Positions 1-64,000 of a DNA stretch of 64,000 bases are shown here, in pieces; the stretch's first letter is position 1; every line of letters begins with the position of its first letter. The stretch is from Eledone cirrhosa. Lineage: Eukaryota. Where the stretch lies: assembly GCA_964016885.1 (NCBI GenBank), contig OZ024745.1, positions 54,312,001 to 54,376,000 of the forward strand. Direction: 5' to 3'. The notes beneath the pieces are model-generated. The model was not told the origin of the DNA and did no database searches. It saw nothing but the letters and a program-made list of their open reading frames with translations. The translations under genes were made by a program, and so were the position numbers.

Positions 1-200
1 GGCATTTTGCTATCCAGAATCAATAAGGAATTATCGATTATTTCTTTATCCATGTGTCATGTCATCCATGAAACGTCCAAACTACTGCATAGGAGGCTCT
101 GATTATAGCCTCACACACATATATATACACATACTCACATGTCAATGCGCTCTACGTGTTTGTTTCTGTTTGTACGTGTTCTCTCTTTCATGTTAGGATA

Positions 201-203
<3 letters not shown>

Positions 204-258
<55 letters not shown>
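204..258. repeat. (TG)n microsatellite
   Basis: Pure tgtg run seen directly. Confidence 0.95.
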
Positions 259-262
<4 letters not shown>

Positions 263-1657
263 TGCATGTGGTCTATACTATACGGTTATCCAGAATTAAT
301 TATCCATATTGAAATGATATCTATGTAACCTGAAAATCCTATAAGATATCAGACTATAGGGAGTTGACATATGTTTGTAGAATGTCAACGTATATGTGAA
401 ATGTGAACATGAGAGTAGAGTACAACATATATAGATGAATAGATAATTAGATATATAGCTAGGGATAGAAAGGAACCATGAGAAAGCGAATGAGAGAAGG
501 AAGTAGAGGTAAGGTTTTAAGTATACTTATTTTAACGGCTAGGACCATTGCTGATTTTGAGCAAGTTTCGATCTTTTCTAGAGACCTAGAAGTATTCATT
601 TTAACATAGCTTTATTGGCGTGACTATATATCGCCATCAGTGAAATGTAGTTCAGTTAATCGAGCTCTTGCAACCGTTAAACAAATCTTTCTTAAATTCT
701 ACCATACTACATTAAACAGAAACCTAGAGAGTAGGATTGGGTTTGTGCAGCATCCTGTTGCATTCAGATCGGTAGGTGAAAGAATGCACTAGATTCTCTG
801 GTCGTCTAGTCATCTAGCATTAGTTCGTCTATGATAATTTCAGAGGGGGAAACAGAGGGAAATAGATGGATAGATAGTAACACTATATCATCAATTCGAG
901 ATGTTGTCATAATTCATTCATATCATTCATGATTAATATATTTAAACACCTTCATGTGCGTCAATTTTTTCTTATTACGAGTTCTAAAAGAAAGCATTAT
1001 AAAGTCAGAGCAGCATTAGATACTGACATCTTCTGAATTAATCAGGTCAATTTAAACTAGCGAAGCCCAACTAGCAAAGGATAAGGAGTGTAGATGTGAA
1101 CGAAGCACAGAAGGCCAACAAAACACAAATCAATTACACAATGCTTCTACTCTTCTTAGCATTAATCTAATTCAATGACGGCAAATCTAATATTGAAATG
1201 ACGAGAGTTGCATAGTGGAAGTAAATTAAGAGAGGGATTACGTGACATATAACATCAGCTCGGTTCATTGGTCAGTTGGTGCCTGTTCATTGACAGATTG
1301 TCTATGAGAGTTAAGTGTTTTAGTCTGAGATACACATAGAACACAAACGATATTATTTGAACGCATGGTATTTTAGCCGGAAGACTCAACACCTATCATT
1401 CGAGTGATGCACTAATCTCAACTGATTTTTAAGCGCAAAGGTTATGTAATAACTTCAGGGAAATATATACGTTTTCACTTTTTATTTCATTATCACAAAA
1501 GGAAATTAGTTCTTGGAGATATTTCATAAATCGATATATCTGTCTCCATCATGTAAAGGAAAATACGGTGTGGAAAACACAAAACAAACACACATTCTAA
1601 CATTTAAATGTCCAAATACATTCCAGTAAAAATGTTATACAATGCATACGTGTATTA

Positions 1658-2253
<596 letters not shown>

Positions 2254-4930
2254 TCATCATCACCATCATCACCGTTTTACGTCCGTTCTTCCACGCTAGC
2301 ATGGGTTAGACGGGTTGTCCTGTTGTGGGCAGTGTCTGGTCGGCTGACCATGCCTTGCTCATACAGGAACTGATCTGGCTTGATTTCTACAGCTGGATGC
2401 CCTTCCTAACACCAACCTCATTTACAGTGAGTGCTGGGTGCTTTTTCGTGGCGCCTACACGTCCACTTTACAGTGTGGGCTGGGTGCTGTTTTGCCGTGG
2501 CACCTCCACGACCACCTTGCGGTGGGGGGGGGGGGGGGGGGCATATCGTTTATATGCTTCAGCATGTACCCATGGGAGGTCGGGTACCCTGTATTACTGC
2601 GTGACGCCAGAAGTCACGGTCGTGTGTCATTGACTTTGAGAGGTGTAGTTGGGTAAGGTCGGCTTTTATCACCTCATCCCAAGTCATCTTGGGTCTCCCC
2701 ACTCCGCGGTTTCCATCAACTTCTAGTGCTCTGCACCTTTTTATGCAGCTGTCATCCTTCATACGCATCACATGTCCATACCAGCGTAACCGCCTCTCCT
2801 GCACGCAGCATTTGATTCCTCTTATGCTCAGTCTCTCTCTCAATTCATTTATGCTTTGTCGTTCACGTATATTACTGTTACACATCCATCGGAGCATGCA
2901 GGCTTCGTTTCTCTCTAATCTACGTAAGTCTTCCACCTTCAGCGCCCAGGTCTCACTACCATGCAACATCGCTGTTCGGATACACGCATCATACAGTCTG
3001 CCTTTCATTCTGAGGGAGAAGCCTTTTGCAGCTAGCAGTGGTAGTAGTTCCCTAAACTTCTTCCATCCCGTTCTTACCCTAGTTATTGTACTTTCTGAGC
3101 ACCCACCTCCGTTGCTAATTCGGTCACCTAGGTAGCAGAAGCTGTCTACTGTTTCTACAGGGCCCTCCCAGAGATTGGTGGTACTTGTTTCCTGTGGCTG
3201 TTTGCTTGCTGTTTCAGCACAGCTGCTGCATGTGAATCCTACATTCTTAATTAAGCTTCCTGAGATCCCGCTACATCTCTTGTGTACCCATTGTTTGCAT
3301 TTGGGGCAAAGAATGGAGTTCCTACCTACACCTTTCCTACATACTGAGCAAGGCCATTTCCCTGAGGGGATCTGGGTTCTGTTTTCTCGTCTACTTATAA
3401 GGACCTTAGTCTTTGTCATGTTGACTTTGAGGCCCTTTCTCTCTAGTCCCTGCTTCCAGGTTTGGAATTTATTCTCTAGTTCTACCATAGATTCAGCTAT
3501 GAGTGCGAGGTCATCAGCATACAGGAGTTCCCATGGGCATCCGGTCTTAAACTCCTCCGTTATTGCCTGCAGGACTATGATGAACAGGAGAGGGCTAAGA
3601 ACAGAGCCCTGGTGGACCCCAACCTGTACGCTAAATTCCTCGCTATACTCATTGCCAATCCTAACTTTGCTGACTGCTCCCCTATACATGGCTTGTACCG
3701 CTTTCACAAGCCATTCATCTACTCCTAGTTTTCTAAGAGCCCACCAGATTACTGCACGTGGAACTCTGTCAAAGGCTTTCTCAAGGTCGACAAATGCCAA
3801 GTAGAGTGGCTTACTTTTAGCTAGGTACTTTTCCTGTAATTGCCTCACAAGGAAGAGCGCATCAGTGGTGCCTTTCCCTGGAACAAACCCAAATTGCATC
3901 TCGTCTATATTCACCCGGTCCCTAATCAGCTGTGCTATAACTCTTTCTGTTACTTTCATGACCTGGTCCATCAACTTTATACCTCTATAGTTTCCTCTAT
4001 CTAGTGCATCGCCTTTACCTTTGTAGCAGTTGACAATGATGCTACTGCACCAATCTTTTGGTATGGCCCCCTCTAGTATTACCTGGTTAACGATACGTGT
4101 GGTTATAGTGTGACCTACAGACCCAGATGCCTTCAGCATCTCGGCAGCTATACCCGATGGACCGGTTGCCTTCCCTATCTTCATATCTCTGATTGCCTTA
4201 CTTACTACGCTGCCGCTGACTTGTACTGCTGGTCCCTCTATAGGGTCTACGTGGGGTAGGGTCTCTTCTTCCCATGCATTCTCCTCATTTAGTAATCTAT
4301 CATAATGACTCTTCCATGCATCTTTCTTCTCAGCACTTGTGAGGGCAAGCTCACCTTTATCATTCCGGATACACTTCTCTCCAATGACATCACAACTATC
4401 TCTGACACACTGCCTCGCAATCTTGAATACCTCCTGTTTCTGGTCCTCACGTTGTAAAACATGCTTGAATTTTCTATCCTCTGCTTCCCTCCTAGCTAAG
4501 TATACTTGTCGCCTAGCTTCCCTCTTGGTCTCTATGTAATGTACCCTGCTCCCCCCGTTCTTCCATTCTTTCCATGCCTGTCTCTTGGCCTTGACTGCTT
4601 CATCTACCTTATTGTTCCACCACCAAGTCACTCTCCTCCTGCTTGAGGTCTTACTCCAGCCACAAACCTCATCCGTCGCCTCTAGTAAGTTATTTTTTAG
4701 GAACTCCCAGTTCTCTTCTACGTTAAATGTCTCTATCTGTTCTTCTTTACTGTCGTAGGCGTTGAGTAAAATATCTTTAAATCTGTTACTGGTTGAGGGG
4801 ACTTTCAGCTTCCAGATCTTTCTTCTCCAGGTTGGCCTCTGTTTCAGGGCTCGTCTAGTTCTGACCGTGAGGTCGCTGACAACTAAGCTATGTTGGGATG
4901 TACATTCCTCACTAGGGAAGGCTTTTGTGT
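2254..4930 (-). mobile_element. RTE-clade non-LTR retrotransposon, 5'-truncated, inserted in a TA-rich microsatellite
   Basis: Uninterrupted RT ORF, ~290-nt 3'UTR and a (GAT/GGT)n 3' tail (catcatcaccatcatca on + at ~2255-2271). The 5' end is cut within the end of the APE domain. Confidence 0.92.
2559..4928 (-). CDS. RTE ORF (APE C-terminal remnant, reverse transcriptase, PHD-like Cys/His finger, thumb/C-terminal region); no native start
   Basis: Motifs NYRGIKL, QFGFVPGKGTTDA, AFVDLEKAFDRVP, GVHQGSVLSPLLF, LLYADDL, YLGD, RRLRWYGHVMR. The first 20 aa of the 2559..4988 ORF come from the flanking microsatellite. Confidence 0.9.
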   Translation of the reverse strand, partial: TKAFPSEECTSQHSLVVSDLTVRTRRALKQRPTWRRKIWKLKVPSTSNRFKDILLNAYDSKEEQIETFNVEENWEFLKNNLLEATDEVCGWSKTSSRRRVTWWWNNKVDEAVKAKRQAWKEWKNGGSRVHYIETKREARRQVYLARREAEDRKFKHVLQREDQKQEVFKIARQCVRDSCDVIGEKCIRNDKGELALTSAEKKDAWKSHYDRLLNEENAWEEETLPHVDPIEGPAVQVSGSVVSKAIRDMKIGKATGPSGIAAEMLKASGSVGHTITTRIVNQVILEGAIPKDWCSSIIVNCYKGKGDALDRGNYRGIKLMDQVMKVTERVIAQLIRDRVNIDEMQFGFVPGKGTTDALFLVRQLQEKYLAKSKPLYLAFVDLEKAFDRVPRAVIWWALRKLGVDEWLVKAVQAMYRGAVSKVRIGNEYSEEFSVQVGVHQGSVLSPLLFIIVLQAITEEFKTGCPWELLYADDLALIAESMVELENKFQTWKQGLERKGLKVNMTKTKVLISRRENRTQIPSGKWPCSVCRKGVGRNSILCPKCKQWVHKRCSGISGSLIKNVGFTCSSCAETASKQPQETSTTNLWEGPVETVDSFCYLGDRISNGGGCSESTITRVRTGWKKFRELLPLLAAKGFSLRMKGRLYDACIRTAMLHGSETWALKVEDLRRLERNEACMLRWMCNSNIRERQSINELRERLSIRGIKCCVQERRLRWYGHVMRMKDDSCIKRCRALEVDGNRGVGRPKMTWDEVIKADLTQLHLSKSMTHDRDFWRHAVIQGTRPPMGTC

Positions 4931-5509
4931 TATATATATTTATATATTTATATAAATACATATTATATATATTTATATATTTATACATATATATATATTT
5001 ATATATTTATATAAATACATATTATATATATATATATATATACATATATATGTGTGTGTGCCTCTGTGTATATGTCCCTAATTTTTGATAACACATGCAC
5101 ATATGTACAAAAAGAGAAATATAGATACATGTTGATGGGGAGTCTCATAAACCATTAGACTTTATATCCTAAGGGATATATCTGTCAAAAAAGATCTCTC
5201 TATATATATAACTGACACACTCAGACGTACCCACACATGCGCACACAAATACAGCTTACATGCAACTATACGCCCGCATACAAACACGTAGATATGATGT
5301 TAAACACATTTCCGTCATATTCCTTTCCGTGAATATATATCACTTTATGTGTACCTCTATTTACGTATGTATGTATGTATGTATGTATGTATGTATGTAT
5401 GTATGTATGTGGGTTTGTGAGGCGGGTAGTGTACTAATCAACAAGTGCAGAGAACTCTATAAAAGTCGAAGAGCTATATAGTTACACTATATATCGACGG
5501 AATACCTCC

Positions 5510-5554
<45 letters not shown>

Positions 5555-5625
5555 TGTATGTATGTGTTGTGTATATATATATATGTATTTGTGTGTGTAT
5601 ATATTTATATATATATATATATATT

Positions 5626-5697
<72 letters not shown>

Positions 5698-6657
5698 AGT
5701 GCGTGTGCGTGTGTGCGTGTGAGTATATGTGGATGGCATATATAATGTGCTTAGCAATTTGTTCGCTGTTAAGCCCAGGATATTGGCTGGATGTAGGCAG
5801 CCCGCAAACGACAACTAGAGAGAGAGTGAATAGCAAGTAAAATGAAAGTGAGTGAAAAGATGACTGGCAAAGAGAGGAAGAGAGAATAAGAGAGTGTCTT
5901 TAATTATGCGTTTAACATTATTCTGCTTTAGGCAGGGCTCACAATTTTACTTTGAATATTGTGATAAAATAATGTCTTGCATGATAATTACATACAAAAG
6001 CTTTAATATTTTGCAAATAATATTGCAATATTTTTGTAAATATAATATCTTCATATTTAATAAACTATCATTAAAACGTTTGGCACTGCTGGAAAGTGCG
6101 GATCCCATCGATTTACTGTCATCAATCTTAACTGTTGAAGGAAATCGAAGAAATATATAATTTCATTACCGAATACCTCTTTTCTTTAAATATTTTCATC
6201 ATTGTATATTAATATTAAATTCATAATAGACAATAAAGAAAATAGGCAATGATGAAACCACATGCAGTTAAATACCTTTCGGAAACATGGATTAATATAT
6301 TGCCACCTGAGCACAAACCTAACCCACTTTGAAAAACATTTCATGCATTTCTACAGTTTCTGGTTTATCGAGCATGTTCAAATGTATTTATCCTTAGTAT
6401 ATATGGTTGGATTGAAGAACGAAATTATTCAATACTGAAAGAATTTCTTGTTATCGTTCTTGAATTAATGCTTATAGCAGTAAATGGATAGGTCCCGTGT
6501 TCACCTTGAGTGTCAACCGTTCAATGAACCAAAAGACAATAGAAAATATAATAAGCAAAACAAATGTCATTTTTGATTACAGAAGTGTTTATATTATATG
6601 CTTGTATATCGTTATTACACATCATTTTTAGCGGATGACATGCATTATCACATTTAC

Positions 6658-6870
6658 GGTGGATTGGCAGTATCGGTAGGTTGGGCGTCATGCTTTGCAG
6701 CAAAGAGTTACGGCCCTTTATGATCTGAGTTTTAATCCCGCCGAGGTTAACTTTGCCTTTCATCCTTATGGGGTCGATAAAATAAAGTACCAGTCACGCA
6801 CTGGGGTCGATTTAATCGACTGTCCATACCCCAAAATTGCTGGCCTTGTGCCTATGTAAGAAACCATTAT
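6658..6870 (+). mobile_element. tRNA-derived SINE, full length
   Basis: A-box-like tggcagtatcgg and B-box-like gagttttaatccc (gagttcaaatccc in other copies). 16-bp TSD cattatcacatttacg at 6643-6658 and 6865-6880. At least seven related copies in the window. Confidence 0.88.
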
Positions 6871-7329
6871 CACATTTACGAATTATTGGTATCGGTATTT
6901 TTGCTAAAATCAATGTATGATATGTATTTGTTCTGCAAGATACTTGATGTGAAATTGTGTGCTGAAACCGATATTGTTATGTTTGAGGATGGTTATATTG
7001 TCTATACTGCCAATAGAGAGAAACACACGCACCATATAAGTTTCACTTTATCTTTATTGTTCGTTATTCATTTGATAATCAAAGTTCTTTTGTTACACAT
7101 TCTGTGACTTCCTCAATGATTATCTGTTTTATGAGTCCTTTTTTTCCTGGTCTTAAACTTCTACTATATCTCGTCTTTGTTTTTTTTTTGTGTGTTTCGT
7201 GTCCGCATACGTTTGCACCTGCATCTGTGTGTGCGTGTGTGTATATGTGTGTGTGTGGGTGTGTGCGTGTCTGTGTGTGCGTGTGTGTGTGTATACATTT
7301 TTTACTACACGGGTACACGAATAAATATA

Positions 7330-7510
7330 TAATTGTTTCTACTTTTGGCACACGGCCAGCAATTATCCCAGTGTATTACTGGTACTTTATTTTATCGATC
7401 CCGTAAGGATGAAAGGCAAAGTTAACCTCGGCTGGATTTGAACTCAGACCATAAAGGGCCGTAACTCTTTGCTGCAAAGCATGGCGTCCGACTCTCTACC
7501 GATACTGCCA
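7330..7510 (-). mobile_element. tRNA-derived SINE, same family
   Basis: Reverse complement of the 6658 copy (gaaaggcaaagttaacctcggc...gaactcagac...gatactgcca). Confidence 0.85.
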
Positions 7511-7512
7511 TA

Positions 7513-7638
7513 TAATTGTTTCTACTTTTGGCACAAGGCCAGTGATTATAACAGTACATTACTGGTACTTTATTTTATCGACCCCGTAAGGCCGAAAGGC
7601 AAAGTTAACCTTTGCCTTTCATCTTTACGGGGTCGATA
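7513..7638 (-). mobile_element. 5'-truncated SINE with a fold-back inverted 5' segment
   Basis: SINE 3' part on the minus strand, then the orientation switches at gaaaggcaaag-ttaac-ctttgcctttc. Confidence 0.8.
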
Positions 7639-8157
7639 CTATTAATTGTTAGTATTCAATTTGTCGTTGTCGTATGTGAGTCTAAAAAATATTTGTTTCC
7701 AAATATATTATATCAAGAATAAAAAGTATTATATTCTTTTCTCCTCTACTTCTTCATCTTATTTATATTGTCTTTGTCTTAGTCATTTCATTTTTTTTCA
7801 TTTCCTTCTCCATCTTCTGTCCGTTCTTTTTCTTTGTATTATTAACACCTTTTTTTTGCTGTCCTTAGAAATCTTCAGTTCTGTGAATGTGTGTATGTGT
7901 GTATGCGCGTGTGTGTGTGTGTGCGTGCGTGTGTGTGTATATGGTTGTACGTATGTGTGTATGTGTGTGTATGTGTGTGTGTGTGTTTGTGAATGTGCGT
8001 ATGTGTGTGTATGTGTGTGTATGTGTGTGTGTGTATTTGTGTGTGTGTGCGTGTGTGTGTGTGTGTGCGTTAAATAATTCTATTCTCTTTTCTATTTGAC
8101 AGCGTTTTCATTCTTGTTTTTTTTTCTTTGGCATTTCTTCCAGCCTCCTCATCCCCT

Positions 8158-8250
8158 CTCTTCTTCTTCTTCTTCTTCTTCTTCTTCTTCTTCTTCTTCT
8201 TCTTCTTCTTCTTCTTCTTCTTCTTCTTCTCATCATCATCGTCATCATCT

Positions 8251-8312
<62 letters not shown>
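8158..8312. repeat. Compound (TCT)n-(CAT)n-(CTA)n microsatellite
   Basis: Seen directly. Confidence 0.95.
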
Positions 8313-8313
<1 letters not shown>

Positions 8314-8885
8314 GTTTTCACGAAAAAGAAAATCATACACACACGCACGCTAACAAAATAAAGGAAAGACCTCCATCTTCACTCCACCACATTTAAAGAT
8401 TTCTATGCCAAAATGTTATAAAACTTTCACAAGCCTGTGAATGGTTATACTATTTCTCACCTTTCTCTTTCTTAGTTAGTAACAGATTCTTGATGATGCC
8501 AGGTTGGCAGCATTGGCGATATTCTTTGGTTTCCAAATAATATCTTTCTTGGACAAGAAATGTATTATTCTAATGCAATGCCTGTACGGAATCATTCGTT
8601 TTTCTCATATCACGTATTCGGAATTGGTATTCCGTCACTGGAACTGTATATGATAGCTTTTTTACGTTTTAGTCAAGACGTGTAAGATGCATCGTATTCA
8701 AACTAGACAAGGAATGTACAGAAAGGTAACTGAAAGTTATACTTTTAGACAGGACTCCCACTAAATGAGTCACTCCTACCTTTACAGACAGAGATATTCA
8801 CACACATGGATGCATACATTCAAAAGTACACGACACATTCATATATAATTTCATACTCAGGCACACGCACAAAGCAAACGCCGAA

Positions 8886-9065
<180 letters not shown>

Positions 9066-9069
9066 GTTG

Positions 9070-10300
9070 TCTTGAAGAAGTATCCCATGTGGTTACTCAG
9101 GGAAAAACTGCACTCTTTCAGTTTTCGTACAATGATGAATTTATAATACAAGTCAGATTGATTTGAAGATGTTTCTCCGTTAGCAGTTAAATATTCGCTT
9201 CACTGTTTTACTTTTTGGCCTGATTCCTGCCCTTTCTTCTTTCCATTTAAGACTGCTTAGCAGAACTCTTAGCAGTACCTTACTGGAGTAGCTAATTAGA
9301 CTGATGACTTTGTAACTGATAGAGTCTTCAATTACCATTCCTGAGAATGAGTATCATCAGTCATTGAGTCTAATTCTTTTGCCACTGCTTCGTTTTCCAC
9401 GTAACTGTTAGTGACTTGATGAGCTTTGAACCTCTATGTTTCAGAGTTTTGATAAGATGTCATACACTACTGATAATTTTGCGTCATCGAGCATGCGCAC
9501 TGTCTCTTCGACCACCCGCTGGAGAATTGTAATACTAATTTGGTGGATTTAAATAGTTTGTGGTTATAGTGGTCTGAGTATGGCGAAGACCAACATCTGA
9601 TAAGTCCTGCCTGTGGGAAAGTTGCTTGTTTTGTCCTTCATCACAGTGGCAATGGGTTGCTTTGATTTCGTTAGCATTTTGAGGGTATCATAAACAGTTT
9701 TGCTGTTTCCCTATTTATATCTCCTTTGCTGATTGTTCATTGGTCTGTTATCCACTTCTCTATTGCTTTCCTCATTTCCATCTTCACCTTTTCATTCATA
9801 GTGATGTGCGTTTTCACATGATAATTTAGATTTTTTTCTGTTCTCATCTTAAATTTCATAGATTCAGGGTATCATTAGTGACCCATGGTTCCTATTTCCT
9901 TCTTTGATCTTGCTGTTACATGTATAGTGATGAAACTGAAGAACACATGTATGGAATTGATGAGTGAGATCATTCTAGTCCTCTTAATGTTTGGTTCAAA
10001 TCCCGCCGAGGTTAACTTTGCCTTTCATCCTTACGGGGTCGATAAAATAAAGTACCAGTAATCTACTGGGTAATTGCTGGCCTTGTGCCAAAAGTAGAAA
10101 CAATTATTGTATCACAGATTTTGATTTTCGTCTATAGTTGTTTCATTAAATACAGTCAACCGGATGTCAGCCAGTCATAAAATATTTCATGTGTATCTGG
10201 CAAGTTCTTGTGTAAATTCTTTCGTCCTTCCACAAGAGTAAAGGGCTTTAAGATTCCACGTCACAAAAAAACAGTATTTTGTTTGGAGAGATTGTTGTCA
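9070..10300 (-). pseudogene. Heavily decayed RTE(BovB-like) LINE with APE and RT remnants, interrupted by a SINE
   Basis: Manual minus-strand translation gives TWNLKALYSCGRTKEFTQELARY (APE N-terminus, ~10190-10265) and SYKVISLISYSSKVLLRVLL...EERAGIRPKSKTVKRIFNC (RT domains 1-2, ~9180-9320). Many stops and indels. Confidence 0.7.
9993..10108 (+). mobile_element. 5'-truncated tRNA-derived SINE
   Basis: ggttcaaatcccgccgaggttaactttgcctttcatcc...ggccttgtgccaaaagtagaaacaattat. Confidence 0.85.
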
Positions 10301-10439
10301 ATGTGGGTGCCCTTATCTTTTCTGCTGTTGCTGTTGCAATAAAGGCACATTGGGTACCTTTATTCAGGATATAGGCTGTAGAGAATACGGCCATTCGTTT
10401 TCCAGTATTTGACTGATCCGGTGTGATATTTCTCTCTCG

Positions 10440-10512
<73 letters not shown>

Positions 10513-10540
10513 CTCTCTCTCTCTCTCCCTCCCTCTCTCT

Positions 10541-10606
<66 letters not shown>

Positions 10607-10609
10607 ATC

Positions 10610-10968
10610 AAGAAAAAGAGATGAAATCGAAAATGCAACTGGAGTCTTATTTAAAAAAAAAATATATATTTATTTGGTTCCTTTACCGGTTTCGCAGTTC
10701 TTCTGCTTTTCAAAAGGTGAGTTGAGATGGAGGGTCTGTGGTTTTTCTCACATCAGATGTGAGAAAAACCACAGACCCTCCATCTCAACTCACCTTTTGA
10801 AAAGCAGAAGAACTGCGAAACCGGTAAAGGAACCAAATAAATATATATATTTAAAAAAAAAATAAGACTCCAGTTGCATTTTCGATTTCATCTCTTTTTC
10901 TTTATACTTTCACTCGTGTAGGACACCTCGGTTATTTTTCATTTTGTAAAAAAAACCCTCACTTTCTA
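10610..10968 (+). mobile_element. Palindromic hammerhead-bearing element, family B (PLE pLTR-like)
   Basis: Inverted repeat 10610-10902 centred on 10755, followed by an unpaired tail to ~10968. Flanked by (TA)n on both sides. Confidence 0.75.
10793..10830 (+). ncRNA. Minimal type I hammerhead ribozyme, U3-A8 core variant (mirror copy at 10680-10717, minus strand)
   Basis: CCTT-TTGAAAA-GCAG aagaa CTGC-GAAA-CCGG-TA^-AAGG: stem I CCTT/AAGG, stem II GCAG/CTGC, palindromic ACCGGT stem III, predicted GUA cleavage after 10826. Confidence 0.72.
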
Positions 10969-10994
10969 ATATATATATATAAATGAAAGGTATA

Positions 10995-11042
<48 letters not shown>

Positions 11043-11094
11043 CCAAAGTTTATATGGTTCGTTGATATTATTCAACGAATACAATTTTACAATA

Positions 11095-11589
<495 letters not shown>

Positions 11590-12439
11590 CTTAGATTATC
11601 TAAACGAGACAGGTAGGGTATATTTGATAGAAAACATATCTGCACGCAAACAAAGGAAGCCATACTGAATATAATTACTCAAGAGTGAATACCATGTTTG
11701 CAAAGTTTTTGTCATTCAATCGATGAAGTTTTGTGCTCTTTTGCTCGTACGATGCCTTTTCACCATGGTTCAGTCGCTGTACTCTCACACTTTTCTATGT
11801 TACTGTTAATGCCGATCGCTTAGCCTTCGCAGACATGGGAATAGGAACAAACTTGATTACATATAACATACGTAATCGTACCAAAGCAATAGAGTGAATG
11901 TAAACATTATTGATTTTACTAGCTTTATAAATCCTTCGGCAAGTCAACTCCATTTATGAGGTTACAATTATTTTAACACTTCGTAAATAACCGACTGAAA
12001 TACAACTAACGGACATATCGACTCTTGGTTCCTTTCATAAATGTAAACAATTCTACGACCCTCTTTGATGTAACGGTTTTACATATTCTTCAGTGATTCG
12101 AATTAACTTTTATCCATCGAATTATTCTGGAGTTCGGGTTGTACTTAAATATATATGTACGGCACACCGAAAATTTGTTCAGATTATCCGCAAATAGTAT
12201 AACTATGGTTCAGATAACCGGGAATTGACAATAATTTAATCAAAACTGCGTATTTACTAGTGTCATGCATGAGTTATGTATTTCGAAAGTTTAGGCTGGG
12301 AGAGATTCAGTTTCTAATGAATTTTATACTGTTTATCTTTTGTATTTACTACTTTTTTCGTGCTTGTGCTTGTATGCAACAACATATTCTCAGTCATTAC
12401 ACACATACACACACATACACACCCACACACACACGCACC

Positions 12440-12474
<35 letters not shown>

Positions 12475-12779
12475 GGTTACATTGAAGTTTACCAATATAT
12501 ATCGTTGATGCTAATCAGTAACCTTAGTCCAGTAACCGAAAAAGTCTAAGGCAGTTTTTAGCCTTAGTAAATTTTGCTATAGACTGTTATGTCACGGACT
12601 GCAGAACGCTCTCTCTCTCTCTCACACACACACACACATACACACACTCTCTCTCTCTCTCTCTTTATATATATATATATTATGTGTGTATGTGTGAAAC
12701 CGGTGTGTTCGACGCTTTTTGGTGTAAACCGGTGGCAAAAACCGGAAATATAAGCACTCCATAAATAAGGATCGATAAA

Positions 12780-12965
12780 ATAATTGTTTCTACTTTAGGC
12801 ACAAGGCCAGCAATTACCCAGTGCATTACTGGTACTTTATTTTATCGACCCCGTAAGGATGAAAGGCAAAGTCAACCTCGGCGGGATTTGAACTCAGACC
12901 GAAAGGGACGTAACTATGCTGGAAAGCATGGCGTCCGACCCTCTACCGATACTGCCAATCCACCT
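12780..12965 (-). mobile_element. tRNA-derived SINE, full length
   Basis: Same family as 6658. TSD taaggatcgataaaataat at ~12766-12784 and ~12972-12990. Confidence 0.88.
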
Positions 12966-13565
12966 TGATCTTAAGGATCGATAAAATAATAGCAGATAGA
13001 AGTAATTACTTGGTTCCATATGATAAACAAAACTTTCTGAAGACATCATGATCGAGTAAATTTGTTAAACAAACTTAAATTCAACTGACATATATAAATA
13101 AATAATAGTTTATTTAAAATTCCGAATACTGAACTCGAGGCAATCAGTCATTCTGATAAACATAGCTGCCAAATCTGTACCTTATCCTACCATACCCTCT
13201 TAAATGAAAACAGCAAAGTTATATAACGAGATGCGCGGTGCATACATATTAAATAAAAACAAAATCTCAGATGGAACAATGTCTACTCAATCGCTGGTGA
13301 TATTGTCAACAACAACAACAACAACGACATCGTCTCCACTTCACTCCACTCAACTCATCAGTTAACAATTTCAGGAATTTCGGATTGGATTATAGCTCAT
13401 AATTGAAGAAGAGACATTGTAAGCAGGCTGTTATTTCATAACTCTACGAAAACATGGATAAATATAATGATGTTAATAATTATAAATGTTCAATGCAGCA
13501 TCACAAGATTATGTATAAAATGATTAGAAATTTTACAAATACATTTGTACCAGAGCAGGCACCCA

Positions 13566-13566
<1 letters not shown>

Positions 13567-13644
<78 letters not shown>

Positions 13645-13645
13645 A
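13567..13645. repeat. (TCTA)n microsatellite with no Tx1 insertion
   Basis: Seen directly. Confidence 0.95.
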
Positions 13646-13925
13646 TATAATATGTGTGTGTGTGTGTGTGTGTCTGTCTGTCTGTGTATGCGTGTGCATT
13701 TTATCTTTTAATAGCCTCCACATACACATATACAAATATCTGTCTATGTGTCTGCTAACAATGTATATAGGACATACAACACTCCCATATATATATATAT
13801 ATAAGTTATTCCGGGTTGAATCGAAGGTAACCACAGTAAGTATAAATGGGAAATCATCAGGAATGATTTCGCACGAATGAAACAGTTCTAGTCCTGTAGA
13901 AGCTCTTCTATATTAATATATATAT

Positions 13926-13959
<34 letters not shown>

Positions 13960-13964
13960 CTGTA

Positions 13965-14612
13965 TATATATACAATACATAAACAGAGAAAGCCTTAAGC
14001 GATACTCCGACCAACTCCATCTCACTCAACAAATATTAGGATATACTTAAGTATTATCCCATTTACGGTTTGGGGTGCTAACTAATCAGTATTTCGTGGA
14101 TAGCTGGTTGTATTATTTTATATGAGACATTATTAAATAAATATCTCTTTCCTTTCAGACGGCCGTTTTCTACAATTTGGGATAAATAATTTCCAGGTTA
14201 TGTAGAAACTTGTATATAATCCATAGTTTTATACACAAGCGGGCTCTTAAATATATATATATATATATTTAAGAGCCCGCTTGTGTATAAAACTATTGAT
14301 TATATACAAATTTCTACATAATATTTAAGAGCCCGCTTGTGTATAAAACTATGGATTATATACAAGTTTCTACATAACCTGGAAATTATTTATCCCAAAT
14401 TGTAGAAATCGGTCGTCTGAAAGGAAAGAGATATTTATTTAATAATGTCTCATATAAAATAATACAACCAGCTATCCACGAAATACTGATTAGTTAGCAC
14501 CCCAAACACTAAATTGGGATAATACTTAAGTATATCCTAATGTTTGTTGAGTGAGATGGAGTTGGTCGGAGTATCGCTTAAGGCTTTCTCTGTTTATGTA
14601 TTGTATATATAT
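13965..14612. repeat. ~280-bp-arm inverted repeat centred on (TA)n, with a partial extra arm
   Basis: Left arm ~13965-14250, (TA)n core, ~55-bp partial right arm 14266-14320, then a full right arm 14321-14612 with few mismatches. Confidence 0.9.
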
Positions 14613-14619
14613 ACATATA

Positions 14620-14674
<55 letters not shown>

Positions 14675-14933
14675 CACATATATATATAACACATAACCAT
14701 ACATGCAATATGTAAACATACAGATAAATATACTATATTATATAAAATACATGACAAACTGGTATCTACCTTCCTAGGTATTCGGAATTCCCGAAGGAAG
14801 GTGATGTTATAGTTTCTTTGGGAAACTACGGGGACCTAAGTAGGAATAGCCCGGTTTGCTTTGATTTAGACTTGGGAATTCGGACCTCTCCTGGCCCAGA
14901 ATAAACTTGTGATGGTCTTGCGTGAAATTAAAT

Positions 14934-15004
<71 letters not shown>

Positions 15005-15097
15005 GTGCAGATTAATTCGGGAAAAATTTAAGCCTTCTGCGATCAAGCCCCTAACGGAACACCACGGCAAGTTTATTCTGGGCCAGGAGAATATATA

Positions 15098-15158
15098 TGG
15101 TGTCCCCAAAAATGTATACACATTTTGATTACCTGTACAGGCAATATTTATTAGAATG

Positions 15159-15160
<2 letters not shown>
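15098..15160 (+). mobile_element. Partial copy of a small Tc1/mariner-like MITE
   Basis: ggtgtccccaaaaatgtatacacattttgattacctgtacaggcaatatttattagaatg is nearly identical to 39417-39478. Confidence 0.6.
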
Positions 15161-15190
<30 letters not shown>

Positions 15191-15194
<4 letters not shown>

Positions 15195-15358
15195 CGAAGG
15201 AAATGTGGTAAGGAACCAGGTGGACCATAACGCACCAAAGTACTCAATACTTAGGGTAGTAGAGTGGGTAATAGGAACAAGTAAGACCCCGACAGCTGAG
15301 CTCAAATTAGCCGTCGAAACGGCTTGAGCTCAGCCGTCGGGGTCTTACTTGTTCCTAT
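15191..15358 (+). mobile_element. Short (TA)n-flanked element with a truncated hammerhead 3' half and a fold-back arm
   Basis: Shares both end blocks with 16322-16438. Internal palindrome 15271-15358. Contains GAAA-CGGCT tgagctc AGCCG-TC-GGGGTC. Confidence 0.6.
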
Positions 15359-15415
15359 ATATATATATATGTATACACACACATACGCATATATATATAT
15401 ATATACACACACATA

Positions 15416-15491
<76 letters not shown>

Positions 15492-15681
15492 TATATGTGT
15501 GGTATTGATATCCGTCTTTTCTCCGTTCAATAGGTTTATACACCCCATTGTTAGACTATATTACTTTGTCAAAATATTACGGTGAAGCTTCTATTTCTAT
15601 TTCAATTTCAAACTTCGCTTGCCGCGTTCCAGGCATACGCACACACACACACATACACACACATACACACACACACACACA

Positions 15682-15718
<37 letters not shown>

Positions 15719-15791
15719 CCTCTCTCTATCTCTCTCTCTCTCTCTCTCTCTCCCACTCTCTCTCTATCTATCTCTCTCTGTATATATATAT

Positions 15792-16180
15792 ATATCAATG
15801 ATATTAATAAATAGAAACTATATTTATAAAACCATATTTATTTTATTATATATATTTTAAGGGTACCAAAAAAAACTTTGGTACGCCCTCATCAGATAAA
15901 ATACAAAATTTGTTTTATAAATAGTGACATACCCGATAAACCAGACCTATCGGTTAAGGTTCTTTATCCAAACAGAACCTTAACCGATAGGTCTGGTTTA
16001 TCGGGTATGTCACTATTTATAAAACAAATTTTGTATTTTATCTGATGAGGGCGTACCAAAGTTTTTTTTGGTACCCTTGAAATATATATAATAAAATATA
16101 TATGGTTTTATAAATATAGTTTCCATTTATTAATATCATTGATATTATACTCCAGGAAACTGTCGAATGCTTCGAATCTG
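15792..16180 (+). mobile_element. Palindromic hammerhead-bearing element, family A
   Basis: Inverted repeat 15792-16145 with a 10-nt loop at 15964-15973, then tail tactccaggaaactgtcgaatgcttcg. (TA)n on the left. Confidence 0.8.
16032..16100 (+). ncRNA. Type I hammerhead ribozyme (the mirror copy ~15837-15905 on the minus strand has GAAA->AAAA)
   Basis: TGTATTTTAT-CTGATGA-GGGCGTACCAAAG...TTTGGTACCCTT-GAAA-TATATA-TA^-ATAAAATATA. Predicted cleavage after 16090. Confidence 0.85.
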
Positions 16181-16237
16181 TTATAAATAAATTTGTTGAA
16201 TTACCAGCAAATTAAATATCTCTTTGCTTATATACAT

Positions 16238-16321
<84 letters not shown>

Positions 16322-16325
<4 letters not shown>

Positions 16326-16438
16326 CGAAGGAAATGTGGTAAGGAACCAGGTGGACCATAACGCACCAAAGTACTCAATTCCAGAATTAGCCGTCGAAAC
16401 GGCTTGAGCTCAGCCGTCGGGGTCTTACTGGTTCCTAT
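16322..16438 (+). mobile_element. Second copy of the short element with a truncated hammerhead 3' half
   Basis: ataacgaaggaaatgtgg...gtactcaat + aattagccgtcgaaacggcttgagctcagccgtcggggtcttac. (TA)n on both sides. Confidence 0.6.
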
Positions 16439-16640
16439 ATATATATATACATACACACACATATATATATATATATATATTTACTAAAATAACAGATTAA
16501 AGTTTAAGCAAAGAATCGCTGCTTTCACCCTTAACGGGATCTTCTGAAACTAACAAAGTCAATCTGTAAACGCAGAACTGGATATTTCAAAAAACGTTGC
16601 AACCGGAGGAAGACAGGAAGACGATACTTTGGTTCGTGGA

Positions 16641-16902
16641 AACGTTCGCTGGCAAAGAACGGGAAAAAACGAATAAGATACGTCATTAATAGGAGCGGTG
16701 AAAAACAATTACGCGCAAAGACAGAACCACGTTTATGGTATGAAAGAGGTCGTAGACTAATGTTCTCTTAGGTGGTGCATAGAGACGTTCTCTGGCAATG
16801 TACGAAGAAAACGAAGATAATACGTCATATGTGGAGCGTGGAGAACAATAGCACGCAAAGACAAAACCACGTAAATGGTATAGCAGAAGTCGTAGACTAA
16901 AT
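16641..16902. repeat. Two diverged direct repeats of ~120 bp
   Basis: acgttc.ctggcaa...atacgtcat...ggagcg...cgcaaagaca.aaccacgt..atggtat...gtcgtagactaa at ~16641-16760 and ~16785-16902. Confidence 0.75.
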
Positions 16903-17844
16903 TCTAACTAGGAGACCGAATGAATCTCCGCTACAGAGTTAAGAACAAAGTAAATAAATACAATACAGAAGTAACGGAAATAAATAAATACATACACGCA
17001 AACAAATACGTACATACACAAGCATACGCAAAAATTTACCATAGGTAAACAAAACCACGCACATATAAATATGTGTGTGTGTGTAAGCGTGTATACCAAT
17101 AAATAAATAATTATATAAACGTATATAAATAAATAAATACGTTTATAACAAGCGCGCACACATACCCACATGTAAATACACGAATGTTCGGAGACGTAAG
17201 TCAACCAAAACATGAAGTACACATATACACACGCCCTACATATATATATATATTACCAGCAATATATATATATATATATATATTACCAGCAAATTCAATA
17301 TCTCTTTGCTTATATATATATATGTATGTGTGTGTTCATGTGTGCCTGTGTGAAGGTGTGGCAGAGTGCATATGTTTATGTTGCTCACATTTTTCTGAAG
17401 ACAACGATGAATTCTAAATATTTCTCACTCGACATTATAATTAGTACATACTGTTCACCTCTCGTAACTAAACGCTCATACATTCTAAGTAATTCACTCT
17501 GAACGTGAAATAGAACTTATTTGTCTTAAGCATGTATAAACCTTTTAAGGAAAACATTTCTAATTAAGAATACTGTTCATCATTTTGAAATAATTTTGAA
17601 TAGTTAGGAATTTGGAAGGTGATTGGGGCATAACTCAACGAAGTTTCTTACATGAAATTAAGATTGGAGCATTATTTTAAATATAATCATTTCAGAACAA
17701 ACTGTTTAGCATTGTAGAACCAGGGGCTGTTTCATGTCTGGTATAAAAGTAGGTTTTATCCTATATTGTAAAGATTTTTCTCTAAGTATGAACGAGAGAT
17801 TTAAATATTGTTACCCATATATATATATACAGACTGTAAATATT

Positions 17845-18040
17845 TTAAACATCTCTTTCTAAATGTGAACTATAAACAGTAAATTCTGCTTTCTCCCCGC
17901 CCATATATTTTGCTAAAGACATATATAGATCTTAAACATTTCTCTCAAAACATTAACTAGAAACAATAAATATGTCCCCCTCTTATATTTAACTAAAGAC
18001 ACACGTAGATTCTAAGTCTTTCTATCTAAATATGAACTGC
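17845..18040. repeat. Degenerate ~80-bp tandem repeat, 2-3 units
   Basis: Recurring taaacat...aact...aaaca.taaat...cccc...atattt..ctaaagaca...tagat. Confidence 0.55.
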
Positions 18041-18430
18041 ACAATCTAAAACGAATATATAAAAAAAATGTATAAACTAAAATGCAAACAATACATACTA
18101 TGAGAAAAACTAAAATCTGAAACCTTAAACAAAATTTCATCTAATTTTATTTGAGGTAAAAGTTGCATAAAAATAAATTAAGAAATTTTTTAATTTTTGT
18201 TTTCCTGTTTTGTTCCAAATACATTTCTTCTTTCATTTTCTTGCAAAAATTACAAATATATGTGATTGGGTTATTTATTCTTCTCCTCTATATTTTGTTT
18301 TCAGTTTTTTAGTTTCGTGTGTATTTCTATTAGTTTTTAAAAATATTATTTCTTTATTTACTCCTTTTTTTCCAGTTATTTTACAAAAGAATAAACAACT
18401 TATTTCACTTTTGCGAAACAGCATCCAATG

Positions 18431-18478
<48 letters not shown>

Positions 18479-18912
18479 CATACATACAAACATATTTCTA
18501 TATTGTATATATATATACATACAAACATATCCATATATATATATATATATATATAAATATCTTTGTATATATATATATATATATATGTATATTTATATAT
18601 AAACATATTTATATATTGATAAACAAACACACACACTCAAATAGATGTATGTATATATATATATATATATTTGTATTTGTTAGTGGTTCTACTCTCACAA
18701 AAAATTCTAATCTTACATTTGTTTAAGTTTTATAACATTCTCTCTTCTGTTTTGTCTAGATTGAATTTACGTTTCGCAAGATTCATATTTCTACCACACG
18801 AAATCTGAACATTTAATCTAACCTAAATATATTTCTGGAGTATTTGATTTGGTTTCTGATCGAATTTTCACTCCAGAGCATTTCGATTTAAATGAAGAAT
18901 TCATCAAAACAA

Positions 18913-19205
<293 letters not shown>

Positions 19206-19212
19206 TACAGAG

Positions 19213-19256
<44 letters not shown>

Positions 19257-19628
19257 TTATATATATATATATATATTTAAATATACACATATATATGTGT
19301 GTGTGCATACACATACACATACACCCACATACATACATACATACATACATATGTACACACATACATATGTACACACACAAATATATATGTATACATATAT
19401 ATATATAGAGAGAGAGATAGCTAGCTAGATAGAAAGATAGATAGATACAGCGATAGATACATGCATATATAAGAAAGGGCACGTAACGTGAAGTTTGAAT
19501 ACTTGTATTAAGTGCTAAATAATGCAAAGCTGAATAAAAATATTAATACACACACATATCCACCAACACACACACACACACACAAAGGACGTATGTATTC
19601 ATTTATGTATGTACACACACACATACAC

Positions 19629-19732
<104 letters not shown>

Positions 19733-20019
19733 GTAACATATTATAAGAAATATCTTAATCTCGCATGCTTTTCATGATTTGTGGGTAAAGAAAAAATTAC
19801 CAAAATCTAAATTAGGCACTCTAATTCTCAAATATTGATAAGGAAATTTTGTTGTTTGTTAACCCATAATTTCTTTAAAAGTTCACAGCCGATTGCCAGA
19901 GAAATATAAAAGAAAAAACTTTTGTTTTCTTGATTTCCATTTTATTTCATCTTCTAGCCGGGTTTCAAGGCACGTATACGTTAGAGGTAGAGAAACCTCC
20001 AGACAATGTGAGCGGTTGA

Positions 20020-22350
20020 AGTCTGAACAATTATTTGGCCCTCGTAAGTTGTTGGTTCTCCTGGGATCTGGTAAAAATATTGTTGTACCCTTTCTTGATC
20101 ATTCCAATGACACCTACAACAACAGGGATGACTATGGTTTTTAATTACTACATCCTAGATATCTCAATCTCAATTCCTTGTATATAGATAGTATCAACAA
20201 TTCTTTTGCTGAGATGTTTCTCTCAGAAGGCAATGTCATATCAATTAACGGGCATATGTCTTTTTAGCTTTTGATGACGATGTCTGGCCTGTTATTATTT
20301 ATTTGCTTGTCTGTATGTATCCCATAATCCCAATAGGATAGTAACATTCTTTCCTTCAGGTTGTGGATGGTATTCTCACCAGTTCTTATGGTGTGGGATA
20401 TCAAAGTGACGGCATATACTTCAATGCAAGTATTGGCCAACACGATCATGCCTGGTTTTATATTCTGTAAGAGCAAAGACTGAGCAACCGGTAATAATGT
20501 GGTCAGTGTTCTAAAATTTACTGTCCCACTTTGTGTCTGCCCTATTGTGCAAGACATTAAGTTGATAGTTTCGGGTGAGAAGACTGTTTTGAGCTGCTAG
20601 GATAAGTCCTTCAGATTTGGCTTTCAAACCAGACCTATACAATCACAGATGGGTTCTTTTCATATCTAAATCAGCTTCTCCAGTTCGTTAGGGTTCTTGC
20701 TTATGCAATAAATTTTCTTGTAACAATCTTGACATTTCCTTGAAGCTTCTGTTGCATTTTGGGTAGTATGTCCTCGTTATCATTATCATGATCAGGGAAG
20801 TTAATTGATATGCCTCCTTTGAGATAGTGCAGTTTCTTACACTGATCATGTTGTCCTACAAGCTGTATCACCCAAATCTGCTTTTGAATGCATGTAGAAG
20901 TGTGAGATGAACTTGTCAAAAATCTTGTAACCGTAATTTGTTCTAATCAACAAGGGATATGTAAAAGACAGAATAGAAAAGGGGAAAGTGAGTCGCCCTG
21001 AAATATTTAACGATCTACTTTGATTTTCTGACATATTCATGTTTTTGTCGTGGCTGAGAAACAATTTCCTGTTCCACAATCCCATACTATGTGGCAGAAA
21101 ACGTTTTACGGAAGGATAGATTTTGTATATATATATAGCGTCTTCGAATTCCATCTATGTGGGACACTGTCAAGCGGCTTACGATAGTCAATCTATACTG
21201 TGCAAAAATTAAAATTTTTGCTTATTGAGAGCTGGTCTTTGCAGCTGTATGATCAAGAAGAAAGATGTTGGTTTGATCGAGAAATGGTACATCATTTCGG
21301 TAATGATGGATGTAAGTATTGTGTACGTAGTTTTCAAACAAGTTATAAGCCTGTATTTTTCAGGTTCTTTGTTTCGTTCGTAGATATGTTATCCCTAGGA
21401 AGTAGTTATATTATCCATAATGTGAGTCTGTTTGGAGTCTTTCGGGTTTCTGATGATATCGGAAAAACATTCCATTAAAACTGGCGGTGGGATGATGAGA
21501 AGCTATTAAGTCAGAAGTCAAGATTTTTATCATATCCAGGCGACCTTCACAAACGAGTTTTACATAGGGCTTGAGTTAGTTCCTGCATTGTAATATCTTC
21601 CCATTCTTCTTTTTTTTTCTCTCTCTACCCATGCAACTTCTTCATTAAATTCCTTTCTATCGCTCCATGAATGTTTCTGTCCCTTCTTTCATATCAGGTT
21701 AATCTTTTTCATCGATCGACTGTATCCCTAACACCCTGTAAGATTTCTTAGTATCAGTTTTAAATATCTTGTATGTAAAATGTGTTTCTCTTTTCATATC
21801 TTCGTAAGCGTTGGGTCTTAACCTGAGCATTTTGCTCAATCATCCCTTTTGCCCCCAGGACTTCATTCATGTTTATCAGATTGTACTTCCGTTTCAACTT
21901 TCTAGCCATTCTCATTTTTACATTATTTCCTTTGGAGAGTTTGCCCTTCTTTGGAAGATATGTATGAGCATTACGGTGTTTTCTTAGTCAATTGTGGAAA
22001 CTGATGACAGTGCTTTCGACCGACCACGGTCGGTTTAAATGCGCAATATTGGATAAAAACGTACACAGGAATGGACCAGCGTATTATTATTCGTAACACC
22101 TTTGCTTTGGCTGACGTTTTACCGACACTATACGAAAAGAGCGAACCATAGCTAATGTCCAAATGTCCTTTGGGCCATTCCATCTCCTTCAACTTTCCAA
22201 CATTCTTCTTTTTGCAACAATCCTGTCCTATTATATTTTCCTTGTGTAATTACTACCAAGTATCAATCAGATACTTAGGAAAGGTATTGTTGGTTTTGTT
22301 AGTTTTCGATAGCTTTGTATTTGTTCCGTCCTCAAATTCACTTCATATAG
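20020..22350 (-). pseudogene. Decayed R4/Dong-clade (RLE-type) non-LTR retrotransposon
   Basis: Minus-strand remnants in the expected order: KLKRKYN...QRLRRYEKRN (N-terminal), ETKNLKN...TTYTILTSIITEMMYHF...IDYRKPLDSVPH (RT start), GLILAAQ, WDYGIHTDKQINNNRPDIVIK, TIVIPVVVGVIGMIKK (RLE). Confidence 0.7.
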
Positions 22351-22514
22351 GTAAATAATTAAAAAATAAAGGAAAATATAAACAGGTCGGAGAAGGCGAT
22401 AAAAAGAAGCATTACGGAGCATAAAATATATTTAAATGTTATTATATATTAATCAAATTTGCTCTAAAAATTAAACCGAAAAGACTGTGTGTTGACATAA
22501 TACAAAGACAACAA

Positions 22515-23195
22515 ATTTCGAAGTCTGTGGGCGGTACTTGTTAGAACTGTCTTTTAAATTTCATAGATGTTAGGTTTACTAGGTATGTTTTCTAGAAGCC
22601 TTTGAATATCTTTCTTTATGACACCTAGATGTTTTATCACTACCGGAATAGTTTGTGTTTTAAGGTGCCACATTCTCTTTATCTCAATTTCTAGATCTTT
22701 ATATTTAGCAACTTTCTCTTACTCTTTTGCTGACACATTTCTGTCAGACGGTACAGTCATGTCAATAAGTTAGGTCTTGCTTTTTTCAATCTTTAATTCT
22801 AATATTAGGGCAGTTTGTATTAAGAGTGCGATCTGTGTGAATGGGAAAGTCTCAAAGGATTGTTACTCCTTTAATTTCAGTTAATCGTTGCTGTTTGTGT
22901 TCATACTAGTTTTCTGCATGTTTCGCATAGTAGTTTTTGCCTCAAAATATCATATCTAATCTTTTGGATTAATCCTCTTCCCCTTCTTGTCTTGGCAAAT
23001 AGAGGCGATCTACGTCTGCCTGCCATGGGTTGATGCACATTGTTGGCTGTAAGGAGTTTTCGATTTTTGGAATCTATTCTTTGAAGATCAGATAAGTTCC
23101 AATTGATATTGTTATAACTGTATCGTACCACTGGTACAGATAAGGGGTTTATAGCCTGGAAACGGCTTTTAGAATTTAGTTCAGTTTTCATTCAG
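22515..23195 (-). pseudogene. R4/Dong LINE 3' fragment, internally deleted
   Basis: KTELNSKSRFQAINPLSVPVVRYSYNNINWNLSDLQRIDSKNRKLLT...GRGLIQ (thumb), then FPIHTDRTL... and KYKDLEIEIKRMWHLKTQTIPVVI (RLE end). Confidence 0.75.
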
Positions 23196-23221
23196 GATTA
23201 GCCTTACTTTTTTGTAATGTT

Positions 23222-23363
23222 TTCTTCTTCTTCTTCTTCTTCTTCTTCTTCTTCTTCTTCTTCTTCTTCTTCTTCTTCTTCTTCTTCTTCTTCTTCTTCT
23301 TCTTCTTCTTCTTCTTCTTCTTCTTCTTCTTCTTCTTCTTCTTCTTCTTCTTCTTCTTCTTCT
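23222..23363. repeat. (TCT)n microsatellite
   Basis: Seen directly. The poly-E and poly-S ORFs are artefacts. Confidence 0.95.
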
Positions 23364-23414
23364 ATGATATATTTCTTGAACTGTTTATATTCACTTATAA
23401 CGATACAGACCATC

Positions 23415-23503
23415 ACTGCCTCATGGGGTCGATTCAATCGACTTTCCCTTCCCTCCACATTGCTGGCTTTCTGCCTGTTGTAGAAATCATCATTATTATT
23501 ATT
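23415..23503 (+). mobile_element. SINE 3' fragment with (ATT)n tail
   Basis: ggggtcgattcaatcgact...attgctggc...tagaaatcatcattattattatta matches the family 3' end. Confidence 0.65.
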
Positions 23504-23639
23504 ATAGATAAACCCAGCATTTTACTAACTGTATTATACTGATTCTGTCTAAGGATTATCTTAAGAACGTACATGCCTACACGTTAATTTAAAATTAAAC
23601 CATTGAATATGTCTCGTCGCAATCGACGGAGGACCTATT

Positions 23640-24430
23640 ATCTTCTCTCAATAGCAATGTATGGGTAGTTGTATTGCCACTTTCTTTTACTTGCCAACAA
23701 AATTCAGCTAAATTTCTTGTATTACCTTTTTCATACCCAATCATTCTATTTTTGTGCTTTTAGTTGCCACCTACTATGTTTTAGTTTCTGTGTATTTTTG
23801 TTTCAATAAAGATTGTTCACATTCCTTGTTCTGGTGCAGCAACTAGGAAAGATTTTGCTAAAGTCTTTAGTCTTCTATACAACTGTTCTTCTATGTCTTC
23901 TGTTTGCCTGAAAAGTGTTGCATGTGCAACACGTTTGCTTTCAGTCCTTTACCCTCCCTCACCCGTTTTTCCTTTTGTTTGTAATCCTTTTCTATTCAAT
24001 GTATTTGCTATCGATCCTTTTGGATGAACATACATATAAGCTTCTCTTCACTTTTTCCCAAATGTCTTTCTAGTCCCATAATTGCTAATTGTATTGTATC
24101 GGTTACATTGAGTAGTCCCATGCTTCTGTTTGCTTGGCATATACATTTTACTAACACTCGTGGATGGAGCCTATTGCTCATTGTTAACAGCTTTCTGGCG
24201 CGCCTATCCATTTGATCAAGTTCGCCTCACGTTCACTGAAGGAAGGCTGCAGAATATATTAATATTGGTATTGCGCAGTTATCGATTACTTTAACAATAT
24301 AATTTTTTTCTATTCAGTTTTATGTCTAAGATCTTCCTGACTCTCCTTGTATATTCTACAGCTCCATCTTTCACATCTTTTTGTTTTACTTCATCATTCT
24401 GCTACGCACCCCAATATTTGTAAACTTCAC
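23640..24430 (-). pseudogene. Third R4/Dong LINE fragment
   Basis: EYTRRVRKILDIKLN, ELDQMDRRARKLLTMSNRLHPR and FLVAAPEQ remnants. Confidence 0.65.
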
Positions 24431-25060
24431 ATAAAATTCTGTCAATGAATTTATTGCCTTACAATCTGGAAGAATGATTCCCTAAGAGTTTACAAACTCC
24501 AACATATTTTATTATATTTTTGACATCAGAATCTAAACTGACTCTAATCCCAATATTTCACTTGAATATAACTAACTATAACTAACAAATCCAGCTTCTA
24601 ATATATATCTGTAAAGATATTGAAGTCATCCATAAACAATAAACTGTTAAATCAGCTATCACATTGCATTTATATATTACCTTAATTTGATATATCGTCA
24701 TATAGAGGAGAAATGGAGATATGGTTTCGAATATAAAAACGAAAGAAAAAAGAAAAAAGAAAAAAAACATTATTTTGTCTTCAGCCACGTGACTGTATCT
24801 GGACTCAACTCACTTAGGTACTATGATCACATTAATATTTCGTATTCCATTATATTGCCGAATATTTTCAGATAAAGTTGTCATAGTAGTTTAATATTGG
24901 TCAACTTTATAAGGCGGGGATATGATAGGACTACATTACCGTGTAGTGTACTTCTCTTATTTAGATCGATAAGAGGGGAAAAGTGATACTACTACTATTT
25001 CCAAAAGGGTGGAGCGAACCAGGCAAAGCTTATTTATTTACTCAGATACTACTGTATCCA

Positions 25061-25254
25061 ATAATAATTGTTTCTACTTTAGGCACAAGGCCAGCAATGA
25101 CCCAGTACATTACTGGAACTTTATTTTATCGACCGACCCCGTAAGGATGAAAGGCAAAGTTAACCTCGGCGGGATTTGAACTCAGACTGTAAAGGGACGT
25201 AACTATGCTAGAAAACATGGCGTCCAACCCTCTACCGATACTGCCAATTCACCG
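25061..25254 (-). mobile_element. tRNA-derived SINE (tandem copy 1)
   Basis: Same family. The head and flank tccatgctgtacccaataataat are duplicated in the adjacent copy. Confidence 0.88.
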
Positions 25255-25268
25255 TCCATGCTGTACCC

Positions 25269-25490
25269 AATAATAATGGTTTCTTATATAGGCACAAGGC
25301 CAGTAATTTTTTGGGGGAAGGGAAAGTCGATTAAATCGACCCCAGTGCGTGACTGGTACTTTATTTTATCGACCCCATAAGGGTGAAAGGCAAAGTTAAC
25401 CTCGGCGGGATTTGAACTCAGACTGTAAAGGGACGTAACTATGCTAGAAAACATGGCGTCCAACCCTCTACCGATACTGCCAATTCACCG
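25269..25490 (-). mobile_element. tRNA-derived SINE (tandem copy 2, long-3'-end variant)
   Basis: Head identical to copy 1, with the longer 3' module (gtcgattaaatcgaccccagtgcgtgac) also seen in the 6658 copy. Confidence 0.88.
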
Positions 25491-25695
25491 TCCATGCTGT
25501 ACCCAATAATAATGGAATGAGATGATATGGCTTTCGACACTAGATTCATCTCCGTGGCATTGTTTTCATAAAATGTTTCATATCCTAACATTCTTTATGT
25601 CAATAATAAAATGTCTTTCTGTCACCTTCTGCCGGGGTTTGAAAGCAGTCTATTACACAAAAACAGTAGCACTGTAGCGAATACATTTCTAATAG

Positions 25696-25760
<65 letters not shown>

Positions 25761-25972
25761 CTCTTTCTGTCTGACGTGTGGAATATCGCCGGTAAGTTTT
25801 TTGTTGATTTCTATGCAAAAAACCGATCTAATTGTTTGAAAAAATACATTTTGTAGATTAACCCCAAGCTGAATTGTCAGCTGGGTGGTAATCCCATTTT
25901 TCGCCCCTGTAGGGGCGAAAATTTTATTTAAAAAATTTTGTTTAAAATATCAGATTTTACAAAGTAAAAAAC

Positions 25973-27819
25973 TTGAGCAACACTAGAACGCTGGAGAACG
26001 TTAATAGAGAAAAGAGAGAGAAAGAGGCAGATATTAACGTTATATCTGCTTCTGCTGCTATGGACGTTGCCATAGATACTGTCACAAAAGAAAAAAATAT
26101 ATCAACATTTGAAAATGTTACAATTTCTACCGTCGAAGCGGAGAAAAATGACAATAACAGACAGGAAAACACAGCAAAAAAACCCATTGACATACATACA
26201 CATGAAAAAGACATCAACAACTCTACAGATACATCTACACATAAAATTTCCAACAACGATAACATCATTATCAACAACACCACCACACAAAAAAAGAAAA
26301 TGTCTTTCGCTGACACAGTGAACAAGAAACAAGATTTTATAAATCTTGATATCTCCAACGCAAGAGATATGCTCCAGCAAGGGAGAACATTTGTAACTTT
26401 CGAAGAAAGAGGTGGGTTTAGAATTAACTCACCCCTTGAATTAAAGGAAGACACAAACCGCCGATCAGTCACTTTTAGGACTGTGTCAAATTCGTCAAGA
26501 AAACCGACATTTGTTAATCAAGCAGATATAGAAGATTCTTTCAAGGAGATTCTAGGAAATGTCGATTTTCTCCAGCGAGGAAAACAGTACGGAAGTGTTT
26601 CCGTACTGTTTAAAAGCGAGGCACTCGCCCCAAAAAACTCTGTGACACCAATAGTGTCAAAAGTATACACCTTTTTCCCTACATACATGGGGAAAAGGAC
26701 ACAAAAAATAAAAATAAAAAACATACCTCCAAGCATTAACATCTGGTGGATCTTGGCTGGCTTCGTAGAGCCAGAAACAGACATAATACTTTCGATACGA
26801 AAATCCATTCGACAAAGGTGGGCGGGCACCGATTTGGAGATTCTGTTGCAAATGAAACCGGAGAGAATCTCCAAAATACCCGAAAGAGTCGTTATTGATA
26901 ATAACAACAAAATAAACATTTCGGTAGAAGGACGAACATTTCACTGCTTTCGCTGTGGTAGCACATCTCACCTAAAAGCCTCTTGTCCACAAACACACAA
27001 CAACAACATCATAAAAAAACGCTATTACCAACACCAACACCAAAACAACAACCACCACCACCACAAGTACAACGACAGACGAAACGAGCAACCACACCAA
27101 AACAAACAGACACTCAACCAACAACAACAGAAAAAACAGAGACAACACCCCTGAAGAACACATCCCCACTCCATCCCACTCCATCAAACACTACCACAGA
27201 CACACATACCGAAACACCACCACCACCACACAACATACCCTTACCCCACACACCTGACGATGATTATTCATCGACGGATGAAGCTGCTTCTCCTTCTTTA
27301 AGTGAAGAAGAGGGAGAACCGCGGAAATCCAAAAAACAAAAAAAGAGACACCACAAAACCCCCAAAACTCCAATCACCAACACCAACACACAACCACAGA
27401 CACAAACAACAACACAAACAAAACCACAGTCAAACATCCCCCTATCAGCAAAACCAGCACCAACACCACCCCAAACACAAGCACCCACCATAAAAAGAAA
27501 ACTCCCGGATGAACAACAAACTAAAACAATACAACAAAAACACAAACAACAATACGCATACATCAACACAAACAACAAGAGTTTGATGGAGGTCATCTCC
27601 CAAAACCCCAAGGTGGAGACGGGGGGCAAAACTTTCGTCAAGGCAGAATCGTCTCCACACCTTAAACTTATAAGGGTTTCTATGGAAACCTATAAAGACC
27701 TGAAAATTAAGTTTTCACAGGACGTGGGCAACCCCTGCCACAAACCCATCAACCGCGTCCTGTTGAAAGGTTTCCCCACCCCACCCAACACCCCCATCCA
27801 GCACCCAAATGGAGATTGA
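25973..27819 (+). pseudogene. Tx1 ORF1 (gag-like), frameshifted near 26990-27020
   Basis: Zinc knuckle CFRCGSTSHLKASC. The continuation KKTLLPTPTP...KPINRVLLKGFP is in another frame and matches copy 4 (CPQLNKKKTLLPTPAP; KPIKRVLLKSFP). Confidence 0.82.
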
Positions 27820-27890
27820 ACAACCCGATCTCCAGGAACGAAAAGGTAAGTGCACCTTTCGTCCTTTTTCTCCAACTTTTCTTCACCAAC

Positions 27891-30800
27891 ATGGCTGGTT
27901 TACGAGTTGGAACCGTGAATGTGCGTGGCCTAGGGATGCCCTGGAAACAGGGCCAACTTTTAAACGACCTTAGGTCACACAGTATGGATGTGATAGCCAT
28001 CACCGAGTCCAGAATCCACAACAGGCAGCAACTAACCCCCATCTTCGACGACTTTGAGATCTACGCATCTCTCTGTCAGCCAGGAGGTGGAGGTGGAGTG
28101 GCTGTTATGTTTCGGAAGAACCTGGACGTCGGAGTACAGCAAGTACACTTGGACCCGGAGGGTAGACTGGTAGTCCTAGACGTGAACAGTATCGGAGGTG
28201 GAGCCTTCAGACTGGTGGCCGTTTATGCCCCGACCGGGCAATCGCAATCACGGCCAGACTTCTTTAAGCGTCTAGAGTCTTTTCTGGGAACGTCTCGCTC
28301 CTTACTTTTAGTGGGGGACTGGAATGGTATCCTAGATGCACGATGGGACTATGTGGGAGCATGTCCCAGTAGAGCGGGGTGCAACAGCCTCAAAACTTTA
28401 ATCGGCCAATTCCAACTGGCCGATAGGTATCGACTGGATTTCCCGACTGCACCACAGTGGACGTGGGTAAACCGCAGTGGGACATCTAGATCGTATTTAG
28501 ATAGGTTCTTCATTAGAGAAAGGGACAGGGATATGTTAAGCTGTCCACGAATGCACATGGTTGCCTATTCAGATCACAAGTTAGTCGTCTGCTTAGTCAA
28601 CCGTGATAGAATACATAGACAGGGTCCCGGATACTGGAAGCTGAACGTGTCGTTGCCGGCACGTAAAGCTTACAGTGAACGGATAAGTAGACTAGTCAAG
28701 CAACAGTTAACGGGAGCCATCGTCAACAATAGATGGTGGTACTCTCTCAAGAAAGCAATTAGAATAGAATCGATAGGGTATAGCAGAGAGTTAGCCTTAG
28801 AGAAAAACAGAATAGAAAGAGAACTAGTAGCCAAGGTAGAGGAGGCATTTAGAAGTGGTAACGCGGCTAGAGTGTTAGCGTCGAGAACGGCACTGGACCA
28901 GTTCTTCGATGCGAAACACGAAGGCTGCGTGGTCAGAAGCAAAACACGTGCTCTAGGAAACGAAGGAGCGAAAGCTGTCAGCTGGGCCCGAGTGGCGGAG
29001 GCAAAAAGTGGCAACAAGTCCACGATTCGGTCTTTGAAAGACCAAAACGGACGCGTGCTACTTGACCCCAAGCAAATGTGCGCGGCCTTTCAGCGGCACT
29101 TTGCGCGACTGTTTGAGCAGAACGACGGTGAGCCGAACGGGGCAATGGACTTTAATTCATACTATCGACGGCCTGCCGCGTCTCTCGAACACGGACGCCG
29201 AGTTCTGCGAAAGACCGATCACGGACACTGAGATACGGGACGCTCTGGGCCGCTGCGGGAAACGCAAGTCACCCGGTCTAGATGGTCTACCCTACGAATT
29301 TTACATAGGCATGCCGGACTTGTTCTCTAGGGTCCTCGAAGCCGTCTACTGCAATTGGCAGCAGAACGGGAGAATTCCCAGTTCTGCAGGCAAGGGCGTA
29401 GTAACGCTGATCAGGAAAGACGAGAACAAGGGGGACGAAATTAACAACTTCAGGCCCATAACTCTGCTCAACACAGAGTTAAAGATTTTGGCCAAGGTGC
29501 TAGCGACCAGGTTGGCGCTTGTCGTCGAGAACCTGGTCGGGATAGCGCAAACGTGTGCAATCCCGACCAGGTCCATACACGACAACCTCCACCTCATGCG
29601 ATACATCATAGAGAGGGTGGGTAGTAAACCCGGCTTCAGTGGGGCTCTGATCAACTTGGATCAGTCTAAGGTATTCGATAGGGTCGACCATCGATACTTG
29701 GAAGCGGTTCTCAAGGCGGCCGGTTTCGGTCCCGTGTTCAGAGGATGGATCGAGGCGATGCACACCAGCATCTGCTCGAGGGTCAAGGTGAACGGCTACC
29801 TATCGGAGCCGTTCGCAATCACGCGTTCCATTCGACAGGGATGCCCTCTCTCCTCCATTCTGTATGTATTGACTCTAGAGCCACTACTGCGGAAATTGGA
29901 GCTGTTGCAGGGCATCCCTCTAGAACCGGGACTGCGCAAAGCGGCGTCGGTTTATGCCGACGACGTGACAGTAATGGTGTCGAGCACCTCGGAAATCGGG
30001 GTGATCGGCAACATACTGAAAGAATACGAAACGCTGACGGGAGCAAAACTAAACCCAGACAAGTCTGTCGGTTTGCAACTCGGTACGTGGAGAGGCAAAC
30101 CGATGACATCCGACAGCGTCGTTGGACGCTGGACGGACGGACCGGTGAAATTGCTCGGGGTCTGGTTCGGTCCAGACCTCCAGGTGGAGAAAAACTGGAA
30201 CGAGGTCACGGCCAAGGTGTTTGCACTCACTCAGAAGTGGGCAGAGTGCAAACTGTCCTTGAAAGGTTGAGCGGAGGTGGCGAACACTTTCATAGCGTCC
30301 GTCATCTACTACCGCTTGACTGTCGTGCCTTGTCCCCGTGAACACCTCGCCAAGATGGAACGCATGCTCTTCCAGTTTCTATGGAAGAAGCAGGCTCCGC
30401 TGGTGAGGAGATCCGTCTGCTGTCAGCACCTTTCCAACGGAGGGCTGGGAATGCCGTGGCTGATGATGCGCAAACATGCGCTGAGGCTGCGGCATCTCCA
30501 GGTATTCCTCACCGACGCCCAACCGGTGTGGGCACGGTTTGTGAGACAGGCTTTCCCACAGCTCGTCTCGCTAACGGAGCTGCAGTCCTGGGTGAAGAAA
30601 AGACCGAAAACGATGGGCGCCTGGCACATTGAATGCGCTCAGGCGCTCACAGTCCTCTGGCAAGCGGGCGCAGCAATCAGTGGAGACTCCACTTCGACAT
30701 TCTATAGAGGGATTGTACGTTACAAGGGCGACGACGTGCTCGGAGAGACTCTGGGCGTCGAATACGATGAGCTCACCAGTCTGTTTGGTAGGACTTTCCG

Positions 30801-31338
30801 CCCGGGACCTATGGACAACTTCCAGAGATCCCTGGCCTGGCAGTGCTACCGAGGAGCTCTACCGATTCGTGACAAGATCTACAGGCACGGACGCCCTGGC
30901 AGGGATCCTTCCAAGAGGACGTGTCCAAGATGTGCGCAGGACATTGAAACAGTTCTGCACGCAATTGTACACTGCCCAGGCGTAAGCGACCTGTGGAACT
31001 ATGCAGAACAACTGCTGTCGCGTATGGGACAAATACAGTTGACTGCCGAGTCCATAGTAAGGATCAAACCGCCAGACTCTTTCAAAAACGAAAGAGAGGC
31101 GGTTTTCCTCTGTACGGTGGCAATGGTGAAAGAAGTTATATGGTGGACGAGGTTGAGAGGACTGAGGACAGATGCCTTTCTCTCCGGACAACAATTGATT
31201 CCCTTCTTTAAGTATCACTTTAGAAGGAGAATCAGGGTGGAGAGAGAGGCACTGCACCCCAGTAAATTTACTGAAAGGTGGGTGAATGAAGCGAAAATGG
31301 CCCGAGTGATTGGGCCTTCTCTGTTTATAAGCCTGTAG
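27891..31338 (+). pseudogene. Tx1 ORF2 (APE + RT + zf-RVT); frameshift ~29160, premature TGA at 30268-30270
   Basis: TVNVRGL, VYAP, GDWN, YLDRF, SDHK, GPGYWKLN, KSPGLDGLPYEFY, FRPITLLN, RQGCPLS, YADD, GGLGMP, CPRC...ETVLHAIVHC. Copy 4 reads KGRAEVAN at the stop position. Confidence 0.9.
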
Positions 31339-31572
31339 GTTGAGGAAGAGAGCAAAAGGAAGAAAGGAGCACTTGCACAACACGCTCCTCGAGTTGAGGT
31401 TTGTTCTATCGACGGGGTATTAAACAACCCATTTGTGGCGCCTCCCACCTATTGGGGATTTCGATTGTTGAAATTGTTTGTTTTTCATATTTTTTACACG
31501 ACTGTATATAAAATCCCCGGCATGTCTTTGTATTGTCCCCTTTCTTGTTGCGCCCTTGTGGCTAATAAAGAA

Positions 31573-31634
<62 letters not shown>

Positions 31635-31649
31635 ATATCTATCTACCTA

Positions 31650-31870
31650 GGAGAGGAAAGGGGTACAAACTCTTCGTACTCCTGGAGATGAGGGTTGCAC
31701 ATTTTTTCGGGGGTATGTGTTACCCATATGTAATGTCTAGCCCTATTGGGGAAAATCGATTAACTTTTAAATTGTATTTGTGATAGTATTTTACACGTTT
31801 TTATTGTATGTAAACTTCCCCCTTTGTATTTGTCCCCTTCTGTTGTGCCCCTGTGGCTAATAAACAAACA

Positions 31871-31871
<1 letters not shown>
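31650..31871 (+). mobile_element. Tx1 copy 2, 3'UTR only
   Basis: gggttgcacattttttcggggg...ttgtatttgtcccc...gtggctaataaa matches the other 3'UTRs. (TCTA)n on both sides. Confidence 0.85.
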
Positions 31872-31902
<31 letters not shown>

Positions 31903-32968
31903 GTTTGTGAGACGAACCTTTCCCAGACTCGTCTCACTCACCGAGCTGCAATCCTGGGTCAAGCAAAGACCGAGAAAACTGGGCGCCTGGCACACTGAGT
32001 GTGCCCAGGCGCTCACCGCCCTCTGGCAGGCGGATCCGGTTATCAGTGGAGACTCCACCGCAACATTCTATAGAGGGCTGGTACGCAGCAGGTGCGACGA
32101 CGCCCTCGGAGAAGCCCTAGACATGGAGGAGGACGAGCTGGCCAGCCTGTTCGGTAGGACATTCAGCCCGGGACCTATGGACAACTTCCAGAAGTCCCTG
32201 GCCTGGCAGTGCTACCGAGGGGCTTTACCCGTTCGAGAAAGGCTCTACAGACACGGGCGCCCGGGTAGGGACCCCGCCAAAAAGATCTGTCCCAGATGCG
32301 TGTGCGACGAGGAAACCGTTGCACACGCATTGGTACACTGCTCGGGCGTAGCCGATCTGTGGGGCTATGTCGAACAACTGCTGTCAAGGGTGGGACCGAT
32401 CCGGTTGACCACCGAGTCTATTGTAATGATCAAGCCGCCTCCCCCCTTCAAAGATGAAGCAGAGGCGGTGTTTCTGTGCGTAATAGCCATGGCGAAAGAG
32501 GTTGTATGGTGGACGCGTCTGAAAGGACTGAGGTCAGGCACCTTTCTCTCTGGCCAACAACTGGTCCGTTTCTTCCGATATCATTTCGGAAGAAGGATCA
32601 GGATGGAGAGAGAGGTGCTGCACCCCAGCCGTTTCTATGAAAGATGGGTGAAAGTGGCGAGAATGGCCCGTGTGAATGGGCCTTCACTCTACATCAGACT
32701 ATAGGTGAGGAAGATGAAAGACCAAGGGAGCACCCCTTCTCTGTGCTCCTGAGGAGAAGGGTTGCACACTTTTTTCGGGGGTGTGTGCGACCCCCCAAGG
32801 CGCCTCCTCTCTATTGAGGATTTTGTTATAAATTTTATTTTTTGTTATATCTTATTTTATTTTTATATTTTGTTATTGCCTCCTCCTTATTGAGGACGCC
32901 TTTTTGTGTAAACTCCCCCCTTTGTACTTGTCCCACTTTTGATGCCCTAGTGGCAAATAAAAGAAACA
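31903..32968 (+). mobile_element. Tx1 copy 3, 5'-truncated (open ORF2 C-terminus to 32704 plus 3'UTR)
   Basis: FVRRTFPRLVSLTELQSW...CPRC...HALVHC...ARVNGPSLYIRL*. (TCTA)n flanks. Confidence 0.92.
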
Positions 32969-33042
<74 letters not shown>

Positions 33043-33314
33043 CCTATCCACCTATCCACCTACCTATCTATCTATACATACATCAATCTAGATGTCGTCT
33101 GTTCTACAGTGTGGATGTCATTCACTTCGCACAGAAGTTTTGTTCAAATTTATTGAGGAAATTTTGTGAGTTCAAACTTAATTTTGATACAATTGTGTAC
33201 CTTGACCCTTCGTCTGAACTGTCAGGCGGTGGGTCAGCTCATCTTTACCCCTCCTAGAGGTGAAAAACCTGTTTTAAACAATTTTGTGTAAAAAATTTCA
33301 ATCGTCTAACAGAA

Positions 33315-35211
33315 ATGTTAAACGCAGCGAACGAAAATAGTGGTGGGGGGACAGCGGTAAGAGTTGTAAGCTCGCACGCTTTAGTCCCCCCTTCCTTCCC
33401 AACTAACGTCATAGAGAAGGAAGGAAAAATAAAAATAAAAACAGACGAATCTGCGGAGAAAAAAAATGACGAAAACACAAATCTGGACATGGATTCCAAC
33501 AACGAAAAAAAAAAAAAATTTGAAAAATTGCATGACAATACTAATAACACAAACAAAGACACAACAAACACAAAAATAACATTTGAAAATAACACCATAA
33601 CAGAAAGCAAAGCAGACGACAAGATTTCATTTGCACAGAAAACAAAGAAATCTTTGACTTATATAGCGGAAAATATTTCAGATGTGGCACGAAGGATCAC
33701 AGACGCCAAACAATACATAAGTGAAGGAGAGAATGGTATTTTATCGGTAAAAATGCCTCAAGAATTCACCAAAGACATTGAAAGCCGAACGGTCAAGTTT
33801 CGGACCATCAACAACAGTACAAAAAAACCTGAACAGCCTTCTCAAGCAGATATCAAAACAGTACTCACAGAAGTACTTAATGAAACCACTTTCATAAGAA
33901 AAGACAGACTGTATGGAAGCCTAGCAATTATCATGAAGAACGAATCGGCGGCAAAAAAATGTGCTTTGTTACCGATTCGTTCGAAAAATTTCACCTTTTA
34001 TCCATCTTATATGGGGAAAAGAACTCAACGCATATGGCTGGATGCAATGATGCCAGATGTGGACTACTGCTGGCTCATAGCTGGCTTCATCGATCCAGTG
34101 AATGACAACGTGATTTCCATTGGGAAAACCACAGGCAATGCGTTCAGTGGAACAGGTATAGAGCTGGTAGTGCAAATGAAGCCTGAACGCATCGCCCAAA
34201 TACACGACAGAATCCTATTAGAGGACCACGGGTATATAAACATTAGCGTGGAGGGGAGAAGGCCGTCCTGCCATATCTGTGCAGGCAGAGGGCACCTGAA
34301 GGCCGCTTGTCCCCAACTCAACAAAAAGAAAACCCTGCTACCAACACCAGCTCCACCACTACCACCACAACAGATAAACAAACAACAAAACTCAGTCCCA
34401 CCCAACCCGTCCCTCAGTAAAACCACAACACCACCACAACACAAACAGTCACAACACATTACCCCAAAACAAAATACAGGCCCACCCAACCTCTCACTTA
34501 ATAAAACAACACAACCACCGCAGACACAACACACAACACAGTCTAACATAGTGACATCCATCTCCCCCACAAAGAAAACCAACACGGAAACATTACCAGC
34601 AAACATACCTCTTCCCTCCAACACTGAAGATAACCTAACGAATTCGGAGGAAGAAACGGAGTCCTTCAGACAGATTAAAAGGAAAAAAAGAAAACATGTG
34701 CAAAACACACAAGGCCAAACAACCCCCACCCAAATCTCAACACAATCCAACAAAACAGGAAACACCCCTCCAGCAACAAACAAAACCAAACCTGCCCCTC
34801 CCCTCTTCGAAACACTCACACCATCCGAAAAAAGACATTACACTATACTTACATCAACAGAAACAATAATAAATTAAATGAACTCATATACAATAATCCT
34901 TCGGTACAAACCGAAGGTGTAAACTTTGTTTCGTCAGAAAACTACCCACATTTAAAATTAATAAAGATCCCAATGAACCTCTACCAAAAACTAAAAAAGG
35001 ATTTTAAGGAGGACGTAGGACCACCCTCTGTCAAACCCATAAAGCGCGTCCTACTAAAAAGCTTTCCCCCTCCCCTTCCCCTCCCCAACACAACTCCAAA
35101 CACCCCAACCCCACCACACACTGACGACCCCACACCACCACAAGACACCCCGTCACCCAACAACCCCGACCCCATGGAAGTCGTGCAAACCGAACCCCGG
35201 GAAGCGGAAAG
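33315..35211 (+). pseudogene. Tx1 copy 4 ORF1 (frameshift ~34865); its C-terminal part runs in frame into ORF2
   Basis: CHICAGRGHLKAAC knuckle. ORF 34973..36544 joins the ORF1 C-terminus (KPIKRVLLKSFP) to the APE domain with no stop. Confidence 0.8.
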
Positions 35212-35248
35212 GTATGTCTCTACACTCTCCTTTGGCTCTGCCGCCCAC

Positions 35249-38240
35249 ATGGATGTGTTAAGAGTAGGATGTTTGAATGCACGTGGCCTGGGCTCAACTT
35301 GGAAGCAAGCAAAGCTTCTAAATGACCTCAGGTCATGTAGTATAAATGTAATGGTTATCTGTGAGACTCGAATCAGCGTCGTGCGGCAGCTGGCCCCCAC
35401 CTTCGATGACTTTGAGGTGCATGCATCTCTCTGTCAACCTGGAGGTGGGGGTGGGGTTGTCGTACTGCTGCAAAAACACCTGGGTCTTGCCGTACAGGTT
35501 GTGCACTCGGACCCGGAGGGTCGTTTGTTGGTGCTAGACGTTGGCAGTAGTGAAAGTGCGGCCTTGAGACTGGTCGCCGTCTACTCCCCTTTCGGAGCTG
35601 AACGGCCCGACTTCTTCCAGCGTTTGGAGACTTTTCTGGGAACGTCGCGTTCCCTGCTTCTAGCGGGGGATTGGAATGACATCCTGGATGCACGTTGGGA
35701 CTATGCAGGAGCATGTCCTAATAGAGGGGGGTGTAACAGCCTAAAGGGGTTACTCGACCGTTTTAACTTGGTCGATAGATATCGACTAGATTTTCCAACT
35801 GTGCCTACCTGGACTTGGAGAAACCACAGTGGTCAATCTACATCGTACTTAGATAGATTCTTAGTTAGAAGTAAGGATAGGGACATATTAAGCTGTTCAG
35901 AAATGCGCACGGTTGGCTACACGGATCACAAATTAGTGACCTGCGTGGTCAATCTCGAGAAAACACATAGACAGGGTCCCGGTTACTGGAAAGTTAATTT
36001 GTCTTTACCGGCAAAAGAGACTTACAGAAACCGGATTAGCAGATTAGTTAAGGAGAGGTTGACGGGTGCAATCGTCAACAACCGATGGTGGGCATCTCTC
36101 AAAAGAGAGATTAGAACAGAATCAATAAGTTATAGCAAGATGTTAGCTGCCGATAGGAATAGAAACGAGAAAGAATTAACAGGTAAATTAGAAGAGGCAA
36201 TCAAGAGCGTAGATGTGGCCAGAGTGCTGGCATCGAGGACGGCCTTGAACCAGTTTTTCGATGCAAAGCACGAAGGCTGCGTCATTCGAAGTAAAATACG
36301 TGCTCTAGGTTATGAGGGGACCAAAGCCGTTGGATGGGCCCGAGTGACAGAAGCTAAGAGTGGAAATCGATCCACCATCCGGTCGTTGCAAGACGAAGAT
36401 GGACGGGTGATCCGGGAGCCTAAGCAGATGTGCGAGGCCTTTCAAAGGCACTTTGCCCGATTGTTCGGGGGAGGCGAGGGTCCGGACGCGGGCGTGGATT
36501 TCGGGCCATACCTCGACGGCCTGCCGCGTCTCTCGAGCGAATAGGCAGAGTCCTGCGAGGGACCAATCTCGGCTGATGAGATCGGAGATGCGCTGAGCCA
36601 ATGCAGCAGACGCAAATCTCCAGGTCTCGATGGTATACCTTACGAACTTTATTTAGCAATGTCGGTCTTCTTCTCCGAACTCCTCGAAGCGGTCTACTGC
36701 AATTGGCAGCAGAACGGGAGAATTCCTTGTTCTGTAGCCAAGGGCGTAGTCACGCTGGTGAGGAAGGACGAGAACAAGGGGGATAGTATAAATAATTTTC
36801 GGCCCATAACCCTGCTAAACACAGAGTTAAAGATTTTGGCCAAGGTGTTAGCAAAGAGGTTGGCGCTTGTCGTGGATAGCCTGGTGGGAGATGCGCAGAC
36901 ATGTGCTATCCCATCCAGGTCCATTCACGATAACCTCCACCTCATGCGATACATCATAGAGAGGGTTGGCAACAAACCCGGCTTCGGTGGGGCCCTGATC
37001 AACTTGGATCAGTCTAAGGCCTTCGATAGGGTCGACCATGGTTACCTGGATGCGGTGCTAGCGGCGGCTGGGTTCGGTCCTGTTTTCAGAGGCTGGATAA
37101 CTGCCTTACATAGCAACCACATCTGTTCTAGGATCAAGGTGAACGGCTACCTTTCGAAGCCGTTCGAAATCACACGATCCATTCGACAGGGGTGCTCTCT
37201 CTCCTCCCTTCTGTACGTATTGACTCTCGAGCCTTTACTGAGGAAGTTGGAGTTGTTGCAGGGTATCCCCCTGGAACCAGGATTGAGCAAAGCGGTGTCG
37301 GCCTACGCCGATGACGTAACAGTAATGGTATCGACCGACTCGGAAATCGAGGCGATCGGTACCTTACTGGAGGAGTACGAAAGGTTGTCAGGAGCGAAAC
37401 TGAACCGGGAAAAATCCATCGGGCTGCAACTCGGAACGTGGAGAGGCAGACCGATGCCTCCTGACGGTGTCGTCGGACACTGGACGGAGGGCCCGGTAAA
37501 GTTGCTTGGGGTCTGGTTTGGACCGGACCTCCAGGTGGAAAAGAACTGGAACGAGGTTACGAACAAGGTGTTTGCACTAACCCAGAAATGGGCCAAGTGT
37601 AAGCTGTCCCTAAAAGGCCGGGCGGAGGTGGCGAACATTTACATAGCGTCCGTCACTTACTACCGTCTGACTGTCGTGCCTTGCCCTAAGGAAACACTCA
37701 CCACCATGGAACGCATGCTCTTCCAATTTCTTTGGAAGAAGCGCCCTCCTATGGTGAGAAGATCCATCTGCTGCCAACAACCTTCGAAGGAGGGCTGGGG
37801 ATGCCGTGGTTGATGATGCGTAGGCACGCATTAAGGCTACGGCACCTACAGGTATTCCTCACTGGTCAACCGGTGTGGGCTCCGTTCGTGAAACGAGCCT
37901 TTCCGAGACTCGTCTCGCTCACCGAGATTGACCACCGAAATTGACCGCCGAGTCCGTGATGACAATCAAACCGCCTCCCCTCTTCACAAAGGAAGCAAAG
38001 GCGGTTTTTCTGTGCGTAATAGCCATGTTGAAAGAGGTTGTTTGGTGGACACGATTGAAAGGTCTGAGGTCAGGCAACTTCCTCTCTGGCCATAGTCTGG
38101 TCTACTTCTTCCGATATCACTTCGGAAGAAGGATAAGAATGGAGAGAGAGGTGCTTGGCCACAGGCAGTTTTATGAAAGGTGGGTGATAGTGGCGAGAAT
38201 GGCTCGTGTAAATGGGCCTTCTCTGTATACCATCCTGTAG
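35249..38240 (+). pseudogene. Tx1 copy 4 ORF2; stop at 36542-36544, frameshifts ~36600-36660 and ~37785, ~460-bp deletion at ~37930
   Basis: CLNARGL, GDWN, TDHK, FRPITLLN, RQGCSLS, YADD. Jumps from LVSLTE to LTAES, losing zf-RVT. Confidence 0.88.
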
Positions 38241-38644
38241 GTAAAGAAGTAAAGGAGAGGGGAGCACCTTCTCCATGTGCTCCCCGGGCAAAGGATTGCA
38301 CACTTTTTCGGGGGTGTGTGCAACCCCCATCACGTCCCCTCCCTTTTGAGATTATTTTCGATTGTTTTCATGTTACCCCCTTTTTACTCGATTATATGTA
38401 AACTCCCCCTTTGTATTTGTCCCTTCTTTTTATGCCTTTATGGTAAATAAAGAAATCTATCTATACATACATACACACCTACATATATACATATGTATTT
38501 GTATGTATGTATATCTATATGAATGTATGTAGGCATACATATATGTCAGATATAGTGAGCGTGATGTGGGTATTTGGATGTAATTATGCAGACTAAACTT
38601 ATATGCATCAACACACATACACACTCACGTATATACACACTCAC

Positions 38645-38772
<128 letters not shown>

Positions 38773-38967
38773 GCGTAGAAAAGAAAATGAACGAATACAG
38801 ACAGTCCTAAATACGACCCCACACGCTTTTGCATACATAAATGCAGACACAGACGCATACACAAACATACATGTCGTGTGTGTCTGTCTCTGTGTCTGTG
38901 TGTGTTTATGTGTCTGACTGTGTTTGTCTGTCTGTGTGTATTTCTGTGTTTGTTTGTATGTATGTAT

Positions 38968-39230
38968 GCGAAGGCATGTGGCTTACTGTTTAGGATATTT
39001 GTCTGACGATCGTGACGTTGTGATATTCGATCCCCGGCGGTGTTCTATGTCTTTGAACATTACTCTTCATTTCAAGTTGTTCCAATTAGCTCAGCTGATG
39101 TATAGGAGTTGTACATGTAATTCAAAGGCTAACATTATCACACACTGTGTAATGCCGAATCTCCCCGAGAACTACCTTAATGGTGCACATGTCTGTGAAA
39201 TGCTCAGTCATTTGTACGAAAATGGATGAG
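38968..39230 (+). mobile_element. Diverged tRNA-derived SINE, second family
   Basis: ggcatgtggcttactgtttagg...gacgatcgt...ttcgatcccc head, then a conserved-core-like gtctttgaac...ctcagctg segment. Confidence 0.55.
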
Positions 39231-39357
39231 AGAAGGTCACACGATATTCTCTCGTCCATTTTCCTTCCAATCACTTCTGCTGGCCAACATAATTTTAGCC
39301 GGCGCCGTCATTGACGGCAATTTGTTGTCTTAACAGCTTCCTTGCGTTGAGTTCTTC

Positions 39358-39412
<55 letters not shown>

Positions 39413-39415
39413 GCC

Positions 39416-39507
39416 AGGGTGTCCTCCCAAAATGTATAAATACTTTGATTACCTGTACAGGCAATATTTATTAGAATGCCGTTGAAGTGTGTATACATTT
39501 TTCGTGG

Positions 39508-39512
<5 letters not shown>
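39416..39512. mobile_element. ~95-bp Tc1/mariner-like MITE
   Basis: Terminal inverted repeats cagggtgtcc...aaaatgtata / tgtatacattttt...ggacac. A second, partial copy is at 15098. Confidence 0.6.
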
Positions 39513-39538
<26 letters not shown>

Positions 39539-39545
39539 GATATTT

Positions 39546-39598
<53 letters not shown>

Positions 39599-39709
39599 TA
39601 TGTACACGTACATACATATATGTATACAGACGTACAGTAGTATGTATATATATATACATACATACACACAGTAGTATGTATATATATATACATACATGCA
39701 CACATACAT

Positions 39710-40015
39710 GCAACCATCGTTGCTGGTTTGTTCAACACTGACAAAAGAACGCTGTACTAGTTTCAAGCTTATTAGCTATCGTCAGCAACGTATACCTTCC
39801 TGCCAGATTGTTGAACGTATATACTTACCGTATGCGTATTCTGGCAGGAAGGTATACGTTGCTGACGATAGCTAATAAGCTTGAAACTAGTACAGCGTTC
39901 CTTTGTCAGTGTTGAACAAACGAGAAACGATGGTTGCTGGACACTACGGCTTAATACGGTATGTTTGTTTACAAACACACCGAGCATTATAATAAATGTT
40001 CGGTGAATCCATACG
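39710..40015 (+). mobile_element. Palindromic hammerhead-bearing element, family C
   Basis: Inverted repeat 39710-39937 with a 32-nt spacer at 39808-39839, then an unpaired tail. Embedded in TA/CATA microsatellite. Confidence 0.78.
39856..39898 (+). ncRNA. Minimal type I hammerhead ribozyme (mirror copy at 39749-39791, minus strand)
   Basis: ACGTTG-CTGACGA-tAGCT aata AGCTt-GAAA-CTAG-TA^-CAGCGT. Palindromic ACTAGT stem III, predicted GUA cleavage after 39892. Confidence 0.87.
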
Positions 40016-40159
40016 TACATATATATATGTGTGCATGTATGTATATATATATACATACTACTGTATGTCTGTATACATATATGTATGTACGTGTACATAC
40101 TTATATTTAAGTAACAGCCGTACTAAGAGTGGGAAATGAAATTTCGTTTCATTTTTTCC

Positions 40160-40194
<35 letters not shown>

Positions 40195-40200
<6 letters not shown>

Positions 40201-40615
40201 ATTAAATAAATGGAAAACTATATTTATAAAACCATATTTATTTCATTATATATATTTCGGGGATATCATATTAACAATATGCTATGCCTTCATCAGACAA
40301 AATACAATATAAACAGTTTTATAGATAAATATATTCAACATACCGTAATAAACATCAACTTCATTTGAAGAGGTTTACGCTAGAGGTTTACTGCTAGCGT
40401 AAACCTCTTCAAATGAAGTTGATGTTTATTACGGTATGTTGAATATATTTATCTATAAAACTGTTTATATTGTATTTTGTCTGATGAAGGCATAGCATAT
40501 TGTTAATATGATATCCCCGAAATATATATAATGAAATAAATATGGTTTTATAAATATAGTTTTCCATTTATTTAATATTGTAAATATACTCCAAATATTT
40601 GTCGAGTGCTTTTAT
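40195..40615 (+). mobile_element. Palindromic hammerhead-bearing element, family A
   Basis: Inverted repeat 40195-40582 with a 10-nt loop at 40384-40393, then tail tactccaaatatttgtcgagtgctt. (TA)n on the left. Confidence 0.8.
40473..40538 (+). ncRNA. Type I hammerhead ribozyme (mirror copy at 40239-40304, minus strand)
   Basis: TATTTTGT-CTGATGA-AGGCATAGCATATT gtt AATATGATATCCCC-GAAA-TATATA-TA^-ATGAAATA. Predicted cleavage after 40530. Confidence 0.83.
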
Positions 40616-41112
40616 ATCAGTTATAAATATTTACTAGTTGTAACCCAACAATTTTAAATATAACTTTACATATATATATATATATATATATATATTGTTT
40701 ATTATATACATATATATTTATATACATACTTACATACATGTGTGCATGTGTGTGTACACATACGTATATACGTATATAAGCACACGCAACCAAATTGCTG
40801 AGGGATAAAGAAACAAGAAAAAGCGAAAGAGAGAGATAAAACAGAGAGGGAAAAGACACAAATATAGAGAAAGACAGCGAAACTTATCGTTTGTGGCGCG
40901 GTGGCCTAGTGATAAGGTGACCTTTAAGATCAAGTTGGATGTCTAGCTAAAAAGTGAGGTCGTAGTAAACAAGATGGTTACTGCTTAGGGCTGTGAGTCT
41001 CGGGCAACGGTGTTGATATAGAATGTGATGTTTTTGTCGATGCTGCTGTTGGAGTCGTTGTTGATGTTAGTGTCGATTTGATGTTTATAGTGATATGATT
41101 ATTGATGTTGCT

Positions 41113-41720
41113 GTTAGTGTTGGTTTTGATGTTGGCGTTGGTGTAGTTATCAAAGATGTTGGTGTTGGTGTTGGAGTCGTTGTTGGTGTTAGTGTTGGTT
41201 TTGATGTTGGCGTTGGTGTAGTTATCAAAGATGTTGGTATTGGTGTTGGAGTCGTTGTTGGTGTTAGTGTTGGTTTTGATGTTGGCGTTGGTGTAGTAAT
41301 CAAAGATGTTGGTGTTGGTGTTGGAGTCGTTATTGGTGTGAGTGTTGGTTTTGATGTTGGCGTTGGTGTAGTTATCAAAGATGTTGGTGTTGGTGTTGGA
41401 GTCGTTGTTGGTGTGATTGTTGGTTTTGATGTTGGCGTTGGTGTAGTTATCAAAGATGTTGGTGTTGGTGTTGGAGTCGTTGTTGGTGTTAGTGTTGGTT
41501 TTGATGTTGGCGTTGGTGTAGTTATCAAAGATGTTGGTGTCGGTGTTGGAGTCGTTGTTGGTGTGAGTGTTGGTTTTGATGTTGGCGTTGGTGTAGTTAT
41601 CAAAGATGTTGGTGTTGGTGTTGGAGTCGTTGTTGGTGTTAGTGTTGGTTTTGATGTTGGCGTTGGTGTAGTTATCAAAGATGTTGGTGTTGGTGTTGGA
41701 GTCGTTGTTGGTGTGAGTGT
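41113..41720. repeat. 75-bp minisatellite, ~8 units (minus frame [25 protein letters not shown])
   Basis: Unit gttagtgttggttttgatgttggcgttggtgtagttatcaaagatgttggtgttggtgttggagtcgttgttggt. Confidence 0.92.
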
Positions 41721-41929
41721 TTTGATGATAACATTGATATGACTATTAATGTTAATGGTGTTGATATGGCTGTTAGTGGTGTGATGTTTGCGTTGATGTT
41801 AGTGTTGGTGTTAGTGTTGATATTGTTGCTGACGATGTTGGCGTTGGTGTAGATATCGTTCGTGTTGATGCTGGTGTTGTAGTCGTTGTTGATGTTACTG
41901 TTGGTTTTGACGAGAATATTGATATGACT

Positions 41930-43545
41930 ATTAATGTTGGTGGCGGTGTAGGTGTTGATGTTGGTGTTGGTGTTGATATTGGTGTTGGTGGTGGTGTTGG
42001 TGGTGGTGTTGGTGGTGGTGTTGGTGGTGGTGTTGGTGGCGGTGTTAGTGTTGATGTTTGTGTTGATGTTGGTGTTGGTGTTGATGTTGGTGTTGGTGGT
42101 GGTGTTTGTGGTGGGTGTTGGTGGTGGGGGTTGGTGGTGGTGTTGGTGTTGGTGGTGTTAGTGTTGATGTTTGTGTTGATGTTGGTGTTGGTGTTGATGT
42201 TGGTGTTGGTGGTGTTGGTGTTGGTGGTGGTGTTGGTGGTGGTGTTGGTGTTGGAGGTGTTAGTGTTGATGTTAGTGTTGATGTTAGTGTTGGTGTTGAT
42301 GTTTGTGTTGATATTGGTGTTGGTGGTGGTGTTGGTGGTGGTGTTGGTGTTGGTGGTATAGGTGTTGGTGGTGGTGTTGGTGGTGGTGTTGGTGTTGGTG
42401 GTGTTAGTGTTGATGTTAGTGTTGATGTTAGTGTTGATGTTGGTGTTGGTGTTGATATTGGTTTTGGTGGTGGTGGTGGTGTTGGTGGTGGTGTTGGTGT
42501 TGGTGTTGATATTGGTGGTGGTGTTGGTGTTGGTGGTGGTGTTGGTGTTGATATTGGTATTTGTGTTGGTGTTGGTGGTGGTGTTGGTGATGGTGTTGAT
42601 ATTCGTATTGGTGGCGGTGTTAGTGGTGGTGTTGGTGGTGGTGTTGGTGTTGGTATTGGTGGTGGTGTTGGTGGTGGTGTTGGTGTTGATATTGGTATTG
42701 GTGGTGGTGTTGGTAGTGGTGTTGGTGTTGATATTGGTATTGGTGGTGGTGTTGGTGGTGGTGTTGGTGTGATATTGGTATTGGTGGTGGTGTTGGTTGT
42801 GGTGTTGGTGGTGGTATTGGTGTTGATATTGGTATTGGAGGTGGTGTTGGTGGTGGTGTTGGTGTGATATTGGTATTGGTGGTGGTGTTGGTTGTGGTGT
42901 TGGTGGTGGTATTGGTGTTGATATTGGTATTGGAGGTGGTGTTGGTGGTGGTGTTGGTGTGATATTGGTATTGGTGGTGGTGTTGGTGGTGGTGTTGGTG
43001 TTGATATTGGTATTGGTGGTGGTGTTGGTGGTGGTGTTGGTGTTGATATTGGTATTGGAGGTGGTGTTGGTGGTGGTGTTGGTGTGATATTGGTATTGGT
43101 GGTGGTGTTGGTTGTGGTGTTGGTGGTGGTATTGGTGTTGATATTGGTATTGGAGGTGGTGGTGGTGTAACTGATAATATTGGTATAGGTGGTGGTGTTG
43201 GTGGTGGTGTTGGTGTTGATATTGGTATTGGTGGTGGTGTTGGTGGTGGTGTTGGTGTTGATATTGGTATTGGTGGTGGTGTTGGTGGTGGTTTTGGTGT
43301 TGATATTGTTATTGGTGGTGGTGTTGGTGGTGGTGTTGGTGTTGATATTGGTATTGGTGGTGGTGTTGGTGGTGGTGTTGGTGTTGATACTGGTGTTGGT
43401 GGTGGTGTTGGTGGTGGTGTTAATCTTGATATTGATGTTGGTGGGGGTGGTGTTAGTGTTGATGTTTATACTAGTGGTAGTGTTGGTGGTGGTGTTGGTG
43501 GTGATGTTAGTGTTGATAAAGTTAGTGTCGATATTAATTGGCATT
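41930..43545. repeat. Irregular (GGT/GTT)-triplet repeat with ~36-47-bp subunits
   Basis: ggtggtggtgttggtggtggtgttggtgttgatattggtatt units. Some units lose 1 nt (ggtgtgatatt) and shift frame. Confidence 0.85.
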
Positions 43546-46500
43546 GATGTTAGTGTTTGTCTTACTGATAATATTATTGTTGGTGGTCCTGGTGTTGTTG
43601 TTGGAGTTATTGTTGATGTTAGTGTTGGTGTTATTGATAATATTGTTGTTGGTGGTGTTGGTGTTGTTGTTGGTGTTATTGTTGATGTTAGTGTTGGTGT
43701 TATTGATAGTATTGTTGTTGGTGGTGTTGGTGTTGTTGTTGGTGTTATTGTTGATGTTAGTGTTGGTGTTATTGATAGTATTGTTGTTGGTGGTGTTGGT
43801 GTTGTTGTTGGTGTTATTGTTGATGTTAGTGTTGGTGTTATTGATAATATTGTTGTTGGTGGTGTTGGTGTTGTTGTTGGTGTTATTGTTGATGTTAGTG
43901 TTGGTGTTATTGATAGTATTGTTGTTGGTGGTGTTGGTGTTGTTGTTGGAGTTATTGTTGATGTTAGTGTTGGTGTTATTGATAATATTGTTGTTGGTGG
44001 TGTTGGTGTTGTTGTTGGTGTCATTGTTGATGTTAGTGTTGGTGTTATTGATAATATTGTTGTTGGTGATGTTGGTGTTGTTGTTGGAGTTATTGTTGTT
44101 GTTAGTGTTGGTGTTATTGATAATATTGTTGTTGGTGATGTTGGTGTTGTTGTTGGAGTTATTGTTGTTGTTAGTGTTGGTGTTACTGATAATATTGTTG
44201 TTGGTGATGTTGGTGTTGTTGTTGGAGTTATTGTTGTTGTTAGTGTTGGTGTTATTGATAATATTGTTGTTGGTGATGTTGGTGTTGTTGTTGGAGTTAT
44301 TGTTGTTGTTAGTGTTGGTGTTATTGATAATATTGTTGTTGGTGATGTTGGTGTTGTTGTTGGAGTTATTGTTGTTGTTAGTGTTGGTGTTATTGATAAT
44401 ATTGTTGTTGGTGATGTTGGTGTTGTTGTTGGAGTTATTGTTGTTGTTAGTGTTGGTGTTATTGATAATAATGTTGTTGGTGATGTTGGTGTTGTTGTTG
44501 GAGTTATTGTTGATGTTAGTGTTGGTGTTATTGATAATATTGTTGTTGGTGATGTTGGTGTTGTTGTTGGTGTTATTGTTGATGTTAGTGTTGGTGTTAT
44601 TGATAATATTGTTGTTGGTGATGTTGGTGTTGTTATTGGTGTTATTGTTGATGTTAGTCCTGGTGTTATTGATAATATTGTTGTTGGTGGTGTTGGTGTT
44701 GTTGTTGGAGTTATTGTTGATGTTAGTGTTGCTGTTATTGATAATATTGTTGTTGGTGGTGTTGGTGTTGTTGTTGGTGTCATTGTTGATGTTAGTGTTG
44801 ATGTTATTGATAATATTATTGTTGGTGGTGTTGGTGTTGTTGTTGGAGTTATTGTTGATGTTAGTGTTGGTGTTATTGATAATATTGTTGTTGGTGGTGT
44901 TGGTGTTGTTGTTGGTGTTATTGTTGATGTTAGTGTTGGTGTTATTTATATTATTGTTGTTGGTGGTGTTGGTGTTGTTGTTGGTGTTATTGTTGATGTT
45001 AGTGTTGGTGTTATTTATAATATTGTTGTTGGTGGTGTTGGTGTTGTTGTCGGTGTTATTGTTGATGTTAGTGTTGGTGTTATTTATAATATTGTTGTTG
45101 GTGGTGTTGGTGTTGTTGTTGGTGTTATTGTTGATGTTAGTGTTGATGTTAGTGTTGGTGTTATTTATAATACTGTTGTTGGTGGTGTTGGTGTTGTTGT
45201 TGGAGTTATTGTTGTTGTTAGTGTTGGTGTTATTGATAATATTGTTGTTGGTGGTGTTGGTGTTGTTGTTGGTACTATTGTTGATGTTAGTGTTGGTGTT
45301 ATTGATAATATTGTTGTTGTTGGTGTTGTTGTTGGTGTTATTGTTGATGTTAGTGTTGGTGTTATTGATAATATTGTTGTTGGTGGTGTTGGTGTTGTTG
45401 TTGGTGTTGGTATTGTTGTTGGTGTTATTGTTGATGTTAGTGTTGGTGTTTTTGATAATATTGTTGTTGGTGGTGTTGGTGTTGTTGTTGGAGTTATTGT
45501 TGATGTTAGTGTTGGTGTTATTGATAATATTGTTGTTAGTGGTGTTGGTGTTGTTGTTGGAGTTATTGTTGATGTTAGTGTTGGTGTTATTGATAATATT
45601 GTTGTTGGTGGTGTTGGTGTTGTTGTTGGAGTTATTGTTGATGTTAGTGTTGGTGTTATTGATAATATTGTTGTTGGTGGTATTGGTGTTGTTGTTGGTG
45701 TTATTGTTGATGTTAGTGTTGGTGTTATTGATAATATTGTTGTTGGTGGTGTTGGTGTTGTTGTTGGAGTTATTGTTGATGTTAGTGTTGGTGTTATTGA
45801 TAATGTTGTTGTTGGTGGTGTTGGTGTTGTTGTTGGTGTTATTGTTGATGTTAGTGTTGGTGTTATTGATAGTATTGTTGTTGGTGGTGTTGGTGTTGTT
45901 GTTGGTGTTATTGTTGATGTTAGTCTTGTTGTTACTGATAATATTGTTGTTGGTGGTGTTGGTGTTGTTGTTGGAGTTATTGTTGATGTTAGTGTTGGTG
46001 TTATTGATAATATTGTTGTTGGTGGTGTTGGTGTTGTTGTTGGTGTTATTGTTGATGTCAGTGTTGGTGTTATTGATAGTATTGTTGTTGGTGGTGTTGG
46101 TGTTGTTGTTGGTGTTATTGTTGATGTTAGTCTTGTTGTTACTGATAATATTGTTGGTGGTGTTGGTGTTGTTGTTGGAGTTATTGTTGATGTTAGTGTT
46201 GGTGTTATTGATAATATTGTTGTTGGTGATGTTGGAGTTGTTGTTGGTGTCATTGTTGATGTTAGTGTTGGTGTTATTGATAATATTGTTGTTGGTGATG
46301 TTGGTGTTGTTGTTGGAGTTATTGTTGATGTCAGTGTTGGTGTTATTGATAATATTGTTGTTGGTGGTGTTGGTGTTGTTGTTGGTGTTATTGTTGATGT
46401 TAGTGTTGGTGTTATTGATAATATTGTTGTTGGTGATGTTGGTGTTGTTGTTGGAGTTATTGTTGATGTTAGTGTTGGTGTTATTGATAATATTGTTGTT

Positions 46501-49500
46501 AGTGGTGTTGGTGTTGTTGTTGGAGTTATTGTTGATGTTAGTGTTGGTGTTATTGATAATATTGTTGTTAGTGGTGTTGGTGTTGTTGTTGGAGTTATTG
46601 TTGATGTTAGTGTTGGTGTTATTGATAATATTGTTGTTAGTGGTGTTGGTGTTGTTGTTGGAGTTATTGTTGATGTTAGTGTTGGTGTTATTGATAATAT
46701 TGTTGTTAGTGGTGTTGGTGTTGTTGTTGGTGTTATTGTTGATGTTAGTGTTGGTGTTATTGATAATATTGTTGTTAGTGGTGTTGGTGTTGTTGTTGGA
46801 GTTATTGTTGATGTTAGTGTTGGTGTTATTGATAATATTGTTGTTAGTGGTGTTGGTGTTGTTGTTGGTGTTATTGTTGATGTTAGTGTTGGTGTTATTG
46901 ATAATATTGTTGTTAGTGGTGTTGGTGTTGTTGTTGGTACTATTGTTGTTGTTAGTCTTGGTGTTATTTATAATATTGTTATTGGTGGTGTTGGTGTTGT
47001 TGTTGGAGTTATTGTTGATATTAGTGTTGGTGTTATTGATAATATTGTTGTTGGTGGTGTTGGTGTTGTTGTTGGTGTTATTGTTGATGTTAGTGTTGGT
47101 GTTATTTATATTAATGTTGTTGGTGGTGTTGGTGTTGTTGTTGGTGTTATTGTTGGTGTTAGTGTTGGTGTTATTTATAATATTGTTGTTGGTGGTGTTG
47201 GTGTTGTTGTCGGTGTTATTGTTGATGTTAGTGTTGGTGTTATTTATAATATTGTTGTTGGTGGTGTTGGTGTTGTTGTTGGTGTTATTGTTGATGTTAG
47301 TGTTGGTATTATTGATAATACTGTTGTTGGTGGTGTTGGTGTTGTTGTTGGAGTTATTGTTGATGTTAGTGTTGGTGTTATTGATAGTATTGTTGTTGGT
47401 GGTGTTGGTGTTGTTGTTGGAGTTATTGTTGATGTTAGTGTTGGTGTTATTGATAATATTGTTGTTGGTGATGTTGGTGTTGTTGTTGGTGTTATTATTG
47501 TTGTTATTGTTGTTGTTATTGATAATATTGTTGTTGGTGGTGTTGGTGTTGTTGTTGGAGTTATTGTTGTTGTTAGTGTTGGTGTTATTGATAATATTGT
47601 TGTTGGTGATGTTGGTGTTGTTGTTGGAGTTATTGTTGTTGTTAGTGTTGGTGTTACTGATAATATTGTTGTTGGTGATGTGGTGTTGTTGTTGGAGTTA
47701 TTGTTGTTGTTAGTGTTGGTGTTATTGATAATATTGTTGTTGGTGATGTTGGTGTTGTTGTTGGTATTATTGTTGATGTTAGTGTTGGTGTTATTGATAA
47801 TATTGTTGTTGGTGGTGTTGGTGTTGTTGTTGGAGTTATTGTTGATGTTAGTGTTGGTGTTACTGATAATATTGTTGTTGGTGGTGTTGGTGTTGTTGTT
47901 GGTGTTATTGTTGATGTTAGTGTTGGTGTTATTGATAATGTTGTTGGTGGTGTTGGTGTTGTTGTTGGTGTTATTGTTGATGTTAGTCTTGGTGTTACTG
48001 ATAATATTGTTGTTGGTGGTGTTGGTGTTGTTGTTGGAGTTATTGTTGATGTTAGTGTTGGTGTTACTGATAATATTGTTGTTGGTGGTGTTGGTGTTGT
48101 TGTTGGAGTTATTGTTGATGTCAGTGTTGGTGTTATTGATAATATTGTTGTTGGTGGTGTTGGTGTTGTTGTTGGTGTTATTGTTGATGTTAGTGTAGGT
48201 GTTATTGATAATATTGTTGTTGGTGGTGTTGGTGTTGTTGTTGGTGTTATTGTTGATGTCAGTGTTTGTGTTATTGATAATATTGTTGTTGGTGGTGTTG
48301 GTGTTGTTGTTGGTGTTATTGTTGATGTTAGTGTTGGTGTTATTGATAATATTGTTGTTGGTGGTGTTGGTGTTGTTGTTGGTGTTATTGTTGATGTCAG
48401 TGTTGGTGTTATTGATAATATTGTTGTTGGTGGTGTTGGTGTTGTTGTTGGTGTTATTGTTGATGTTAGTGTTGGCGTTATTGATAATATTGTTGTTGGT
48501 GTTATTGTTGATGTTAGTCTTGGTGTTACTGATAATATTGTTGTTGGTGGTGTTGGTGTTGTTGTTGGAGTTATTGTTGATGTTAGTGTTGGTGTTATTG
48601 ATAATATTGTTGTTGCTGGTGTTGGTGTTGTTGTCGGTGTTATTGTTGATGTTAGTGTTGGTGTTATTGATAATATTGTTGTTAGTGGTGTTGGTGTTGT
48701 TGTTGGTGTTATTGTTGATGTCAGTGTTGGTGTTATTGATAATATTGTTGTTGGTGGTGTTGGTGTTGTTGTTGGAGTTATTGTTGATGTTAGTGTTGGT
48801 GTTATTGATAATATTGTTGTTGGTGGTGTTGGTGTTGTTGTTGGTGTTATTGTTGATGTTAGTGTTGGTGTTATTGATAATATTGTTGTTGGTGGTGTTG
48901 GTGTTGTTGTTGGAGTTATTGTTGATGTTAGTGTTGGTGTTATTGATAATATTGTTGTTGGTGGTGTTGGTATTGTTGTTGGAGTTATTGTTGATGTTAG
49001 TGTTGGTGTTATTGATAATATTGTTGTTGGTGGTGTTGGTGTTGTTGTTGGAGTTATTGTTGATGTTAGTGTTGGTGTTATTGATAATATTGTTGTTGGT
49101 GGTGTTGGTGTTGTTGTTGGAGTTATTGTTGATGTTAGTGTTGGTGTTATTGATAATATTGTTGTTGGTGGTGTTGGTGTTGTTGTTGGTGTTATTGTTG
49201 ATGTTAGTGTTGGTGTTATTGATAATATTGTTGTTGGTGGTGTTGGTGTTGTTGTTGGTGTTGGTATTGTTGTTGGTGTTATTGTTGATGTTAGTGTTGG
49301 TGTTTTTGATAATATTGTTGTTGGTGGTGTTGGTGTTGTTGTTGGAGTTATTGTTGATGTTAGTGTTGGTGTTATTGATAATATTGTTGTTAGTGGTGTT
49401 GGTGTTGTTGTTGGAGTTATTGTTGATGTTAGTGTTGGTGTTATTGATAATATTGTTGTTAGTGGTGTTGGTGTTGTTGTTGGTGTTATTGTTGATGTTA

Positions 49501-52500
49501 GTGTTGGTGTTATTGATAATATTGTTGTTGGTGGTTTTGGTGTTGTTGTTGGTGTTATTGTTGATGTTAGTGTTGGTGTTATTGATAATATTGTTGTTGG
49601 TGGTGTTGGTGTTGTTGTTGGAGTTATTGTTGATGTTAGTGTTGGTGTTATTGATAATATTGTTGTTAGTGGTGTTGGAGTTGTTGATGGTGTTATTGTT
49701 GATGTTAGTGTTGGTGTTATTGATAATATTGTTGTTGGTGGTGTTGGTGTTGTTGTCGGTGTTATTGTTGATGTTAGTGTTGGTGTTATTGATAATATTG
49801 TTGTTGCTGGTGTTGGTGTTGTTGTCGGTGTTATTGTTGATGTTAGTGTTGGTGTTATTGATAATATTGTTGTTGGTGGTGTTGGTGTTGTTGTTGGTGT
49901 TGTTGTTGGTGTTATTGTTGTTGTTAGTGTTGGTGTTACTGATTATATTGGTGTTGGTGGTGTTGGTGTTGTTGTTGGAGTTATTGTTGATGTTAGTGTT
50001 GGTGTTATTGATAATATCGTTGTTAGTGGTGTTGGTGTTGATGTTGGAGGTATTGTTGATGTTAGTGTTGGTGTTATTGATAATATTATTGTTGGTGGTG
50101 TTGGTGTTGTTGTTGGTGTTGTTGTTGGTGTTATTGTTGTTGTTAGTGTTGGTGTTACTGATTATATTGTTGTTGGTGGTGTTGGTGTTGTTGTTGGAGT
50201 TATTGTTGATGTTAGTGTTGGTGTTATTGATAATATTGTTGTTGGTGGTGTTGGTGTTGTTGTTGGAGTTATTGTTGATGTTAGTGTTGGTGTTATTGAT
50301 AATATTGTTGTTGGTGGTGTTGGTGTTGTTGTTGGAGTTATTGTTGATGTTAGTGTTGGTGTTATTGATAATATTGTTGTTGGTGGTGTTGGTGTTGTTG
50401 TTGGTGTTATTGTTGATGTTAGTGTTGGTGTTATTGATAATATTGTTGTTGGTGGTGTTGGTGTTGTTGTTGGTGTTGGTATTGTTGTTGGTGTTATTGT
50501 TGATGTTAGTGTTGGTGTTTTTGATAATATTGTTGTTGGTGGTGTTGGTGTTGTTGTTGGAGTTATTGTTGATGTTAGTGTTGGTGTTATTGATAATATT
50601 GTTGTTAGTGGTGTTGGTGTTGTTGTTGGAGTTATTGTTGATGTTAGTGTTGGTGTTATTGATAATATTGTTGTTAGTGGTGTTGGTGTTGTTGTTGGTG
50701 TTATTGTTGATGTTAGTGTTGGTGTTATTGATAATATTGTTGTTGGTGGTTTTGGTGTTGTTGTTGGTGTTATTGTTGATGTTAGTGTTGGTGTTATTGA
50801 TAATATTGTTGTTGGTGGTGTTGGTGTTGTTGTTGGAGTTATTGTTGATGTTAGTGTTGGTGTTATTGATAATATTGTTGTTAGTGGTGTTGGAGTTGTT
50901 GATGGTGTTATTGTTGATGTTAGTGTTGGTGTTATTGATAATATTGTTGTTGGTGGTGTTGGTGTTGTTGTCGGTGTTATTGTTGATGTTAGTGTTGGTG
51001 TTATTGATAATATTGTTGTTGCTGGTGTTGGTGTTGTTGTCGGTGTTATTGTTGATGTTAGTGTTGGTGTTATTGATAATATTGTTGTTGGTGGTGTTGG
51101 TGTTGTTGTTGGTGTTGTTGTTGGTGTTATTGTTGTTGTTAGTGTTGGTGTTACTGATTATATTGGTGTTGGTGGTGTTGGTGTTGTTGTTGGAGTTATT
51201 GTTGATGTTAGTGTTGGTGTTATTGATAATATCGTTGTTAGTGGTGTTGGTGTTGATGTTGGAGGTATTGTTGATGTTAGTGTTGGTGTTATTGATAATA
51301 TTATTGTTGGTGGTGTTGGTGTTGTTGTTGGTGTTGTTGTTGGTGTTATTGTTGTTGTTAGTGTTGGTGTTACTGATTATATTGTTGTTGGTGGTGTTGG
51401 TGTTGTTGTTGGAGTTATTGTTGATGTTAGTGCTGGTGTTATTGATAATATTATTGTTGGTGGTGTTGGTGTTGTTGTTGGAGGTATTGTTGATGTTAGT
51501 GTTGGTGTTATTGATAATATCGTTGTTAGTGGTGTTGGTGTTGTTGTTGGAGTTATTGTTGATGTTAGTGCTGGTGTTATTGATAATATTATTGTTGGTG
51601 GTGTTGGTGTTGTTGTTGGAGTTATTGTTGACGTTAGCGTTGATGTTATTGATAATATTGTTGTTGGTGGTGTTGGTGTTGTTGTTGGTGTTATTGTTGA
51701 TGTTAGTGTTGGTGTTATTGATAATATTGCTGTTGGTAGTGTTGGTGTTGTTGTTGGTGTTATTGTTGATGTTAGTGTTGGTGTTATTGATAACATTGTT
51801 GTTGGTGGTGTTGGTGTTGTTGTTGGTGTTATTGTTGAAGTTAGTGTTGGTGTTACTGATAGTATTGTTGTTGGTGGTGTTGGTGTTGTTGTTGGTGTTA
51901 TTGTTGATGTTAGTGTTGGTGTTATTGATAATAATGTTGTTGGTAGTGTTGGTGTTGTTGTTGGTGTTATTGTTGTTGTTAGTGTTGGTGTTATTGTTGA
52001 TGTTAGTATTGGTGTTACTGATTATATTGTTGTTGGTGGTGTTGGTGTTATTGTTGGTGTTATTGTTGATGTTAGTGTTGATGTTATTGATAATATTGTT
52101 GTTGGTGGTGTTGGTGTTGTTGTTGGTGTTATTGTTGTTGTTAGTGTTGGTGTTATTGATAATATTGTTGTTGGTGTTGTTGGTGTTGTTGTTGGTGTTA
52201 TTGTTGTTGTTAGTGTTGGTGTTACTGATAATATTGTTGTTGGTGGTGTTGGTGTTGTTGTTGGAGTTACTGTTGATGTTAGTGTTGGTGTTATTGATAA
52301 TATTGTTGTTGGTGGTGTTGTTGTTGTTGTTGGTGTTATTGTTGATGTTAGTGCTGGTGTTATTGATAATATTGTTGTTGGTGGTGTTGTTGTTGTTGTT
52401 GGTGTTATTGTTGATGTTAGTATTGGTGTTATTGATAATATTGTTGTTGGTGGTGTTGTTGTTGTTGTTGGTGTTATTGTTGATGTTAGTGTTGGTGTTA

Positions 52501-55500
52501 CTGATAATATTGTTGTTGGTGGTGTTGGTGTTGTTGTTGGTGTTATTGTTGATGTTAGTGTTGGTGTTATTGATAATATTGTTGTTAGTGGTGTTGGTGT
52601 TGTTGTTGGAGTTATTGTTGATGTTAGTGTTGATGTTATTGATAATATTGTTGTTGGTGGTGTTGGTGTTGTTGTTGGAGTTATTGTTGATGTTAGTGTT
52701 GGTGTTATTGATAATATTGTTGTTGGTAGTGTTGGTGTTGTTGGTGTTATTGTTGATGTTAGTGTTGGTGTTATTGATAATATTGTTGTTGGTGGTGATG
52801 GTGTTGTTGTTGGTGTTATTGTTGATGTTAGTGTTGATGTTATTGATAATATTGTTGTTGGTGGTTTTGGTGTTGTTGTTGGTGTTATTGTTGATGTTAG
52901 TGCTGGTGTTATTGATAATATTGTTGTTGGTAGTGTTGGTGTTGTTGTTGGTGTTATTGTTGATGTTAGTGTTGGTGTTATTGATAATAATGTTGTTGGT
53001 AGTGTTGGTGTTGTTGTTGGTGTTATTGTTGTTGTTAGTGTTGGTGTTATTGTTGATGTTAGTATTGGTGTTACTGATAATATTGTTGTTGGTGGTGTTG
53101 GTGTTGTTGTTGGTGTTATTGTTGATGTTAGTGTTGATGTTATTGATAATATTTTTGTTGGTGGTGTTGGTGTTGTTGTTGGTGTTATTGTTGATGTTAG
53201 TGTCGGTGTTACTGATAATATTGTTGTTGGTGGTGTTGGTGTTGTTGTTGGAGTTATTGTTGATGTCAGTGTTGGTGTTATTGATAATATTGTTGTTGGT
53301 GGTGTTGGTGTTGTTGTTAGAGTTATTGTTGATGTTAGTGTTGGTGTTATCGATAATATTGTTGTTGGTGGTGTTGGTGTTGTTATTGGTGTTATTGTCG
53401 ATGTTAGTGTTGGTGTTATTGATAATATTGTTGTTGGTGGTGTTGGTGTTGTTGTGGGAACTATTGCTGATGTTAGTTTTGTTGTTATTGTTAATAATAT
53501 TGTTGGTGGTATTGGTGTTGTTGTTGGTGTTATTGTTGATGTTAGTGTTGGTGTTATTGATAATATTGTTGTTGGTGGTGTTGTTGTTGGTGTTATTGTT
53601 GTTGTTAGTGTTGGTGTTACTGATAATATTGTTGTTGGTGGTGTTGGTGTTGTTGTTGGTGTTATTGTTGATGTTAGTGTTGGTGTTACTGATAATATTG
53701 TTGTTGGTGGTGTTGGTGTTGTTGTTGGTGTTATTGTTGATGTTAGTGTTGGTGTTATTGATAATATTGCTGTTGGTGGTGTTGGTGTTGTGGTTGGTGT
53801 TATTGTGGTTGTTAGTGTTGGTGTTACTGATAATATTGTTGTTGGTGGTGTTGGTGTTGTTGTTGGAGTTATTGTTGCTGTTAGTGTTGGTGTTATTGAT
53901 AATATTGTTGTTGGTGGTGTTGGTGTTGTTGTTGGTGTTATTGTTGATGTTAGTGTTGGTGTTATTGATAATATTGTTGTTGGTGGTGTTGGTGTTGTTG
54001 TTGGTGTTATTGTTGATGTTAGTGTTGGTGTTATTGATAATGTTGTTGTTGGTGGTGTTGGTGTTGTTGTTGGTGTTATTGTTGTTGTTAGTGTTGGTGT
54101 TACTGATTATATTGTTGTTGGTGGTGTTGGTGTTGTTGATGGAGTTATTGTTGATGTTAGTGTTGGTGTTATTGATAATACTGTTGTTGGTGGTGTTGGT
54201 GTTGTTGTTGGTGTTATTGTTGATGTTAGTGTTGGTGTTATTGATAATATTATTGTTGGTGGTGTTGGTGTTGTTGTTGGAGTTATTGTTGATGTTAGTG
54301 CTGGTGTTATTGATAATATTATTGTTGGTGGTGTTGGTGTTGTTGTTGGAGGTATTGTTGATGTTAGTGTTGGTGTTATTGATAATATTGTTGTTGGTGG
54401 TGTTGGTGTTGTTGTTGGTGTTATTGTTGATGTTAGTGTTGGTGTTATTGATAATATTGTTGTTGGTGGTTTTGGTGTTGTTGTTGGTGTTATTGTTGAT
54501 GTTAGTGTTGGTGTTATTGATAATATTGTTGTTGGTGGTGTTGGTGTTGTTGTTGGAGTTATTGTTGATGTTAGTGTTGGTTTTATTGATAATATTGTTG
54601 TTAGTGGTGTTGGAGTTGTTGATGGTGTTATTGTTGATGTTAGTGTTGGTGTTATTGATGATATTGTTGTTGGTGGTGTTGGTGTTGTTGTTGGTGTTAT
54701 TGTTGATGTTAGTGTTGGTGTTATTGATAATATTGTTGTTGGTGGTGTTGGTGTTGTTGTTGGTGTTGGTATTGTTGTTGGTGTTATTGTTGATGTTAGT
54801 GTTGGTGTTTTTGATAATATTGTTGTTGGTGGTGTTGGTGTTGTTGTTGGAGTTATTGTTGATGTTAGTGTTGGTGTTATTGATAATATTGTTGTTAGTG
54901 GTGTTGGTGTTGTTGTTGGAGTTATTGTTGATGTTAGTGTTGGTGTTATTGATAATATTGTTGTTGGTGGTGTTGGTGTTGTTGTTGGTGTTATTGTTGA
55001 TGTTAGTGTTGGTGTTACTGATAATATTGTTGTTGGTGGTGTTGGTGTTGTTGTTGGAGTTATTGTTGATGTCAGTGTTGGTGTTATTGATAATATTGTT
55101 GTTAGTGGTGTTGGAGTTGTTGATGGTGTTATTGTTGATGTTAGTGTTGGTGTTATTGATAATATTGTTGTTGGTGGTGTTGGTGTTGTTGTTGGAGTTA
55201 TTGTTGATGTTAGTGTTGGTGTTATTGATAATATTGTTGTTGGTGATGTTGGTGTTGTTGTTGGTGTTATTATTGTTGTTATTGTTGTTGTTATTGATAA
55301 TATTGTTGTTGGTGGTGTTGGTGTTGTTGTTGGAGTTATTTTTGTTGTTAGTGTTGGTGTTATTGATAATATTGTTGTTGGTGATGTTGGTGTTGTTGTT
55401 GGAGTTATTGTTGTTGTTAGTGTTGGTGTTACTGATAATATTATTGTTGGTGGTGTTGGTGTTGTTGTTGGAGTTATTGTTGATGTTAGTGCTGGTGTTA

Positions 55501-58500
55501 TTGATAATATTATTGTTGGTGGTGTTGGTGTTGTTGTTGGAGGTATTGTTGATGTTAGTGTTGGTGTTATTGACAATATTGTTGTTGGTGGTGTTGGTGT
55601 TGTTGTTGGTGTTATTGTTGATGTTAGTGTTGGTGTTATTGATAATATTGTTGTTGGTGGTGTTGGTGTTGTTGTTGGAGTTATTGTTGATGTTAGTGTT
55701 GGTGTTATTGATAATATTGTTGTTAGTGGTGTTGGAGTTGTTGATGGTGTTATTGTTGATGTTAGTGTTGGTGTTATTGATAATATTGTTGTTGGTGGTG
55801 TTGGTGTTGTTGTCGGTGTTATTGTTGATGTTAGTGTTGGTGTTATTGATAATATTGTTGTTGCTGGTGTTGGTGTTGTTGTCGGTGTTATTGTTGATGT
55901 TAGTGTTGGTGTTATTGATAATATTGTTGTTGGTGGTGTTGGTGTTGTTGTTGGTGTTGTTGTTGGTGTTATTGTTGTTGTTAGTGTTGGTGTTACTGAT
56001 TATATTGTTGTTGGTGGTGTTGGTGTTGTTGTTGGAGTTATTGTTGATGTTAGTGTTGGTGTTATTGATAATATCGTTGTTGGTGATGTTGGTGTTGTTG
56101 TTGGAGTTATTGTTGTTGTTAGTGTTGGTGTTACTGATAATATTATTGTTGGTGGTGTTGGTGTTGTTGTTGGAGTTATTGTTGATGTTAGTGCTGGTGT
56201 TATTGATAATATTATTGTTGGTGGTGTTGGTGTTGTTGTTGGAGGTATTGTTGATGTTAGTGTTGGTGTTATTGATAATATTGTTGTTGGTGGTGTTGGT
56301 GTTGTTGTTGGTGTTATTGTTGATGTTAGTGTTGGTGTTATTGATAATATTGTTGTTGGTGGTTTTGGTGTTGTTGTTGGTGTTATTGTTGATGTTAGTG
56401 TTGGTGTTATTGATAATATTGTTGTTGGTGGTGTTGGTGTTGTTGTTGGAGTTATTGTTGATGTTAGTGTTGGTTTTATTGATAATATTGTTGTTAGTGG
56501 TGTTGGAGTTGTTGATGGTGTTATTGTTGATGTTAGTGTTGGTGTTATTGATAATATTGTTGTTGGTGGTGTTGGTGTTGTTGTTGGTGTTATTGTTGAT
56601 GTTAGTGTTGGTGTTATTGATAATATTGTTGTTGGTGGTGTTGGTGTTGTTGTTGGTGTTATTGTTGATGTTAGTGTTGGTGTTATTGATAATATTGTTG
56701 TTGGTGGTGTTGGTGTTGTTGTTGGTGTTATTGTTGATGTTAGTGTTGGTGTTATTGATAATGTTGTTGTTGGTGGTGTTGGTGTTGTTGTTGGTGTTAT
56801 TGTTGTTGTTAGTGTTGGTGTTACTGATTATATTGTTGTTGGTGGTGTTGGTGTTGTTGATGGAGTTATTGTTGATGTTAGTGTTGGTGTTATTGATAAT
56901 ACTGTTGTTGGTGGTGTTGGTGTTGTTGTTGGTGTTATTGTTGATGTTAGTGTTGGTGTTATTGATAATATTATTGTTGGTGGTGTTGGTGTTGTTGTTG
57001 GAGTTATTGTTGATGTTAGTGCTGGTGTTATTGATAATATTATTGTTGGTGGTGTTGGTGTTGTTGTTGGAGGTATTGTTGATGTTAGTGTTGGTGTTAT
57101 TGATAATATTGTTGTTGGTGGTGTTGGTGTTGTTGTTGGTGTTATTGTTGATGTTAGTGTTGGTGTTATTGATAATATTGTTGTTGGTGGTTTTTGTGTT
57201 GTTGTTGGTGTTATTGTTGATGTTAGTGTTGGTGTTATTGATAATATTGTTGTTGGTGGTGTTGGTGTTGTTGTTGGAGTTATTGTTGATGTTAGTGTTG
57301 GTTTTATTGATAATATTGTTGTTAGTGGTGTTGGAGTTGTTGATGGTGTTATTGTTGATGTTAGTGTTGGTGTTATTGATAATATTGTTGTTGGTGGTGT
57401 TGGTGTTGTTGTTGGTGTTATTGTTGATGTTAGTGTTGGTGTTATTGATAATATTGTTGTTGGTGGTGTTGGTGTTGTTGTTGGTGTTGGTATTGTTGTT
57501 GGTGTTATTGTTGATGTTAGTGTTGGTGTTTTTGATAATATTGTTGTTGGTGGTGTTGGTGTTGTTGTTGGAGTTATTGTTGATGTTAGTGTTGGTGTTA
57601 TTGATAATATTGTTGTTAGTGGTGTTGGTGTTGTTGTTGGAGTTATTGTTGATGTTAGTGTTGGTGTTATTGATAATATTGTTGTTGGTGGTGTTGGTGT
57701 TGTTGTTGGTGTTATTGTTGATGTTAGTGTTGGTGTTACTGATAATATTGTTGTTGGTGGTGTTGGTGTTGTTGTTGGAGTTATTGTTGATGTCAGTGTT
57801 GGTGTTATTGATAATATTGTTGTTAGTGGTGTTGGAGTTGTTGATGGTGTTATTGTTGATGTTAGTGTTGGTGTTATTGATAATATTGTTGTTGGTGGTG
57901 TTGGTGTTGTCGTTGGAGTTATTGTTGATGTTAGTGTTGGTGTTATTGATAATATTGTTGTTGGTGATGTTGGTGTTGTTGTTGGTGTTATTATTGTTGT
58001 TATTGTTGTTGTTATTGATAATATTGTTGTTGGTGGTGTTGGTGTTGTTGTTGGAGTTATTTTTGTTGTTAGTGTTGGTGTTATTGATAATATTGTTGTT
58101 GGTGATGTTGGTGTTGTTGTTGGAGTTATTGTTGTTGTTAGTGTTGGTGTTACTGATAATATTATTGTTGGTGGTGTTGGTGTTGTTGTTGGAGTTATTG
58201 TTGATGTTAGTGCTGGTGTTATTGATAATATTATTGTTGGTGGTGTTGGTGTTGTTGTTGGAGGTATTGTTGATGTTAGTGTTGGTGTTATTGATAATAT
58301 TGTTGTTGGTGGTGTTGGTGTTGTTGTTGGTGTTATTGTTGATGTTAGTGTTGGTGTTATTGATAATATTGTTGTTGGTGGTTTTGGTGTTGTTGTTGGT
58401 GTTATTGTTGATGTTAGTGTTGGTGTTATTGATAATATTGTTGTTGGTGGTGTTGGTGTTGTTGTTGGAGTTATTGTTGATGTTAGTGTTGGTTTTATTG

Positions 58501-61500
58501 ATAATATTGTTGTTAGTGGTGTTGGAGTTGTTGATGGTGTTATTGTTGATGTTAGTGTTGGTGTTATTGATAATATTGTTGTTGGTGTTGTTGGTGTTGT
58601 TGTTGGTGTTATTGTTGATGTTAGTGTTGGTGTTATTGATAATATTGTTGTTGGTGGTGTTGGTGTTGTTGTTGGTGTTGGTATTGTTGTTGGTGTTATT
58701 GTTGATGTTAGTGTTGGTGTTTTTGATAATATTGTTGTTGGTGGTGTTGGTGTTGTTGTTGGAGTTATTGTTGATGTTAGTGTTGGTGTTATTGATAATA
58801 TTGTTGTTAGTGGTGTTGGTGTTGTTGTTGGAGTTATTGTTGATGTTAGTGTTGGTGTTATTGATAATATTGTTGTTGGTGGTGTTGGTGTTGTTGTTGG
58901 TGTTATTGTTGATGTTAGTGTTGGTGTTACTGATAATATTGTTGTTGGTGGTGTTGGTGTTGTTGTTGGAGGTATTGTTGATGTTAGTGTTGGTGTTATT
59001 GATAATATTGTTGTTGGTGGTGTTGGTGTTGTTGTTGGTGTTATTGTTGATGTTAGTGTTGGTGTTATTGATAATATTGTTGTTGGTGGTTTTGGTGTTG
59101 TTGTTGGTGTTATTGTTGATGTTAGTGTTGGTGTTATTGATAATATTGTTGTTGGTGGTGTTGGTGTTGTTGTTGGAGTTATTGTTGATGTCAGTGTTGG
59201 TGTTATTGATAATATTGTTGTTAGTGGTGTTGGAGTTGTTGATGGTGTTATTGTTGATGTTAGTGTTGGTGTTATTGATAATATTGTTGTTGGTGGTGTT
59301 GGTGTTGTCGTTGGAGTTATTGTTGATGTTAGTGTTGGTGTTATTGATAATATTGTTGTTGGTGATGTTGGTGTTGTTGTTGGTGTTATTATTGTTGTTA
59401 TTGTTGTTGTTATTGATAATATTGTTGTTGGTGGTGTTGGTGTTGTTGTTGGAGTTATTTTTGTTGTTAGTGTTGGTGTTATTGATAATATTGTTGTTGG
59501 TGATGTTGGTGTTGTTGTTGGAGTTATTGTTGTTGTTAGTGTTGGTGTTACTGATAATATTATTGTTGGTGGTGTTGGTGTTGTTGTTGGAGTTATTGTT
59601 GATGTTAGTGCTGGTGTTATTGATAATATTATTGTTGGTGGTGTTGGTGTTGTTGTTGGAGGTATTGTTGATGTTAGTGTTGGTGTTATTGATAATATTG
59701 TTGTTGGTGGTGTTGGTGTTGTTGTTGGTGTTATTGTTGATGTTAGTGTTGGTGTTATTGATAATATTGTTGTTGGTGGTTTTGGTGTTGTTGTTGGTGT
59801 TATTGTTGATGTTAGTGTTGGTGTTATTGATAATATTGTTGTTGGTGGTGTTGGTGTTGTTGTTGGAGTTATTGTTGATGTTAGTGTTGGTTTTATTGAT
59901 AATATTGTTGTTAGTGGTGTTGGAGTTGTTGATGGTGTTATTGTTGATGTTAGTGTTGGTGTTATTGATAATATTGTTGTTGGTGTTGTTGGTGTTGTTG
60001 TTGGTGTTATTGTTGATGTTAGTGTTGGTGTTATTGATAATATTGTTGTTGGTGGTGTTGGTGTTGTTGTTGGTGTTGGTATTGTTGTTGGTGTTATTGT
60101 TGATGTTAGTGTTGGTGTTTTTGATAATATTGTTGTTGGTGGTGTTGGTGTTGTTGTTGGAGTTATTGTTGATGTTAGTGTTGGTGTTATTGATAATATT
60201 GTTGTTAGTGGTGTTGGTGTTGTTGTTGGAGTTATTGTTGATGTTAGTGTTGGTGTTATTGATAATATTGTTGTTGGTGGTGTTGGTGTTGTTGTTGGTG
60301 TTATTGTTGATGTTAGTGTTGGTGTTACTGATAATATTGTTGTTGGTGGTGTTGGTGTTGTTGTTGGAGGTATTGTTGATGTTAGTGTTGGTGTTATTGA
60401 TAATATTGTTGTTGGTGGTGTTGGTGTTGTTGTTGGTGTTATTGTTGATGTTAGTGTTGGTGTTATTGATAATATTGTTGTTGGTGGTTTTGGTGTTGTT
60501 GTTGGTGTTATTGTTGATGTTAGTGTTGGTGTTATTGATAATATTGTTGTTGGTGGTGTTGGTGTTGTTGTTGGAGTTATTGTTGATGTTAGTGTTGGTG
60601 TTATTGATAATATTGTTGTTGGTGGTGTTGGTGTTGTTGTTGGTGTTGGTATTGTTGTTGGTGTTATTATTGTTGTTATTGTTGTTGTTATTGATAATAT
60701 TGTTGTTGGTGGTGTTGGTGTTGTTGTTGGAGTTATTTTTGTTGTTAGTGTTGGTGTTATTGATAATATTGTTGTTGGTGATGTTGGTGTTGTTGTTGGA
60801 GTTATTGTTGTTGTTAGTGTTGGTGTTACTGATAATATTGTTGTTGGTGATGTTGGTGTTGTTGTTGGAGTTATTGTTGTTGTTAGTGTTGGTGTTATTG
60901 ATAATATTGTTGTTGGTGATGTTGGTATTGTTGTTGGAGTTATTGTTGTTGTTAGTGTTGGTGTTATTGATAATATTGTTGTTGGTGATGTTGGTGTTGT
61001 TGTTGGAGTTATTGTTGTTGTTAGTGTTGGTGTTACTGATAATATTGTTGTTGGTGATGTTGGTGTTGTTGTTGGAGTTATTGTTGAGGTTAGTGTTTGT
61101 GTTACTGATAGTATTGTTGTTGGTGGTGTTGGTGTTGTTGTTGGTGTCATTGTTGATGTTAGTGTTGGTGTTATTGATAATATTGTTGTTGGTGGTGTTG
61201 GTGTTGTTGTTGGTGTTGGTATTGTTGTTGGTGTTATTGTTGATGTTAGTGTTGGTGTTTTTGATAATATTGTTGTTGGTGGTGTTGGTGTTGTTGTTGG
61301 TGTTATTGTTGATGTTAGTGTTGGTGTTATTGATAATATTGTTGTTGGTCGTGTTGGTGTTGTTGTTGGTGTTATTGTTGATGTTAGTGTTGGTGTTATT
61401 GATAATATTGTTGTTGGTGGTGTTGGTGTTGTTGTTGGTGTTGGTATTGTTGTTGGTGTTATTGTTGATGTTAGTGTTGGTGTTTTTGATAATATTGTTG

Positions 61501-64000
61501 TTGGTGGTGTTGGTGTTGTTGTTGGTGTTATTGTTGATGTTAGTGTTGGTGTTATTGATAATATTGTTGTTGGTGGTGTTGGTGTTGTTGTTGGTGTTAT
61601 TGTTGATGTTAGTGTTGGTGTTATTGATAATATTGTTGTTGGTGGTGTTGGTGTTGTTGTTGGTGTTGGTATTGTTGTTGGTGTTATTGTTGATGTTAGT
61701 GTTGGTGTTTTTGATAATATTGTTGTTGGTGGTGTTGGTGTTGTTGTTGGAGTTATTGTTGATGTTAGTGTTGGTGTTATTGATAATATTGTTGTTAGTG
61801 GTGTTGGTGTTGTTGTTGGAGTTATTGTTGATGTTAGTGTTGGTGTTATTGATAATATTGTTGTTGGTGGTGTTGGTGTTGTTGTTGGAGTTTTTGTTGA
61901 TGTTAGTGTTGGTGTTATTGATAATATTGTTGTTAGTGGTGTTGGTGTTGTTGTTGGTGTTATTGTTGATGTTAGTGTTGGTGTTATTGATAATATTGTT
62001 GTTGGTGGTGTTGGTGTTGTTGTTGGAGTTATTGTTGATGTCAGTGTTGGTGTTATTGATAATATTGTTGTTAGTGGTGTTGGAGTTGTTGATGGTGTTA
62101 TTGTTGATGTTAGTGTTGGTGTTATTGATAATATTGTTGTTGGTGGTGTTGGTGTTGTTGTTGGAGTTATTGTTGATGTTAGTGTTGGTGTTATTGATAA
62201 TATTGTTGTTGGTGATGTTGGTGTTGTTGTTGGTGTTATTATTGTTGTTATTGTTGTTGTTATTGATAATATTGTTGTTGGTGGTGTTAGTGTTGTTGTT
62301 GGAGTTATTGTTGTTGTTAGTGTTGGTGTTATTGATAATATTGTTGTTGGTGATGTTGGTGTTGTTGTTGGAGTTATTGTTGTTGTTAGTGTTGGTGTTA
62401 CTGATAATATTGTTGTTGGTGATGTTGGTGTTGTTGTTGGAGTTATTGTTGTTGTTAGTGTTGGTGTTATTGATAATATTGTTGTTGGTGATGTTGGTGT
62501 TGTTGTTGGAGTTATTGTTGTTGTTAGTGTTGGTGTTATTGATAATATTGTTGTTGGTGATGTTGGTGTTGTTGTTGGAGTTATTGTTGTTGTTAGTGTT
62601 GGTGTTACTGATAATATTGTTGTTGGTGATGTTGGTGTTGTTGTTGGAGTTATTGTTGAGGTTAGTGTTTGTGTTACTGATAATATTGTTGTTGGTGGTG
62701 TTGGTGTTGTTGTTGGTGTCATTGTTGATGTTAGTGTTGGTGTTATTGATAATATTGTTGTTAGTGATGTTGGAGTTGTTGTTGGTGTCATTGTTGATGT
62801 TAGTGTTGGTGTTATTGATAATATTGTTGTTGGTGATGTTGGTGTTGTTATTGGTGTTATTGTTGATGTTAGTCCTGGTGTTATTGATAATATTGTTGTT
62901 GGTGGTGTTGGTGTTGTTGTTGGGGTTATTGTTGATGTTAGTGTTGGTGTTATTGATAGTATTGTTGTTGGTGGTGTTGGAGTTATTGTTGATGTTAGTG
63001 TTGGTGTTATTGATAATGTTGTTGGTGGTGTTGGTGTTGTTGTTGGTGTTATTGTTGATGTTAGTCTTGGTGTTACTGATAATATTGTTGTTGGTGGTGT
63101 TGGTGTTGTTGTTGGAGTTATTGTTGATGTTAGTGTTGGTGTTACTGATAATATTGTTGTTGGTGGTGTTGGTGTTGTTGTTGGAGTTATTGTTGATGTT
63201 AGTGTTGGTGTTATTGATAATATTGTTGTTGGTGGTGTTGGTGTTGTTGTTGGTGTTATTGTTGATGTTAGTGTTGGTGTTATTGATAATATTGTTGTTG
63301 GTGGTGTTGGTGTTGTTGTTGGAGTTATTGTTGATGTTAGTGTTGGTGTTATTGATAATATTGTTGTTAGTGGTGTTGGTGTTGTTGTTGGAGTTATTGT
63401 TGATGTTAGTGTTGGTGTTATTGATAATATTGTTGTTGGTGGTGTTGGTGTTGTTGTTGGTGTTGGTATTGTTGTTGGTGTTATTGTTGATGTTAGTGTT
63501 GGTGTTTTTGATAATATTGTTGTTGGTGGTGTTGGTGTTGTTGTTGGAGTTATTGTTGATGTTAGTGTTGGTGTTATTGATAATATTGTTGTTAGTGGTG
63601 TTGGTGTTGTTGTTGGAGTTATTGTTGATGTTAGTGTTGGTGTTATTGATAATATTGTTGTTGGTGGTGTTGGTGTTGTTGTTGGAGTTTTTGTTGATGT
63701 TAGTGTTGGTGTTATTGATAATATTGTTGTTAGTGGTGTTGGTGTTGTTGTTGGTGTTATTGTTGATGTTAGTGTTGGTGTTATTGATAATATTGTTGTT
63801 GGTGGTTTTGGTGTTGTTGTTGGTGTTATTGTTGATGTTAGTGTTGGTGTTATTGATAATATTGTTGTTGGTGGTGTTGGTGTTGTTGTTGGAGTTATTG
63901 TTGATGTCAGTGTTGGTGTTATTGATAATATTGTTGTTAGTGGTGTTGGTGTTGTTGATGGTGTTATTGTTGATGTTAGTGTTGGTGTTATTGATAATAT
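43545..64000. repeat. 69-bp minisatellite array, roughly 290-300 units, running off the window end (minus frame [23 protein letters not shown], mucin-like)
   Basis: Unit [69 protein letters not shown]. Recurrent in-frame TAA stops in the PTS frame and one 1-nt deletion near 47680. Confidence 0.95.

What the first reader, a model, noticed from the sequence alone, without database searches (positions are those of the whole stretch)
27809..38245. Tx1 retrotransposons whose entire ORF2 looks like an intron (copia-like subgenomic ORF1 mRNA)
Seen: both full-length copies have a strong donor motif ~40 nt before the ORF2 ATG, AG|GTAAGT (27845|27846) and AG|GTATGT (35211|35212), although the surrounding sequence has diverged. 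In copies 1, 3 and 4 the ORF2 stop is a TAG preceded by a pyrimidine-rich stretch and followed by a GA-rich segment (cctgTAG|gttga 31338; actaTAG|gtga 32704; cctgTAG|gtaa 38240). Joining donor to acceptor gives an immediate stop: copy 4 ...GAA AG|G TAA, and copy 1 (MEIEQ...K frame) AAA G|GT TGA. The stop offset differs by one nt exactly as the donor phase does. In copy 4 the unspliced RNA fuses the ORF1 C-terminus in frame to ORF2. Known: copia-type LTR elements make excess Gag by splicing out pol; I do not know of this as a standard mechanism for L1/Tx1 LINEs. Caveats: in copy 1 the current ORF1 frame stops at 27819, before the donor, and the TAG|GT sites could alternatively be donors.
Basis: partly seen in the sequence, partly recalled or inferred. 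Interest (0 to 1): 0.8.

Follow-up and report, generated by a model that had tools for sequence, protein, structure and literature searches.

The report
Octopod LINE with splice-like ORF ends
Four copies of a LINE jumping gene sit nested in TATC repeats, and a splice-donor-like motif marks the end of its first gene; this is likely just that gene's stop-codon context, but splicing-out of the whole enzyme gene remains possible and untested in RNA.

Summary
The donor is above chance (only 9/9 site among 289 GTs of copy 1; nulls 0.002-0.03), and 2 of 8 ORF1 relatives end in the peptide footprint of such a donor. The rest is weaker than claimed. In copy 1 the 'donor' reads AGG TAA in the real ORF1 frame, the same phase as copy 4's AGG TAT, so the 'one-base compensation' needs an assumed frameshift, and copy 4's fusion can be a lost stop. 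The acceptor's pyrimidine tract is what ORF2's last residues give (P 0.08-0.72), and related families lack the immediate stop. No run on record as RNA was available. No donor-acceptor joint is among 15 of 220 joints shown, and one contig crosses the acceptor unbroken. Copy 4 is not full length (about 460-nt deletion). Verdict: ordinary bicistronic LINE 0.45, ORF2-removing intron 0.33, donor used otherwise 0.2. One junction search in octopod RNA-seq would decide.

The parts
25696..25759 (+). (TATC)16 tract 5' of copy 1, the likely target
25760..31575 (+). Copy 1: full-length, decayed Tx1-like LINE (5'UTR, ORF1, ORF2, 3'UTR, AATAAA at 31564)
26060..27849 (+). Copy 1 ORF1 (CCHC knuckle, low-complexity linker, conserved C-terminal domain); frameshift between the frames 25946-27154 and 26962-27819; in-frame TGA 27817-27819 and in-frame TAA 27847-27849
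27843..27851 (+). Donor-like AAG|GTAAGT = AGG TAA GT in the ORF1 frame; only 9/9 site of 289 plus-strand GTs in copy 1
27891..31338 (+). Copy 1 ORF2 (APE endonuclease, RT, zf-RVT); frameshift near 29150 and stop at 30268-30270
31314..31365 (+). ORF2 stop TAG|GT with GPSLFISL codons upstream and purine-rich 3'UTR start
31576..31631 (+). (TATC)14 between copies 1 and 2
31650..31870 (+). Copy 2: 3'UTR only, 5'-truncated just downstream of the ORF2 stop
31903..32968 (+). Copy 3: 5'-truncated, ORF2 C-terminus and 3'UTR; stop TAG|GTGAGG at 32704
32969..33040 (+). (TATC)18 between copies 3 and 4
33086..38455 (+). Copy 4: both ends present, decayed, about 460-nt deletion at 37927-37940
33315..35215 (+). 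Copy 4 ORF1; one-base frameshift at 34827 that the relatives in three runs do not share; ends AGG TAT, with no stop before ORF2
35209..35217 (+). Donor-like AAG|GTATGT, one of three 8/9 sites among 278 plus-strand GTs in copy 4
35249..38240 (+). Copy 4 ORF2, in frame with ORF1 across a 33-nt spacer; stop TAG|GTAAAG at 38240
38260..38285 (+). 3'UTR hairpin GGAGCAC..GTGCTCC, predicted in copies 1, 3 and 4

Best explanation
Four copies of a Tx1-like LINE lie head to tail in (TATC)n tracts, and they likely work as ordinary two-gene LINEs in which the 'donor' is the ORF1 Arg-stop context (AGG TAA) and the 'acceptor' is the ORF2 Leu-stop (CTG TAG), with no dedicated ORF2-removing intron. Shown: domains, microsatellite flanks, TAA in the ORF1 frame of copy 1, 41- and 33-nt spacers. 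Inferred: one unspliced RNA gives ORF1p from the first cistron and a little ORF2p by reinitiation, as established for human L1; copy 4's in-frame fusion comes from a TAA-to-TAT change in a dead copy; the TGA at 27817 is a private nonsense change of copy 1; the purine-rich 3'UTR start corresponds to the polypurine motif of L1 3'UTRs.
For: AGG TAA at 27844-27849 is in the ORF1 frame, 41 nt before the ORF2 ATG; one substitution at 27817 (copy 4 has C at the aligned place) accounts for the earlier TGA, and copy 1 has another premature TGA at 30268 where copy 4 has a CGG codon. None of the 8 relatives with the ORF1 C-terminal domain runs on into the endonuclease. The acceptor tract is explained by the peptide (P 0.72, 0.34, 0.08). 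An immediate phase-2 stop follows GT by chance in 27-38% of shuffles, and none of the 3 loose-end consensuses from related families has a stop just after TAG in any phase; one reads TAG|AC, one has a purine-broken tract (table 7; agreement only 0.58-0.75). A second shared 8/9 donor (31278/38180) arises from the conserved ERWV codons, so shared strong donors can come from protein constraint. In run X4 one contig (record 14, 37971-38452) crosses the acceptor unbroken. Human L1 has in-frame ORFs separated by a 63-bp spacer with in-frame stops and a 3'UTR polypurine motif (PMC5860796, introduction read).
Against: The donor is unlikely under a stop-only null: 0.0017 for 8/9 or better overlapping a stop, 6.5e-5 for 9/9, 0.006-0.03 by position. 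It is 9 of 10 identical between copies whose 4-fold sites are 55% identical and whose spacer is 14 of 31 identical, including the GT behind the stop. Two ORF1 relatives only 32% identical to each other end in EGKS* and QGK*, the peptide footprint of a phase-1 donor. TAGGT is 5 of 5 identical against 9 of 18 in the next 25 nt. Whether copy 4's family has TAA or TAT at 35213-35215 could not be read (40 of 1237 differences shown).
Confidence: 0.45

Rival explanations
1. ORF2 is a facultative intron of about 3.5 kb. Part of the RNA would be spliced from the donor at the ORF1 end to the ORF2 stop, giving an ORF1-only mRNA that keeps the 3'UTR and poly(A) signal and encodes nearly the same ORF1p (copy 4: AG|G TAA; copy 3 acceptor: AG|G TGA); unspliced RNA would remain the template and ORF2p source. 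A weak acceptor would suit partial splicing.
For: Donor statistics and conservation. 2 of 15 proteins hit by the C-terminal-domain profile (8 at E<1e-3) end in the phase-1 donor footprint, background 0.48% per cut, binomial P 0.002, or 0.29 if a terminal Arg is also counted; the footprint was written down after seeing the two proteins and their DNA was not seen. TAG is kept in 3 of 3 window copies and 3 of 3 loose-end consensuses, GT in 5 of these 6. The stop AG ranks among the best 5 of 340 AGs in copy 4 and the best 9 of 394 in copy 1 on my simple score. Copia elements make Gag this way (PMC7197481, passages).
Against: No spliced molecule seen; no ORF2-less copy among the 4 in the window; no 35211-38241 joint among 15 of 220 joints shown; X4 record 14 bridges the acceptor. 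Copy 1 already has a stop at the donor, so splicing is not needed to free ORF1p. Tract explained by the peptide; immediate stop missing in related families.
Confidence: 0.33
2. The ORF1-end donor is selected at RNA level but does not splice to the ORF2 stop. It, and the AG|GTRAG-like site at the ORF2 stop, would act as U1 binding sites that modulate polyadenylation of the A-rich RNA, or as donors to acceptors outside the element, such as the acceptor-like site in the 5'UTR of the next copy.
For: The T of TAG|GT is kept even where no stop follows, which suits a donor better than an acceptor; copy 3 reads AG|GTGAGG. AATAAA/ATTAAA hexamers lie in ORF1 of both copies. The best-scoring AG of copy 1 is in its 5'UTR (25912) with a counterpart in copy 4 (33257/33259). 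The U1 role is recalled general knowledge, not from a call.
Against: No RNA data; the ORF2-stop sites are weak donors in copy 1 and in the loose-end consensuses; ORF2, downstream of the donor, holds no AATAAA/ATTAAA hexamer in either copy.
Confidence: 0.2

Closest known systems
Microsatellite-targeting Tx1-clade LINEs: Kibi (TC)n, Koshi (TTC)n, crocodilian Tx1 in (TTCC)n/(TTTC)n (PMC4494074, passages read); L1-Tx1 families of Octopus vulgaris, 13 recently active families with 421 insertions (PMC13282606, first third read)
   Same: APE endonuclease + RT + Cys-rich end, ORF1 with CCHC knuckle, about 5.4-5.8 kb, copies nested in one microsatellite in one orientation
   Different: Target is (TATC)n, not among the targets named in the passages I read; placement in the Tx1 clade was not tested by a tree; no splicing described for these families in my searches
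Ty1/copia subgenomic GAG RNA (Drosophila copia, Arabidopsis EVADE/SISYPHUS; PMC7197481, passages read)
   Same: If the rival holds: an abundant spliced RNA that drops the enzymes and makes only the structural protein
   Different: Copia are LTR elements with one gag-pol frame and need the splice; here copy 1 has a stop at the ORF1 end, none of 8 relatives is fused, and no spliced RNA was seen
Human L1 splice sites and SpIREs (PMC5860796, abstract and introduction read)
   Same: Splice sites inside a LINE RNA; in-frame ORF1/ORF2 with a short spacer; polypurine 3'UTR
   Different: SpIRE splicing is within the 5'UTR or from 5'UTR into ORF1 and is described as a dead end; it does not remove ORF2
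HAL1 (half-L1), ORF1-only non-autonomous L1 derivatives (PMC5753468 and PMC13756887, passages; the original paper PMC2923044 is not held and was not seen)
   Same: What a retrotransposed ORF2-less RNA would look like
   Different: No ORF1-only copy was seen here; whether HAL1s arose by splicing could not be read

Membership tests
L1 group / Tx1 clade LINE | ORF2 with N-terminal APE endonuclease, RT and C-terminal Cys-rich domain | tested here: met
   Pfam Exo_endo_phos, RVT_1 above cut-off; zf-RVT just under cut-off (26.6 and 27.4 against 27.5 bits); nearest solved structures are L1 ORF2p, 118 bits, against R2, 79 bits
L1 group / Tx1 clade LINE | Separate ORF1 with nucleic-acid-binding domains and CCHC knuckle | tested here: met
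   CxxCxxxxHxxxxC in both copies; no Pfam hit; Atlas look-alikes are zf-CCHC/ZCCHC3-type RNA-binding clusters at 0.90-0.92, a lead only
Tx1 clade | RT phylogeny within Tx1 rather than L1 proper | not tested
Target-specific Tx1 | Insertion into one repeated target, in one orientation | tested here: met
   4 of 4 copies abut (TATC)n at the 3' end and follow a TATC tract, all on +; one locus only
Copia-type subgenomic splicing | Structural and enzyme genes in one fused frame | tested here: inconclusive
   Fused in copy 4, stop in copy 1; 0 of 8 relatives fused; family letter at 35215 not shown
Copia-type subgenomic splicing | Conserved donor at the end of the structural gene | tested here: met
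   2 of 2 copies that have the region, 9 of 10 identical; peptide footprint in 2 of 8 relatives
Copia-type subgenomic splicing | Conserved functional acceptor followed by a stop | tested here: inconclusive
   TAG kept 6 of 6, GT 5 of 6, but tract explained by the peptide and no immediate stop in 3 of 3 loose-end consensuses
Copia-type subgenomic splicing | Spliced RNA observed | not testable with these tools
   No listed holder on record as RNA
HAL1-like ORF1-only element | Genomic copies with ORF1 joined to the 3'UTR | tested here: inconclusive
   0 of 4 copies in the window; none among 15 of 220 joints shown; X4 record 14 bridges the acceptor; no whole genome was held

The most novel reading that the evidence does not exclude
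An octopod Tx1-like LINE lineage treats its entire ORF2 as a spliceosomal intron: a donor built into the ORF1 stop and an acceptor built into the ORF2 stop yield an ORF1-only mRNA with an unchanged ORF1p C-terminus, a copia-like way of setting ORF1p:ORF2p ratio not found for any LINE in my ten literature searches.
Probability: 0.33. Interest if true: 0.78.

Novelty: new member of a known kind. Interest (0 to 1): 0.45.

Why it matters
As it stands: one more microsatellite-targeting Tx1-like family, with a (TATC)n target in octopods. If the intron is real, a LINE would set its ORF1p excess by splicing rather than only by poor ORF2 reinitiation, converging on the copia solution; it would offer a direct route to HAL1-like ORF1-only elements, and it would mean that 'LINE expression' measured in cephalopod RNA partly counts RNAs that cannot transpose in cis. 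The test is one junction query in existing RNA-seq.

Tried and rejected
No whole genome held. No RNA holder listed; this is no evidence on expression. Only copy 4 was laid, on 4 of 20 listed runs, all contigs; tables were cut (40 of 1237 letter differences, 12 of 65 indels, 15 of 220 joints, 24 of 1854 loose ends), so missing rows prove nothing. The higher contig depth over ORF1 than over 5' ORF2 in X4 was not used as evidence: the tool forbids ranking by depth, and two variants that part near 35121 could account for it. Word-based protein searches with ORF1 (0 of 1420 candidates) and with the ORF1/ORF2 junction among shorter proteins (0 of 38) found nothing. No DNA of relatives: metagenome scan gave 2 distant endonuclease loci, unused; viral and prokaryote scans gave none. 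A stem-loop pairing the pyrimidine tract with the GA-rich segment is not significant (z 0.74, 0.31, -0.73). CpG decay as the cause of the TGA at 27817 was rejected: 0 of 8 C>T/G>A changes among the 18 of 40 rows that I used are in CpG, and CpG o/e is about 0.9. Copy 4's deletion is not a splice (microhomology). No Rfam match in 1-41000. No Atlas hit for the ORF1 C-terminal domain. The script stopped before the copy 1 versus copy 3 comparison. Donor and acceptor scores are simple counts against a recalled consensus, not a trained octopod model. Literature searches (open-licence papers only) listed no LINE that splices out ORF2; Repbase entries and subscription papers, including the HAL1 paper, were not seen, and the O. 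vulgaris supplement held no sequences.
Full report
What is there. The region 25.7-38.5 kb is a head-to-tail array of four related non-LTR retrotransposons on the + strand, each ending in AATAAA plus a few bases and then (TATC)n, with (TATC)16 also in front of the first. Copy 1 (25760-31575) is full length but broken by frameshifts and stops; copy 2 is a 3'UTR fragment; copy 3 is 5'-truncated in ORF2; copy 4 (33086-38455) has both ends but lacks about 460 nt of ORF2 at 37927-37940, joined at a CACCGAG microhomology. ORF2 has an APE endonuclease, RT and a zf-RVT-like end and is closer to L1 ORF2p than to R2 among solved structures. ORF1 has a CCHC knuckle, a low-complexity linker and a roughly 70-residue C-terminal domain shared with relatives. 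The relatives with a species name are from Argonauta hians, Octopus sinensis, O. bimaculoides and O. vulgaris, so the host is probably an octopod (inference). Copies 1 and 4 are different subfamilies: 77% DNA identity in ORF2, 55% identity at 4-fold sites, 38% protein identity in the ORF1 core. Short contigs of four public runs lie over most or all of copy 4 (359, 15556, 2590 and 85 laid), so the family is repetitive.

The donor. Both motifs are at the stated places. Counting matches to the recalled consensus MAG|GTRAGT, 27845 is the only 9/9 site among 289 plus-strand GTs of copy 1, and 35211 is one of three 8/9 sites among 278 in copy 4. The ten bases are 9 of 10 identical between the copies, against 23 of 32 just upstream and 14 of 31 in the spacer. 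Null models: a stop codon drawn with ORF1 codon usage overlaps a donor of 8/9 or better with P 0.0017 (9/9: 6.5e-5); a shuffled 100-nt stretch holds one with P 0.006; by density alone P is 0.03 for the last 60 nt. These are for one family picked out of a large scan, and the two copies are not independent. One other 8/9 donor is shared by both copies (31278/38180) and comes from conserved ERWV codons, so shared strong donors arise about once per element without any splicing role. Independent support is modest: of 15 proteins hit by a profile of the ORF1 C-terminal domain (8 at E<1e-3, 6 of them in the seed), two end in EGKS* (P0006, Argonauta) and QGK* (P0009), the peptide that a phase-1 donor at the ORF1 end would encode; background 0.48% per cut, P 0.002, or 0.29 if a terminal Arg counts as well. 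The two are 32% identical in the core.

The frame problem. In copy 1 the motif reads AGG TAA GT in the frame of ORF1 itself (..PNGD*TTRSPGTKR*), i.e. phase 2, the same as AGG TAT in copy 4. One substitution at 27817 explains the data as cheaply, and then copy 1 is a plain two-gene LINE with a 41-nt spacer, and copy 4 is the same with TAA changed to TAT and an in-frame 33-nt spacer. Human L1 also has in-frame ORFs with a 63-bp spacer (PMC5860796). In phase 2 the copy 1 splice would add 27 residues rather than stop. The laid contigs show an extra A at 34827 that joins copy 4's two ORF1 frames, so the C-terminal domain does belong to ORF1; they show no indel between 35127 and 35249 among 12 of 65 rows, and the letter at 35215 is not among the 40 of 1237 differences shown, so TAA versus TAT in the family is open. 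None of the 8 relatives with the C-terminal domain continues into the endonuclease.

The acceptor. TAG|GT ends ORF2 in copies 1, 3 and 4, and TAGGT is 5 of 5 identical between copies 1 and 4 against 9 of 18 in the next 25 nt. On a simple score the site is among the best 5 of 340 AGs in copy 4, 9 of 394 in copy 1, and 10 of 73 in copy 3. But the tract encodes GPSLxIxL, an end similar to TLSMHL and TLNMRF of the two ORF2 relatives, and synonymous resampling reaches the observed score with P 0.72, 0.34 and 0.08. An immediate phase-2 stop after GT has a 27-38% chance in these purine-rich UTRs. Three loose-end consensuses from related families all keep TAG at the same place; two keep GT, one reads AC; none has a stop just after it in any phase, and one has a purine-broken tract (table 7, agreement 0.58-0.75; 24 of 1854 rows shown). 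A polypurine motif in the 3'UTR is a described L1 feature. No significant stem-loop spans the stop.

Direct tests. No listed run is on record as RNA, and no genome was held. Of 220 joints, the 15 shown do not include 35211-38241, and in run X4 a 505-nt contig (37971-38452) crosses the acceptor unbroken, which speaks against an abundant joined form in that run, whatever its kind. Contigs drop rare variants, so this does not exclude splicing. None of the four copies in the window is ORF2-less.

Weighing. I put a selected, RNA-level role of the ORF1-end donor at slightly above one half, and the ORF2 stop as its partner at about 0.6 of that, because it is the only conserved AG after ORF2 that I could see in the three-copy alignment that would leave the poly(A) signal in place. 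This gives 0.33 for the intron, 0.2 for another use of the donor, and 0.45 for an ordinary bicistronic element. These odds are judgement, not computed. The copia comparison is apt for how the rival would work (PMC7197481), but the defining need for it, a fused frame, is not established.

Known versus new. Microsatellite-targeting Tx1 families are known (PMC4494074), and O. vulgaris has 13 recently active L1-Tx1 families (PMC13282606). (TATC)n is not among the targets in the passages read. Splicing inside LINE RNA is known for human L1 (5'UTR, dead-end SpIREs) and for TART antisense RNA (PMC1636488, passages); ORF1-only HAL1 elements exist. Ten searches of the open library listed no LINE that splices out ORF2; most hits were seen as listings only, and Repbase and subscription papers were out of reach. 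Earlier notes of this scan held nothing on this family.

Noticed in passing
window:25696-38460: All four copies sit in (TATC)n in one orientation; a (TATC)19 tract at 13566-13641 is empty. A (TATC)n target is not named in the Tx1 passages read.
   Followed up: partly
window:25789-25912 and 33163-33259: Copy 1's 5'UTR has an 8/9 donor (CCG|GTAAGT, 25791) and the best-scoring AG of the element (25912), a possible 121-nt SpIRE-like intron; the AG lies in the loop of a 10-bp hairpin (z -2.92). Copy 4 keeps an acceptor-like site (33257/33259) but not the aligned donor.
   Followed up: partly
window:27505-27786 and 34880-35070: A roughly 70-residue ORF1 C-terminal domain (..Y..LK..F..DVG..) behind the low-complexity linker, shared with 8 relatives; no Pfam or Atlas hit.
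   Followed up: partly
window:35121-35260: Contigs of X4 and X5 show a second variant that differs at 35121-35126, cannot be aligned over 35180-35260 and rejoins in ORF2: a hint that one ORF1 is shared by two ORF2 types.
   Followed up: no
window:31365-31390, 32722-32750, 38260-38285: 3'UTR hairpin GGAGCAC..GTGCTCC predicted in copies 1, 3 and 4, a candidate RT-recognition signal.
   Followed up: partly
window:2559-5006 (-): An open 815-codon frame of another LINE with RT followed by a PHD finger (Pfam); 5' end lost in an (AT)n tract.
   Followed up: no
window:40978-64000 (-): More than 22 kb of a 69-bp tandem repeat whose minus strand reads as long Thr/Pro/Ile-rich mucin-like frames broken by stops and frame changes.
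   Followed up: no
window:40189-40588: Near-perfect palindrome, 195-nt arms 99% complementary with a 10-nt loop; a shorter inverted duplication is visible by eye at about 39740-39930.
   Followed up: no
window:6656-6870, 7324-7611, 9994-10113, 12779-12964, 25060-25515: Copies of a roughly 190-bp interspersed repeat, 83-96% alike, some in tandem; probably a SINE.
   Followed up: no
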